In this document: one piece after another, positions 1 to 64,000 of the stretch
How the letters are laid out: every line of letters begins with the position of its first letter
How positions within the stretch are numbered: the stretch's first letter is position 1
Source: Rhizophagus irregularis
Taxonomy: Eukaryota
DNA length: 64,000 nt
Direction: 5' to 3'
NCBI RefSeq assembly: GCF_026210795.1
Contig: NC_089431.1
Location: 5,580,001 to 5,644,000, forward strand
Program-made: the position numbers and the translations under genes
The notes under the pieces: generated by a model
Seen by the model: only the letters and a program-made list of their open reading frames with translations
Told to the model about the DNA's origin: nothing
The model's database searches: none

Positions 1-895
1 AAAATTTTGTAATTTTATAAATAAAGCTTAAAATTCTTTAAATTTTTGATAATTATATATTATTTTTCTGCACGTATATTAATTTAAATTAATACGAAAA
101 AATTACTGTAGGTAATATAAAGATTTTCTTTTCTAAAACTATACATCAAATCACGGAAATAAATTTTTTTTTTAATCAAAAATTTATTCAATATTTCTTT
201 CGGCTCTTCAATTTATTGAATTGAGATATAGAAATCATAATAAATATATAATAGTAAGTAATAGGGGATTTACTATCCCATGTCACATGTTTTGAAAATT
301 GTCACGTTATTTTGATTAACGATCGTTTTTAATCTTTTTTTTACTATCCATAATTCGCGTTCACAACTACTCTTTCCCTTAATTCAAGCTACTAAAATAT
401 ATTTTATTAATATATTTATTTAGATGAACAATACCCAAGATTTTTCCCATGGCGTATATGACGAAAATGATAATGAACCCAGCGATATTGACAATGAACC
501 CGAAATGAAATGTACAGGAAGAAGCTTTGGATACAAAAAAAACAATGCTCTATTTGTAACTCATAGTATCATGATTCACGAGATTGTCCTGAAAAGAATA
601 TAAAATATGATAAAGAAAATGTTTATCTTGGAGAAAGATATTTAATTATAACACTAAGGTTAGAATTAATGCATATGTTATGTTAGGCTAGGTAAAAGTA
701 TATAAATGAAGAAATTTGAGCAATGGAAAATTTATTGTATATTTATGTATTAAATATCGGCAAATTTATAAAAATCTTACGTTTCCATATGTTTATTTAA
801 AAATACTACAAAATGCTTCAAATATTTGTTTTTATTATAAATACAATACGGCTAAAATTTTCTTATTCAAATCATAAGGATTTTATAAAGTAATC

Positions 896-2372
896 CTACA
901 TAACTTGAAATATTTCAATTTCTTCTATTTCACACTCATCACACTCATCTGTGTTTCTGATCGGTTTTTCATAAGATCCTTTGTGGCATAGAATTAATGA
1001 TCCATTGATAGCTCAAAGATCAAATGATGGACCCTCGGTGAACCCGTTACAAATGGCATCCTTTTCATTTCTTATACGACTTAAAATAATATCACTATTC
1101 TTAAAAGAAAATATAAAGCTATCATTGGTAATACCATAACTTCCATCAAATTTCCATTCAATCGGATTATATCCTCCGAGAATTTCGTTACTATCTCTTA
1201 CTTTATAAATTGTTACGGTGCGGAATTGGTTCTTACAAGCGTTTTGACACTTCTTATATCTAAATAACGAACCAAAAACCCCAAATTCATTATGAGAATC
1301 ACGATATAATAATTTGAATTCATATGACTTGTCTGTAGTTTCTAATTTATCAATCCATTTTGAGATTAATTCGGCTTGCTGATTTGTAATGATCTTAGAA
1401 TCAATATTTTTTGATTGAATCTCTTTAACAATATGAGGTTCTGATTTTTTGATTGGTTCGTTATCACTATCCAAAAAATATTCTAACAAATCATTATATA
1501 ATTCCTTTGGTAAGATTTTTTTATAAGGTTTTACTTTCTTCAAAAATTCTTTGGAAGTTAAATTACGGAATTTAATAAAAGGAATACATTGTTGTAAGGT
1601 ATTCTTTAAAGTATTGAAATCATCTTTTGAAAAACTTGTAGGATCAGAAGGAAGTTCTGGATTTTGTGCAAGTCCCCATTTAATCACATGTTCCCAAACC
1701 TGAATTTCGTTCATTTGATGATTATCGTTCTTAATAATCGTAACTAAAAGTTTTTCTGGAACCGAAGTGAAACGTGGTGAGTTAAATATCTTATTTGATT
1801 CTTTTGAAATCAAATCAGTACAATATTTTTGAAGTTCTAAAAAAGAATCATTTTCATAAGTTGTTTGATATATCAAATCAAAATTTTGTTTCATACAATG
1901 TTTTTTATTTTCAATCAAAAAGGATTCTAGATAAGGGATTAATTCCTGAAGACCTAGTTCATTAGCAGCTATCAAGATTTTAATGATATCTGAAATATCA
2001 TATTCCTCCAAAAAAAGACTACCTCCATAAATATACCTAAAATAATAATAAAAAATATATAAAAAATAAATATTTATAATGCATGATGAGAGATATTCGT
2101 TTTTTTTTTCATTACCTTAAGATTATCCGGAAAGTATCAGGTAAAATACTTGGTAGTTTAATATTTGTCAAAGTTCCTTCATTTTTCTTTTTATTAGTTG
2201 ATAAAATTCTTCGCAAATAAGGGGAACGATAATTTAAAATAACCATATGAGCCCGAAATATTTTTATGTCCGGGTCATTACCAACTTCAACTGTAATATC
2301 ATAATATTCGTCATCATTTAAAATTTCAAGTAAATTTTGCGTTAATTTTGACAAAAGTTTATTATCAATCAT
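896..2372 (-). CDS. BTB/POZ-BACK-TLDc protein (paralogue A), 2 exons, premature stop in TLDc
   Basis: Exon 1 2372-2116 (DITVEVGNDP..FRAHMVILNYRSPY, BTB). GT-AG intron. Exon 2 from 2036 (BACK: EIQVWEHVIKWG; TLDc: FKLLYR, EILGGYNPIEW, DSFIFSF, GPSF). In-frame TGA at 1015-1013 is followed by 38 more TLDc-like codons and TAG at 898-896. Confidence 0.88.
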
Positions 2373-2835
2373 TATAATTTTTAAATAAGATAAATGAGAG
2401 TGTGAATCCCAAAAAAAAAAAACTAAATTACAAACCTTACTTATACAGCTTGAAGATCACAGCGGATCGCTAGATCGCTTGTAATCATGTTCAAATTAAC
2501 TAATTTTGGTACGTTCGGCGTTCAATAAGTACACGAAGAATCATATAGTAAGAATGCAAATTTATCCTCTTCACTAATCTAAACAACCGAATCATCGAAC
2601 TAATAAATGAAAAAAGTTTTTAAAAACTGTGGCTGCGTTGCTGTAATAATATATCAACCTCGAGTTTTAGAAACTTGTTTTGATTATTTGAATATCTTAT
2701 TTTTAATCGAGATTTTTTACACAAGGATATACAAAACTTGAAAATAACTTTAAATACTTCAAAATCTTCATAATTCAAATCGCTATTTTTTTCTAATCTC
2801 TATCTTTCCATAAGAACTTTTTTATAATAAATTCA

Positions 2836-3240
2836 TAGATGCCTTCAAACGGGATCCGGAACCCGGAAACCCGGACCCGGATCCGGGTTTGAAAATTTCA
2901 CCCGGGCCGGGTCCGGGCCGGCACATGATTTTCAACCCGGATTTTCGTAATTCTGGCCAAAATCGTCTTGATTCCGGCCGAAATTAAACTGGCCAAAATT
3001 AAGTTGGCCGATTTCTTTGTTTTTACAAATTAGAACTTAGATCCGGATTATCCATTGATATTCACTGAATGCAGCCGTTCAAAGATTGCAAATCCGGATA
3101 CCCGGATACCAATCCTAAATGTCAATCCGGATGGTAAAATCCGGATGTTCATAGGATATTCACTGAATTATAACAGAATTCGGGTCACTTGAAGTTTTGG
3201 TTGTCGGGATTGTCGGGTACCCAGGTTACTAGTCGGGTAT
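2836..3240. mobile_element. GC-rich CCGG/ATCCGGAT-repeat segment, probable non-autonomous DNA transposon relic
   Basis: Dense (A)TCCGG(AT) and ACCCGG motifs and a local hairpin (CAAAC...GTTTG, about 2847-2891) in an AT-rich background. Similar motifs at about 5818-5880 and 33530-33590. Ends and TSD not resolved. Confidence 0.4.
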
Positions 3241-4159
3241 ATATAACACGTGACATATATATATGATGGCGTAGTATATAATACGTTATACGTAATCTTT
3301 TCAACAATATTACTTTATTTGATTTTTATTGAACAAAGCTCCTCCTTTTTAATTAAAAAAAAAACAAAAAAAAAATTGCATATTCTTGAAAATCAAACAT
3401 TAATATTAAACATAAAAAAAAATAAAAGATTTCTCCCTTCCAAATACAATAAAATCTGTAAAATCACGTTTATTTACTTCATTAAACATCCTCTTAATAT
3501 GAGTATCCTCTTAATATGAGTGAAAAAATATGCTAAAAGTTAGGAAAGAAATGACATGAGAAATTTATATTATTTTTTTCTTCTGCTTTATTTATCTAAA
3601 TCCTTATTCTGTTTACCTTGTATAATTCTAAGATAGCGTCATATTTAATTGTTAAGTTTTTTTTTAACGATAAAATAATTTTTTACTTTCTTTTATTAGA
3701 ATAAATTCTCTAAAAATTTTATGTTAAATAAATTTCTCCACATGGATCTGCAATTTTAGCTCAAATATTGGCAAAAATTAAAAATTTCGATAAATGATCT
3801 TACAAAAATTTGACGTTTAATGTTAAAAAAAAAATAGTGTTTTTTTAACATTACAATATGTAATTTATGAGCCGTTGTGCATTTTATTATAAACCTAGAT
3901 ATTTGTTAAATTTCTTATAATTCCGGAAATTAAAAGATCGTATATAATATATATTGCGTAAAAAAATTTATAATTTAACTAGTTCCTGCATCCAAACAAA
4001 AAAATACTATTTATGTTTTGTTGTGTATAAAGAATAATAAATAAATAAATTAATAAAAATGCATTAAAAAAATTTTATTCTTTAATTTGTTCATTCATTC
4101 ATTCCCAGGGTAACTTAATTTTATGAAAACGAACATCAAATATTTCTAAATTTACCATT

Positions 4160-4909
4160 GCTATCTTTTCTCCAATAGGTTTTGTACTTCAGGCGTAAAT
4201 TTATCTTTGACATGAATTCTATTTAAATTTTCATGACCTGAAGATTGTGAACTAGTACTTCTATTTATCATTTCTCCTTGAACATGCCCTACAAAATTCA
4301 AAAAAAATATAGTTAGTTACAAAATATAACTAAATAAGATTCCGTTCAGGCTGTAACCTTGGATGCAACTGGACGGATACCATCCGGTCGTAAACCCTGC
4401 AGCGCGCACCATCCCTTCATACTTACTATATATAGTGGCCTCCCTGATATTTTTAGCAGAACTATTTCCATTTATCATTTCTCCTTGCCCTATATCAAAA
4501 AACTGAGATTAGTTACAAAAATAACTAAGTAAGATTCTGTTCAGGCTGTAACCTTGGATGCAACTGAGCGGATACCACCCGGTCGTAAACCCTGCAGCGC
4601 GCACCATCCCTTCATACTTACCATATATAGTGGTTTTCCTAATATTTTTAGCAGTCATTTCTCCTTGAGTATGCCCTATATCAAAAAACTAAGGTTAGTT
4701 ACAAACATAACTAAGTAAGATTCCGTTCAGGCTGTAACCTTGGATGCAACTGAGCGGATACCACCCGGTCGTAAACCCTACAGCGCGCACCATCTCTTCA
4801 TGCTTACCATACATAATGATTTCTCTAATCGTTTGGCAGCCCTTACTTGCCCTCGAATATCATGTTGTGCTTGACTTAGAAATGATTTCTTCCTATAATG
4901 TCTGGTCAT
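4160..4909 (-). pseudogene. Small 4-exon gene or pseudogene built from tandem exon+intron units
   Basis: Exons 4909-4808, 4675-4622, 4489-4427 and 4288 to about 4160 share motifs (QGEM..AKNIR..TIY). Introns have GTAAG donors, CTAA branch sites and TAG acceptors. Exon 1 is out of phase with exon 2 (apparent 1-nt deletion). Confidence 0.5.
4289..4807 (-). repeat. Three near-identical introns with a GC-rich core of about 80 nt (4289-4426, 4490-4621, 4676-4807)
   Basis: The + strand repeat GTTCAGGCTGTAACCTTGGATGCAACTG..GGATACCA.CCGGTCGTAAACCCT.CAGCGCGCACCATC occurs three times. Confidence 0.9.
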
Positions 4910-6937
4910 TTTAATATTTTTTTTTTAGATAAGATATAGATAAGATTTAAGATATTAAGAATTATTAAGAAATATTAAAAATATTAAAAAAATAAATTTA
5001 ACGATGAGTAGTTGTAGTTTAACGATATTAAAAAAATAAAATTTAACGATGAAAACTATCTATCAAATTTTTGTCCTCTTTTATATTATTTTTCTCATCA
5101 TGTGATATGAGTCAAATGATGCAAAAAAAAACGTAACTATGACTGTAGCTATAACAGTTTTATTCACATCAATATGTCAATACAAGTCATACTGCCTACA
5201 AATTATAAATCATGAATAATTAAGAGTTTTTATGAATAATTGGTCTTACTCATATACTATAATGACATAGTAATATTTCCTAATAAAGTAAAAGCGTGTA
5301 TATTAGTAGTAATATATACTTACTAAAGTTATATAATTATGACTTCACATTGACTATATATTACAATTTACAAGCCACAATTATATTATTAGCCAGCAAT
5401 GATTTAATTTTTGTCATTTATTAATCCGACCAATTATTACTCTATTAGTTTTGTATTTCAGTCATATGTTATTTGAATTTACTCATCTGATATTATTAAT
5501 GATTAATAGTTTGTTTTGTCATCTTTATATCGAAAACATAATTAGTTTTATGACATATGATTATTATATGTATAAGAAAATTATACTAATAATATTATAG
5601 AAAATCTAATTTATCAAATTTATCATGAAATTAATAAAAGTTTCTTAAATAATCATAAAATAAATTTGTTTTTATAATAATAAAATTTTACATTTGATTA
5701 TTACATATTAAACATTTTTACTAAAAAATATATAATGAATGAATTCTATATTAAAATATCAAAATAATAAAACTTTAAAAATAAAAATGTGGAAACGCAA
5801 TTACATAAAGAATTCTTATCCTGGTCCGGTTTTTGGGTTTCAAAATATAGCCAAATATAACCTCGAACATGATCCGGATGGATGATAATTATAAATTTTT
5901 TATCGATCTATACTTTACGTTATACACTCCTCCTTTTTCACCGACAAAATGAGGTTTGTAAAGGTTGTATTATTAGAGGAACCACCAAATTTAAATTATT
6001 GGGAAAAAAATGATATTAGAAATCTAAAAAATCGCCAAACTACTGTAACCGAGAATGGTATAGTACATATTGTGGCATATTTTAATAATATTTGTAAAAC
6101 TATTTAAAAATATTGATAACCATTATAGCAAAATGTAATACCTTAATAGTTTATTATAATAAATAATTTTAAGTTTTTCATCACTTTTTTGCATAAGCTA
6201 TGCTCGTATGTTATCTGAAATAATTACGTCCACATGTATAGTATGTTCGAAATAAGATTGATTTTTACAAAAATTTTTTGATAAATTACTTATTTAACAA
6301 GGAGCTTTTTATCCGAACTCAGAAAATCCACTACACCTTGGGAAGTCTTGGAAAGAATGAATTTCCATCAGAAGAAATCACATGCTATAAGACATATTAA
6401 AGCAAGAATGATAACTTCATTTTTAACACTTTTACTACAAGCAACGAGTGATGTTAGTTAAAAAATTGATATTAAACTGCAACTTCTTAAAATGAACAAA
6501 CAATTGTTTCACAAAAAAAAACGATATTATTAAGGACAAACCTTTTTACTTGTCGGAATTATAAGTGTCCTACATTGTGCATGAGAGAATTCTTTAATAT
6601 ACGTTTCAGGTTATTAAATTTTTTCCGTAAGAAAATTCTACGAGAAATTGTGTGTAGAATTTATTACTCAAAATACATTTATAAATGGGATATCATTCTT
6701 AAGTGTCTCAAAAAATAAAAATAATCTAATTTGTTTTCAAAAAAAATTAAATAAAATTGAATCTTTATTATCAGACAACATGTTCTCAAGTCATCAAAAA
6801 CAAGCCAAAGTTAACAAAAAAAAGCTATAAATATAAGAAATGTAATGAATGTAATTAAGAAAAGAAAAATTTTATATATGAAAGTCACCATTAGTTACAT
6901 TTATTAAAATATAAAGACAATACTCAAGCCCAATAAA

Positions 6938-7082
6938 TTGGAAACAAAGTTGTTGACGATTTTATTAGGTATACTCAAAGTGATAGTGTTGCTATGACAG
7001 GTAAAATGGAGTTTGTTCTTTATGATCAATTCAAAAAATATAAAATTTATTGCTGAGGGAAGGTTTGGTAAAATTTATATTA
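6938..7082 (+). pseudogene. Protein kinase N-lobe fragment
   Basis: Reads GNKVVDDFIRYTQ..GKMEFVLYDQFK, then after frameshifts IKFIAEG/GFGKIY. No continuation seen. Confidence 0.7.
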
Positions 7083-10049
7083 TAGAAAACATGTATTGTA
7101 CGGTTGATTTTTTCGCATGTATGAATACAATTTTTTTTTAAGAAATGCATGTGTAACGAACGAACATTTATCAATATTTCAAAGTTATTGTAACAAATGA
7201 GCCATATCCTTTTAAAACAATTTTTAATTATATTTGTATATTTTTTTGTTGATTCAATTAATTACGTCAAAAGAAATGAAAATAAAATAATAAAATGTAT
7301 TTGAAATATGATATCTAATAATCTATTATCACATTCTAATTCTTAATCGAGAATTATTATTTATTTCAGGAACAATACTGAGACTTTTTTCTGAAATTAC
7401 TTTGTCTTTCATTTGCCTCATGTCTCCAACAATTCCATCTAAATAAATAATTTGTAGTAAAAGAATAATTGAATCAAAATTACATAATTTATCGTTAAGA
7501 CTTTATAAAGATTGTTAAATTTAGTATTACCGTTTGGATTAGGCTTTTCTCTTATACTATTTAGAATGTTTAATGAGTAAGTTAATTAAATTATTTCGCT
7601 TCTTGTTTCAAATTTGCAAGGTGATAAACTCATAACTTGTTAATTGATAGAAAACTATATAATTATGTCAGATTTCTTTAATTATATATATCTTAGGAAC
7701 CATATAAGAAATTCCTTCGTATTATTGATGCACTAGAATATTAATCAGTTGCTAAAAAAATAAAAGAAATAATTAATATGGTCTGCCGTTTAGAATAACC
7801 TCCACTCTCCAGTCTCTCCATAGTCCATATAAATAATTTGAATTGTGTAACATGAAAACCAGTGCCTGCGTGCCATAATATAAGAACCCGTGACAGGCGT
7901 GACATACTTGCTCCTGATCTATTCCTTATTTATTATTACACTAAATCGTTACGACGTTACGTAATCATTTCTTTTCATTCAACTTATTTTTTATATTAAA
8001 CCATATATTTTTATTTAAACCTATATTTGCGATCCATCATCTTATGACTTTTTTAGTAGAAATAATAAATTGAATGGTTTCTTATAATTTTTCATGTTCA
8101 TTATTTGTCACGTTGTTTATTTAAATAAATTCCGAAATGAAACTCACCCAAGAACCAGAGCCGAAACCTACAAATAGAAAAAAAAATAAAAAAAAAATTT
8201 TTTTTTAAAAAAAAATAAAGCTTCGAAGTGTTATTCAAAATGAAACTCGGCATATCCAATGCCAAAGAACCGAACCTATGAAATAGAAAAAAAAATTTCA
8301 TAAATTATTTTTTTTTTAAGTTTTTTTTGAAGCGAAATGAAACTTTATCTAAAACCTGTATCGAATTAAATAAAAAAAAAGTTTAAAAAAAATTATCACA
8401 TATACACGTGATAATCTTGATATTCGTAAAGTTGTGTCAAAATTTTGGTCGAAGACCGAACTTTGGCTGAAATTTAGCCAAAAGTCACATGACCAAAATT
8501 TCTGGTGCAGAATCTATCGAAAAGCAGCAAATTGAAAAACAAAACAAATTGCCAAATAAATCTTCAAATTCGTATGTATCTTTTAAATGTGTAATAAACA
8601 ATTGATTTATACTGTTAACATTGTTAACATTAGAATATTGACACCGCAGCTAACACTTCGTAGATCATAACGTAAAAAAGACAAATGTTGGAAAACGGTC
8701 TAATTAATAGGAATTTACTATACATAAATTGACCTTATTATGTAATGATTGCATTTCGCATTATGTTTGAACATATTATTTGAACATCATTTGTAGGTTA
8801 AGTTAGTGCTTGTTTATGTTTACAATACAGCTTATGAATATTTAATATTACATAAACAAATAATGATTTTTCGAATAATATATGATCAAATAACATTTTT
8901 TTACATACATTTTATGGAAATAGTGTTTTCATAGGGTTGGCAAATCGACTCGCCACTTCCTATTATCTTCATCAAATTCTTCAATCTCTTCTTTTGTTGG
9001 AATCACGTTGGAATTATATGGGTGGTATGTCGGAATAACTTTTTCACTCGCAAATTCACATTCCACTAATTGATTTATTAACATGTTCCAAATGTTCCCG
9101 TCATCCTCTTCCTTGATAACCTTGTCACCTTTGAAGATTGAAGCGAAATTTCAATATTTATTATATTTATTTTACTATATTATGTTATTTACATTACAAA
9201 CATATATTTTTTGGCTTTCTAAGCTTTTTTTAAACTTTTTTTAATATTTTTCCTTATAGAACTAGTAAAAAGTTGAAGGGTACTTTTATTGTATTATTGT
9301 ATAATTAAACCAAATAATAGTCTAATACTGACACCAATTGCCTTTTCTTTTTTAAAAGAATTATTTTTTTTATTATTTATTTATTTTTTCTCTTAGCTTG
9401 GAATTTGGCGAAATGATGCGTGCAGCGTGCCACTATTAAACTATTATTTGGTCTACTCATCATACAAATAATATTAAAAAAAAATTTCGTATATTAAACC
9501 CTTCTAATATTGCTGGTATTAGTACTATACCCAAGATGTTTTGTATTATACCTGGATATCTTGTGCAGTGTGGTACGATAGCAGTTAAAATATTAAAAAA
9601 TCAAAGGATTAAAAATATGGTTAAATGCTAACGTTGCTATTATTGTTAATATTATTGTTAATACAGAACTTCATGCTAAATTCCATTGGTAGTTCCCTTG
9701 TTGTATGAAAGAAATGTGTACTTTTTTTTTATTTGCATGATTATACAGTATTTGATTATCTATTAAATTTAAATATATGTATTAATGATCTATTAAACAA
9801 CTGGAATCCCAAGTAACCCTATAAAAAATTTATTTCGTGTTTTTTTTATTCCATGTTATCTCCGTAAATGTATCATATGCACGCGATTTATAGCCTCAAA
9901 ACATGGAAATTATCCAAATTGCTTAGATTTTTAGTTATTTTTCCGTAAATTATTATATTTACAGACATTACGGATATAGGTAATATATGGTAGCAAGATC
10001 TCGGTATTACTAGCTCTACGTTATCGACTCTACATGCTGTTTTGATTCA

Positions 10050-13000
10050 TCATCTGTATTTTCTGTCACTTTTTATTTCATGTAAATTATACATTTCATG
10101 TGCTTTATCAATATTTATTTCGGTTCCTACCCCACGTTCATAACAATATCCAAGATTATTTATTGAACGAATATGTCCCTTTTCAGCTGCTTTTTTATAA
10201 AATTCAAATGCCTTCACTTCATTTATCTCAGTTCCTATTCCACGTTCATAACAATATCCAATATCATATAACGCATTAGTATGACCTTTTTCAGCTACTT
10301 CTTTATACAATTCAAAAGCCTTGATCATATTTTCTTTAGTTCCCAATCCACATTTATAATAATTTCCAAGTTTATTTAATGAATCAATATGTCCCTTTTC
10401 CGCCGCTTCCTTATATAATTCAAGTGCTTTAATCACATTTTCTTCAGTTCCTAATCCATATTGATAACAATTTCCAAGCCTAGATATTGAATCAATATGA
10501 CCTCTCGTGGCTGCTTTTTCATAAAATTCAAATGCTTTATATTCATTCTTTTCGGTTCCTATCCCATATTCATAACTATATCCAATATCATTTATTGCAG
10601 CAATATGTCCCTTCTCTGCTGCGTTTTTATATGACTCAAACGCCCTAGCCTTATCTTTTTTGGTTCCTATTCCACATTCGTAACAATGTCCAAGATTGTA
10701 TATTGATTTAATATCATCTTTCATAGCGGCTATTTCATATAATTTAAATGCCTTCACTTCATTTTTTTCAGGCCCTATTCCATGTTCGTAACAATATCCA
10801 AGATTATATATAGAATCAATCTGACCTTTTTCAGCTGCTTCATTATATAGTTCAATTGCTTTAATTATATTTATTTCAGATCCTATTCCATATTGATAAC
10901 AATATCCAAGACTATTTATTGAAATGATATGGCCCCTTTCAGCCGCTTTTTTATATAATTCAAACGCTTTTAATTCATTTTTTTCAGTTCCTATTCCATA
11001 TTCATAACAATATCCAAGATTATAAATTGAATTAATCAGATCTTTTTTGGCTGCTTCTTCATACAATTCAAATGCCTTGATCTCATTTTTTTCAGTTCCG
11101 ATCCCATGTTGATAACAATATCCGAGATAATTTAATGAATTAATGTGACCTTTTTCAGCTGCTTTTTTATATAATTCAAATGCTTTTGTTTCGTCTTTTT
11201 CAGTGCCTATTCCGTAACGATAACAATATCCAAGGTTAAAGATTAAACTAATGTGACCTTTTTCAGCTGCTTCTTTATATAATTCAAATGTTTTGGTTTC
11301 ATTTTTTTCAGTTCCTATACCATATTCATAACAATATCCAAGATTATTAATTGAATTAATTTGACCCTTCTCAGCAGCATCTTTATATAAGTTAAATGCT
11401 TTTGTTTCATTCTTTTCAGTTCCTATTCCATGTTGATAACAATATCCAAGATTATTTATTGAAGTGAGATGATTATTTTTAGCCGCTTCTTCATACAATT
11501 CAAGTGCTTTAATCACATTTTTTTCAATTCCAATACCATGTTGATAACAATACCCAAGATTATATATTGAATTAATATGACCATTTTCAATTGCTTTTTC
11601 ATATAATTCAAATGCTTTTAATTCATTCTTTTCAGTTCCTATACCATATTGATAACAATAACCAAGTTGAAATATTGATTCAACAGAATCCTTTTCAGAG
11701 GATTCTTTATATAATTCAAATGTTTTAACTTTATCTTCTTTAATACCTATTCCATATTTATAAAAAATTGCTAATAAAAGATTAATATTTTGTAATTTAC
11801 TAGTATCCTTATTATTCAATAAGTAATTAAACATTTCAACCTCATTTTTGTTATTTGATATAATATTTTGTTTAACTATTTGAATATAATTTTCAATATT
11901 AATTTCTTTTTGTATAGAATTTTCATGTAAAAATAATAATTCTTCAATAATCTTTTTATAATTTTCATCATCATCATCATCATCATCATTTGTTATTGAA
12001 ATTTTTTCTGTTAACATATTATCATATTCTTCCATTAATTTATCAATTTTCGCTTGTAATGTAATATTAGTAATACCAGAACTTGATAAACTATTACTTG
12101 ATAAACTATTACTAATACCATTAATACCAAAATTATCACTATCATCAATAGTAAAATCATCATTAATTTCCGATAAAGTTTTAGTTTCACCTATTATATT
12201 CAAATTAATTAATTTTAATTCAGAAAATACTTGTTGCATATCCGGTCTATTATCTGGATTATCTTGCCAACATTCTGAAAAGGGTAACAAATAAAATATT
12301 TATTAGTACAGTATTAACATAATTAAAAAAAAAACAACATAATTTATTACCATTATATATTTTAATATAATCAATTGGTGTATCAGAAGTTGGAGTTTCC
12401 CTTTTTCCATTTAAAATTTCTAACATTAAAGTTGGTTTTTGAAAAGGTTTATCATAAGTTTCAAAAGGTTTTTTTCCTGATGATAACTCCCATAAAAGTA
12501 CTCCTACACTATATACATCAGATTTTTTGTTCGATTTATAATGATTCTTATTATTATCATCATTTTTTTGTTTTTTGAAATGTTGTGGATCAATATAAGG
12601 AATCATTCCAAATATATCTTTTGGTGAATTTGATACTTCAGCTAATCTACGTGAAAGTCCAAAATCTGCCAATTTAATTATATTCTGATGAATCAATATA
12701 TTATTTGAATGCTATTTATTTTGATAAAAATGAAATAATTAAATTAAGTATTAAATTTGAGTAAATTTTAAAATAATAAATAAATAAATTTCTTACTAGG
12801 TCACGATGAATAATATTCTTTTGATGTAAACATAAAACCGCATCAGCAATTTGTATTGCAAATTTTATTTTCATATCCCAATCTAATTTATTAAAATTCT
12901 TTTTTAAATAATTCCTTAATGTACCACTATCAGCGTATTCGAGAATTAGTAAGTAATCTGGATTCAAATCATCTTCATTATCTAAGTAAAAATAAAAAAT

Positions 13001-13560
13001 AAAAAATAAAATAAAATAAAATAAAATAAAATAAATAATAAAATAAATATTATTCGTAATATAACTTATAATTAAACGAAAAAAAAAAAGAAATTTTTTT
13101 AAAAAAAAATAAAAAATAGCTCGATATAAAATGTGTGAATTATCACATTTTTGAGACCATTACTTATATTACTCTTAAATTAATACTTACCGTTACTTTT
13201 TCTTTTAGTAATACCAAAAAATCTAATTATATTTGCATGAAATTGAGTTAAATGTAATAATTGTAACTAAAAAAAAAAGGAATAAGTCAGTCAATTTTTT
13301 TATGAAATATTATTATAAATTTTCTTTACCTCGTTAACAATTTCTATAATACAACTATCAGTTCTAAAAGATTTTAATGCAATAACAGTATTGGAACTTT
13401 CCCAATTTGCTCTATACACATTACTAAAAGCTCCAGAACCTATACGTCTAATATTTTGAAATTCTTTATATTCATAATAATTTATGTAACATTTTGAAAT
13501 TCCATCCTCAATCCATTGAATCCATTTATCCGAATCAGTACTATTATGTTTACTATCCAT
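10050..13560 (-). CDS. Tyrosine-kinase-like kinase with 16 C-terminal Sel1-like repeats (5 exons)
   Basis: Exons about 13560-13330, 13266-13191, 12981-12797, 12711-12351 and 12274-10050 with GT-AG introns. Motifs GSGAFS, IALK, HRDL/HSNN, DFG, SDVYSVG. Sixteen 36-aa LGYCYxxGIGTEK repeats. Confidence 0.93.
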
Positions 13561-13756
13561 TATATAAAAAAATGAATGAAATGAAAAAAATATGTTGGGT
13601 GTCGAGTGATGTGCATTTGTCAACATGCGAACAAAATTATTCATAAATGTTTTCGTGTTACGATACGAATGACGATCATTAATTAAAAAATTACGACAAA
13701 TAATAATAATCGGGGTGTAACTAGCGGACTGACAAAAAAAAAAAAAATTTTTTTTG

Positions 13757-13860
13757 CATTCATATCGTAAAATTTATTTTGAATTCATATCGTAAAATTT
13801 ATTTTGAATTCATCTCGTGAATTTTTTTTTTTTAAATTCGATCTCGTAAAATTTTTTTTT
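13757..13860. repeat. Short tandem repeat ATTCATATCGTAAAATTTATTTTGA, about 4 degenerate copies
   Basis: Seen directly, upstream of the kinase-Sel1 gene. Confidence 0.7.
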
Positions 13861-16800
13861 TAAAAAATTCCGACTAGAGGCCGAAATCAATATTTTAACG
13901 ATTTTTTAATTCCGGCCAAAGTATTTTGGCCAGAATTAAGTGACAAAAAAAATTGTTAGATTTAATGCCAGCCCGAATTAAGTTTAATCGGCCGATTAAT
14001 ATTTATTGTTTTAACACAATTTTCAATTTATTATATAAAAAATAAAAAAATTTTTTTTTTTTACGTGACAACTACTATACTGTTATTTAATAATTGGATT
14101 AGTCGGGCAAGTTTATTTTTTACGAATTCTTGAATAATAGAAATGTCTTTATTCAGGTCTGCCGGTACAATGTAAAATTATGACGCGTTCATGAACTAAA
14201 TATATTAGGAATGACGTTATCCTTCACAGGATTAGATTTTGACTTGCGCACAACTTGAAAGTTTCTTATTCAAAGTCAGATTATTAGTAGGGATGAAATC
14301 AATTCGGTTCAAAACCGACGGTTTGAATCTGCAGTTTGAAACTTTAGGATGAATTTATTTAAATGATTTTCAATTAAATTAAGTATTTCAAAATAAACTA
14401 AATTATTTTGCTAAACAATTATGGAAATTATCTAACTTGTTATTCTTAATTCATAATTTATCGTCAATATTCCATTTTAGGAGCAAAGTTCAAATTAAAT
14501 TTTTTATTTTTATACAATCCTAACATTTCATACTAAAACCGTCAATACCCCTTTTTTTAATTTTAAATCGCGCGTTATTACCATAATGAGTTGTTTGTAT
14601 TTTTGTAACTGTTTGTTTATTTTATAAATTTACTATAAATAAACGGTATATTAAAAATACAATTAAAAAATCATATGATATTGTAATAATTAATAAACAT
14701 CGCGAGGTATTTTTTCCAATTATTTAACGCCAAGTGCTAATTTTGCGCACCAATCTTATTAAAGATTTTTGTGTATGGCTATTTATTATTATTTATTATT
14801 ATCACGAAAAAAAAAATAAAAATTATCGAAGGCGCAATCCATACCTAACAAATTCGGGATGGCATAGAAAAACGGGAAATTCTGCTAGTGCAATTATCCG
14901 GAAACCTTAGCCGCAAATGCCCGGTTTAATCGCGGGAATCTCATGAAATATCATGATGACTGATAAAATCCATACGACGACGTATTCGTTTCGTCGGAAA
15001 AATCCTAATGTTAAATTGTATAGTTTAGACGTGATTTTCATCATTGTGTCCTTGATGGTCCCGATCATCATAGGGGGTGGAAAAGGGGAAAGGAAAAAGA
15101 ATTTGTAATTGTATTCAGAGATGGGCTGTCGATGAAAACTGGGCGGGGCTGTCGATGAAAAACTGGGCAGGTTTATCGGGTGTAGTGAAACGAATATTAA
15201 TTGATTTTTTTAACTGGAATTGGATAAAATATTTTAATATATCCCATTACAGTAAAAAAAAAAATAGACTAAAAAATGATTAACAAACTATAAATATTTT
15301 ACCCGCGAACACACAATCACATGATCAACAAAATCTAAGCCAAGCGCTTATCTTTACGAAAAAGAGTACAACTTTAAATTCTGATCGGTATTAAAATATT
15401 ATTGATATGAAACCATAAAATAATTATTAATATTTTACCCGTTTTTTTTAATTACCCGTACCCGTATTATTCAGTATTCCAGGTAATTCACAATTTTAGG
15501 TGCATATAATCAAACTTTCTTTATTTGTTTGTTTTTGGAATATAAAACTTGACTAATACAGCATACCATACAAGAAATACTATACTAATTATTTCAAAAC
15601 CAATCGGTCTAGACTTTTCTTTTGTGTGCTTACGGTTAGCAATTTACGAGGTCATAATTACACAATTAAAAATAATAAATTGTATTTATATCGCCAATTT
15701 TTAGTATTTGTATCTTTCCGTTTATTTTATTATTAGAAACGTTTTTGTAAAATAAAAATGTATTTGCAAATGAAAAAAAAAAATATTCCTAAAAATGTTT
15801 CGAGAAAACAAGCAGACTTTTCTTAATTACTAAAATATTTACCATGACTGCGCCACTACTGCGCTTCACCAATCATATGTTATTATTTGTTGGACAACTA
15901 TAAAATGATTGTCGTAATGATTATTATTGTTTTTTTTTTTTCGGGGGATTTTTTAATCCTTTAATCTTAAATGATTGATTGATTACACATGAAGAATATC
16001 AAGATATTATGTTAAAAAAGGTAAAGCCACTATAATTGTAGATGTATAAAAATAATCAAACTACTGAGGCGTTCGGATCTCGACTTCTCGAAATTTATTT
16101 ATAAATTATAAATGATATAAAATACTTTTTACTCTATAAAGAAATATCAAAGAAAAGCCATCAAATCCAGAACAAGTTTAATAACTTGATTTAAAGGGAT
16201 TCATATTTAGGTATAATTCGAGAAATGTTACGTACTTTTTGCGATATGTTTGCATTTTGTGGTTTCAATTATGATACACTAGGATCATTGTAAATCTTGT
16301 ACTTACCAATTTTGGTATGTTGGCGCTTCAACTTAAGGTTTCTGAGGCGCAATCGCATGGTATTGAATTACATTATAATAAAAATATATACGTACTTGTA
16401 GAACAAAAAAAAATAAGTAAATAAAATCAAAATCAAAAATATAAAAATATTCGAGCATGTTTTTTCCAAAATTATTTTAGTTTACGCTAACGTAAAATTC
16501 CTCAATCAATATCACATGAGCATAATATAAAAGTAACTTTCCGCCTAATTAATTTCCCAATGAAAAAGTGGGAAGAACGAATATAGTAATAAACTACCTT
16601 AAATTCTTTATTTGAAAAAAAAAAAAGAAATAAGCATTGCGATAATCTTTACCACTTTGGTTTGATCGTTGAGAGAATGATATTTTCTTTTTTAATTATG
16701 AAAATAACGCCAAGTATCTAAATTTTAATTTGAATAAAAAAAAATTCTTTTTTTTTATTATATGTATCATTATCTCATTTATGTATTAAAAAGCGCGAAA

Positions 16801-17223
16801 AATATAAAATTACGTTACGAAATAAATTTCTAATTATCATTGTAAAAACCGGCAATCCCATTAAAAATTTAAACATATAAGGTAAAGCTGATTAACAAGA
16901 AAAAAAATAGAACCCCAAAAATACCCCTTTTAATTTTTCTCTTTTTTTCTTTTCTTCTTTTTTTTTATTTTTACAAATATATTATATAAATGATTTATAT
17001 AAACTTTTTCTTAAATTGTCGCCATTTAAAATTGTGATTTATATAACTAAACTATAATAAGGTGTTTGTAACTGTTTATTTTTTTTTAAAAAAAAAATAA
17101 TAATAATATAAACGGAGTAGCATAGTACGAGAGACTTTTTTTGTTTTTTTTTTTTTTTAAAAAACACAAACTTCCTTTATTTTTACTCCCCCCTTTTCTT
17201 CTTTTCTCCTTTTTTAATGCAAA

Positions 17224-19027
17224 ATGTTTTATGTTTTTCTTTTACAATTTTTTGTAATATCATTTTCGTTAACGATATTAGTAGAATCAGCAACAAATGC
17301 AAGATATGCACACGTTTCAGCACTAATTAACGATCAATTATTTATAATAGGAGGTCAACCTACTAGTTTTCAATTGAAAGGATCAAATGATGTATTTTAT
17401 TTAGATTTAAAAAAATCATTTAATTTGCAAGATCCATCGTTAGTAGATATAACTAGAACATCGGGAATGCCATTAACAATTTCATGGGCGAGTAGTACTG
17501 TAGTAAATAAAGATGGGATATTAATATATGGAGGTTATACTTGGAGTTTAAATTCTGGTAATTTAGATAATGGTGACAATGCTTTATATTTATTTAATGC
17601 AACTACAAAACAATGGACAATACCAACTGTAAGTGGTGCTCCACCACCTAAAAGGAGGGAAATGAAAATTGTTTCTGATAATAATGAAAACATTTTTATT
17701 TATGGTGGAATTCAATTGGGTGAAAATCCTCAATGGTATACGGATATGAATATTCTAGATGCTCAATCTGAATTCAGATGGGAATTAATTCAAATGAAAA
17801 ATTCTCCAACTTATCCTAGAGCTGATTATACTGCTACTATGTTACCGAATGGTGTGATTGTTTATATTGGTGGTAGAACTCGTGCAGTAAGAGATGCTTC
17901 AATTTTGGAAACTGAATTGAATATAAAACAGGTATTTAATTTAATCGATTATGTTCAAAAAGAATTTATTTTTATTATTATTATTAAGAAAAAAAAATTC
18001 TGATTTTTAGATTACATTATATGATACAAAAGATGCTACCTGGTATCCAATGGTAAATATTATAAATATACATTTATATATATATGTGTATAGTATTTAT
18101 TTATTTAACCTTTGCAATTAATTTACTAGGAAACGAGCGGAGAATTAATAGATAATAGGAATAGTCATTCAGCAGTATTGACACCGGATGGAAAAATAAT
18201 AATATATGGAGGAGCGCAAGGACCTAATTTAATAACAGCATCGCCAAGTTTAGCTATATTGGATACAAGTACTTCAGTATATACGTGGTCAGTACCTACG
18301 ATATCTTCACAGTTTAGTCCTCCCCCATTGATTCTTCACACTGCAGATTTATATGGTGATTACATGATTGTCGCCTTCGGTCAGTAAATTTTGAACACTT
18401 TTTTTTTTTTTTTTTTTTTTCCTTTTATCCTCTAAAGTATTAAATTTTTTTTTATTTCAATTAGGAAATGTAACTAATGGAGCAACATCACCTGTAGAAA
18501 TAAATTCAGGGATATATATGCTAGATACAAAAACATTTTCGTGGATAACATCATATACCCCAAATTCAACTTCTCCATCTGATAAAAACGATCCAATTTC
18601 AATTGGAATAATAATAGGAATAGTATGTGCGATAATAGTATTTTTAGTTGTAGCTAGTATAATAGGATGGATTTTTTATAAAAGATATAGGGAAAATAAT
18701 AATATAGAGCATGCTATTCCTACACCTGGAAGTGGAATGGACAGAGTTGAAAGAGATGAAAGAGATGAAAGAGACGAAAGAGATGAATTTGGTGGTAATA
18801 GAATTAGTAATATTACTAGTGTTACCGACAATAGTAACAACGAAAATGTCAGGAATAGTTCAACCACAGACGTTACTGTTATATCTCATTCTAGACCTAC
18901 TTCTACCTACAAAAGTACTAGTAATTATGGGTCAACCCCTTATGTTCCTTCATATACTCCTCCACCTTATTACACTCCACATGGCGGTTTTACTCCCAAA
19001 AATCCCCCATATAGTACAAGAAATTAA
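17224..19027 (+). CDS. Kelch/galactose-oxidase beta-propeller single-pass membrane protein (4 exons)
   Basis: Signal peptide. Kelch motifs (LFIIGG, IFIYGG, YTATMLPNGVIVYIGG). Exons about 17224-17931, 18011-18052, 18130-18379 and 18465-19027. TM helix IGIIIGIVCAIIVFLVVASIIGWIF. S/T/P/Y-rich tail. Confidence 0.9.
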
Positions 19028-19409
19028 TGTAAATTTTTCTTTTTAAATAATTTAATAGAATTTGTAATAATAATAAAAAAAAAAACTAATGAAAATTATT
19101 TAGATTTTCGGTAAAATCTCGGTTCAAACTTATTCCATTTTTAATTTTATTAATTCCAAATACTCCGATACAAAAGTTATTTTAAGTTTGGCTTTTGTTT
19201 TTATTTTCTAAAAATAAGTTATTGTGTAATAAATTTCCATGTTAACCAGCAGAATTGTTTGTATAAAGGTGCATTCGTGTAAAAAAATGAGGCGCAGTCA
19301 ATTTTGTGTAAAAACTTAATTTTAAGTACATGTAATATGTTCCGTTCCGGTTTGATTAGACAACTACGTGATATATTGTCAATCCCCGTATAGTCAGCTA
19401 CCACGCCCG

Positions 19410-20208
19410 AGAGCAAATACCATGGGCGTTCTTGAATAGACTATATAACGCAACCAGATGAATTCGTCCCAATTGGAAGTCCCGTGTTATGGTCCATCTT
19501 AATCTTTAATTTTGGTTATACGCGGAAATTGAAAATCCTGTTATTTAATCTTACGCTAATATCCGTTTTCTTTGAAAAAAAAAAAAAAGATTGAGAAGTC
19601 TTCGATAATATCGAAGAACAAATTTATGGACAATCAGCATTTTCATTGAAAGGTGATAGTGATAATAATGAAAGCCATCGAATTAAAAAATAAAAAAGTA
19701 AAAGTTTAACGCCCTAAAAGTAGAGTCATTTAGTGTAGCATTCAACATTTTTGTCCGGTGAATTCTCAATTTCGACTACAAACATGCGAAAATTTTAGCA
19801 TTTATAGATTTAAATTCAAACGAGTTTAATATATCATACCTCCACCTATAATTCAATGTGAAAATTTGAAAACTATAAATCTAGAAAGCATTCTTTTACG
19901 GGTCCAATACTGGTCCAATTCCAGCTGAATTGTCCAAATTACAATTAACCGATTTACTATACGTAACTGGAGAAATTTCGATGATATAATTTTAAACAGA
20001 TTGTATGTTGTTTAATAATAATAATATTATTATTATTGTATAATAAATAAATATATACAATTTAATCTTTTCTAGGAGATTGGCTGTTAATGCGTTGACT
20101 GGTTCTATACCGGATAATATCTGCCAAAGGAATCATTCATTTTGTGACCTACGACTAACCCAATTTACGTCCTTTCCTGCAACATGTAACGTGTGTACAC
20201 TTGAATAA
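19410..20208 (+). pseudogene. Degraded leucine-rich-repeat gene with plant-type LxxNxLT/SGxIP repeats
   Basis: Fragments FNILSGEF, DLNSNEF..IPPPIIQCENLKT and TGPIPAELSKLQLTDL. Last exon 20076-20208 reads RLAVNALTGSIPDNICQRN...CTLE*. Several frameshifts and stops. Confidence 0.7.
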
Positions 20209-20225
20209 TTGCATTTTATTTTAAT

Positions 20226-20380
20226 AAATTATGGGGTTCCTTAATGTACAGTGATATTAATGTACGAACTGGCCGGAATTAACGTTAACGCTATCGTGTA
20301 AGTGCATAACTCCCAAATTCGGGCCAGTTCGTACGTTAATATCGTATATCCTTACTGTATGTTAAGGACGTCCATAAATT
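20226..20380. mobile_element. Foldback/MITE-like palindrome
   Basis: Inverted arms TTATGG..CCTTAATGTACAGT / ACTGTATGTTAAGG..CCATAA and GATATTAATGTACGAACTGGCC / GGCCAGTTCGTACGTTAATATC. Confidence 0.7.
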
Positions 20381-21835
20381 ATATATAATATTAGTGAATA
20401 TCACGTATATGAATATAATTTAGTTAATAAAAATAAAATAGAATAATTAATTAATTAATAAGGATTTACAGAAAAAACTTCGTCGTCGTTTTATTCGATT
20501 GTTTTCAATTATTTTCTTTAAAATTATGATCAAAATAAATTCAATAAAATTTTATATGAATACCTAGTAGATTATTATTAAATTTTGCAATCAGAGATAG
20601 TCTAAAATCATGTTTGTTAAAAATCACGTAAATTAAAAGCCATTAAAGAAGAAATATTTACGCGTCTAGAAAATTTTATTAGTAATACTGTATATTGATA
20701 ACAAATAGGAATCGTCTTATTATAAAATCTTTAAAAATAAAAAATCTCAGAAATCGGAATTATTAATTTTTTCTTTTCGTAAAATACCAAAATTTCAAAA
20801 ATTTCATTGTATAAACAATTTGTTATTGTGAAGCAATTGTATTGACAACCTTTTGAGACATTGTTCAGAAAAAGCTTTTATTTTACCCCAGATCTGTTCC
20901 TTTCGTCCTATTTGTCCTAAAACTATCTATCCTGCAATTCTACGCTTCTAATCAGATTTGTAAGCAAATCTTTTCCGAAAGGATTCTTGAGACTGTAACA
21001 AAAATTATTACAAAAAAAAATTTTATATTTTACAAATTGTTCAAGAAAACCCAATTTTTGAATATATTATAACAAAAATAATGATTATTTTTAAAATGAA
21101 TGAAAAAGGTGGAAACAATCTTTGTAATATCCGTTATAGAATACAAAAAATCATTATTTAAATGACAATATAAGAAAAGCTTAATCAAATAACTAGATTC
21201 TAGGAAGTACTAGGATCGATTAAATATTAATATAATTTATTTATAGTGATTTCGATTAGGGATCATGGACAAAATCAAATATTTTACAATAGCTCATTTT
21301 CTCATTTTTTTTTCACAAATTATTGTTGAGCACTTGGGCTGCAACCGGCGAAAAAGTAGTATCAATAGCAATTTATTGTTAATAATTTTTTATTTTGTCA
21401 TTTTCTTTTTTTATTAAACATATAAACATATAATATATATACTGTATATAGAATTACTCGAACACTATTTACGTGCGTGCGGTCTTGAATAATTCCATCG
21501 GTGGTCGCTATCAGGAAAAGACAAAATATTGCTTATTTTGACAAACATGCGTTGGCAAAGGTATTACGAGGACTTCTTTTTTTACCAGCGTCACTAACTA
21601 GATAATATTTCTTTTTTTTTCTGTTTAAAAAGTTTTCGATGCGATTTTTGCGGCTTTATTGTAGCATTTGTAATAAATCGGAAAATAACTTTAGTTGGTT
21701 TAACGTGTTAAATAATAAAATACTTAATAAATCTAAGATTAATTGGAAAAGAAAGAATTAATACTATTAGGACGTATTAATTTATTATTATTTAATAAGT
21801 TAATTATTAAGCAATACTTTTTAATAATTAAATAT

Positions 21836-21988
21836 ATAAGGGGTCTGATCTAGAAAAATCAAGGTAAGAGAATTTTTTGGTAAGTTATTGTATTTTAATC
21901 TAATCATATAAAAAGTATAATGCAATAAAAATCTCAATTTTGGAAAAAAATTCTAACTTGATCTTCCTAGATCAGGAACTATCTTATA
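21836..21988. mobile_element. MITE-like inverted repeat
   Basis: CTGATCTAGAAAAATCAAG at about 21845 pairs with CTTGATCTTCCTAGATCAG at about 21957. Confidence 0.55.
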
Positions 21989-21989
21989 C

Positions 21990-22290
21990 GTATCAAATCT
22001 CACATATATCGATATGTTATGATGATTGGAACTTACAACAGGTTTAACGAACATAATAATTTATAAAATTATTGATGGAGATCGGTCTGAAATTACAAAA
22101 TTTTTTGCTAATTTAATGAAAAGATGTTGAAAGGCCAACTATTGATGAAATCTATATTTATATTATTGGGATGCTTTCAAAGTATAAAAAAGGTTGGTCC
22201 AAATTTAGAGAGAAATCTCATTCAAAGGCAATTTTTACAAGTAGGCCATCAAGTTCTTTGATAAATTTATCTTCAACTATTCATTTAATG
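21990..22290 (+). pseudogene. Kinase C-lobe fragment
   Basis: Disrupted reads WELTTG, IYKIIDGDR.EIT, FANLMKRC, RPTIDEI and EKSHSKAIFTSRP. Confidence 0.7.
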
Positions 22291-23069
22291 TGAGACTAGG
22301 TATGTTAGTATATATATTAATAATAACTTGAAATATGAATTAATCTATCAGATAATGACAGGTCAAACTTATTATTATTTCATTAAATTATTATAAGAAC
22401 TTGATACTTTTTTATTATTTATTTTTAAAATACATTGTTGGTATACTATGTAGATAAATCTTTCAATGTCTCAACACTCGAGAACTTTGATATCATTTAA
22501 ATGATTAATATTAGTATTTCTAAATTTATTATACTAAGACACTTATCACATATCTGTAGTTTGATCTGATAGTCCGTGAATAGCGTGATCAAGTAAACTA
22601 GTTAAATAATCAATAAGGTGCAGGAGAATTTTAGAAGATAAACTCTTTAAAAATTCTTAACTTGACCGAGTTTCAGTCAATTTGTGAAACTTATATTCTA
22701 TTATATTTATTGTATTGGAAAAGAAATAAAAGGAAATTTTAAGATAATAAGTGAACTAAAATTTTTCTGTAGTATACGATTACAGTTTCTGTTTCATGAA
22801 AGAAAATGCCCGATTTTTTTTAACCCACAAAAATAATTTTAGGCGAATCAGTTAAAGTCTTATTATAAAAAATTATTTAAAAATTTATTCAGATAAAAAA
22901 AAACTACTAAAAATATAAAAATAAATCATTTTTAAATATAGTAAAGATAATAACAAATTTAAAAATTATCTGTTTGTTTGCTAAGTTTTCTTAATATTTA
23001 ATAGACAAGATTTTCTATCATGTGAGTTCATATCAGAATAATATTGTCTTTGAGTCTTTCTCTATCTTT

Positions 23070-23610
23070 TGGAATCCCAAATAATTTCGTGGTATAGTAA
23101 AATCGTTGAAAGTAAATTATATAATATTTATATAAATATAATTTTGAATTATGTAACGTGTGGTTGGCTGCGTCCGATCTATTCTACATTATTTATAGTC
23201 AAATTAATTCATTAGTTGTTGGGTTACTAATCATATACTGTATATATGATTGAAGGTCCTGGTATCGAAGGGTTAATCTTTTTTTCGACATCATTCCTTT
23301 TTGATTTAATTTATTAATTTTTTTAATAAATAATTTGTGTAATCTTATTTAATAAATCATCTGACCAATCAATTTTAAGGGATTAAATGTCCTTGTCCCT
23401 ATAAAAAAAATTCAAGAAAAAATTCCGATAAATGATCATTTTTCTCGTTTTTATTCCGAAGAAACTCAGACACGTGATCATTTTTCTGAAAAATTTTTAT
23501 AGGGATTTAAAGCACCTTTTTTAATAAAAGTTTTTTTTTAGATAATTTCTTAATAATTTTTATAAAATATTTTTACAGATTTTTTTTTTTGCAATCATTT
23601 TTTAATAAAT
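23070..23610. repeat. Duplicated non-coding segment, paralogous to about 42645-43095
   Basis: Identical block ATAATTTTGAATTATGTAACGTGTGGTTGGCTGCGTCCGATCTATTCTACATTATTTATAGTC at about 23138 and 42722, plus GAAGGTCCTG..TCGAAGGGTT in both. Confidence 0.85.
23396..23505. mobile_element. Short MITE with TCCCTATAAAAA...TTTTTATAGGGA terminal inverted repeats
   Basis: TIRs seen directly. Related single ends at about 9817 and 48550-48561. Confidence 0.65.
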
Positions 23611-23879
23611 CACATGCGCACAATTTTTGAATAAAAATTCTAAAAATGATTTTTCTTAGTAAGAAATTATTTTTAATAGAAAAATGTTATCATAAACGGG
23701 GTTGATAAACATCATCTCACGTGGGTGGCTTGTACTAGAGTATGCTATATCAACCAAATTGTAGTTTTTTAATAGTTTATCATCTAGATCATTTTTCTTT
23801 CCTTTTTCGCTTCTATTTGACTTCTTTCACTCTTTAATTCTAATAAATAACCAAACTATTCCTTCCTTTGACATTTCTC

Positions 23880-24875
23880 TAATGAATCGTCAGATCGTCT
23901 ACAACAACTGCTATACGCACCGTAACTACGATTATTGTAGATGGCACATCTTTCATCTATTACACGACTCAAAATATAATTTTCTATTCTATCACATTCA
24001 AAAGGATCCAAGAATATCGTTACTGTCTTTTACTTTAACAATTGTTACTGTGCGGGGTTTATTATCACAAATTTGATGAAATTTTTCCCGTAAATGTCCA
24101 TCACGAGATGCGCGAAATAATAATTTGAATTCATATGGAGAACTCAAATTGTCTGTGATTCCTAATCTATCGATCCATTTTAAAATTAATTCAGCATGTT
24201 GATAATTTATAATTTTTGAATCAATAGTTTTTTTACTTTCCCTATTTGGTCATACCATATTCTGATTTATCACTTGGCTTGCTGTTAGGATCAAAAATGT
24301 TACTAAATTTTTATAAAAATCTGGAAATATTTTTTCATAAGGGAACAAAAATTCTTTAGAGGTTAAATTGTAGAATTCGATAAATGGAATAAATCGTTGT
24401 AAGGTAGTATTCTTTAAATTATTAAAATCATCTTGAGAACAAATTACAAGGTCAGAGGGAAGTTCAGGATTTTGAGCAAGACCTGTTCCCAAATTTGAAT
24501 TTCTCTCATTGTAAGGTTATCACTTTGAATAATTGTAACTAAAAGTTTTTCTGGAATTGAAGTTCTAAGAAAGTATCATTCTCAAAACTTGTTTGATATA
24601 TCAAATTAAAATTTTGTTCCATTCAATTTGTATTACTTTCAATCAAATGAATACAATTAACTAGTTCTTGGAGACTAAGTTCGCTAGCAGAAATTAAGAT
24701 TTTAATTATATCCTGAGTATTATATTCCTTTAAAGCATAAGAAAGTATAGTAGAAAGTTTTCTGCCATAAATATACCTAAAATACAAACATACATTATTA
24801 TGAATAATATAAGTTTATAAATTATTATATTAAGATTAGTTGAAATATTTCGGGTGTAATATTTGGTAATTTACT
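23880..24875 (-). pseudogene. BTB-BACK-TLDc pseudogene, close copy of the 40728-42177 gene
   Basis: High visible nucleotide identity to 40855-41960, with many deletions and frameshifts. Most of exon 1 is missing. Confidence 0.9.
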
Positions 24876-25139
24876 TTGCAGAAACTATTAAAATCGAAAC
24901 TATATCGTGACAAAGTCAAAATTTTATCGTAAAACTTATAGCACAATACAGTATTATACTATTACAATAAGTTTAAGTGGATCGTATGTATAAAGTTGAT
25001 GCATATTAAGGAAATCGACACCTGATTTAACCGGATCGTACAAAAATAGTATCAAAATCGTAAAATATAAATTATGGTAAATGCATATATATCCATATCC
25101 AAAAGAGACTAGAGAACTCAAATTAAGTATAAAACAACA

Positions 25140-25920
25140 CCTTAAGCCGCATGTCCAAAGAATCGCCTAAAAAAGAATAAAAACAAATCATTAGTAAAAC
25201 ATTTAGCTAAAGAAATAAATTAATAAGAAAAAAAAATATTTTTTTCGAAAGTCCTTACCGAGACAATACGCGACCAGGGACATAACCGTCTAAAAAAAAG
25301 AGAAAATTGAAATGTTAGTAAAATGTTTCACTAAAGAAATAAATTAAAAAAATATTTTTTTTGGAAGCTCTTACCGAAATAATACGTGCTCAAGGACCGG
25401 CCGTCTAAAAAAAAAAGAGGAAACCGAAACGTTAGTAAAACATTTCATTGCTGTAAATAAAAAGAACAAGAAACTCACTCACAAAATTCAACGCGTCAAA
25501 GGGAAAAAGAACTGTTAGCAAAATTTGTTGAAAAAATTTCATTTTATTTGCTGAAATCCAACCTTTCCGGCCATCCAGAAAATAAGAAAACGAAATTTGA
25601 GAAAATGTTTCGTTAAAGAATTAATTTGAAAAAAAATCTAGTTCACCAAAATTCAAAATATGAAATCCAAGTGTTCAGGCTTGCCTAAATAAAAAAGATA
25701 AAATTTGTTACGTTAACATATATTTAGTTAGGATAAATAAATTAAAATAGTGAAAAACTTGCCAAAAACGAAATCTCATGTTTCCAAAGAGACCCGAAGA
25801 ACCGCCTTAAAAAAAATGAAAATGAACTGTTAGTAGTTGTTCATTAAAATATTAAAGAAAAATAAATTAAAAACTTACAAAATATCGCGTCCTGAAGACT
25901 GAAGGAGCCACCTAAAAAGG
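25140..25920 (-). other. Cluster of short (about 30-45 nt) related exon-like units
   Basis: Repeated poly-T+AG acceptor, short GC-richer unit and GTAAG/GTGA/GCAAG donor, with CTAA branch motifs. Examples: 25289-25259, 25404-25375, 25684-25646, 25911-25879. Confidence 0.55.
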
Positions 25921-26807
25921 AAAAATAGAAACGTACAAACATTTTAAGGATTTTTTTTTTGTGAGTGTTTTTCAACGCTTTTTTTTAAATAAAATACGAA
26001 AAAGAAAGGATGGAAAGGGGAAAGGAAATAAAGTAAGGGAAATAGCGAGTAAAAGGGGAGAAAAAATAGTTTAGTTTAGACCGAACTGCGGTAGGCTTTT
26101 TCCCGATATGGAATTTTTTTTTTAGAAAATTTTTTTTTTATTACTGAAGTACGTAAATTTAGCATTAGCATTGTTAGCAAAGTAGATAGTTTAATTTCTC
26201 TTATACTTAGTTTCGATAAGTAAATAAATAAATAATAACGATAAAATTTTGAATCATGTCGTCAAATAATATTTTCTACATTGAAAAATCCCTTGGATTA
26301 ATTCTTTAAGTTAGTTTTTGCTAATATTTACCACCTATTTATCACCTATTTAAGATATTTCTTTTAAAGTATTACAACTTCGAAAAAGCGTATCATCAAC
26401 ACCGTCTGATATCACATCGTCACATGTTTTATTCTAAATCGTTGTGATTTAATAACGATCACTTAACTGCATAGTAACAAATCACAGGTTTCTGCAATGT
26501 AATATGTGCTTGCTAAAGCTGGCCAACTAAAGGAATAACATTAAGAAAATTTGCCAGATTATATGACATATCAGTTATTTTTCTTGATAAACCAAACCTA
26601 CTAATATTATGATGTACAAGTACATACCAAAGTATTTAAATAATATTAAAAATAAAAGTTAATTAAAAACAATTAGCTATTGAAATGAGTATAAAATTTT
26701 ACATTATTTAATTTTAATTTTATGCATTGGAAATGGTTTTATATACTTTTATTATTATTTGATAGTTTATATTTAATACTAATTGGAAAAGTTGTAAAAA
26801 AAACAGA

Positions 26808-27003
26808 TTTATTTAAATTACAAACTAAGAAATTTGTAAAATATTTACTACTCTAGCCCTAGTGTTTAAATAATTCTAAGAAGAGAATACATATATTTAA
26901 TATTTGTATAAAGTATAAATAAAGGAATTATTTAAATTACAAACTAAGAATCTTGTAAAATATTTTACTACTCTAGCCTTAGTGTTTAAATAATTTTAAA
27001 AAG
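26808..27003. repeat. Direct repeat of about 70 bp (2 copies)
   Basis: ATTTAAATTACAAACTAAGAA..TTGTAAAATATTT(T)ACTACTCTAGCC.TAGTGTTTAAATAATT at about 26811 and 26930. Confidence 0.8.
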
Positions 27004-27097
27004 AATAAAATGAAAAACAATTTCTGTTGAATGCATGATATCAAATATCACTTATAAAGAAAAAAGATAAATCTTTTTTAAAATAATAAATAATTAT

Positions 27098-30000
27098 CTA
27101 ATTTTCATCTGTTTTAATATTTAAATAATTAAATAAATAAAAATTAATTTCACATAAATAATTTGCAAAATCACTTTTTTTATATACTAAATTACATACC
27201 TAATGACCCCAGATCTTTAATTATATAATCATTCAAATCTTCAGCTTCACTTACTAGCATTTCATTTGCTTTTACACTAGTTTGTGAATCTTTACTTTCA
27301 AGAATTTCATTCAATTTTTTACTAGTAAAACCAAGTAAGCGACTTGTATAACATGCTTGTGGATGTGATTCAGTAACAAGATTGTTATGTCCAATTGTTG
27401 CATTTACAAATTCCATAACATTGCATTTTAATTCTTCACTAATTGTATTACCATAAGGAAGGAAAATCCATTTTCCAATAATATCTAAAACTTCTTTAGA
27501 AGATGGCCTCTCTAATGGATCCTCATTCCAACATTTTTTCATCAAATCTACATAACATTGTGGAGTATTTTCAATAATTTCAGGACGTTCACCTTTACAA
27601 ATACTTAAACTAAGTTGAATATCATGTGCTCTATTATTAAATGGTGGTACCCCAGATGTAAATTCCCACATAATCATAGAAAAACTATATATATCACTAG
27701 CTGGAGTATAAGGTTTGCCTCTTAAAACTTCAGGAGCCATAAATGGTATAACACCATAAATATCATACTTTTCCACAAACGATTTTACAGGTTGACATAA
27801 TCCTAAATCACTAATATAAATTTTACTTTCATTATGATTTAAAATATTACCATCATGAAAATCACAATGAATAAGGTTTTGTTCATGTATCAAACAAAGT
27901 CCAGACATTATTTGATACAACATATATAACTTTTGATTCCAACCAACTTTGATTATTGTTGTTAAATTTTCTCTTAAATTACCTTCGTTTGAATAATCCA
28001 TTACTGCCAAATATTTCAAAGTATTTGGATCTTCTGTAAATCCATATAAGTTAATAACATTATTTGAACCTAAACAACTTAAATGATATTTCCACTGTAA
28101 AAAATAAAAATAAATATATTAGTATAAATAAATTATAATTTAAACAATTTAAATTAAATAAAATAAATAATATGTATCATACTTCAATTAAATATTCATT
28201 TATATTTTCATTCGAATAATTATGACATTTAAGAATTACTTCTTTATTTCCATTATCACTTAACCAATTAGCTTTGTATATAATACCAAATCCTCCTTTA
28301 TTAAGATTTTTAACATTTTTAAATTTATTATAAGGAATCCATTTTAGATTATTTTCAATAATAAATTCATTCATAATTGCATTTCTACATCTATAATTAA
28401 AATAATTAAGTTGTATGTTTTTTTTTAAAAAAAAAAATATTATTAACACTTACCCTAAATTTAAATAGAAATTTAATAAAATATAAAACTTAGTTTTATA
28501 TGTTAATATGTAGTAATCTATAATTTACAACTTACTGCCATCATTATGATCATTTAATAATCCTTTTGCAGACTTGGTACTATCGTTACCAACTAAATTA
28601 CCAAATAATTTTTTAAATAAAAAAGTCAGTCAATTAAATTGCAAATAAGTATCACAAATAAATATAAAAATAATTTATAACTTACAAGCTTAAACAAATT
28701 ATCAGGTAAATTTTTGAATGAAAAACTTTAGCTAAATTATACATAAATATTATACCAAAGTATAATAATAATAAAATTAAATAAGCAACTTACCCTCTAT
28801 AATATTAAATAAAATTTGATGAATAATTTGATTAGTTTATATTATATATAAATAATATCTGGTATATAATAATTATAACTTACTTCCTATATTATTAAAT
28901 AATTAAATAAAGAATTTAATTAGTCCAAATATATGTCATAAATATATAATCAAATTAAATAAATCACTTACGAACTATATAATTTTTTTAAATGAAAAAT
29001 TTAGTTTAAAATATATGTAAATATGTATACATGTCAACTACCAACTCGTCCAGCAGATGTGTACATTAAAAAAATATGCAAATATCATATGAATAAATTA
29101 AATAAAAACTTACAAACTACATTGTTAAATAATTTTAAATAAACAATTTGATTAGTTCAATATACGTTATAAATATCATATAACTAGGTATACTGGTATA
29201 GTGAAATTAAATAAATAACTTACTTCCTGTATTATTATTAATATTAAACAATTTAGTTTAATTATTGTTTAAATTATATATAATAAAAAAGAATTAAAAA
29301 AATAACTTACTTCCTATATTTTTTTAAAAAAATAATTGGTAGGTTTATAATTAATGTATTATTAAATTTATATAAGTAATAATAAAATAAATTGATAACT
29401 TACGATCTAATTAAATAAAGAATTCAGTTAGTAAATAATATGTAAATATCATATAAATAAATAAAAAACTCGTAGAATTAAATAACTTACTCCCTATATA
29501 TAATATATTATTAAATGATTTGTTTGTTTAAACAAAATATTTAGTTCAAATTATATATAAATAATAATCATAAATGTATAATGATAGATTTAAATAAATA
29601 ATTTATAACTTACGAGCTATATAAATCATTAATTTTTAAATAATGAATTTAGTTTAAATTATATTTAAATATTATATAAAATATGCATATTAGAATTAAA
29701 GTACAAGCTAAAATAAATTATTAAATAATTTTAAAATAAATAATTAGTTAGTTTGAATGTTATAAATATATAATAATAGAATTGAATAAATAACCTATAA
29801 CTTACCAACTAAAATAATTCACATTAAATAATTTAAATTATATATATAAGTATCATCATATAAAATTGTGATAAACTAAAAAAATAATTCATAACTTACA
29901 AACTAAATAAAATAAATTGTCGATTTTTTAATAAAGAATTTAGTTAGATTAAATCAAATGTAAACATTGTATAATAAAATTGAATAAATAACTTACACTC

Positions 30001-30885
30001 TATATTATTAAATAAAGAATTTAGTTATTAATATGTAAATATTGTATAAATATATAATAATGAAATTAAATAAATAACTTACCCCCTATATTATTAATAA
30101 TTTTTTAAATAAAAATTTAGTTAGTTTAAACTATATAAAAATATCATAAATAAACAATAATAGATTAAATAAATGTAACTTACAATCTAAAATAAATTAC
30201 CAAATATTTGTTAATTTATATTATATAAAATAACAAGAAACATAGATGATATATAACTTACGCCCTGTGGTATTATTAATTATTAATTATTAGATGTATA
30301 AAAATATGGTTGTACAAATTAAATATATCACTTACAATCTAATTATTTAAATAAAGAATATAATTATTTTGAATTATATGTTATGTTAAATAAAAATTTA
30401 GTTATCGAATATTAAAATTTAAAATACATTAAAAATAAAAAACTGATAACTTACTAACTATAGCATTTATTAATCATTAAATGAATTATTTAGTTATGTA
30501 AAAATTAAAAAAAAATAAGTAATACATCAAATAATTCAATAAATGTCCAAATTGTCAGGTAGCCTATCAACTTACAAGCTAAATTATTAATTATTAAAAT
30601 ATTTTTAAGTAAACAAGAATAATAATTAGTTAAATTATATATGAATAGTATAATAGAAATTAAGAAACTATTGATTTATAAATGCATTCAAATTATTTAC
30701 AAATATTGTAAATATTATTTAGTAATTAAACAAAATTTCGTCTTGTTTAGAATATTAATATTTACCTCTAAATTTCTTAGTACTACTTGAAACTAGTTTT
30801 ATTAAATTGCAAATTTGCTTAGAATTGAATCTTAAGTTGTATTAAATATTTATGCTATTTTACCTTCATCATTATTATAATCCAT
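27098..30885 (-). CDS. Tyrosine-kinase-like kinase with microexon-encoded N-terminus
   Basis: Kinase exons 28390-28183 (KWIPY, GGFG, VILK), 28094-27200 (HCDFHDGN, SDLG, APE, SDIYS) and 27108-27098. Predicted 5' exons: 30885-30864 (ATG), twenty 3-nt exons, a 57-nt exon 28592-28536 and a 1-nt exon at 28454. The kinase domain is secure; the 5' model is predicted from splice signals. Confidence 0.85.
28686..30578 (-). repeat. Tandem array of 20 intron + 3-nt microexon units
   Basis: On the + strand ACTTAC-NNN-CT (minus strand AG|NNN|GTAAGT; one donor is GTACTT) recurs every 74-142 bp. Triplets start at 28686, 28794, 28884, 28972, 29114, 29224, 29311, 29404, 29491, 29614, 29705, 29806, 29900, 29997, 30083, 30184, 30262, 30336, 30455 and 30576. 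Confidence 0.9.
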
Positions 30886-31543
30886 TATACTATGTAATTA
30901 TATCTAAAAGACAGGGTGTATAATGTTTTCTCTATTTATGCAAAATGCAGATGCCAAGTACAGGTTTCAGATGTATTATGCATCATGAGCACTTATTGTA
31001 CGACAAACAAATTTTGATAAAAATGTATACTCTTCTGCTGATCATCATGACCATTTTTCACATGACTTCATAAAACAATATACTTCTTTTCTTCGAAAAA
31101 CTGGTTCAAATACTCTTAATACTGTTTAGTAGAGGGTTCACCAATTGTCAAAATTTTTCAAACTTCATAACGGAATGTTTTAGCTTTCAATATCTTGTTG
31201 TCTTGAGTAGTTTTGCAACGGGAAACACTTAGAATAGTCCCCAAGTGGCACTGGAGACGGGGTTACTTTGAAACATTGGCCTTTGGAAGTTGGGATGCTA
31301 GCGCTTTGGAGTCAACGTGGGTTTTTGGAGGGAGGTCTGGCGGACGAAGAGGAGCGTAAGCAAGAAGGTATACTTTGGAGTAGTGTGTTGGTGGAAGGGT
31401 TAGGAGGCGGTTAGCTTTTTCTGGTGGTTGTTTTGGTTTGGTGCTTTTTACCCTTTCCTTTTTCTTTTCCTTCGTTTTGTTTTTTTTTCGTCTTCGTTTT
31501 TGGTTTGGCGCAGTCATTTTTTGTGCGCGTGCCCCTTAAGGTG

Positions 31544-32206
31544 TATGGAAAGCCGTCCTTGACAAAAGGTTGATGTCCAAACATCATGAAATATAATATT
31601 TAGACATCATGATGGTATGTCTAGACATCATGTTTGATATATGTAGGATGATGTTTATGGAAAGCCATCCTTGACAAAAGGTTGATGTCCAAACATCATG
31701 AAATATAATATTTAGACATCATGATGGTATGTCTAAACATCATGTTTGATATATGTAGGATGATGTTTGTACATTATTTAACATGATGTGAAAGACATCA
31801 ACCGACATGATGTCTAGACATCATGCTGATCAAATTACCAAATATAGTATATTTATGAGTTACACAAAATAAAATTTACTATATTTGGTAACATGATGTC
31901 TAAGACATCATGTCGGTTGATGCTTGAGCATCATGTTGAATGATGTACAAACATTATTCTATATATATCAAAAATGATGTCTAGACATCATGCTGATCAA
32001 ATTACCAAATATAGTATATTTATGAGTTACACAAAATAAAATTTACTATATTTGGTAACATGATATCTAAGACATCATGTCGGTTGATGCTTGAGCATCA
32101 TGTTAAATGATATACAAACATTATTCTACATATATAAACATGATGTCTAGACATTATCCAACATGATGTCTGGATATCAACCTTTTGTCAAGGACGGCTT
32201 TCCATA
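31544..32206. mobile_element. Non-autonomous TIR element (MITE/foldback) with internal duplications
   Basis: Perfect 31-bp inverted ends TATGGAAAGCCGTCCTTGACAAAAGGTTGAT / ATCAACCTTTTGTCAAGGACGGCTTTCCATA. The left end is duplicated at about 31656. Tandem duplication of about 165 bp (about 31808-32140). Many ACATCATG/CATGATGT motifs. Confidence 0.88.
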
Positions 32207-32835
32207 AAGTTGGGGTACAAAAGAGTGACCTATTCGTTTTAGGCAAGACTTTTCAAGCATAGGGTACCAATCAAATTCAATTCTTGCGGATATGCCGATA
32301 TGCCGATCAACATTAGGGAGGCCAATCACACCAAGTCACGTGTAAAAGAAGACCCGATCTGTGGTCGCACAGTACATTGGAAGATGTGGAAACAAGGTTG
32401 AAAGCGAGCGGTATTGGTTTGCAAGAAGCGTAATTAAAGACCGCAGATTTCGCCGATGGAAGGTTTTACCTTGGGTTCATGGGGTATGTACGGAGGGGAT
32501 TAATCTGTCCTTTTAATTAGTTAATAGTCTATATAGATCTCAAATATCCTTGGGTTTTTTAGCGATCTTGCTTTTCCCCGAATTTGTAATCTAAGTAGTT
32601 ATTAATTTAATTTTTTTTTTGTGTAATATAGTGTTAGAGTTGTATATTAGTACGGGGTACTTTATCATTCATCCATGAGTCAGTAATGGGACTACAACTT
32701 CACCGTATGGGGGTAAAGGTTTTGGTATGAGGGGGGCGCTAGACTTTGTCTTTCACCAAACTCTTGATTATTTTATAAACTTTGTATGTTCTTTATCATA
32801 TGAATAATAAAGTATTTCAGTTTACCAAAAAAAAA
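32207..32835 (+). mobile_element. Probable 3' remnant of a non-LTR retrotransposon
   Basis: GC-richer degenerate coding-like stretch, then a UTR-like region ending AATAATAAA...A-tail at about 32826-32835. Family assignment is from pattern only. Confidence 0.45.
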
Positions 32836-34929
32836 CAGCAATCATACACTAAAAAGGGATTTACTACGAAATCCCAGCGATCAGAATCCATTATAACACA
32901 AACCCGACGCTCACAATCCTGACAAATCATAATTCCAAAAATTCAAAATCTCGAAACCAGTTATCTCGACATTATTATTTTTTTTATAAACGTAATAATT
33001 AATCTTTATATTAACTGTGCTAATATGTAATAATTTTTAAAACATATCGCAAAATCAATGCTTTAAAAATTAAATGTTTTTTATTAATATTTAATAATAC
33101 GTCGTAACAATCAAGTAACAATTAAATATGTTTATTAATATGTAATTTTTTTAAAATACTTCGCAAAAATTAATGTTTTTATTTTAAAGGTCAATATCCT
33201 TATTACTAATATTAATAATACATCGCTAACAACTAATATTTTTTATTACCGTAAGTATAAAATCAATGAATCATCTATTTAAAATTCTTTTTGAAGGTCG
33301 GTCTATAGGTAAATTAAAATTATGGTATTTTATTTAATATAATAAAGCGATTTCGGGCTGCATTATGAATTTTACCTGAATTATACAATCAGTTTAGATT
33401 TAATAAATTTTTTGGCAGCTGTACACGACTACTTTTTACAGTGAATGGGACAACCTCAACACGGCTTATTTTCCTTGGCTTTTATTTCACAAGGCATTAA
33501 AAAAAAATTTTTTAAATTTATTAAGTATCTGGATTCCGGGTCAAACCCGGATATATTTTAACCGGGCATTTATCCGGATAAAACCGGAAAAAAGGAATAT
33601 GCGGAAAACTACAAAAAATCAAATTTTTTTTTTACATAGATATTTTTTCGCCAACGGGTTCTTTGGACCTACATTAGGCAGATTATATTTAGGCTGAATA
33701 AAATTAATATCGTAACAATTTGACTTCAACACGATGCGTTTATATCACTTAAGTGATAACAATGTCAAAATACGATTATTGGTTCAATTTCACATGATGA
33801 TCAAAACGCATCGACGATAAAGCTTTGCGCAAAAGAAAAAAAAAATTTTTTTAATTTACAAGCTTAAAATCATAAAACTTTAAATTAGTTAAGAGTAATA
33901 ATTGTAACTACAGTATTATCATAAATTTAAATTAGATTAGTAAGAATTAAATATTATAGAAACTATATAAGTAAATATAATAATGTCGTTTTCTGTTGTT
34001 CATTATTTATTTTTAAATAAAGTCTATAATGGGGAAATACAAGTTAATAATTAACACTTACTCAACAGCTAAAAATTGGTATTTTGAAGGTTTAACTATA
34101 AAAATTTTTAAGGGATGAATCGCCACTCAACAGGAGAAATTTAAATAATTCCGAAGGAACGTAAGATTCCGACCGTAAATTTCCAGCTAATTCAAATTTT
34201 AAATAATTATTTTTGAACCATTTTGACCAAAAAATAAGTTAAACTATAACTAAATAAAGGTTTAAAAACTAAATAAGAACCAAAATAAACTTTTTTTTTG
34301 TTTTTTTTTTATCTTTTATATTTGCATGGTTCTCATCAGTTTTATGCATATATCGAGTTTTTAAAATAATTTCCTTGGCCAAAAGAGTTACTGCATACTA
34401 TTTTTTTTTTGTTCATTAAAAAGTTTGTATAATAAAGAACACGAAATTCCAAAAAGTTTTTTTTTATTAATAACGAAGCCCGTAAAATTAATTTTTTTTT
34501 TCTTCGAATCATCCTGCTGCGATCTCCTGCACCTTTTTCCATTTAACGTTTGTCTTTTAATTGTGTTGCATATACATATTTCATGTTATTCATGTTGTAA
34601 GAGCCACAGTCGTAATTAACTTTGTTAAAGGTTTATATTTATAAAATTAAACTAACAAAGTATTTGAAATTGTGATGAGCGTAAAGAAATGAAAGGGGAT
34701 TAACCCGACTATTTTAATTAAAAAAAAAAGTTTCTCAATTTTTGATTGTATGTATATTATAATAAGTCATGTAATCAAAGTCTTGCTGTTCAATTTTTAA
34801 ATATTTGTCTCGCATAAAATAAAACCGAATATGATTCATTTGGCTTAGGTTTATACACCGAATATTATATATTAACTAATTAGCTGTGATAGGAAACGGT
34901 AGCATTTAAAGTTTGTCAACAATATTTAT

Positions 34930-35100
34930 GTCGATCATGTAAGATGGTGACAAAAAACACTAAAAAGAGAAAAATATATGTATGTAATGTAACGCAGGAT
35001 CACAAAAACCATATATTTTACTGACAAAAATAGTGCGTAAATTACACATTTTTTCTTGTGAAATTTTTTGTGTTTTTGTCATCAGCTTACATGATCAATA
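34930..35100. mobile_element. MITE-like inverted repeat
   Basis: GATCATGTAAGATGGTGACAAAAAACAC pairs with GTGTTTTTGTCATCAGCTTACATGATC. Confidence 0.6.
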
Positions 35101-35963
35101 TCAATTCCAACCATTTTGAAAACGGCAATAAATAAATCAGCAGTGTGGTTAAAGTATAAAAAAATTATACAGGGGATGAATAGACAAAATAACACCGGAC
35201 GAAATTTATTCTTATTTATTAATTATTAATTCGTATTAATGGTAACTGGTTTTATTTGTACCAGTACTATTTTAAAGGCTCATATAATTGTGTGAGTATA
35301 TTTCGTATATTTATTAATTTTGGCAAGTTAACAGTATTTAATTCATTTCATACTGTAACGCAGGCTGGATGAAATTAAGAATATCGAGAATACGTTATCT
35401 CAAAATTTTTTAATACTTTCATTTCGTATTTGTGAAAATTTGACGTAAGAAAAAATTAATAAGGTGTCTAATTTTAAAATTATGGTTTATTGATATATAG
35501 AACTAGTGGATTATTAAGCAAATATTGAGTATAACTTTAAAAAAATTCATTTTACATTTATTATAAAGTATCACTACATAAAATCTTGTCATATAAGGTT
35601 AAAAAAAACCTCAATAGCTGTTTTAAAAAAAATTATTTTATATTACTATTTTTAGTTTGATAATTATTTTTTTTTTTTTTTACGCCAACGCTTTATGTCA
35701 ACACGCCTACGTTCCTTTTTAAATCGATGATCATTTCTCGATTAAGTTTTTACAATAAAATTTAATTTTTTTTACAATGAAATTTGATAATAATGTGATT
35801 TTATTATGCTTATTATACTGTACATAAAAGTATTAAATTAAGCATTCTTTTTATTCCGGCCAGATTTTCACAATGCGGCCTGGGTTGCTTGTAAAACACT
35901 ACTACTTTGTTTATAAATAAGTTTGCGTATTCTACTTTTTTTTTAAAAAAAAAAATTCTAACA

Positions 35964-38900
35964 ATGAGTAGCAATTCGATAAAAATAGAAATTGACAATA
36001 ATAATATCAGTAGTATCAAGAAAATTGAAAGTGATGACAATAAAAGTCCACATAATGGTAAACCTATTACTAAAATAGAAATATCGCCAAATGAAGAATA
36101 CCTTGTTACATATAGCGAAGATGATCATTCAATTGTCGTTTGGAATATCAAAGATAAGGATCCACCTAAATCGGAATTGTTTGTCTCCGATAAAAGTTTA
36201 TCCCAAATAGCTATTTCCGATGATAAGAAATTTGCGCATATCAACTATGATGAATATTTGGGTAAGTCATAATAATTATCACCTTTATGAATATTTTGAT
36301 ATTTTGGTATATATCTGATGATGGTTTAATTATATTTTATTAGGAATATACGATATGAAGAATAATCATGAAATTAAATTAGATTGTGACGATAACTATA
36401 AGTATTGTTATTGTACTTTTAACTTAGAAGGTGAATTTATGTCACATGAAGTGAAAGATAACATGATTTATATTTATTCTACGCAAATTAAAAATAACAA
36501 ATGGAACTGTAATAGAATGTACAAAATACCAGAAGATTTTAACATTATTGATATTATAGAATATAATATTTATTTATTTTCAAATAATACCATATATGAA
36601 TATAATCTTATTACAGAAAAAACTGTAAGAATATTTAAAAGTAACGAGAAGATAGTATATACTTCATACGATAAGGTAATAAAAAAAAAACATTAACTGT
36701 TCAAACCTATTTGAAAAGGCTATTCTATAATTAATTATTGTTTATCATTTATTTTACAGAAAATCAGAATTTCTAGTAATGAGAAGCTTATCTGTATAAG
36801 AATCAATTATAAATTTGTTGTTTATTCAATTGAATTTGAAATTCCTTTTACTCCTTTGGATATTGATAATATCAATAATGGTAATTACAGTATTTAGAGT
36901 TAAAAATTATAAATATTATGCAATACTACCGTTATTCATATTAATTATTATTTCCTTTATTTGCATTAGATATTCAACTACGTAATTTTATGTATCGTAG
37001 TGGTTTAATCCCTTTTTTGATTCCTTTATTTAATTACGGTATCATTAAAGAACTTTATTGGAATGAATGTTTAGACCTTTTAAACAAGGAAGTACAATTA
37101 TCAGAAGAATTTCAGACCGAAAGTTTACTAGATAAAATTCGAACTAAAACCAAATATGCATTTGGAATTCAAGGCGGGCATATTTTGAAGATTGAACATA
37201 AGAAAGTTTTAGCAACAATGAATTTAAAATTCGAAATTCCTGATGAAACAGCAATTTCTCATGCAATTATTAATTGGTACCTTAATATTGATGTTAATAA
37301 TGTTAATAATGTTAATATCAACAAGAAAACGTATGAAACACACGATCTCTTAAATATTAATTTCGTTAATTTATATATGGATACTATATATGCATTATTT
37401 CAGGAAATAAATATTAAGAAAAATGTAGAGCTAGAATTGACTCAAAATTTAATTGTATGGAAAATTATCTTTGGTGACGGAATGATTAAACTGAGAGTTT
37501 ATAACAAGGATAAATATGATACATATAAACGTGATACTAAGGAGGATAAGAAGGATCCAATTCCAATTTGTGTAAAAGTTGAAAATATTGGTGCAGACCA
37601 ATATATACTTGGAACTAAGTTATTTAATGACAGTGATAAGTTATTTAATGACAGTGATATTATTGTATTAACAACAAAAGGTCTTTATATTTATAATTTT
37701 AATGAAAATAAACAATCCATTTCTTTAAGCTATTTGTATTCTATGAACATATCCATTTCAGGAAGTCTCGAAATTGACAACAAAGATGATATTGTAAAAC
37801 AATTAAAAGAAGTATTTTCAAAACCCACTTTACCCTTATCAAATTATGATAGTTTAAAAGGCTGTGATGGATGGGTTTCATATATAATAGATAATAAGGA
37901 GAGACTTTTGAAATATGGAGTTGAATTATTAACGTTTGCAATTGTAGAACATAAATTAGATTTGATAGAAGATATCTATAAAAAGTGTATGAATTATTAC
38001 AAAGATGATTTAGAAAATAATAGGATGTTTTTAAGTATTATTACTTCAACCATACCATTATTGAGTAAATGTTATCCAGATTATATTTCAAGATTTTCAT
38101 CAGAAACAACGATGATCACAGATTCTTCTTTTTACAGTATAGAATACTATAACAATAACAATTCACATCTCTATTCTACTTCTGAATATCCTCAAATAAT
38201 TAATTTAACTAAATCTATTTGGTGGTGTAAATATATCCTATTAATAAGTAAATTTGGTGATAAACATACAATAATGTACTTGATGCTAATTTCTATTAAA
38301 ATCTTAATAATTTTTCCCCTTTTACTTATATTTTACATATACTATTTTTTCATTAAAGTTAAAGAAGGTAATATATTTTTATTTATTTTTTATAATTGAA
38401 ACTTTAGTGACATTTTAATGACATTTTTTATCACATTTTCTTCAGAAATTTTTAATCATACAAAAACACCAACAATTATGTTTATGAGTCCATATATTAA
38501 ATTTATTAACTATCCACAAGAATATAATTGGATTAAAGAGTTAATTAAGTCTCAACCTAGTCCATTTGTTGAAACAATAAATCAAGATATTTATAAGACA
38601 TGGGATGGAGAGGCATTAATTGATTTTAAATGGAACAATTATGGAAAATACTATTATACATTAATTTGGATTGTATATATCGTTTTTCTTGGATGCTTTA
38701 CCGCTGCTGCAACAATTCCTCAACAGTACCTTGATGAAGATACTCAAAACCAACTTTTAATTGCTTCAATTATGCTCGGATTTATTCATCTGAGTTTTGA
38801 AATACGTCAGTTTATCTATGATCCTATTAGATGGCTCCGTAATTTTTGGAATATATTTGGTAATATGAAAGTATTTTAATTATTTAACATATTATTGGAA

Positions 38901-40139
38901 AAATTATTAATTATTATTTAATATTACAGATATAATTGCAATCTTACTCCCAATTGGTACTTCTATTTATTGGATTCAAACAAATAATAGAAATATTCAC
39001 TTAATTTCTTTTTCATGCTTATTTTTAGATATAAAGTTTTTGTTATTTTTTAGAGTATTTGAATCTTTTGGTATATATTTTGCAATTATGATTAGTGTTG
39101 GGAAACAAATTGCTTCTTTTTTAGTAGTTTTATTTATTATCATAATTAGTTTTGCACATACATTTTACATTTTGTTATCACCCAAGTCTAATTTTTCTTT
39201 TGAAAAAAATGAAAATAATGATGATCCCAATAACCCTTGGAATATAACACCTGCCTATTATCAAGTATTTGAAAATGGAACTGTTAATCAAAATCAATAT
39301 ATGATTAAACTACCCGACGGAAATACAAACATGTTTGTAGATTTTGGGACTGCTATTTTTGCAATGTATTTATTCTTAACAGGTAAATAGGAATTCTTTC
39401 TAGTATTTGTTAGTTATTTTAATAATTTAACAAAGTAAATATTTTATTATAGGAGATTCAAGTGCACTATCAAATTGGACATATAAAGGCAATCCATCAC
39501 TTGTAATACTAATTGTTATATTTTCATTATTGATTGTTGTATATCTTATGAATTTGCTTATTGGATTACTTAATAATGCAATTGAAAAAGATAATAATAA
39601 GACCTCATACTTAGTACAGAAAGCAGAGGTACAGTATATCATCATTATTACTGTATTTAGTTAAATAATTGTAAAATTACTCAAATTTTTCAATTTTTTC
39701 AAAGATTCTAGCTGAAATTGAATTACTTTATCTATTACCACATCAAAGGCGTTGGCAAAAATGGTTTCCTGATGTGATGTATGTAAATTTTATTATTTTA
39801 TGTTTTTATGAAAAATTATTTTTTTTGTTAAATTTTTATACAAATTTATTTTTAAGATACTATTATGCTGATGCTGATAAAGTTCGACAAAAAATTAAAG
39901 AAATGATTAAAGAAAGTGAATGGAATATAGACGAATTTTTAGAATTAAAGAAGAATTTATTAGACAAACTCAATATTCAACATAATCCTGTTGATGAAGC
40001 TAACTTACAAGATATATCAAAAGAAATACGTGATTTGCGTAGTAAATTACCACAGCATTCAGAAGCTACCTTACAAGATATATTAAATGAAATACGTGAT
40101 TTGCGTAGTAAATTACCACAGCAGCCAGCAGAAAGTTGA
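35964..40139 (+). CDS. TRP-like cation channel with WD40-like N-terminus (about 9 exons)
   Basis: N-terminal PHNGKPITKIEISPNEEYLVTYS. Pre-S1 EALIDFKW. TM helices. Pore region AIFAMYLFLTGD. MNLLIGLLNNAI. TRP-box-like QKAEILAEIEL. C-terminal coiled coil. Introns include 38368-38445, which removes the in-frame TGA. Confidence 0.88.
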
Positions 40140-40385
40140 ATTAGTCATAGCTATTATTGCCATTATTGCTTTTTTATCCCTTATACTATAGAAAAATTCT
40201 GAAAATATGACTTTGTAAAATCAACACAATTTGCTGCAAATTTGTCCAGAATTTTTTATTGATATTTATCACTTCATTAATGAATCTAAATGTCTGTAAT
40301 TTATATATTATATGTACTTTGGCTTGTCCTACAACTTTTATTAAGCTCAAATAGTGCGTTTACAAGGCTAATATTGACTTTTATA

Positions 40386-40813
40386 CAGTCGACTCTGGTT
40401 ATAACGAACCTGTTTGTACCGAAACCTCGCTATACCGAATCATAATTTCCAGAACCGATTTTTTATAAATAATTTCACTGGATATAACGAACTTTTATAA
40501 TAAAACACTATATAACGCATCCGAACCAAACTTAACCAGCCCCTATATATCAGCTATATAATAACTTTATACTTTCTATAACGAACGGTCATGTGACTAT
40601 ATAGTAGTCCAGGCCAATTTTATAGTGCTGGCCAGAATTACTAGTAATTTTTTCGAAAATTTATGTTAAAAGAAATTATAATTTTGGCCAGCATTACAAA
40701 TTTGGCCTAAATTACCTATAAAGAAAACTAGTTCGGTATATTATATAACGAATTCACTATATACCGAACTAAACCTCCTGGAACGGAGGGTTCGTTATAT
40801 CCAGAGTTGACTG
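40386..40813. mobile_element. Tc1/mariner-pogo-type MITE, 428 bp, TA target-site duplication
   Basis: TIR CAGTCGACTCTGGTTATAACGAACC / GGTTCGTTATATCCAGAGTTGACTG, flanked by TA at 40384-85 and 40814-15. Internal inverted repeat at about 40610-40708. Confidence 0.9.
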
Positions 40814-42177
40814 TACTGCTCAATATTTCAAGATCATCAGCACCAAATGATGGACCGTAACTACGATTATTGTAGATGGCATGCTTTTCATCTATCACAC
40901 GACTCAAAATATAATTTTCTATTTTATCACATTCAAAAGAAAATATAAAACTATCTTTAGTAGCTACAAAATCACCACTAGATTTCCATTTAATTGGATT
41001 ATATCCTCCAAGAATTTCGTTACTGTCTTTTACTTTAACAATTGTTACTGTGCGGGGTTTATTATCACAAATTTGATGAAATTTATCCTGTGAATGTCCA
41101 TCACGAGATGCACGTAACAATAATTTGAATTCATATGGAGAACTCAACTTGTCTGTGATTCCTAATCTATCGATCCATTTTAAAATTAATTCAGCATGTT
41201 GATAATTTATTATTTTTGAATCAATAGTTTTTTTACTTTCTTTGGTTATACCATATTCTGATTTATCACTTGGCTTGCTGTTAAGATCTAAAAGACTCAA
41301 AAATGCTCTTACTAAATCTTTATAAAAATCTTCTGGAAATATTTTTTCATAAGGGAATATTTTGTCTAAAAATTCTTTAGAGGTTAAATTGTAGAATTTG
41401 ATAAATGGAATAAATCGTTGTAAAGTATTCTTTAAAGTATTAAAATCATCTTGAGAACAATTTGCAAGGTCAGAGGGAATTTCAGGATTTTGAGCAAGAA
41501 CCCATTTAAGAACATGTTCCCAAATTTGAATTTCTCTCATTTGAAGGTTATCACTTTGAATAATTGTAACTAAAAGTTTTTCTGGAATTGAAGAAAAATT
41601 TAAAGAATTAAATATCTTATCTGGCTCTTTTGTTATCAAATCATTACAATATTTTTGAAGTTCTAAGAAAGTATCATTTTCAAAACTTGTTTGATATACC
41701 AAATTAAAATTTTGTTCCATCCAATTTGTTTTATTTTCAATCAAGTAGAATTGAATGCAAGTAACTAGTTCTTGGAGACTAAGTTCGCTAGCAGAAATTA
41801 AGATTTTAATCATATCCTGGGTATCATATTCCTTCAAAGAAAGCTTTCCGCCATAAATATACCTGAAATACAAAAACACATTATTAAAAAAAAAATGAAT
41901 AACATAAGTTTATAAATTATTACCTTAAGATTGGTTGAAATATTTCGGGTGCAATATTTGGTAATTTGATATGTGCTAAAGCTCCATCATTTTTATTTTT
42001 ATTAGTTGTCAAAAGTCTTTGTAAATAAGGAGAACGATAATGCAAAATGACCATATGCACACGGAAGACCTTTACGTAAGGGTCATTACCAACTTCAATA
42101 GTAATATCATAATATTCTTCATCATTCAAAATTTCGAGTAAATTTTGTGATAATTTTGGTAAAAGTTTATTATCCAT
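40728..42177 (-). CDS. BTB-BACK-TLDc protein (paralogue B), C-terminus runs into a MITE
   Basis: Exon 1 42177-41924 (BTB). Exon 2 41862-40728 (BACK, TLDc to GPSFGADDLEI, then MITE-derived residues). Confidence 0.88.
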
Positions 42178-43956
42178 TTTTTATAATTTTTATCGCTAGC
42201 GAAAGAAATAAGAAAGAATCAAAAGAATCAACCCAAATTTGTATATTTCTAGCCTTATATAATTGAACTACTACATTCTGTGCAACATAAATTTATTTAA
42301 TGCACGTGATGAAACGCGCAGTATTATTACGAAAATCGATTTATTTTTTTAATTCAATCATTGTATGTTGTCGAATATAACAAACTAAATTACACGACAT
42401 GCGAAATTATCTTTTATGACTAATTAATTTAATAACTAAGGATTTATATTGAAAAACTATCTTTTGTAACGAAAAGATTTATATCTTTTACAGAAACTTG
42501 TGCGTAAAAAACCAAATTTTCAGTATAAATAATAAAAAATTATTTGCTTCTACCGTTCTAACGAGGAAATACGTTGGTACTTTTTTTTTAAAAAAAAATA
42601 ATCGTTTTACCTATAATAGACGAACTTTACTTTTATTGTCTTTCTCTACCCAAATAATTTCGTATTATAGTAAAATAAATTATATAATATCAATATAATG
42701 ATATTTAGATTATTTCATATATATAATTTTGAATTATGTAACGTGTGGTTGGCTGCGTCCGATCTATTCTACATTATTTATAGTCTTGATCGTTTGTTGG
42801 TTACTAATTATATAATTGGTTAGACTGAAGGTCCTGAGATCGAAGGGTTTATTAAACTTGGCGGCGATATCATTCATTAAATTTATTAATTTTTTTAATA
42901 AATAATTTGTTTAGTAATTGTCAATTTTAAGCGTGTAATCTTTTTTAATAAATAATATTTGTTTTTTTAATTTTTGATTAAATGATCCGGTAGATATTGT
43001 ATATAAATTTTTTTTTTTGAATAATTTCTTAATGATTTTTTATATAAAATAATGTTATAGATTTTTTTGTAATCATAAAATTTTTTAATAAATCAAACTA
43101 TATTTCTTAAACTAAAAATAATTTTGTGGGAATTTTCCACCACCCATTAAAAATTTATTTGAAATTCTAGTAGTTCAGATCCTGCTGGACTGGACCGCTT
43201 GGGCCAGCATTATTTTAGATCCAGGTTGGGCTAGATTTCAAAATATGGGTTTCTCTTACTCTCCGCATAATATTGATGGTTTTGTAAACTTTAAATATAT
43301 CTACATAATTGAAAAATTGATATTTATATTACATCTGTATAGGTTAGTTTAATTGTGATATTTTTTTTTTGTTTCTGTTTTTTCTCAGTTCTTTGGTTTA
43401 AAAATATAGTTATCATCTAATTATTTTATTTTTTATTTCTTTCATTAATTTTTTATATACTAATACTATAAAAGTTTCAAATTAAATTACACAGTATGCT
43501 CTCTTTTTCCATATCTTATTTTTAATAATTTTTTTCGTACGTTTATATCTTTTAAAATGAAAATTACGGTATCACTTCTGTTAGTAAATTGCATCTTGCT
43601 CTTGATCTTCAGGTGCACCTTTGTATATCTCTTTCTTGATCTTTACGTGCTTGATCTTTGGGTATTTTTGTTTAATCTTACGCGCTATTTGATCACATTT
43701 CTTTATTCTCTTTTATGGTCAATCTTTATTTGCTTTAAAATTAATAAATTAAACAATAATTATAAATATTAGCCAATTAAAATTCAAAATTGTAGTAAAT
43801 CGCGTGTATTAATATGGGTAACTCAAATATTACAAATTTCATGTTAAACAGAACAATCCGCTAATAACAACTTAGACTCATTAAAAAACTACTGTATACT
43901 TAAAATATTTTTTTTGAAATAGGGAATCTAAAATACTAAAAATTTTGATTAAAGTA

Positions 43957-45459
43957 TCAATTACGAACAATCTTAAATACTTCACACTCTTCTATAGTAA
44001 AATCGTTTTCAGTTTTTCTAATCGGTTTTTCATAACATGATTGTTTAGATCGTCTACAATAACTACTACCATTGTGCGCCCATATTTCAAGATCTCCTAT
44101 GCCAAATGATGGACCGTACCATTGACTATTGTAGATAGCCTTCTTTTCATCTTTCACCCGACTTAAAATATGGTTTTCAATTTTATCACAGTCAAAAGAA
44201 AATATAAAACTATCTTTAGTAGCTACCAAATCACCGTAAGATTCACTAGATTCCCATTCAAGTGGATTATATCCTCCAAGAATTTCGTTACTATCTTTCA
44301 CTTTAACAATCGTTACAGTGTGGGATTGATTATTACAAATTTGATGAAATTTATCCCGTGAATGTCTATCACGAGATGCACGAAATAATAATCTGAATTC
44401 ACATAAAGAAATTAACTTATCAGTAATTTCTAATCTATCGATCCATTTTAAAATTAATTCAACATGTTGATGAGTTATAATTTTAGAGTCCACTGTTCTT
44501 TTAATTTCTTTAGTTATATTAGACTTTGATTTGTCGCTTCGTTTACTATTAGGATCCAAAAGACTCAAAAAATCTTTTAGTAATTCTTTATAGAAATCTT
44601 CTGGAAATATTTTTTCATAAGGAAATACTTTTTCTAAAAATTCTTTAGAAGTTAAATCGTGGAATTTAATAAATGGAATAAATCGTTGCAAGGTATTCTT
44701 TAAATTATTAAAATCATCTTGAGAATAGTCTGTAAAATCAGAAGGAAGATCCGGATTTTGAGCGATTCCCCATTTAAGAACATGATCCCAGATTTGGATT
44801 TCACTAATTTGAAGGTTATCACTTTGAATAATCGTAAGTAAAATATTTTCTGAAATTGAAGAAAAATTCATAGAATTAAATAACTTATTTGGTTCCTTGG
44901 AAATTAAATTTGTACAATATTTTTGTAGTTCCAAGAAAGAATTATTCTCAAAGCTTGTTTGATATATCAAATTAAAATTTTGTTCCATCCAATCTGTTTT
45001 ATTTTCAATCAAATAAAATTGTAAATACGTGGTTAATTCTTGAAGACTAAGTTCGCTGGCAGAAACTAATATTTTAATTATATCCTGAGTATCGTATTCT
45101 TTTAAAGAAAGTTTTCCGCCATAAATATAACTAAAATATAAAAATATACACTTTTAATAAAAACAATATAATGAATATAATAATCTGTTTATAAATTATT
45201 ACCTTAAAATTATTTGAAATGTTTCAGGAGATATATTTGATAATTTAATATGTGATAAAGTTCCATCGTTTTTCTTTTTATTAGTTGACAAAATTCTTTG
45301 CAAATAAGGAGAACGATAATGTAATATAACCATATGAGCACGAAAAATTTTTACATGAGGGTCATTACCAACTTCGATAGTAATATCATAATATTCTTCA
45401 TCATTTAAAATTTCAAGTAAATTTTGTGATAATTTTGGTAAAAGTTTATTATCTTCCAT
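43957..45459 (-). CDS. BTB-BACK-TLDc protein (paralogue C, intact)
   Basis: Exon 1 45459-45203, exon 2 45130-43957. Complete TLDc ending YEKPIR...EECEVFKIV. Confidence 0.92.
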
Positions 45460-45949
45460 GTTTTATAATAATTTTGGCGTTAAAAGAAGGAAAGAAAAAG
45501 AATTAATACAAATTTGTAAATGTTCGGCCTTATATAATTAATCTGTGCAACATTAAAAAAAACTCTAAAAAATTATATATACGTAATTATCCATAATACG
45601 TGACACGAAATTATATAATTAAAGGATGCGTGTTACGACCGTTTAAAATTTTAAAATTTTCTCGGTTTTTGTCCAATCAATTTTCTAATTAGTATTTTAA
45701 TTATACATATTTATTTTTATTAAAATCCATATATCAATCTATTATGGTCAGCTTTCATATGTACTAGTAACTTTTTAATTTAGCGTATATAAATTCAAAT
45801 CTTAGTTCCTACGATTAAAATAATGAAAATTCTTTCGTCAAGTTCAATTCCATTTTCAATTACATTATTACTGCGTCGTTTTGGGCTTTTACTTTACAAA
45901 ATAAATTTAATAAAATATTATTTTTTTTTTAGTTTAACTCTTATTTCTT

Positions 45950-47110
45950 TGCATTATTTCTAATACATATAATGATTTTCCCAACTTATTTTCTTTAACA
46001 TATTTAATATATTTATCCATCATACTATTATATATAATCTCAATGATAATTTAATTAAGATTTTATTAAATTGATGATCGTAGGAATTGGTAAATTTCTT
46101 AAAAAATTAAAATTTTTTATTTAATTAACTATATTTCTCTCCTTTAGAAATTCTAAAAAAATAATCAAAGCATTTTGATATTCCATCTCCATATTTTCCA
46201 TATTATGTTGATTCTCATAAGTCAACGATTTATTAAAGAAAGTTTTGTACAACATATCTTTATAATTTCTTCTTGCAATCTTTATTTTTACATAATCTAT
46301 ATTTTAATGTTTTATTTCAAATATCTTCTAATTGTTCATGATTTTTGCAATGTTGTAATAAGATTAAAAATGTCGTTCCATCTGGTCCAATTTTCCAATG
46401 CGACATTAATATATCTGTATTCTCTTGTATATTAGCGTCTTTTGATGAAATTTTTATAGAGAACTTGGTTTGAATATGATTTCTTTATATAATATCATGT
46501 TAAAGAGTATTGATTATAATCTTGGATAAATTTTTTGAATTCTTGTTCATTAACAATGGAAAAAGAATATTCTTTAAATATTCTTTTAAGAATCCATCCG
46601 ACATATTGTATAATTTATGATCAGAATTTAATTATAATTGATAAAACGTGTACACAAGACAAATCCCATTATGTGATAGTTCATCATATAAATTTAATAC
46701 TTGTTGATCTGATTTACAAAGATTCAATTTTAAAGAAACTTGAATAAATTGATCACTTAAAATGCCATTTACTTTATTTAATATTGTACGATACAATATT
46801 CTTGTGTTGATATGAATGATTTTTCTTCATTAATTTTTCCATTTTTTAAGAAATTGATAAACTTATTAATATCAAATCCATTAAAACTATCTGAAGATTT
46901 TCCTATTAATGTATCATTTTTGTTATTATTCAAGTCACTTTGTTTTAAAGGTATTTCAATATCCTTTGAAATTTCTGTTGAATATTTTCTCATTAATTTA
47001 TATTATATTTGGTGTTTGTTTAGTACATAGTAACTTCTTATCATTATAGATATTTTTTAAGGTTGTGGAATATTTTAAATTACCACCATCAAATCCTCGT
47101 TTTAAATAAT
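45950..47110 (-). pseudogene. Degraded K/N/I-rich coding region of unknown family
   Basis: Coding-like fragments (KRGFDGGNLKYST, MRKYSTEISKDIE..) broken by stops. Confidence 0.3.
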
Positions 47111-47798
47111 GAAGATGTTTTAATATTTGTTTAAAATGTATTCCTTTCTTTTAATGTAATATTTGCTTGTGATAACATTTTTTTTTCTAAAATTTCTTTT
47201 ATAGCATTCTTTTTTTTTCACAAGTAAGTTATTACAATAAATAGGAATTATTCTCATTTACAAATACAGGGTGGAAGCTATATAACTATATTTTTTTTTT
47301 GGAAAATCATTCGGGATCGTGAATCGCGAGCAACCCAGCAGGTGTCTTTGTCGACAGATTTATTCAACCAATCATTTGTTACGCTCATATTTTAATTTCC
47401 ATTTCGCTCCGCTATCTTTACCTAGTTGACCTATTTCGATCTGGTACTTCAAATCAAATCTTACTTCTCTTGTGTAAAATCTATAGAAATAAGCTTTTCA
47501 TTACTACTCTTATTGTAAATACAAATCATTAAATACAAAATATGAATAATAATAATATTACTAATAGACAGTAATTACTAGAAATATGATCATAAATTTA
47601 TTATTCATAATCAGTTATTGATTATTAATTTTAACACTGTACGCGTACAACTTTCATTATCACGTGATCATTGCTGGCAATTTGTGTTGCTAGGTTTAAC
47701 AGTCAGTACAGCTACCCAATCTTTCTTTTATACTAAATTTCTATTTTTCATTTTTCAAGTTTAAACGATTATTCTTGGTTAGATAATTTAAAAGAACC

Positions 47799-48465
47799 AT
47801 GGGCGAGGAAGTTGATGAAAATAATCAAAGCATTGAAGGGGTATCATTTGTATGCTGTCCTAACAAAGAACGAATCCGAATTATGAAAGCATCCTTGGGC
47901 GAATTGTGCCGAAATGATTCCTTGGACAGAACTCCGTGGACTGAAATTCCAAAAAAACCATGTAAACTTATACTCCCGGACAATAATGACAGTGAATCAG
48001 AGGATCAAGCCTCCATGTCTCAGGTGCAAATTAGTAGCGAAGATGGTGACTTCTCGACAATCTGAGTAATTCATTAATGTTGGTTGAGATGATCGCATGT
48101 GAAACTGATATTTGCCGTGTTCATCTTCTATCGGTCTTGAAATCAAAACTAAAATACCTCTAGAAGATCTTATTGTTTATATAGAGCGTGTTAAATAGTA
48201 TGGTTTCGACCATATCATTATCATCGGGGAACTTTATTGTGAAATGCTTTTTCTAGACTGTTACGGTCGTTTATTTGGATGGGAACATATGCGATATTTG
48301 TTATTGCCACTTGGGGATTATTTGAAAAAAGATTTTCAGCTTGGTCCAGCAGCAGTGGCATGGGGAACAACAACAGATGGATCTGTATTTGAGTTTAAGA
48401 TCAAAGAAGGTCGATGTTTTATATTCCATATTTTTTCCGTAAAAGGAACATATTTCCGGAATTAA
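47799..48465 (+). pseudogene. Disrupted hypothetical protein
   Basis: Two ORF pieces (MGEEVDE..; FLDCYGRLFGWEHM..LLPLGD) separated by coding-like sequence with stops. Confidence 0.45.
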
Positions 48466-50178
48466 TAATAACCTTATATCACGGAACTTATCGAATAATT
48501 TACATTTCCCGTTAATGGATCAGAATTTTTACAGAAATAACGGATAAAATTTTTTACAGGGAATGTGCTTTGACCATTACATTCTCTAGAAAAGTTTTAA
48601 CTCGTTCTAACATTTATTGAAATCCCATATTTTCTAGGAGTTGTAATAATCACTCGTGTTAGGTCACATGAAAAACTTTTGTTTATAATGTACTGGTTGT
48701 GCCGTCGATGCATAGAGACCACGGTAAGAGATCTCTATTTTGATCAATTCTGTTACTTGGTCATCTATTAATGTTATCAGAAGAAAAAAATACATAGTGA
48801 GTCCTGTTGTTATGACTGATGTTAAAGCATTGTGCGACTCCCGTTTGTATCAAAACAAGAGTATCCCGGTTTTGTACAAAAGATCTTTTGCCCACCCCGA
48901 AATTCTGTAAGTTTAAGTGCCGATTTACACATTGTATCTAAACCAATATTTTCCGAGATTTAATCTTTCAGGCCGTTTTCAACATAAAATCGACATATTC
49001 AATAAAGGTCTTTAGCGGTGCATTTTGGAAATGCGCAACATGCAATACATTTAGTTTTCTCATTGAAGTTAGGAATATGATCGGGGATGAAGGACAAAAC
49101 CGTTGGAACCAACTGGATATTGCGCTATTTTTCCATAAACTACTAGCTCTAATAAAAGGATACATCAAAATTAACAAACATTTGAAATCTTTTTATAAGG
49201 AAAGAAACAATCATCTGATACCAATCAAAGGAATCAAGATAATACAAATGTCGTTCAGCATTAAATTTCTCAATTTTTCTATATTTATTGTTTACGTACT
49301 TTTTCAATCTTGGCTATATCTTGATGGGTTCGCATCTTACCATAATAGCATTTGACGTGTGGGTTAGGAGCTAGTTTTTCCTCTATTTCTTTTGTATTTT
49401 ATTTTATTTCTTGTATAAATAAACACACATTTTAATAATATTGAAAACCAATCTATGTCTAAAAAAAAAAATTCGTTCATTTTTTTCATTTTTGATAAAA
49501 ATAACAAAATAAATATGTAATGGTATTTTAATTTTGTCGCATTCCTAATGACCGGAATATGAAAATCTGATTTTACTTTTTTAATTTTTACAATGATAAA
49601 AAAAAAATTTTTTCGAGAAAAAAAAAAATAGATATACGTTCGCCTGATATTTATAATTAATATACAATTAAAATAATCACTACACAAGAAATACTTAAAC
49701 CGATTATATAGTACACATATTACTTGTGAGTCATACTGTTAATTTGTACAACAAAATGATATTGACAATTATGGTAATCTTTTCAAAGAATTTACGAGCC
49801 TTTTTAGGGGCGGTAACACATATCTATGAGAGATTCTCTATTAAATCTTATTAGTTGTAGTTATTTTTAAAAATGAAGGTACAACTATTTACTAAATTAG
49901 GCACATCATCAAATATTGTACAATACATTTTCACTTAGTTCGCTGTTAATTTTCTCCGATGTTTGTTCTAAAAAGTTTATATGAATAAAGTTAGTTACGT
50001 GATACAACAATGTGATACAATCATGCCGATTTGGAAAAATCCGACGGGTATAAATCGAAATTCTATTCGGAACTTAATTTTCCCTTAAAAAATATCAGAT
50101 ATTATATTTCTTTCTCAAAAAAAAAAACCCTATATTTTCTTTTTATGATTTTTATTTTGTTATGTAATTAAAAAAAAA

Positions 50179-52568
50179 ATGTTTCGAATATCTAGAATAT
50201 TAAAAATTTTATTTTCATTATTTTCATTTAAATTTATATTAACTTTATGGATTATAATAAACATTTTAAATAAAGTTCAATCCCAATTTACGCTTAAAAG
50301 AAGGTTTACACATAATGCTCATTTAATTGATAATAAATTATGGTTTTTCGGTGGGGGGACTATGATAAATGGAATACTTTCTCCAACTGGAGATGTATTT
50401 TATATAGATTTAACAAAACCATTTGATACGACTAATGTTCCATATGTAGCAAAAGCGGCAAGTCCATTTTCATGTGCGTGGTGTCTAAGTGCTATTGGGG
50501 GAGTTAATCAATCAAAAATATTTTTCTTTGCAGGACTGATGGTTAGACAAGATTTACCTAATGTTTTAACGACTTCAATGATATATTCTTTTGATATTAA
50601 GACTCAAACGTGGTCACCAGCACCGGCAATGAAAGGAATGGCATATACTAGACGTAGAGAATTACAGCCTGTTACTGATAAAGATGGAAAAATTTATATG
50701 TTTGGTGGTGGATCTGATATGTTGTTGGGCTTTCAAACTATTCAAGTCTATAATACTATGAGTATTTTAAATTCTGTTGATAACACTTGGACTGCGGGGC
50801 CTCTAATTAATCCTCCTTTGTCTAAAATTGACTATACTGCTACTTTATTACCAAATGGAGATATTGTCTATATCGGTGGTTCGCAAACTGACGTGAATGC
50901 AATTCATTTTGATGTCATTAGTATGAATAAGGTTAGTTTCAAAATATTTTGCTATCGCTACTACTAAGGTTTGACTAATAAAATTTTATTTTAATACCCT
51001 TTTTTTTAAGATTGATATATACGATACAATTGGAAATACTTGGTCAACAATGGTAATTATATGTAAATAATTATCGATAAATTTAATATTTATTATTAAC
51101 GTATTAAACAATTAATTTAGACAGCAACCGGGGAAACGATTACAGAAAGAACGGGTCATACAGCTGTATTAAGTATGTCAATTCTGATATATATAATTCA
51201 AATAAAAAGGATATTATTTACTTATCATCGCTTTTTTTTTTATCTCAATTTATAGATAAAAAAGGAGAAATAATAATTTTTGGAGGAGTGTATGCGCCAA
51301 CTTTAGTCGCATCTCAACCACAAATTGCTGTATTGGATACTTCAGTTAATCCTTTTCGTTGGTCCATTCCTATTGTAAATTCTAAAGAAATTAATCCACC
51401 ACCTCTCATATTTCATACCGCAAATCTTGTCGAAAATTATATGATTGTTGCTTTCGGTAATTTTTATATATTATTTTTGTAATTAACGTAAATTTGATCA
51501 CTTATATTATACATTTTTTTTCCTAAAATATTAGGAAATATAACCAGAAGCAATGCAAATGAGGGACAAAGCGATCAATTATACGTTTTAGATATAAATA
51601 CTTTCACATGGGTTAAAAATTATAATCCGCTTAATAATTCGATCCCCTTTCAAGAACCACAATCAAGCAAATCTTTGGATAAAACGATGATCATTATAAT
51701 AGTAGTTATAGTGGTTGTTATTTTTATCGGTGTTGCAATTGGCGTAATAATTTATCGTCGTAAAATTAAACAATTAGATGATAAATTAACGGTATATCAA
51801 CCTTACATTGTGGATCAGCAAGTTCCCGCATCTCAAATAGACTCTGAGAGTATTTACACATCAAGTAGTAATGTTCCAGTGACATCAAAAGATATTAATC
51901 AATTTAATAGAGATATCAAGCAACTACCAAGTATACCAAGTAATTCAAGTGGGATTTCATCTGTTAATCATAATTATGCTAGTGCTAATATAACACATGG
52001 TGCTAATGATACTAATCACTATGTCAGTAATGATACAGTACGTCAATATGTGGATAATAATAATAATAATCTGGCTCACCAATATGCTAGTAACAATAAT
52101 ATAACACGTCAATCTTTGGGTAATAAAAACAATGTGGCTCATCAGTATGCTAGTAATAATAATACGATACGCCAAAGTGTGGGCGGTAATAATAACAATG
52201 TGGCCCATCAGTATGCTAGTAATAATAATACAATACGTCAAAGTGTGGGAGGTAATAATAACAATGTGGCTCATCAGTATGCTAGTAATAATAATACAAC
52301 ACGTCGAAGTGTGGGCGGTAATAATAACATGGCACATCAATATGCTAATAATAATAATAACACGACACGCCAATATGCTGGTAATAATAATACAGCACAT
52401 TATAATACTGATACTAATATAGCACCGTCTCATGAAAGGTTTAATTTACCTCCTGATCAACCTTATCGTGTTGTTATGATGAACACTGAATCTGGTGAAA
52501 TGTATATCCCACCAAATGCACAAACCACTTCCAATTATAATAATTTAAATAGATTTTCACAACAATAA
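50179..52568 (+). CDS. Kelch beta-propeller single-pass membrane protein with N/Q-rich repeat tail (5 exons)
   Basis: Exons about 50179-50931, 51011-51052, 51121-51172, 51256-51456 and 51535-52568. Kelch motifs paralogous to the 17224 gene. TM helix MIIIIVVIVVVIFIGVAIGVIIY. Confidence 0.9.
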
Positions 52569-53644
52569 AAATAAGGAACGAATTTGGGTCGAGAGGATTA
52601 AAAATATGTTATATAGAGTAATTATATATTAGTCGATTGTATTATATGAACTATTTGTATTTTATTGTTTATATGTAAATTAAGTGTACGACTCCCGTAA
52701 ATTAGCTAATTTATTTATTTGTATTATTAATTTAAATTGAACAATAAAAAGAAAAATATTTAAATTCCTTTAGTTTTTTTTTGTTTAACTAAGCAGAGAG
52801 AGCATTTAAATCAATTATTATAAAGAATTATTTCATTATTTCCCTATACTAAGTAATCACCACTATTAAAACATTTTACATTCTTCAGTCGCCAATGAAA
52901 TTTTTCATTCCAGTCTTAATTTTCGACTTGACCGGAATTAATCAATTGAGCTACTGGTGGTACAGTACGTTAGGTAGGATTTCATTTTCAATGCTAGCAT
53001 ATCTAAAAAAATTTTCCCATAATTTATAGTACATCTATTTTCAAAAATACTTTCCTTTTAGAATTGTGATTATTTTTTTGCTAATAAATAATTACTTAAT
53101 CATCAACTCCTTTCGCGATTTGTCATCTTAGTACTGAAACGAGTTTTTATAATTATTCTCACGACGATGTCCAAAATAATCTTAAATAAAACTTATAAAT
53201 TGTCTAACAATTATAAAATCTCACATTTCCCGAATTACTTCATCCGTCACTTGTCTTAGTCATCAAAATGGCTTAGAATGGTCGAATGGGCTCATTGAGC
53301 AAGATTATGTCGCAACTCGCTATTATGTAATTTCGCCTCTTTAAGTTAAAAGTAAATGTGTACTCTTCTAGTTTTTCACCAATTACGCATGAAAGAAATT
53401 TTATTAACAATCACCTTTTTTTTTTAAAAAAAATATATATATAATTGTATTTATATTCATAAGATCCAGACTATGCTGTGATGTAATAGGTTCAACTCAA
53501 TTATTATACTTTTCGAGTTTAGTCGATAGTTAAATTAATTGTGAAATCCGGCATAACTAAATCTAGATAGTAGACATAAGCTAAAGCTAGCACCAAATAG
53601 TAACAAATAAAATTATTTATCTGTAAAAACTTTATTTTTCCGAA

Positions 53645-53960
53645 ATGACGAAAGGAGATTCATTAGAAAAATTTTATTATATAATCCAAAATATAGCGAT
53701 ATAGAAATTTTATGTTAGAATATATTTATATGGAATCAGTTAAAGAAGAATCTTTAACAAAAGAGAACACGGTTGAAGTTTTTACACTGAAAATTATTTA
53801 TTATTATGTATAAAGTTAATAATACTAATTTTGTTCACTGGAATTATTATTGACTAAAATTGAGGAAATGGTACCATTAACAGATGATAATAATTTACCT
53901 TAATTTTATTGGTTGAACTAGTAGCATCAATTTCATTAAATGATATTGATTGTCTATTAG
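53645..53960 (+). pseudogene. BTB-domain gene fragment
   Basis: LEYIYMESVKEESLTKENTVEVF and MVPLTDDN..LLVELVASISLN, disrupted. Confidence 0.55.
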
Positions 53961-54059
53961 AGGTTTTCGATATCTTCTATCTTTTACACGGAAATTTGTA
54001 CGAGCGACTATTTATCGTAGTATACAGTATATATAAAAATGTTAATTGCTACCATTTTC

Positions 54060-54160
54060 AGTGAAACGTTCATTTGGCGAAATGGAATTCGACGAAATGG
54101 AAAAATGCACTTTCGACGAAACGTCCTTTTGGCGAAACGTCCCTTCGGTGAAACTTCCCG
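54060..54160. repeat. Cluster of TT(C/T)G(A/G)CGAAA motifs, probable MITE subterminal repeats
   Basis: About six GAAACG/GAAATG units. Single copies near 55444 and 58978. Confidence 0.5.
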
Positions 54161-55927
54161 TTAATGTATCGAAATTAGCTGACTATTAAAATCATGCATT
54201 ATTGCAACCTTTGAAAAAGTGACGAATACATTATTACATTAATAATACCGTATCGTATCGTTGGGACCCAAATCAATTTACTGATTTAATAATTGAATTA
54301 TAACCAAGGGAATATTTTTGCGTCACTGCATATGGCGAATTAAGATTTTTGGTCATTTTATACCGGATGTTGATTATATATAAGAAGTCATTGCTTTTAT
54401 TATAAAGTATTCACAAACTGGAACACCGCATTTTTCAATATTCATTTTATCTTACGTAAAAAAAATGTGGTGTTTATCGTTATACTTTCTTATATTTTAC
54501 AGAGGAGTTAAGATATCCACATTTCACTCTCGAAATATGATTCAAATCCACCGATCCAAGTAGATCCTCAAACACTTTCTCTTCGCCCTTAGTGTCTAAC
54601 ACCAGTGGCATCACTTCTTGTCGGAATTTTTTACAAGCCTTGATTTGTGAGTTAAAATATACTGTATATAGTCATCAACCATTTAAATTTGGCTTATAAT
54701 CACTCTTAATAGCAAAATCTTAAATAAAGTTATATTGTAAATGACGTGCGGGAAAATAGTGAGGTTTGGGCAAACAAAGGGTTTTCTTGGCGAACATTCA
54801 TAGGAACAGTAGAGAATAACAGATAAAAAGAATTAGAAGGCAACGAAAATACGTGGATTATGCACGGGAGTTGTAGACCAAAAAAAGTTGCTTCAGCTGG
54901 AAAAGAAAATTATAGACTCTCCAAGAAAGATAATTTGTAAGCTTATTTTATTAAAATGAATTTTTTTTTAAAGAATTAATATCAATATTTCATTTTAATT
55001 TTAAATCCAAAAAAATATATGTAATAATATAATTTTTATAACAAAAAAAAATAAATTTATTGTTTTGGTGTTGATCAGTATTCTATTTGTAGTAGTTATG
55101 ATTATTAAAATTTACAAATTTAAGATGATGCCAACAGGTTTTACTAAACATGTTTATATTTTGTATATGTTAAATAAATTTTTAAATATTATTTATTTAT
55201 ACAATTTTGATATTAAATTAAATGATTAAAAGAAAAACTATTTATTTTATCTTCATACCGGTATTTGTTTCTTACTTCTTCGTATATTTAAACAGTTGAC
55301 TTTTTTTATAAGAGTTTCTAGATTTAGATGCTGCAGGTGTCAGCGCGACGACAATTTGGAAATTTTCTATTTATGTTATACACATTTTTTAAAATAATTA
55401 CAAAAATTTTTTTTTTAAAAAAAAAAAAATAAAATTGATTGATTTGGCGAAATCGGAGTCTTTTCATGTCGGTGAAATGGCTACCCGCGAGTTGATTGTT
55501 AGTCGTACCATAACCGGTGATTTAATAATTTAACCCATGATAAATGAAAATCTGATAAATTTCTGTTTATGTTATTGATTTTAATTATTATCATTGAATA
55601 ATAATAAAAATAACTGATAAATATTTGTAAATGTTATACGTAAAAGGAAGTTGCCCTTGAAATGCGTAGTTTTGTAAATTTTATCTGTAATACAAAGAAA
55701 ACAAGGCGTATTTGCTTAGGAAAGTTAGTATGCCAACAGTTTATATGGCGCATTTGGCGCAGCCGTCCTAAATAATCATCGATCTGTTTCACTATCATGA
55801 GACATAATGTTTGATTGTCATATTACTAAATCCGTCAATAAATGAAACCAATTAGTCAATAAATATGGGATGGTTTTATGTTTTTATTCTTTTTTCTTTT
55901 TAACTCGTTAACACATCTGAAAAAAAA

Positions 55928-57295
55928 ATGATTCTCGACTTTATAAATAACTTAATAAATGAAAATTTTCCGACTAGTTCATCGTCGAACGATGACTGTG
56001 AAAATTTAGAAGCTGGAAAAGTTTACGATGATACTAGCGGAGGAACTTTGAGTGATAGATTTTCGCTTCATGTTGTACCGGTCGATGAAAAGAATAATTT
56101 ATTTATAAATAGAATCTCTTATAATACACAAACTAACGCTTATTATGAGAATGGAATTTTATCTAATAAATATTTAAAGAAATGGGCGGAAGGAACTTAT
56201 CAATGGGATAATATTAAATTAAAAATTGAATATGATTGGAAGAAAATATATTTAGCAAGAGTTCCTGATACCGAAAAAAGAACTCCTATCAATGAAATAA
56301 TGAATGATGATGGTGAAATTTCTTGGAAATTTGATTATCGTATTGGTAGTTACATTATTAATTCTCTTATTTTAAGATTATCATTTGGTACTTTTGATAA
56401 TTCTGCGAGCGTTCAATGGTTTATTAAACCATTACCCACGATGAAAAATCCAGACCCAGGTTGGAAATTAATTCAAGTTAATACATCTGGTCAAAATGTA
56501 AATGAGATAGTTGATGTTAGTCAATTTGTTAAAGATGAATATGGTTTTATATTACAAGTTCGTTTAAGTGGCGGTGACGAATCTCCAATTAAATGGCAAA
56601 AATCTCAATTATTTAGACAAAATTTTAGTGTATTGGATAAAAATTTAGAAGCTGAAAATGATGAAACTTTTGGATTGGACGTTAATGTTGAATTAAAACC
56701 TGATGTTATTGTCGACCCTTTAATAAAATTATCGGGTTTGAATGATTCAACGCGTGATTTTGTTATCCATTATGAATTTTCGGCTGATGATTACCAAATT
56801 ATTTCAAGTTCTAGCTCTCTCGATAAGGAAATCGACAAAGAGGAAACCGATAAGGAAGAAATCGATAAGGAGGAAACCGATAAGGAGGAAATCGATAAGG
56901 AACCTAAGGATCTTCATGTTCACTCAGAGTTATTATCAAATCATTTTAGTAAATTATTGGAATCAAAAATGGGTGAATCACAAGACAAATCAATCACTTT
57001 GAATGATTCTGATATTTCTTATGAATCATTAGAAATTATTCTTAATTATCTTTATACTGGTAAACTTCCAATCATTGAAAGTTATGATAATTGGATCACA
57101 TTATTTTGTGATGCTTCTAAATTTTTTATACCTACTTTAGTTCAAAGATGTGAGATGGAATTAAGAAGTTATTTGAATCATGATAATTTAAATGAGGTTA
57201 AAACCATTGCTAATGAATATGGTGCTGAGCAATTACTACGATATTGTGATAATTTTGAACCACCATTAAGTCAACAGTTGATTGAAATTAGTTAA
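55928..57295 (+). CDS. PAW-like (PNGase C-terminal, mannose-binding) domain + C-terminal BTB protein
   Basis: KIEYDWKKIYLAR, GEISWKFD and LSGG...WQKSQLFRQ resemble PAW motifs. HVHSELLS..FSKLLESKMGES, ILNYLYTG and LVQRCE indicate BTB. Confidence 0.82.
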   Translation: MILDFINNLINENFPTSSSSNDDCENLEAGKVYDDTSGGTLSDRFSLHVVPVDEKNNLFINRISYNTQTNAYYENGILSNKYLKKWAEGTYQWDNIKLKIEYDWKKIYLARVPDTEKRTPINEIMNDDGEISWKFDYRIGSYIINSLILRLSFGTFDNSASVQWFIKPLPTMKNPDPGWKLIQVNTSGQNVNEIVDVSQFVKDEYGFILQVRLSGGDESPIKWQKSQLFRQNFSVLDKNLEAENDETFGLDVNVELKPDVIVDPLIKLSGLNDSTRDFVIHYEFSADDYQIISSSSSLDKEIDKEETDKEEIDKEETDKEEIDKEPKDLHVHSELLSNHFSKLLESKMGESQDKSITLNDSDISYESLEIILNYLYTGKLPIIESYDNWITLFCDASKFFIPTLVQRCEMELRSYLNHDNLNEVKTIANEYGAEQLLRYCDNFEPPLSQQLIEIS

Positions 57296-59295
57296 AGATT
57301 TAATCTTATTAAAATTTTAAGCATCTTAAGATAGTAACATTATTTTTATTTATTTTATTTTTTTATTTTTATTTTTATTTTTTTTATCTTTCGTTAAAAT
57401 AACAAAATTTATTTATGTTATTATAAACGGACATTTGTAAATTTTCTTTTTCTTTCATTTTTTTTTTCTAAATAGTTTTTTCACATTTCGCGATTTACTT
57501 ATTTTTGAAAAATATTATCATGAGTATTATTATTACTAGCGTATACTCTTTTAGAATGCATGTTTTTAAATAAAATCAAATTTTTTAAAAAATATTCTCG
57601 GCAATGTTGTTATGTGAATGAAGTTGTGGTGATTTTATGGCTAAACTAATAAAATCGACGCTAGCGCCCGTATTATCTATTATCTTTCTACGATTAGATG
57701 ATGTTTTTTAAAACAGACGTAACGCATCAACAAATGGAGGTTTACACGTTTGATATTCTAGCGGAATTTATTATACCAGTGTTTCTGAGAAGTATAGTGA
57801 AATCACGTCATCAATTCTACGTATCATGTGATTCTTATTTTTCTTTATTGTTTATATCTTGTCATCAACTGAAATCTTTCTAATTTACAAACCCAAATAA
57901 AGCTTTACCAGAAAATCCTGAACAGCGAAAAGTGAATACAGAGTGATTCTTCAATATTAATCAAAATTTAGTAATGTATATACAGTATCCTGTATAGGTA
58001 TTCATAATTGTATTGAAGCTCAATCAGGCGTAATATCGCGTAAAATTTACAATCAATCTTCAAATAATTCATTCAATTTGGCTGAAATCAGATTGGATCA
58101 GATCGCATAAAAGAGAAGGAAGTCAGCATTGACAAATTACCAAGATTCTTCCTCGAGTATGTAGAGTTTGAATGATCCAGAAGTTACTCTGATACTTTAG
58201 CAACTGAAATCAGTAATGAGGAATTTGATAGTTGATCACTGTTCACTATTGATGAAGCCGAATTGTTAATGCATGTAACGTAGCATTGACAGTAGAAGAT
58301 GATGGACAAGCTCATATATTAGATCATTAGGCAGCTTTTCGGATTTATGGTCGTCAACGACCTCAAATATGGCCTTCTCACGATGTATATTTGAACATGA
58401 TTTTTTTTGTCAGGATGACCAGTAGTTCATCACACTTGAATGTTTGTATTATTATGAAATATATCTATAACTAATCTGACTACACCTAACACTGATGAGG
58501 ATGACAATGATGGGATGATGATGATGATGATGATGGAGATAAAGAGACAACGGCCATCAGGTTCTAGGAGGAGTGCACTTAAGAAGCAATCACTCGAAAC
58601 ATGTCAAGAAAAGCAAAAGAAACATAGTGATGATGAATTTCTCAATAATATGAAAAATTATAGACGTAGCTAAACCTTTTTGATGATCGCTGGTAAATAT
58701 AACCATATTTTCTAGTGTATTCTTTTAAAAAGTTGGAAAAGTCCATCATAATTTGTTAATAAGTAGTTTGATGTACTCAAAAACTCAACTTATATAATTA
58801 TTTTATCACCAAATACATTAATTACGCGTATGATCTAACTATTCTTTGTTAGCATGTTTTTATGCATCATAATCTTCTTAGATAATTATAATTTTTTTTA
58901 AAAGACAGATTAAAAGTTTAAATCATAGATGTAAAGGATCCTAGTAAAAAAAAAGCCTCAATTTTTCGCTACTTCCATTTCGACGAAACGTTTAAGGTTC
59001 AGATACCCAAATCAATCAATAAAAACTATGATGAAAAGGACCAGAAGATTCATGATAAGTTCAGTGAGTTTAAAATGCAAATGCATTTACAGCCATAACA
59101 ATAGCTCAGGTATTTTATCGACTTTATTCCGGAAATAAAAAAATCAGCTCACATTATTAGAAATTTCGATTTAGAACTTAAGTCGTCTAGAAATGTCGAT
59201 CGTACGTCATTTATGATGTCATATGTCATTTTGATAAAATATAAATACACGAAAAAAATTTTTTCTTTTTTTTTTTACTGAATCATTTCGTCAAA

Positions 59296-60498
59296 ATGTA
59301 TCTTAATATTATGTATAATATGTTAAAAGAAAATTCTTCAAGTAATAGTTTATCAAATGGAAATTTAAACAACAACTCTAATATATATTATAATAATAAT
59401 GAAAATTCTTTATACGAACCTATAGAAACCGCCGAAGTTTATGATGAAACTAATGGAGGAATATTTTGTGATAAATTTTTACTTCATGTTATACCAATTA
59501 AAATGAATAATAATAATAATTTATATAAGAATAGAATATCATATAATACAAAAACCAATGCTTATTATGAAAATGGTATTTTATCTAATAAATATTTAAA
59601 AAAATGGAAAGAAAGAACTAATGATATAGAATTGATAAATGATGATGATGGAGAAATTTCTTGGAAATTTGATTATCGTATTGGAAATTATATTATCAAT
59701 TCTATTGATTTAAGATTACCACTTGGTATGTTAAATAATTCTGCAAGTATTCAATGGTTTATTAAATCATTACCCACGATGAAAAATCAAAATCCAACAT
59801 GGAATTTAATTCAATTTAATCAAAATATACATCATGTAAAAGAGATCGAAGACGTTACTCGATTTGTTAAAAATGAATATGGTTTTATATTAATGGCGCG
59901 TTTAAGAGATGATGATGAAAAACAAGATTTGAATAAATTAATATTTTTCAGGGACATTGATGATGAATCTTTTGGATTTGATGTTAGGGTGGAATTAAAA
60001 CCTGATATTATTATTGATCCTTTACCAGAATTACTTTTTTCGGATTATGAATCAATAAATGATTTTATTATTCATTATGAATTTTCTACTGAGGATGATC
60101 AAAATATTGGAAGTTCTGGTAATTCTAATAAGAAATCTAGGGAATTTCATGTTAATTCCAAGATATTATCAGAAAGATCAGATTATTTTAATACGTCAAT
60201 TAAATCAAACGATAAAACACTCGTATTAACTAATACTGATATTCCTTATAATTCATTAAAAATTATTATTAATTATCTTTGTACTGGTACACTTCCAAAT
60301 ATTGAAAGTTATGATAAATGGATTACATTACTTCGTTATTCTTCTAAATTTCTTATACCTACTTTAATTCAAAGATGTGAGAAGGCATTAAAAGGTTATT
60401 TGAATCATGATAATTTATGTGAGGTTGAAAATATTGCTAATGAATGTGATGCAAAACAATTATTACGATGTTGTCAGAATTTAAACTGTCTTAATTGA
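59296..60498 (+). CDS. Paralogous PAW-like + BTB protein with degenerate PAW domain
   Basis: Colinear with the 55928 ORF (NRISYNT.TNAYYENGILSNKYLKKW, GEISWKFDYRIG, BTB) but lacks DWKKIYLAR and WQKSQLFRQ. Confidence 0.82.
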   Translation: MYLNIMYNMLKENSSSNSLSNGNLNNNSNIYYNNNENSLYEPIETAEVYDETNGGIFCDKFLLHVIPIKMNNNNNLYKNRISYNTKTNAYYENGILSNKYLKKWKERTNDIELINDDDGEISWKFDYRIGNYIINSIDLRLPLGMLNNSASIQWFIKSLPTMKNQNPTWNLIQFNQNIHHVKEIEDVTRFVKNEYGFILMARLRDDDEKQDLNKLIFFRDIDDESFGFDVRVELKPDIIIDPLPELLFSDYESINDFIIHYEFSTEDDQNIGSSGNSNKKSREFHVNSKILSERSDYFNTSIKSNDKTLVLTNTDIPYNSLKIIINYLCTGTLPNIESYDKWITLLRYSSKFLIPTLIQRCEKALKGYLNHDNLCEVENIANECDAKQLLRCCQNLNCLN

Positions 60499-61804
60499 AT
60501 AGATTAAAAAATTGAAATTTTTTATGATGTATTTTTTTTTATATTATAATTACTGTATGTTAAATAAATAGTGTAATGTATGGCGTAATGCTGGAGCGAC
60601 AATAGCGACAAATAACGACAATAGGACAAAAAAGTCGATAGTTCACGCTTGGTATACAGAAAATAAAGTTATGTTCGCGTGACGTGCAAAATACGCCAAC
60701 TTTCGATGTAAATGAACCCGTGACACTGTCGATCAATATGTATCGTTCATAAAGATGTTCGACGTTTTTCATACTTACTTTTCATGGAAAGAACATTTTC
60801 TTATAATTCAATATTCAAAATAAAAAAAATATAGTCATTATATAATAATTTATTATTAAAAAAATATTTTTATTACAATAACTAAACCAAAACTTTAATT
60901 AAATACTGCAACCTATTTGGCATTAAGTTCGGCTAATTTTGAAATCAAGTTATTTATTCGGTTAGAATAACTGATGATAATGAATTTGGTAATGTAATAA
61001 TAATTTGAATGGTTTAAGTTCTTTTTACAAGTGTTGATTAATTTTTTATAATTTAATCTCAATTATATTAATTATATTAAATTTGGTTAATTAAAATTTC
61101 TTGAAATTTCAAAAAATTAGGACGCTCGAGATTCAGGAATTATTTTATTCGGTGGAAATATGAAAGTTATTAGAAATCTATCGTATTATTAATGGTTATG
61201 AATATATGGAGACTGAAGAGTTTAAAGTGTTGAGAAATAACTTACGGAACCAACTTATACCAAAATATTTTATCACAGTTATAGATAAACTCAATGCAAA
61301 CCAGCAAATTAAGTACGCGCATATAAAATGTAATCTTACAAAAGATCTGTAGATAAATGGGAGAAAGGTGTGATGTTTGGTACTGATTATAAGATATTAT
61401 GGAATTATGATGACGGGTTTATAGTCGAAAAATTTTTTAATAAGAACATAACGGCTTTGGATATTTGATTATAGAATATTTGAGCACATTAAAATGTTCA
61501 ACAACAGAATATCATCAAGAACACCATCAATATTGGATTATTTATCACAAGTGATTGATGTTATAGATAATGCAAACCAGCAAATTTAGTACGCACATGT
61601 AGAATGTCTGGTAGGAGAAGTGGTTTGGTATCAATTAAAGGATTTCATAGATTGGTAATGGATTTGTGGACGAAAAATTTTTAAAAGAACGACAACGACT
61701 TTGGATATTTAATTAAAGAATTTTGAGCTCACGCTCACGTAAACTGTTCAACAATTTCAAACAGAATAGCGTCAAGATTGGATTATTCTTGGATTCATCA
61801 CAGA

Positions 61805-61852
61805 TCCTAACGCGAATCCTAACGCGAACCCTAACGCGAACCCTAACGCGAA
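61805..61852 (+). repeat. 12-bp tandem repeat (CCTAACGCGAAC) x4
   Basis: Seen directly. Two copies contain CCCTAA. Confidence 0.85.
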
Positions 61853-63402
61853 AGCATAAATAATTATAATGGATCATGCAAAATGTGTTGACCTCCATCA
61901 GCAGATATTTCTCACAGGATTAAATTAATTCATGATGTAGGATTAATTCATCATGACCGTTCAAGGTACGGAAATACAAATCTATTTAAGTAACAAATTT
62001 TGACCGAGCAATTATAATTAATAATAAAATACTGTTACAGGTATTCTTGGATTTTCGTGATTAAAATATACGAAAATATTCAATGATTTAATCTTGGAAT
62101 TATTTTGTGGATAATTTCTTCGTGTCGACTTCCTATTTATGAGATGTAAATTATCTTTAGATATTTTTGATAAGGAATTGCGTCCTCCAAACATTATTGA
62201 AAGAATCACGAAATGTTGTGATTGTGATAAATTGGCGATAAAGAAGTTGAAGCAGACAAGACGGTGATTTAATGAAGGCACTGTCATTCGCATTAATTAC
62301 AACGCCTCAAATTGATTAATTATCGTTCATGATATTATATCAATTTATTGTTGGTGATGAACTCTGTTCAATGGACTTTTCCGGACTTTTCTACCATAAT
62401 CTAAGATCTAAGGGAAGAGAAAGGGATCAAAATGTTAAAAATGTTCAATTTGGTAAAAGTGTTGATCATCTTTATATATTTAACATCCATCTGTTACTTT
62501 TTCGTCTCATCTCAGAAATATTATTTTATATTTCATTGGCGTGTTATGATATGCCAATTTTTGGTATGAATTTACCTAATGTAACGAAGAACTTTCGAAA
62601 GAATCAGAATTTTAATTTACATATCAGAGAATTTTAAATCGGGTATAGATTGTAAGATTGTAAGATTGTAAGTATTTATTATGACCAAATTTTTTTTTGA
62701 ATTAATTTTTTTTTTCAATTAAAGACCATTTATTTTTTTTTTACATCATAATCATAATCACTAGATGTATGGGAATCTGAGTTTTTTAAATCAGGATGAA
62801 TAATACATAACATCTACCGTTATGGTTAAGGATATCTTGTGTCGATGAAATTTTTAGCAATTTTCGTAACGTAAGCGTATTTTAATTGTTTTTAAATTCA
62901 AATTCTTCTGATGTAACTATATTTGATGTACTATATAATAATAACATTGAATTTTAATAAATTTTTTAAATAAAATTCTTTATAAATTTATTTATATCAG
63001 AATCAATTTGATTCAAATAACTTGATCATAATTTAAAATGTTTGCCCATTATTTATAACAAAAGAAATTTATTTCATCCTATCATTATCATTATAATTTT
63101 AATAATTGTAATTCATTATTATAAAAAGACGTTATTGTGTTTATCAATCAACATTTTTATTCCTTAATTTCATACAATTACTGCGTGGTTATTGAACCAC
63201 ATGTGACAAAAAAAATTTCGATGATCTATTAAACTAAATCGGGAAACAAAAGATACAAAAGTAAAGTTATTATCGTACAAGTATGTGAAAAAAAAAAAAT
63301 TTTTTTTTTTTATAAATACGTGTTATCTCAATTTTTTTTTGTTCTTAACGTTCTCAACAACAAAAAAAAAATAAAATTTTTTTCTAATATATACAAAAAA
63401 AA

Positions 63403-64000
63403 ATGCAATCATTAGATCATCGAGAAAATGGGAATGAAGCAATTAAAAGAGGAGATTATATTTCAGCATGGGAACATTATACTGAAGGACTTAAATTAAC
63501 ACCAAAAGATCCTTACCTTTGGTGTAATAGAGCTTTCGCATGTCTTAAAGCCGGATATCCTGAATTAGCATTACATGATTCAGCAAATTCAGAAAATATT
63601 TTAACAGAATATCCAGAACAAGATTTTAAAGATAATATTGATTTATTTAAATTAAAACTTAAAGGAAAATATCGTATAGGAGAAGCATATGGTGTTTTAG
63701 GATTACCTAAACATGCAGCATTTGAATATAAAGCTTGTATGGATTTAGCTAAAAAAGAAGATCCATCAATGAAATCTTATACTAAAAATGATTTTAATAT
63801 TTGGGAAAAGAAGAAAGAGGATTATTATAAGACTTCATTATTACATGATCAATTTATACAAACTTGTCAAATAACTGAAGCGAAAAAGAGGCATGGATTT
63901 TATAAATTTGAAGGAAAATATCCTTGGGATAAAAGAAATGAAGAACGAACATCTGAAAAAATGATAGAAAAACTTCAACAAAAACTTGATTCTGCTAGTA
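63403..64000 (+). CDS. TPR-repeat protein (partial, runs off the window), possibly TPR-SET family
   Basis: Open frame MQSLDHRENGNEAIKRGDYISAWEHYTEGL..LWCNRAFACLKAGYPELALHD (TPR), later GKYPW. The SET domain is inferred, not seen. Confidence 0.8.
   Translation, partial: MQSLDHRENGNEAIKRGDYISAWEHYTEGLKLTPKDPYLWCNRAFACLKAGYPELALHDSANSENILTEYPEQDFKDNIDLFKLKLKGKYRIGEAYGVLGLPKHAAFEYKACMDLAKKEDPSMKSYTKNDFNIWEKKKEDYYKTSLLHDQFIQTCQITEAKKRHGFYKFEGKYPWDKRNEERTSEKMIEKLQQKLDSAS

Follow-up and report, generated by a model that had tools for sequence, protein, structure and literature searches.

A putative array of twenty three-nucleotide coding microexons in front of a kinase of Rhizophagus irregularis

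In a 64,000-nucleotide stretch of Rhizophagus irregularis DNA (hereafter the window), we found a kinase gene on the minus strand that carries 20 AG/NNN/GT units, running from position 30578 down to 28686 ahead of its kinase exons. On balance, we lean towards reading these units as coding microexons that would be spliced in order into one transcript, giving the kinase a variable N-terminal segment that is diversified mainly in the DNA.

The array is far beyond chance. Its units are separated by introns of 71-139 nt, the donor is GTAAGT at 19 of the 20 and GTACTT at the remaining one, and a CTRA motif is present in 17 of the 20 introns upstream of the units. In these respects, and in the order of the triplets, the sequence-only reading of this DNA that we followed up was accurate. 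All 19 GTAAG donors between 28600 and 30700 had AG exactly 3 nt upstream; a further AG at 1 nt occurred in two of them and none at any other offset from 0 to 14, against a background AG frequency of 0.029. In the rest of the window AG stood 3 nt upstream at 4 of 108 GTRAG sites. A pattern spanning two units matched six times in the window, always inside the array, and not once in 100 shuffles. The spacing of the units also points to a possible decayed unit between exon 2 and the array (Table 1). Isolated AG/N/GTRAG and AG/NNN/GTRAG sites at 19555 and 43683-43685 (minus strand) may be single microexons or chance matches.

Table 1. Features of the proposed gene model, in window coordinates
Feature	Position	Strand	Basis
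Exon 1, coding part (ATG, 22 nt, ends in phase 1, donor GTAAAA)	30864..30885	minus	sequence and frame test
Likely exon 2 (27 nt, phase 1 to phase 1, acceptor CTAG, donor GTAAAT)	30766..30792	minus	frame test and motif; splicing predicted
Possible decayed unit in 187-nt intron	30700..30704	minus	GTAAAT donor without AG 3 nt upstream
Twenty putative three-base microexons	28686..30578	minus	sequence, pattern counts, stop-avoidance tests
First bases of units 1-10	30578, 30457, 30338, 30264, 30186, 30085, 29999, 29902, 29808, 29707	minus	
First bases of units 11-20	29616, 29493, 29406, 29313, 29226, 29116, 28974, 28886, 28796, 28688	minus	
57-nt exon	28536..28592	minus	open in phase 1, closed in phase 0
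1-nt exon (AG/G/GTAAGT)	28454..28454	minus	flanking introns 81 and 63 nt; splicing predicted
First kinase exon (N-lobe, glycine loop, catalytic lysine)	28183..28390	minus	part of P0001
Second kinase exon, to the stop codon	27192..28094	minus	100% identical to P0001; PF07714, E 1.9e-41

Joining exon 1, the 20 triplets, the 57-nt exon, the 1-nt exon and the two kinase exons produced one open frame of 416 residues, which contains the public model P0001 whole. This chain had been put forward as stop-free and in frame with the kinase, and so it is, but a likely second exon of 27 nt had been missed; with it, the model reads as a single frame of 425 residues. Only one of the eight acceptors before the donor at 30765 keeps the frame, giving the 27-nt exon (30792-30766) behind a first intron of 71 nt. 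The exon codes for an SSSTK motif, which the R. clarus model P0106 also shows immediately behind its first exon. Exon 1, in turn, is similar to the very beginning of paralog models, P0106 and P0041 among them. We consider it likely that the 27-nt exon belongs in the gene, where it would explain the donor at 30765. A 2-nt exon (30767-30766) that would produce a hydrophobic phase-0 peptide was rejected, because it leads to a stop at residue 41 and the 27-nt exon accounts for the donor. Just upstream of exon 1 there is an in-frame stop together with a possible acceptor at 30904. At the other end of the array, the kinase exon begins in phase 2, and the 1-nt exon takes the frame there from phase 1; the frame closes when either the 1-nt or the 57-nt exon is left out.

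The downstream exons correspond to the R. irregularis kinase model P0001 at 100% identity. P0001 matched kinase families only, with PF07714/PF00069 at 142.5 and 131.4 bits, above the curated cut-off, and its catalytic motifs come in order (GGFG at 27, the lysine motif at 47, HCDFH at 140, DLG at 160 and APE at 184). The model has 1197 relatives at E <= 0.001. Many relatives (P0165-P0210) consist of up to 11 repeats of a Cys4 knuckle plus the start of a kinase N-lobe, with no whole kinase in each repeat. Public models of the array gene begin within the first kinase exon and lack the 61 upstream residues of the proposed model; they omit the array, as had been anticipated. By eye, a stretch rich in Gly, Ile, Leu, Glu and Met was seen before the kinase in 5 of 120 public paralog models (P0026, P0033, P0050, P0073 and P0081). 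These five residues are the vocabulary of the array triplets when read in phase 0, and the stretches are candidate arrays that may have been translated in the wrong frame. A search for transcript-derived proteins with an array segment recognised none.

We scanned metagenome contigs for the pattern, covering 7 of 64 parts, and obtained 110 loci. After a spacing filter, 15 AT-rich and 17 higher-GC loci were kept by eye; the 78 dropped were simple repeats, uniform repeats (for example, L009), short or mixed runs, and L047, a near copy of L064. Unit spacing was near 95-100 nt in the AT-rich loci and near 65-95 nt in the higher-GC loci. The sequence-only reading had suggested such a scan and had asked which families lie downstream. 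A kinase, 45-67% identical to P0001, stood directly after the array in 3 of the 15 AT-rich loci (L004, L013 and L043), and NACHT or ankyrin sequences lay beside some of the higher-GC arrays. Composition and the match to P0001 suggest that the three kinase loci come from Glomeromycota. L004 contains the whole 5' end, with a first exon, 18 units and the kinase exon. In all three, the end of the array falls, by eye, where many related kinases have a Cys4 knuckle with a variable loop, as judged among 94 of 150 matches listed.

Among the higher-GC loci, phase-0 arrays of about 30 three-base units each follow hydrolase-NACHT-ankyrin exons in L018 (4214-6904), follow a NACHT domain in L028 (4427-6715) and lie between ankyrin exons in L105 (220-2696). 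These are nank-like genes in other fungi, and the unit flanks in L018 are 91-97% alike while the triplets differ. L047 and L064 (minus strand, about 33 units) hold a long phase-0 array with identical triplets in both loci; the exons before it look like those of a small GTPase-like protein, and the one exon scanned gave no Pfam match. Further short contigs (L016, L020, L035, L044, L045, L051, L052, L103 and L110) carry between 9 and 32 three-base units in an array, and no host gene was recognised on them.

The exons that flank the arrays place the triplets across codon boundaries. By eye, L004, L007, L014 and L088 have an upstream exon ending in phase 1, and the kinase exon starts in phase 1 in all three loci that contain it (L004, L013 and L043). 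With such flanks, two bases of each triplet would complete one codon and its last base would open another, and each residue would be spelled by two adjoining exons. The units are not codons in register, and phase 0 closes the frame in the 57-nt exon.

Stop codons were then counted in the window and the 15 AT-rich loci, which together comprise 18 runs, 140 units and 122 adjacent joins, with units shuffled within runs as the null; these loci are mutually related, not independent, and were chosen by eye. One of the 140 called units, the final one in L043, coincides with the beginning of the kinase exon, and its join is a genuine junction. We found stops in 0 of 122 adjacent phase-1 joins, compared with 6.3 expected from the shuffles, and in 20 of 122 when the same joins were read in phase 2. 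T preceded none of the 24 joins at risk of a stop but 42 of the 98 others (Fisher p 1e-5). When any one source was left out, avoidance stayed at P <= 0.006; without the window there were stops in 0 of 103 joins versus 4.2 expected (P 0.006), and the window array alone was borderline, with 5.6% of shuffles stop-free (P 0.056). Phase 0 of the AT-rich set is equally stop-free (0 of 140 triplets), so that the phase assignment rests on the flanking exons. The higher-GC arrays read in phase 0, with 0 stops in 310 triplets, and phase 1 closes 35 of 282 of their joins. Even this is a mild deficit relative to the 44.0 found in shuffles (P 0.0065), which in the wrong phase indicates that duplication order effects can bias the shuffle test. 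The earlier proposal of coding microexons in phase with the kinase gains support from the phase 1 flanks of the related loci and the stop-free adjacent joins.

Read in phase 1, the encoded residues are 14% Trp and 11% Arg; Asp, Asn, Phe and Tyr are also frequent. Trp takes 17 of the 122 codons, compared with 7.4 in shuffles and with 1.4% in the kinase proteins compared, whereas Gly takes 1 of 122 versus 6.4 in shuffles. Trp codons need a T before a GG triplet, and their enrichment arises only through adjacent order. Both the excess of Trp and the deficit of Gly are as predicted by selection on the full ordered string. A make-up rich in Trp, Arg and aromatic residues is typical of binding surfaces.

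The 20 array introns are related to each other (mean z 2.3, with 29% of 190 pairs above 3), in contrast to three other introns of the kinase gene (z 0.2-0.7). Because of this relatedness, the intron-plus-triplet unit appears to have spread long ago by duplication, in agreement with the tandem origin first suggested. To compare divergence, we used relatives with younger copies and picked partner units on their distant flanks. Two comparisons of related units showed differences in 51 of 96 and 6 of 27 triplet positions, compared with 56 of 384 and 5 of 108 positions of the neighbouring intron; the figures for distant pairs were 113 of 174 and 193 of 696. The triplets diverge faster than their flanks in relatives of the window array, in a contrast that splice-site constraint inflates. 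The units of the window array itself include no close pairs, and the fast divergence is seen in the relatives only.

Sequencing reads of four runs on 27100-31300 were mostly paralog-derived, and no listed joint or loose end touches the array. Reads at least 99% alike numbered 50 of 1865, 74 of 2163, 73 of 2290 and 29 of 2761 per run. Three of the four runs reached a depth of about 2 where the bin covers the 57-nt exon, a very weak signal.

Several other features of the window were recorded. At 25140-25920 (minus strand), upstream of what is left of a BTB-type gene (decayed, about 23900-24800), lies a run of exon-like segments of 30-55 nt with canonical signals, and two of the segments fall within a 116-bp tandem duplication (25230-25447); the run is likely to be a spliced 5' leader. 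Upstream of the kinase gene, 31544-32154 holds two tandem repeats (112 bp x2 and 167 bp x2) with ends at about 31545-31570 and 32180-32208 that, by eye, are similar and in inverted orientation, possibly marking a small DNA transposon. A further kinase gene at 10050-13773 (minus strand) is fused to about 15 Sel1-like repeats of 36 residues (108-bp period), and no microexon array was found in front of it.

The units could instead act as a splicing diversifier like that described for truffle nank genes, in which many unit combinations would give a repertoire of N-terminal peptides from one gene and products with stops would be discarded. We judge this chief rival rather unlikely, although it has points in its favour. 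As all units are 3 nt, any subset stays in frame, and 661,876 of the 1,048,576 subsets of window units (63%) are stop-free, so that frequent skipping would be cheap; near-identical signals at each unit could also compete. Single skips create a stop in only 2 of 20 cases in the window array, and single internal skips in 0-2 cases per array in five arrays of at least 11 units. The sequence-only reading was therefore right that units can be skipped without frameshift and that some skips make stops. Its suggestion of combinatorial skipping as the main function is not supported so far: skip-one joins closed in 5 of 104 cases, with 5.4 expected, and show no sign of protection, and skip-two joins, with 6 of 86 versus 4.6, also ran at the chance rate. 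Chance-rate stops in skip joins, set against none in adjacent joins, suggest that selection favours the full ordered string over free skipping, and the dependence of the Trp enrichment on adjacent order points the same way. Phase 1 is, moreover, worse for free skipping than the stop-free phase 0 of the NACHT/ankyrin arrays. Stop avoidance at adjacent joins is nevertheless compatible with frequent skipping, and ordered inclusion and a truffle-like splicing repertoire can coexist.

It is also conceivable, but in our estimation improbable, that the family uses arrays while the copy here is mostly skipped or near silent, the kinase being made from an array-less transcript or starting at the ATG further downstream with which the public model begins. 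With all 20 units skipped the frame is still open, at 396 residues; the array is present in none of the five members of the P0001 cluster, none of which extends upstream of the first kinase exon; few reads are at least 99% alike; and one unit may have decayed. However, AG and GT are intact at all 20 units despite far-diverged introns, the kinase motifs are intact, and 21 joins, exon 2 and the 1-nt exon hold one frame. Stop avoidance that is specific to a frame, splice signals and 3-nt spacing kept where the remainder has diverged, and arrays at the same position before the kinase exon in three other loci all speak against a decayed non-coding tandem repeat that merely mimics splice sites. This last explanation seems to us very unlikely, even though many metagenome matches of the pattern were simple repeats and the introns share a common ancestry.

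Passages in four papers (PMC4986451, PMC10197012, PMC13449251 and PMC3689799), which credit Iotti et al. 2012, state that the NACHT-ankyrin (nank) genes of Tuber melanosporum contain multiple, or tens of, codon-sized microexons of 3 bp that are alternatively spliced; the architecture is thus not new. The R. irregularis array resembles those described there in its long run of 3-nt exons with canonical splice sites, in belonging to an expanded family and in occurring in a mycorrhizal fungus, and for nank genes too the arrays were proposed to diversify a recognition surface. It is nank-like in layout but not a member: its host is a kinase rather than a NACHT-ankyrin NLR, the array is N-terminal, the lineage is Glomeromycota and the codons would be split, in contrast to the phase 0 of the NACHT/ankyrin arrays from metagenome contigs. 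Alternative splicing is reported for Tuber, whereas the sequence evidence here favours ordered inclusion. Schistosome micro-exon genes and animal neural microexons are very short symmetric exons that tune protein surfaces; they come in differing lengths or occur one at a time with long introns on either side, whereas here all units are 3 nt and the introns 71-139 nt. The gene also joins the known tyrosine-kinase-like kinases (PF07714) of R. irregularis, its kinase exons being those of a public model. No report of such arrays in Glomeromycota was found among the literature listings searched. The main text of PMC10234402, in which 2,533 R. irregularis kinases are counted, has neither 'microexon' nor 'micro-exon', a passage of PMC4219462 notes the kinase expansion, and in a passage of PMC4014442 microexons appear solely as a mapping option. 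What is new is the Glomeromycota kinase family, the split-codon phase and the evidence on order; the 3-nt microexon architecture itself was already known.

Under the ordered inclusion that we favour, short introns with strong donors would be removed successively and every triplet would join the growing upstream exon. The default product would contain all 20 units, each residue taking its first base from one exon and the next two from the following exon, and the result would be a variable N-terminal segment, rich in Trp, Arg and aromatic residues, on a tyrosine-kinase-like kinase. Because a whole unit can be gained or lost without frameshift, variety would lie chiefly in the DNA, where paralogs and alleles would come to differ as intron-plus-triplet units are duplicated, lost or rapidly substituted, and some skipping may come on top of ordered inclusion. 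The segment is a putative binding or specificity module that would set what each kinase paralog recognises.

These results would widen the range of 3-nt exon arrays beyond a single NLR family of truffles, to include kinases in a fungal lineage that branched off early. The stop-codon test tells ordered inclusion from free skipping using DNA only. For work on the spliceosome, a transcript that includes twenty 3-nt exons and another of 1 nt would be an extreme example. A hidden, fast-evolving N-terminal cassette offers a testable answer to the question why Glomeromycota keep thousands of kinases; paralogs would then differ by a recognition peptide that annotation misses or misframes. More speculatively, and with considerable doubt on our part, arbuscular mycorrhizal fungi may possess a repertoire of receptor-like kinases in which an overlapping exon code specifies the recognition peptide, with two neighbouring 3-nt exons per residue. 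If so, duplicating, deleting or skipping one unit would rewrite two residues at once, and DNA shuffling together with splicing would give an asexual, multinucleate symbiont a very large set of Trp/Arg-rich sensors that is invisible to every current gene model.
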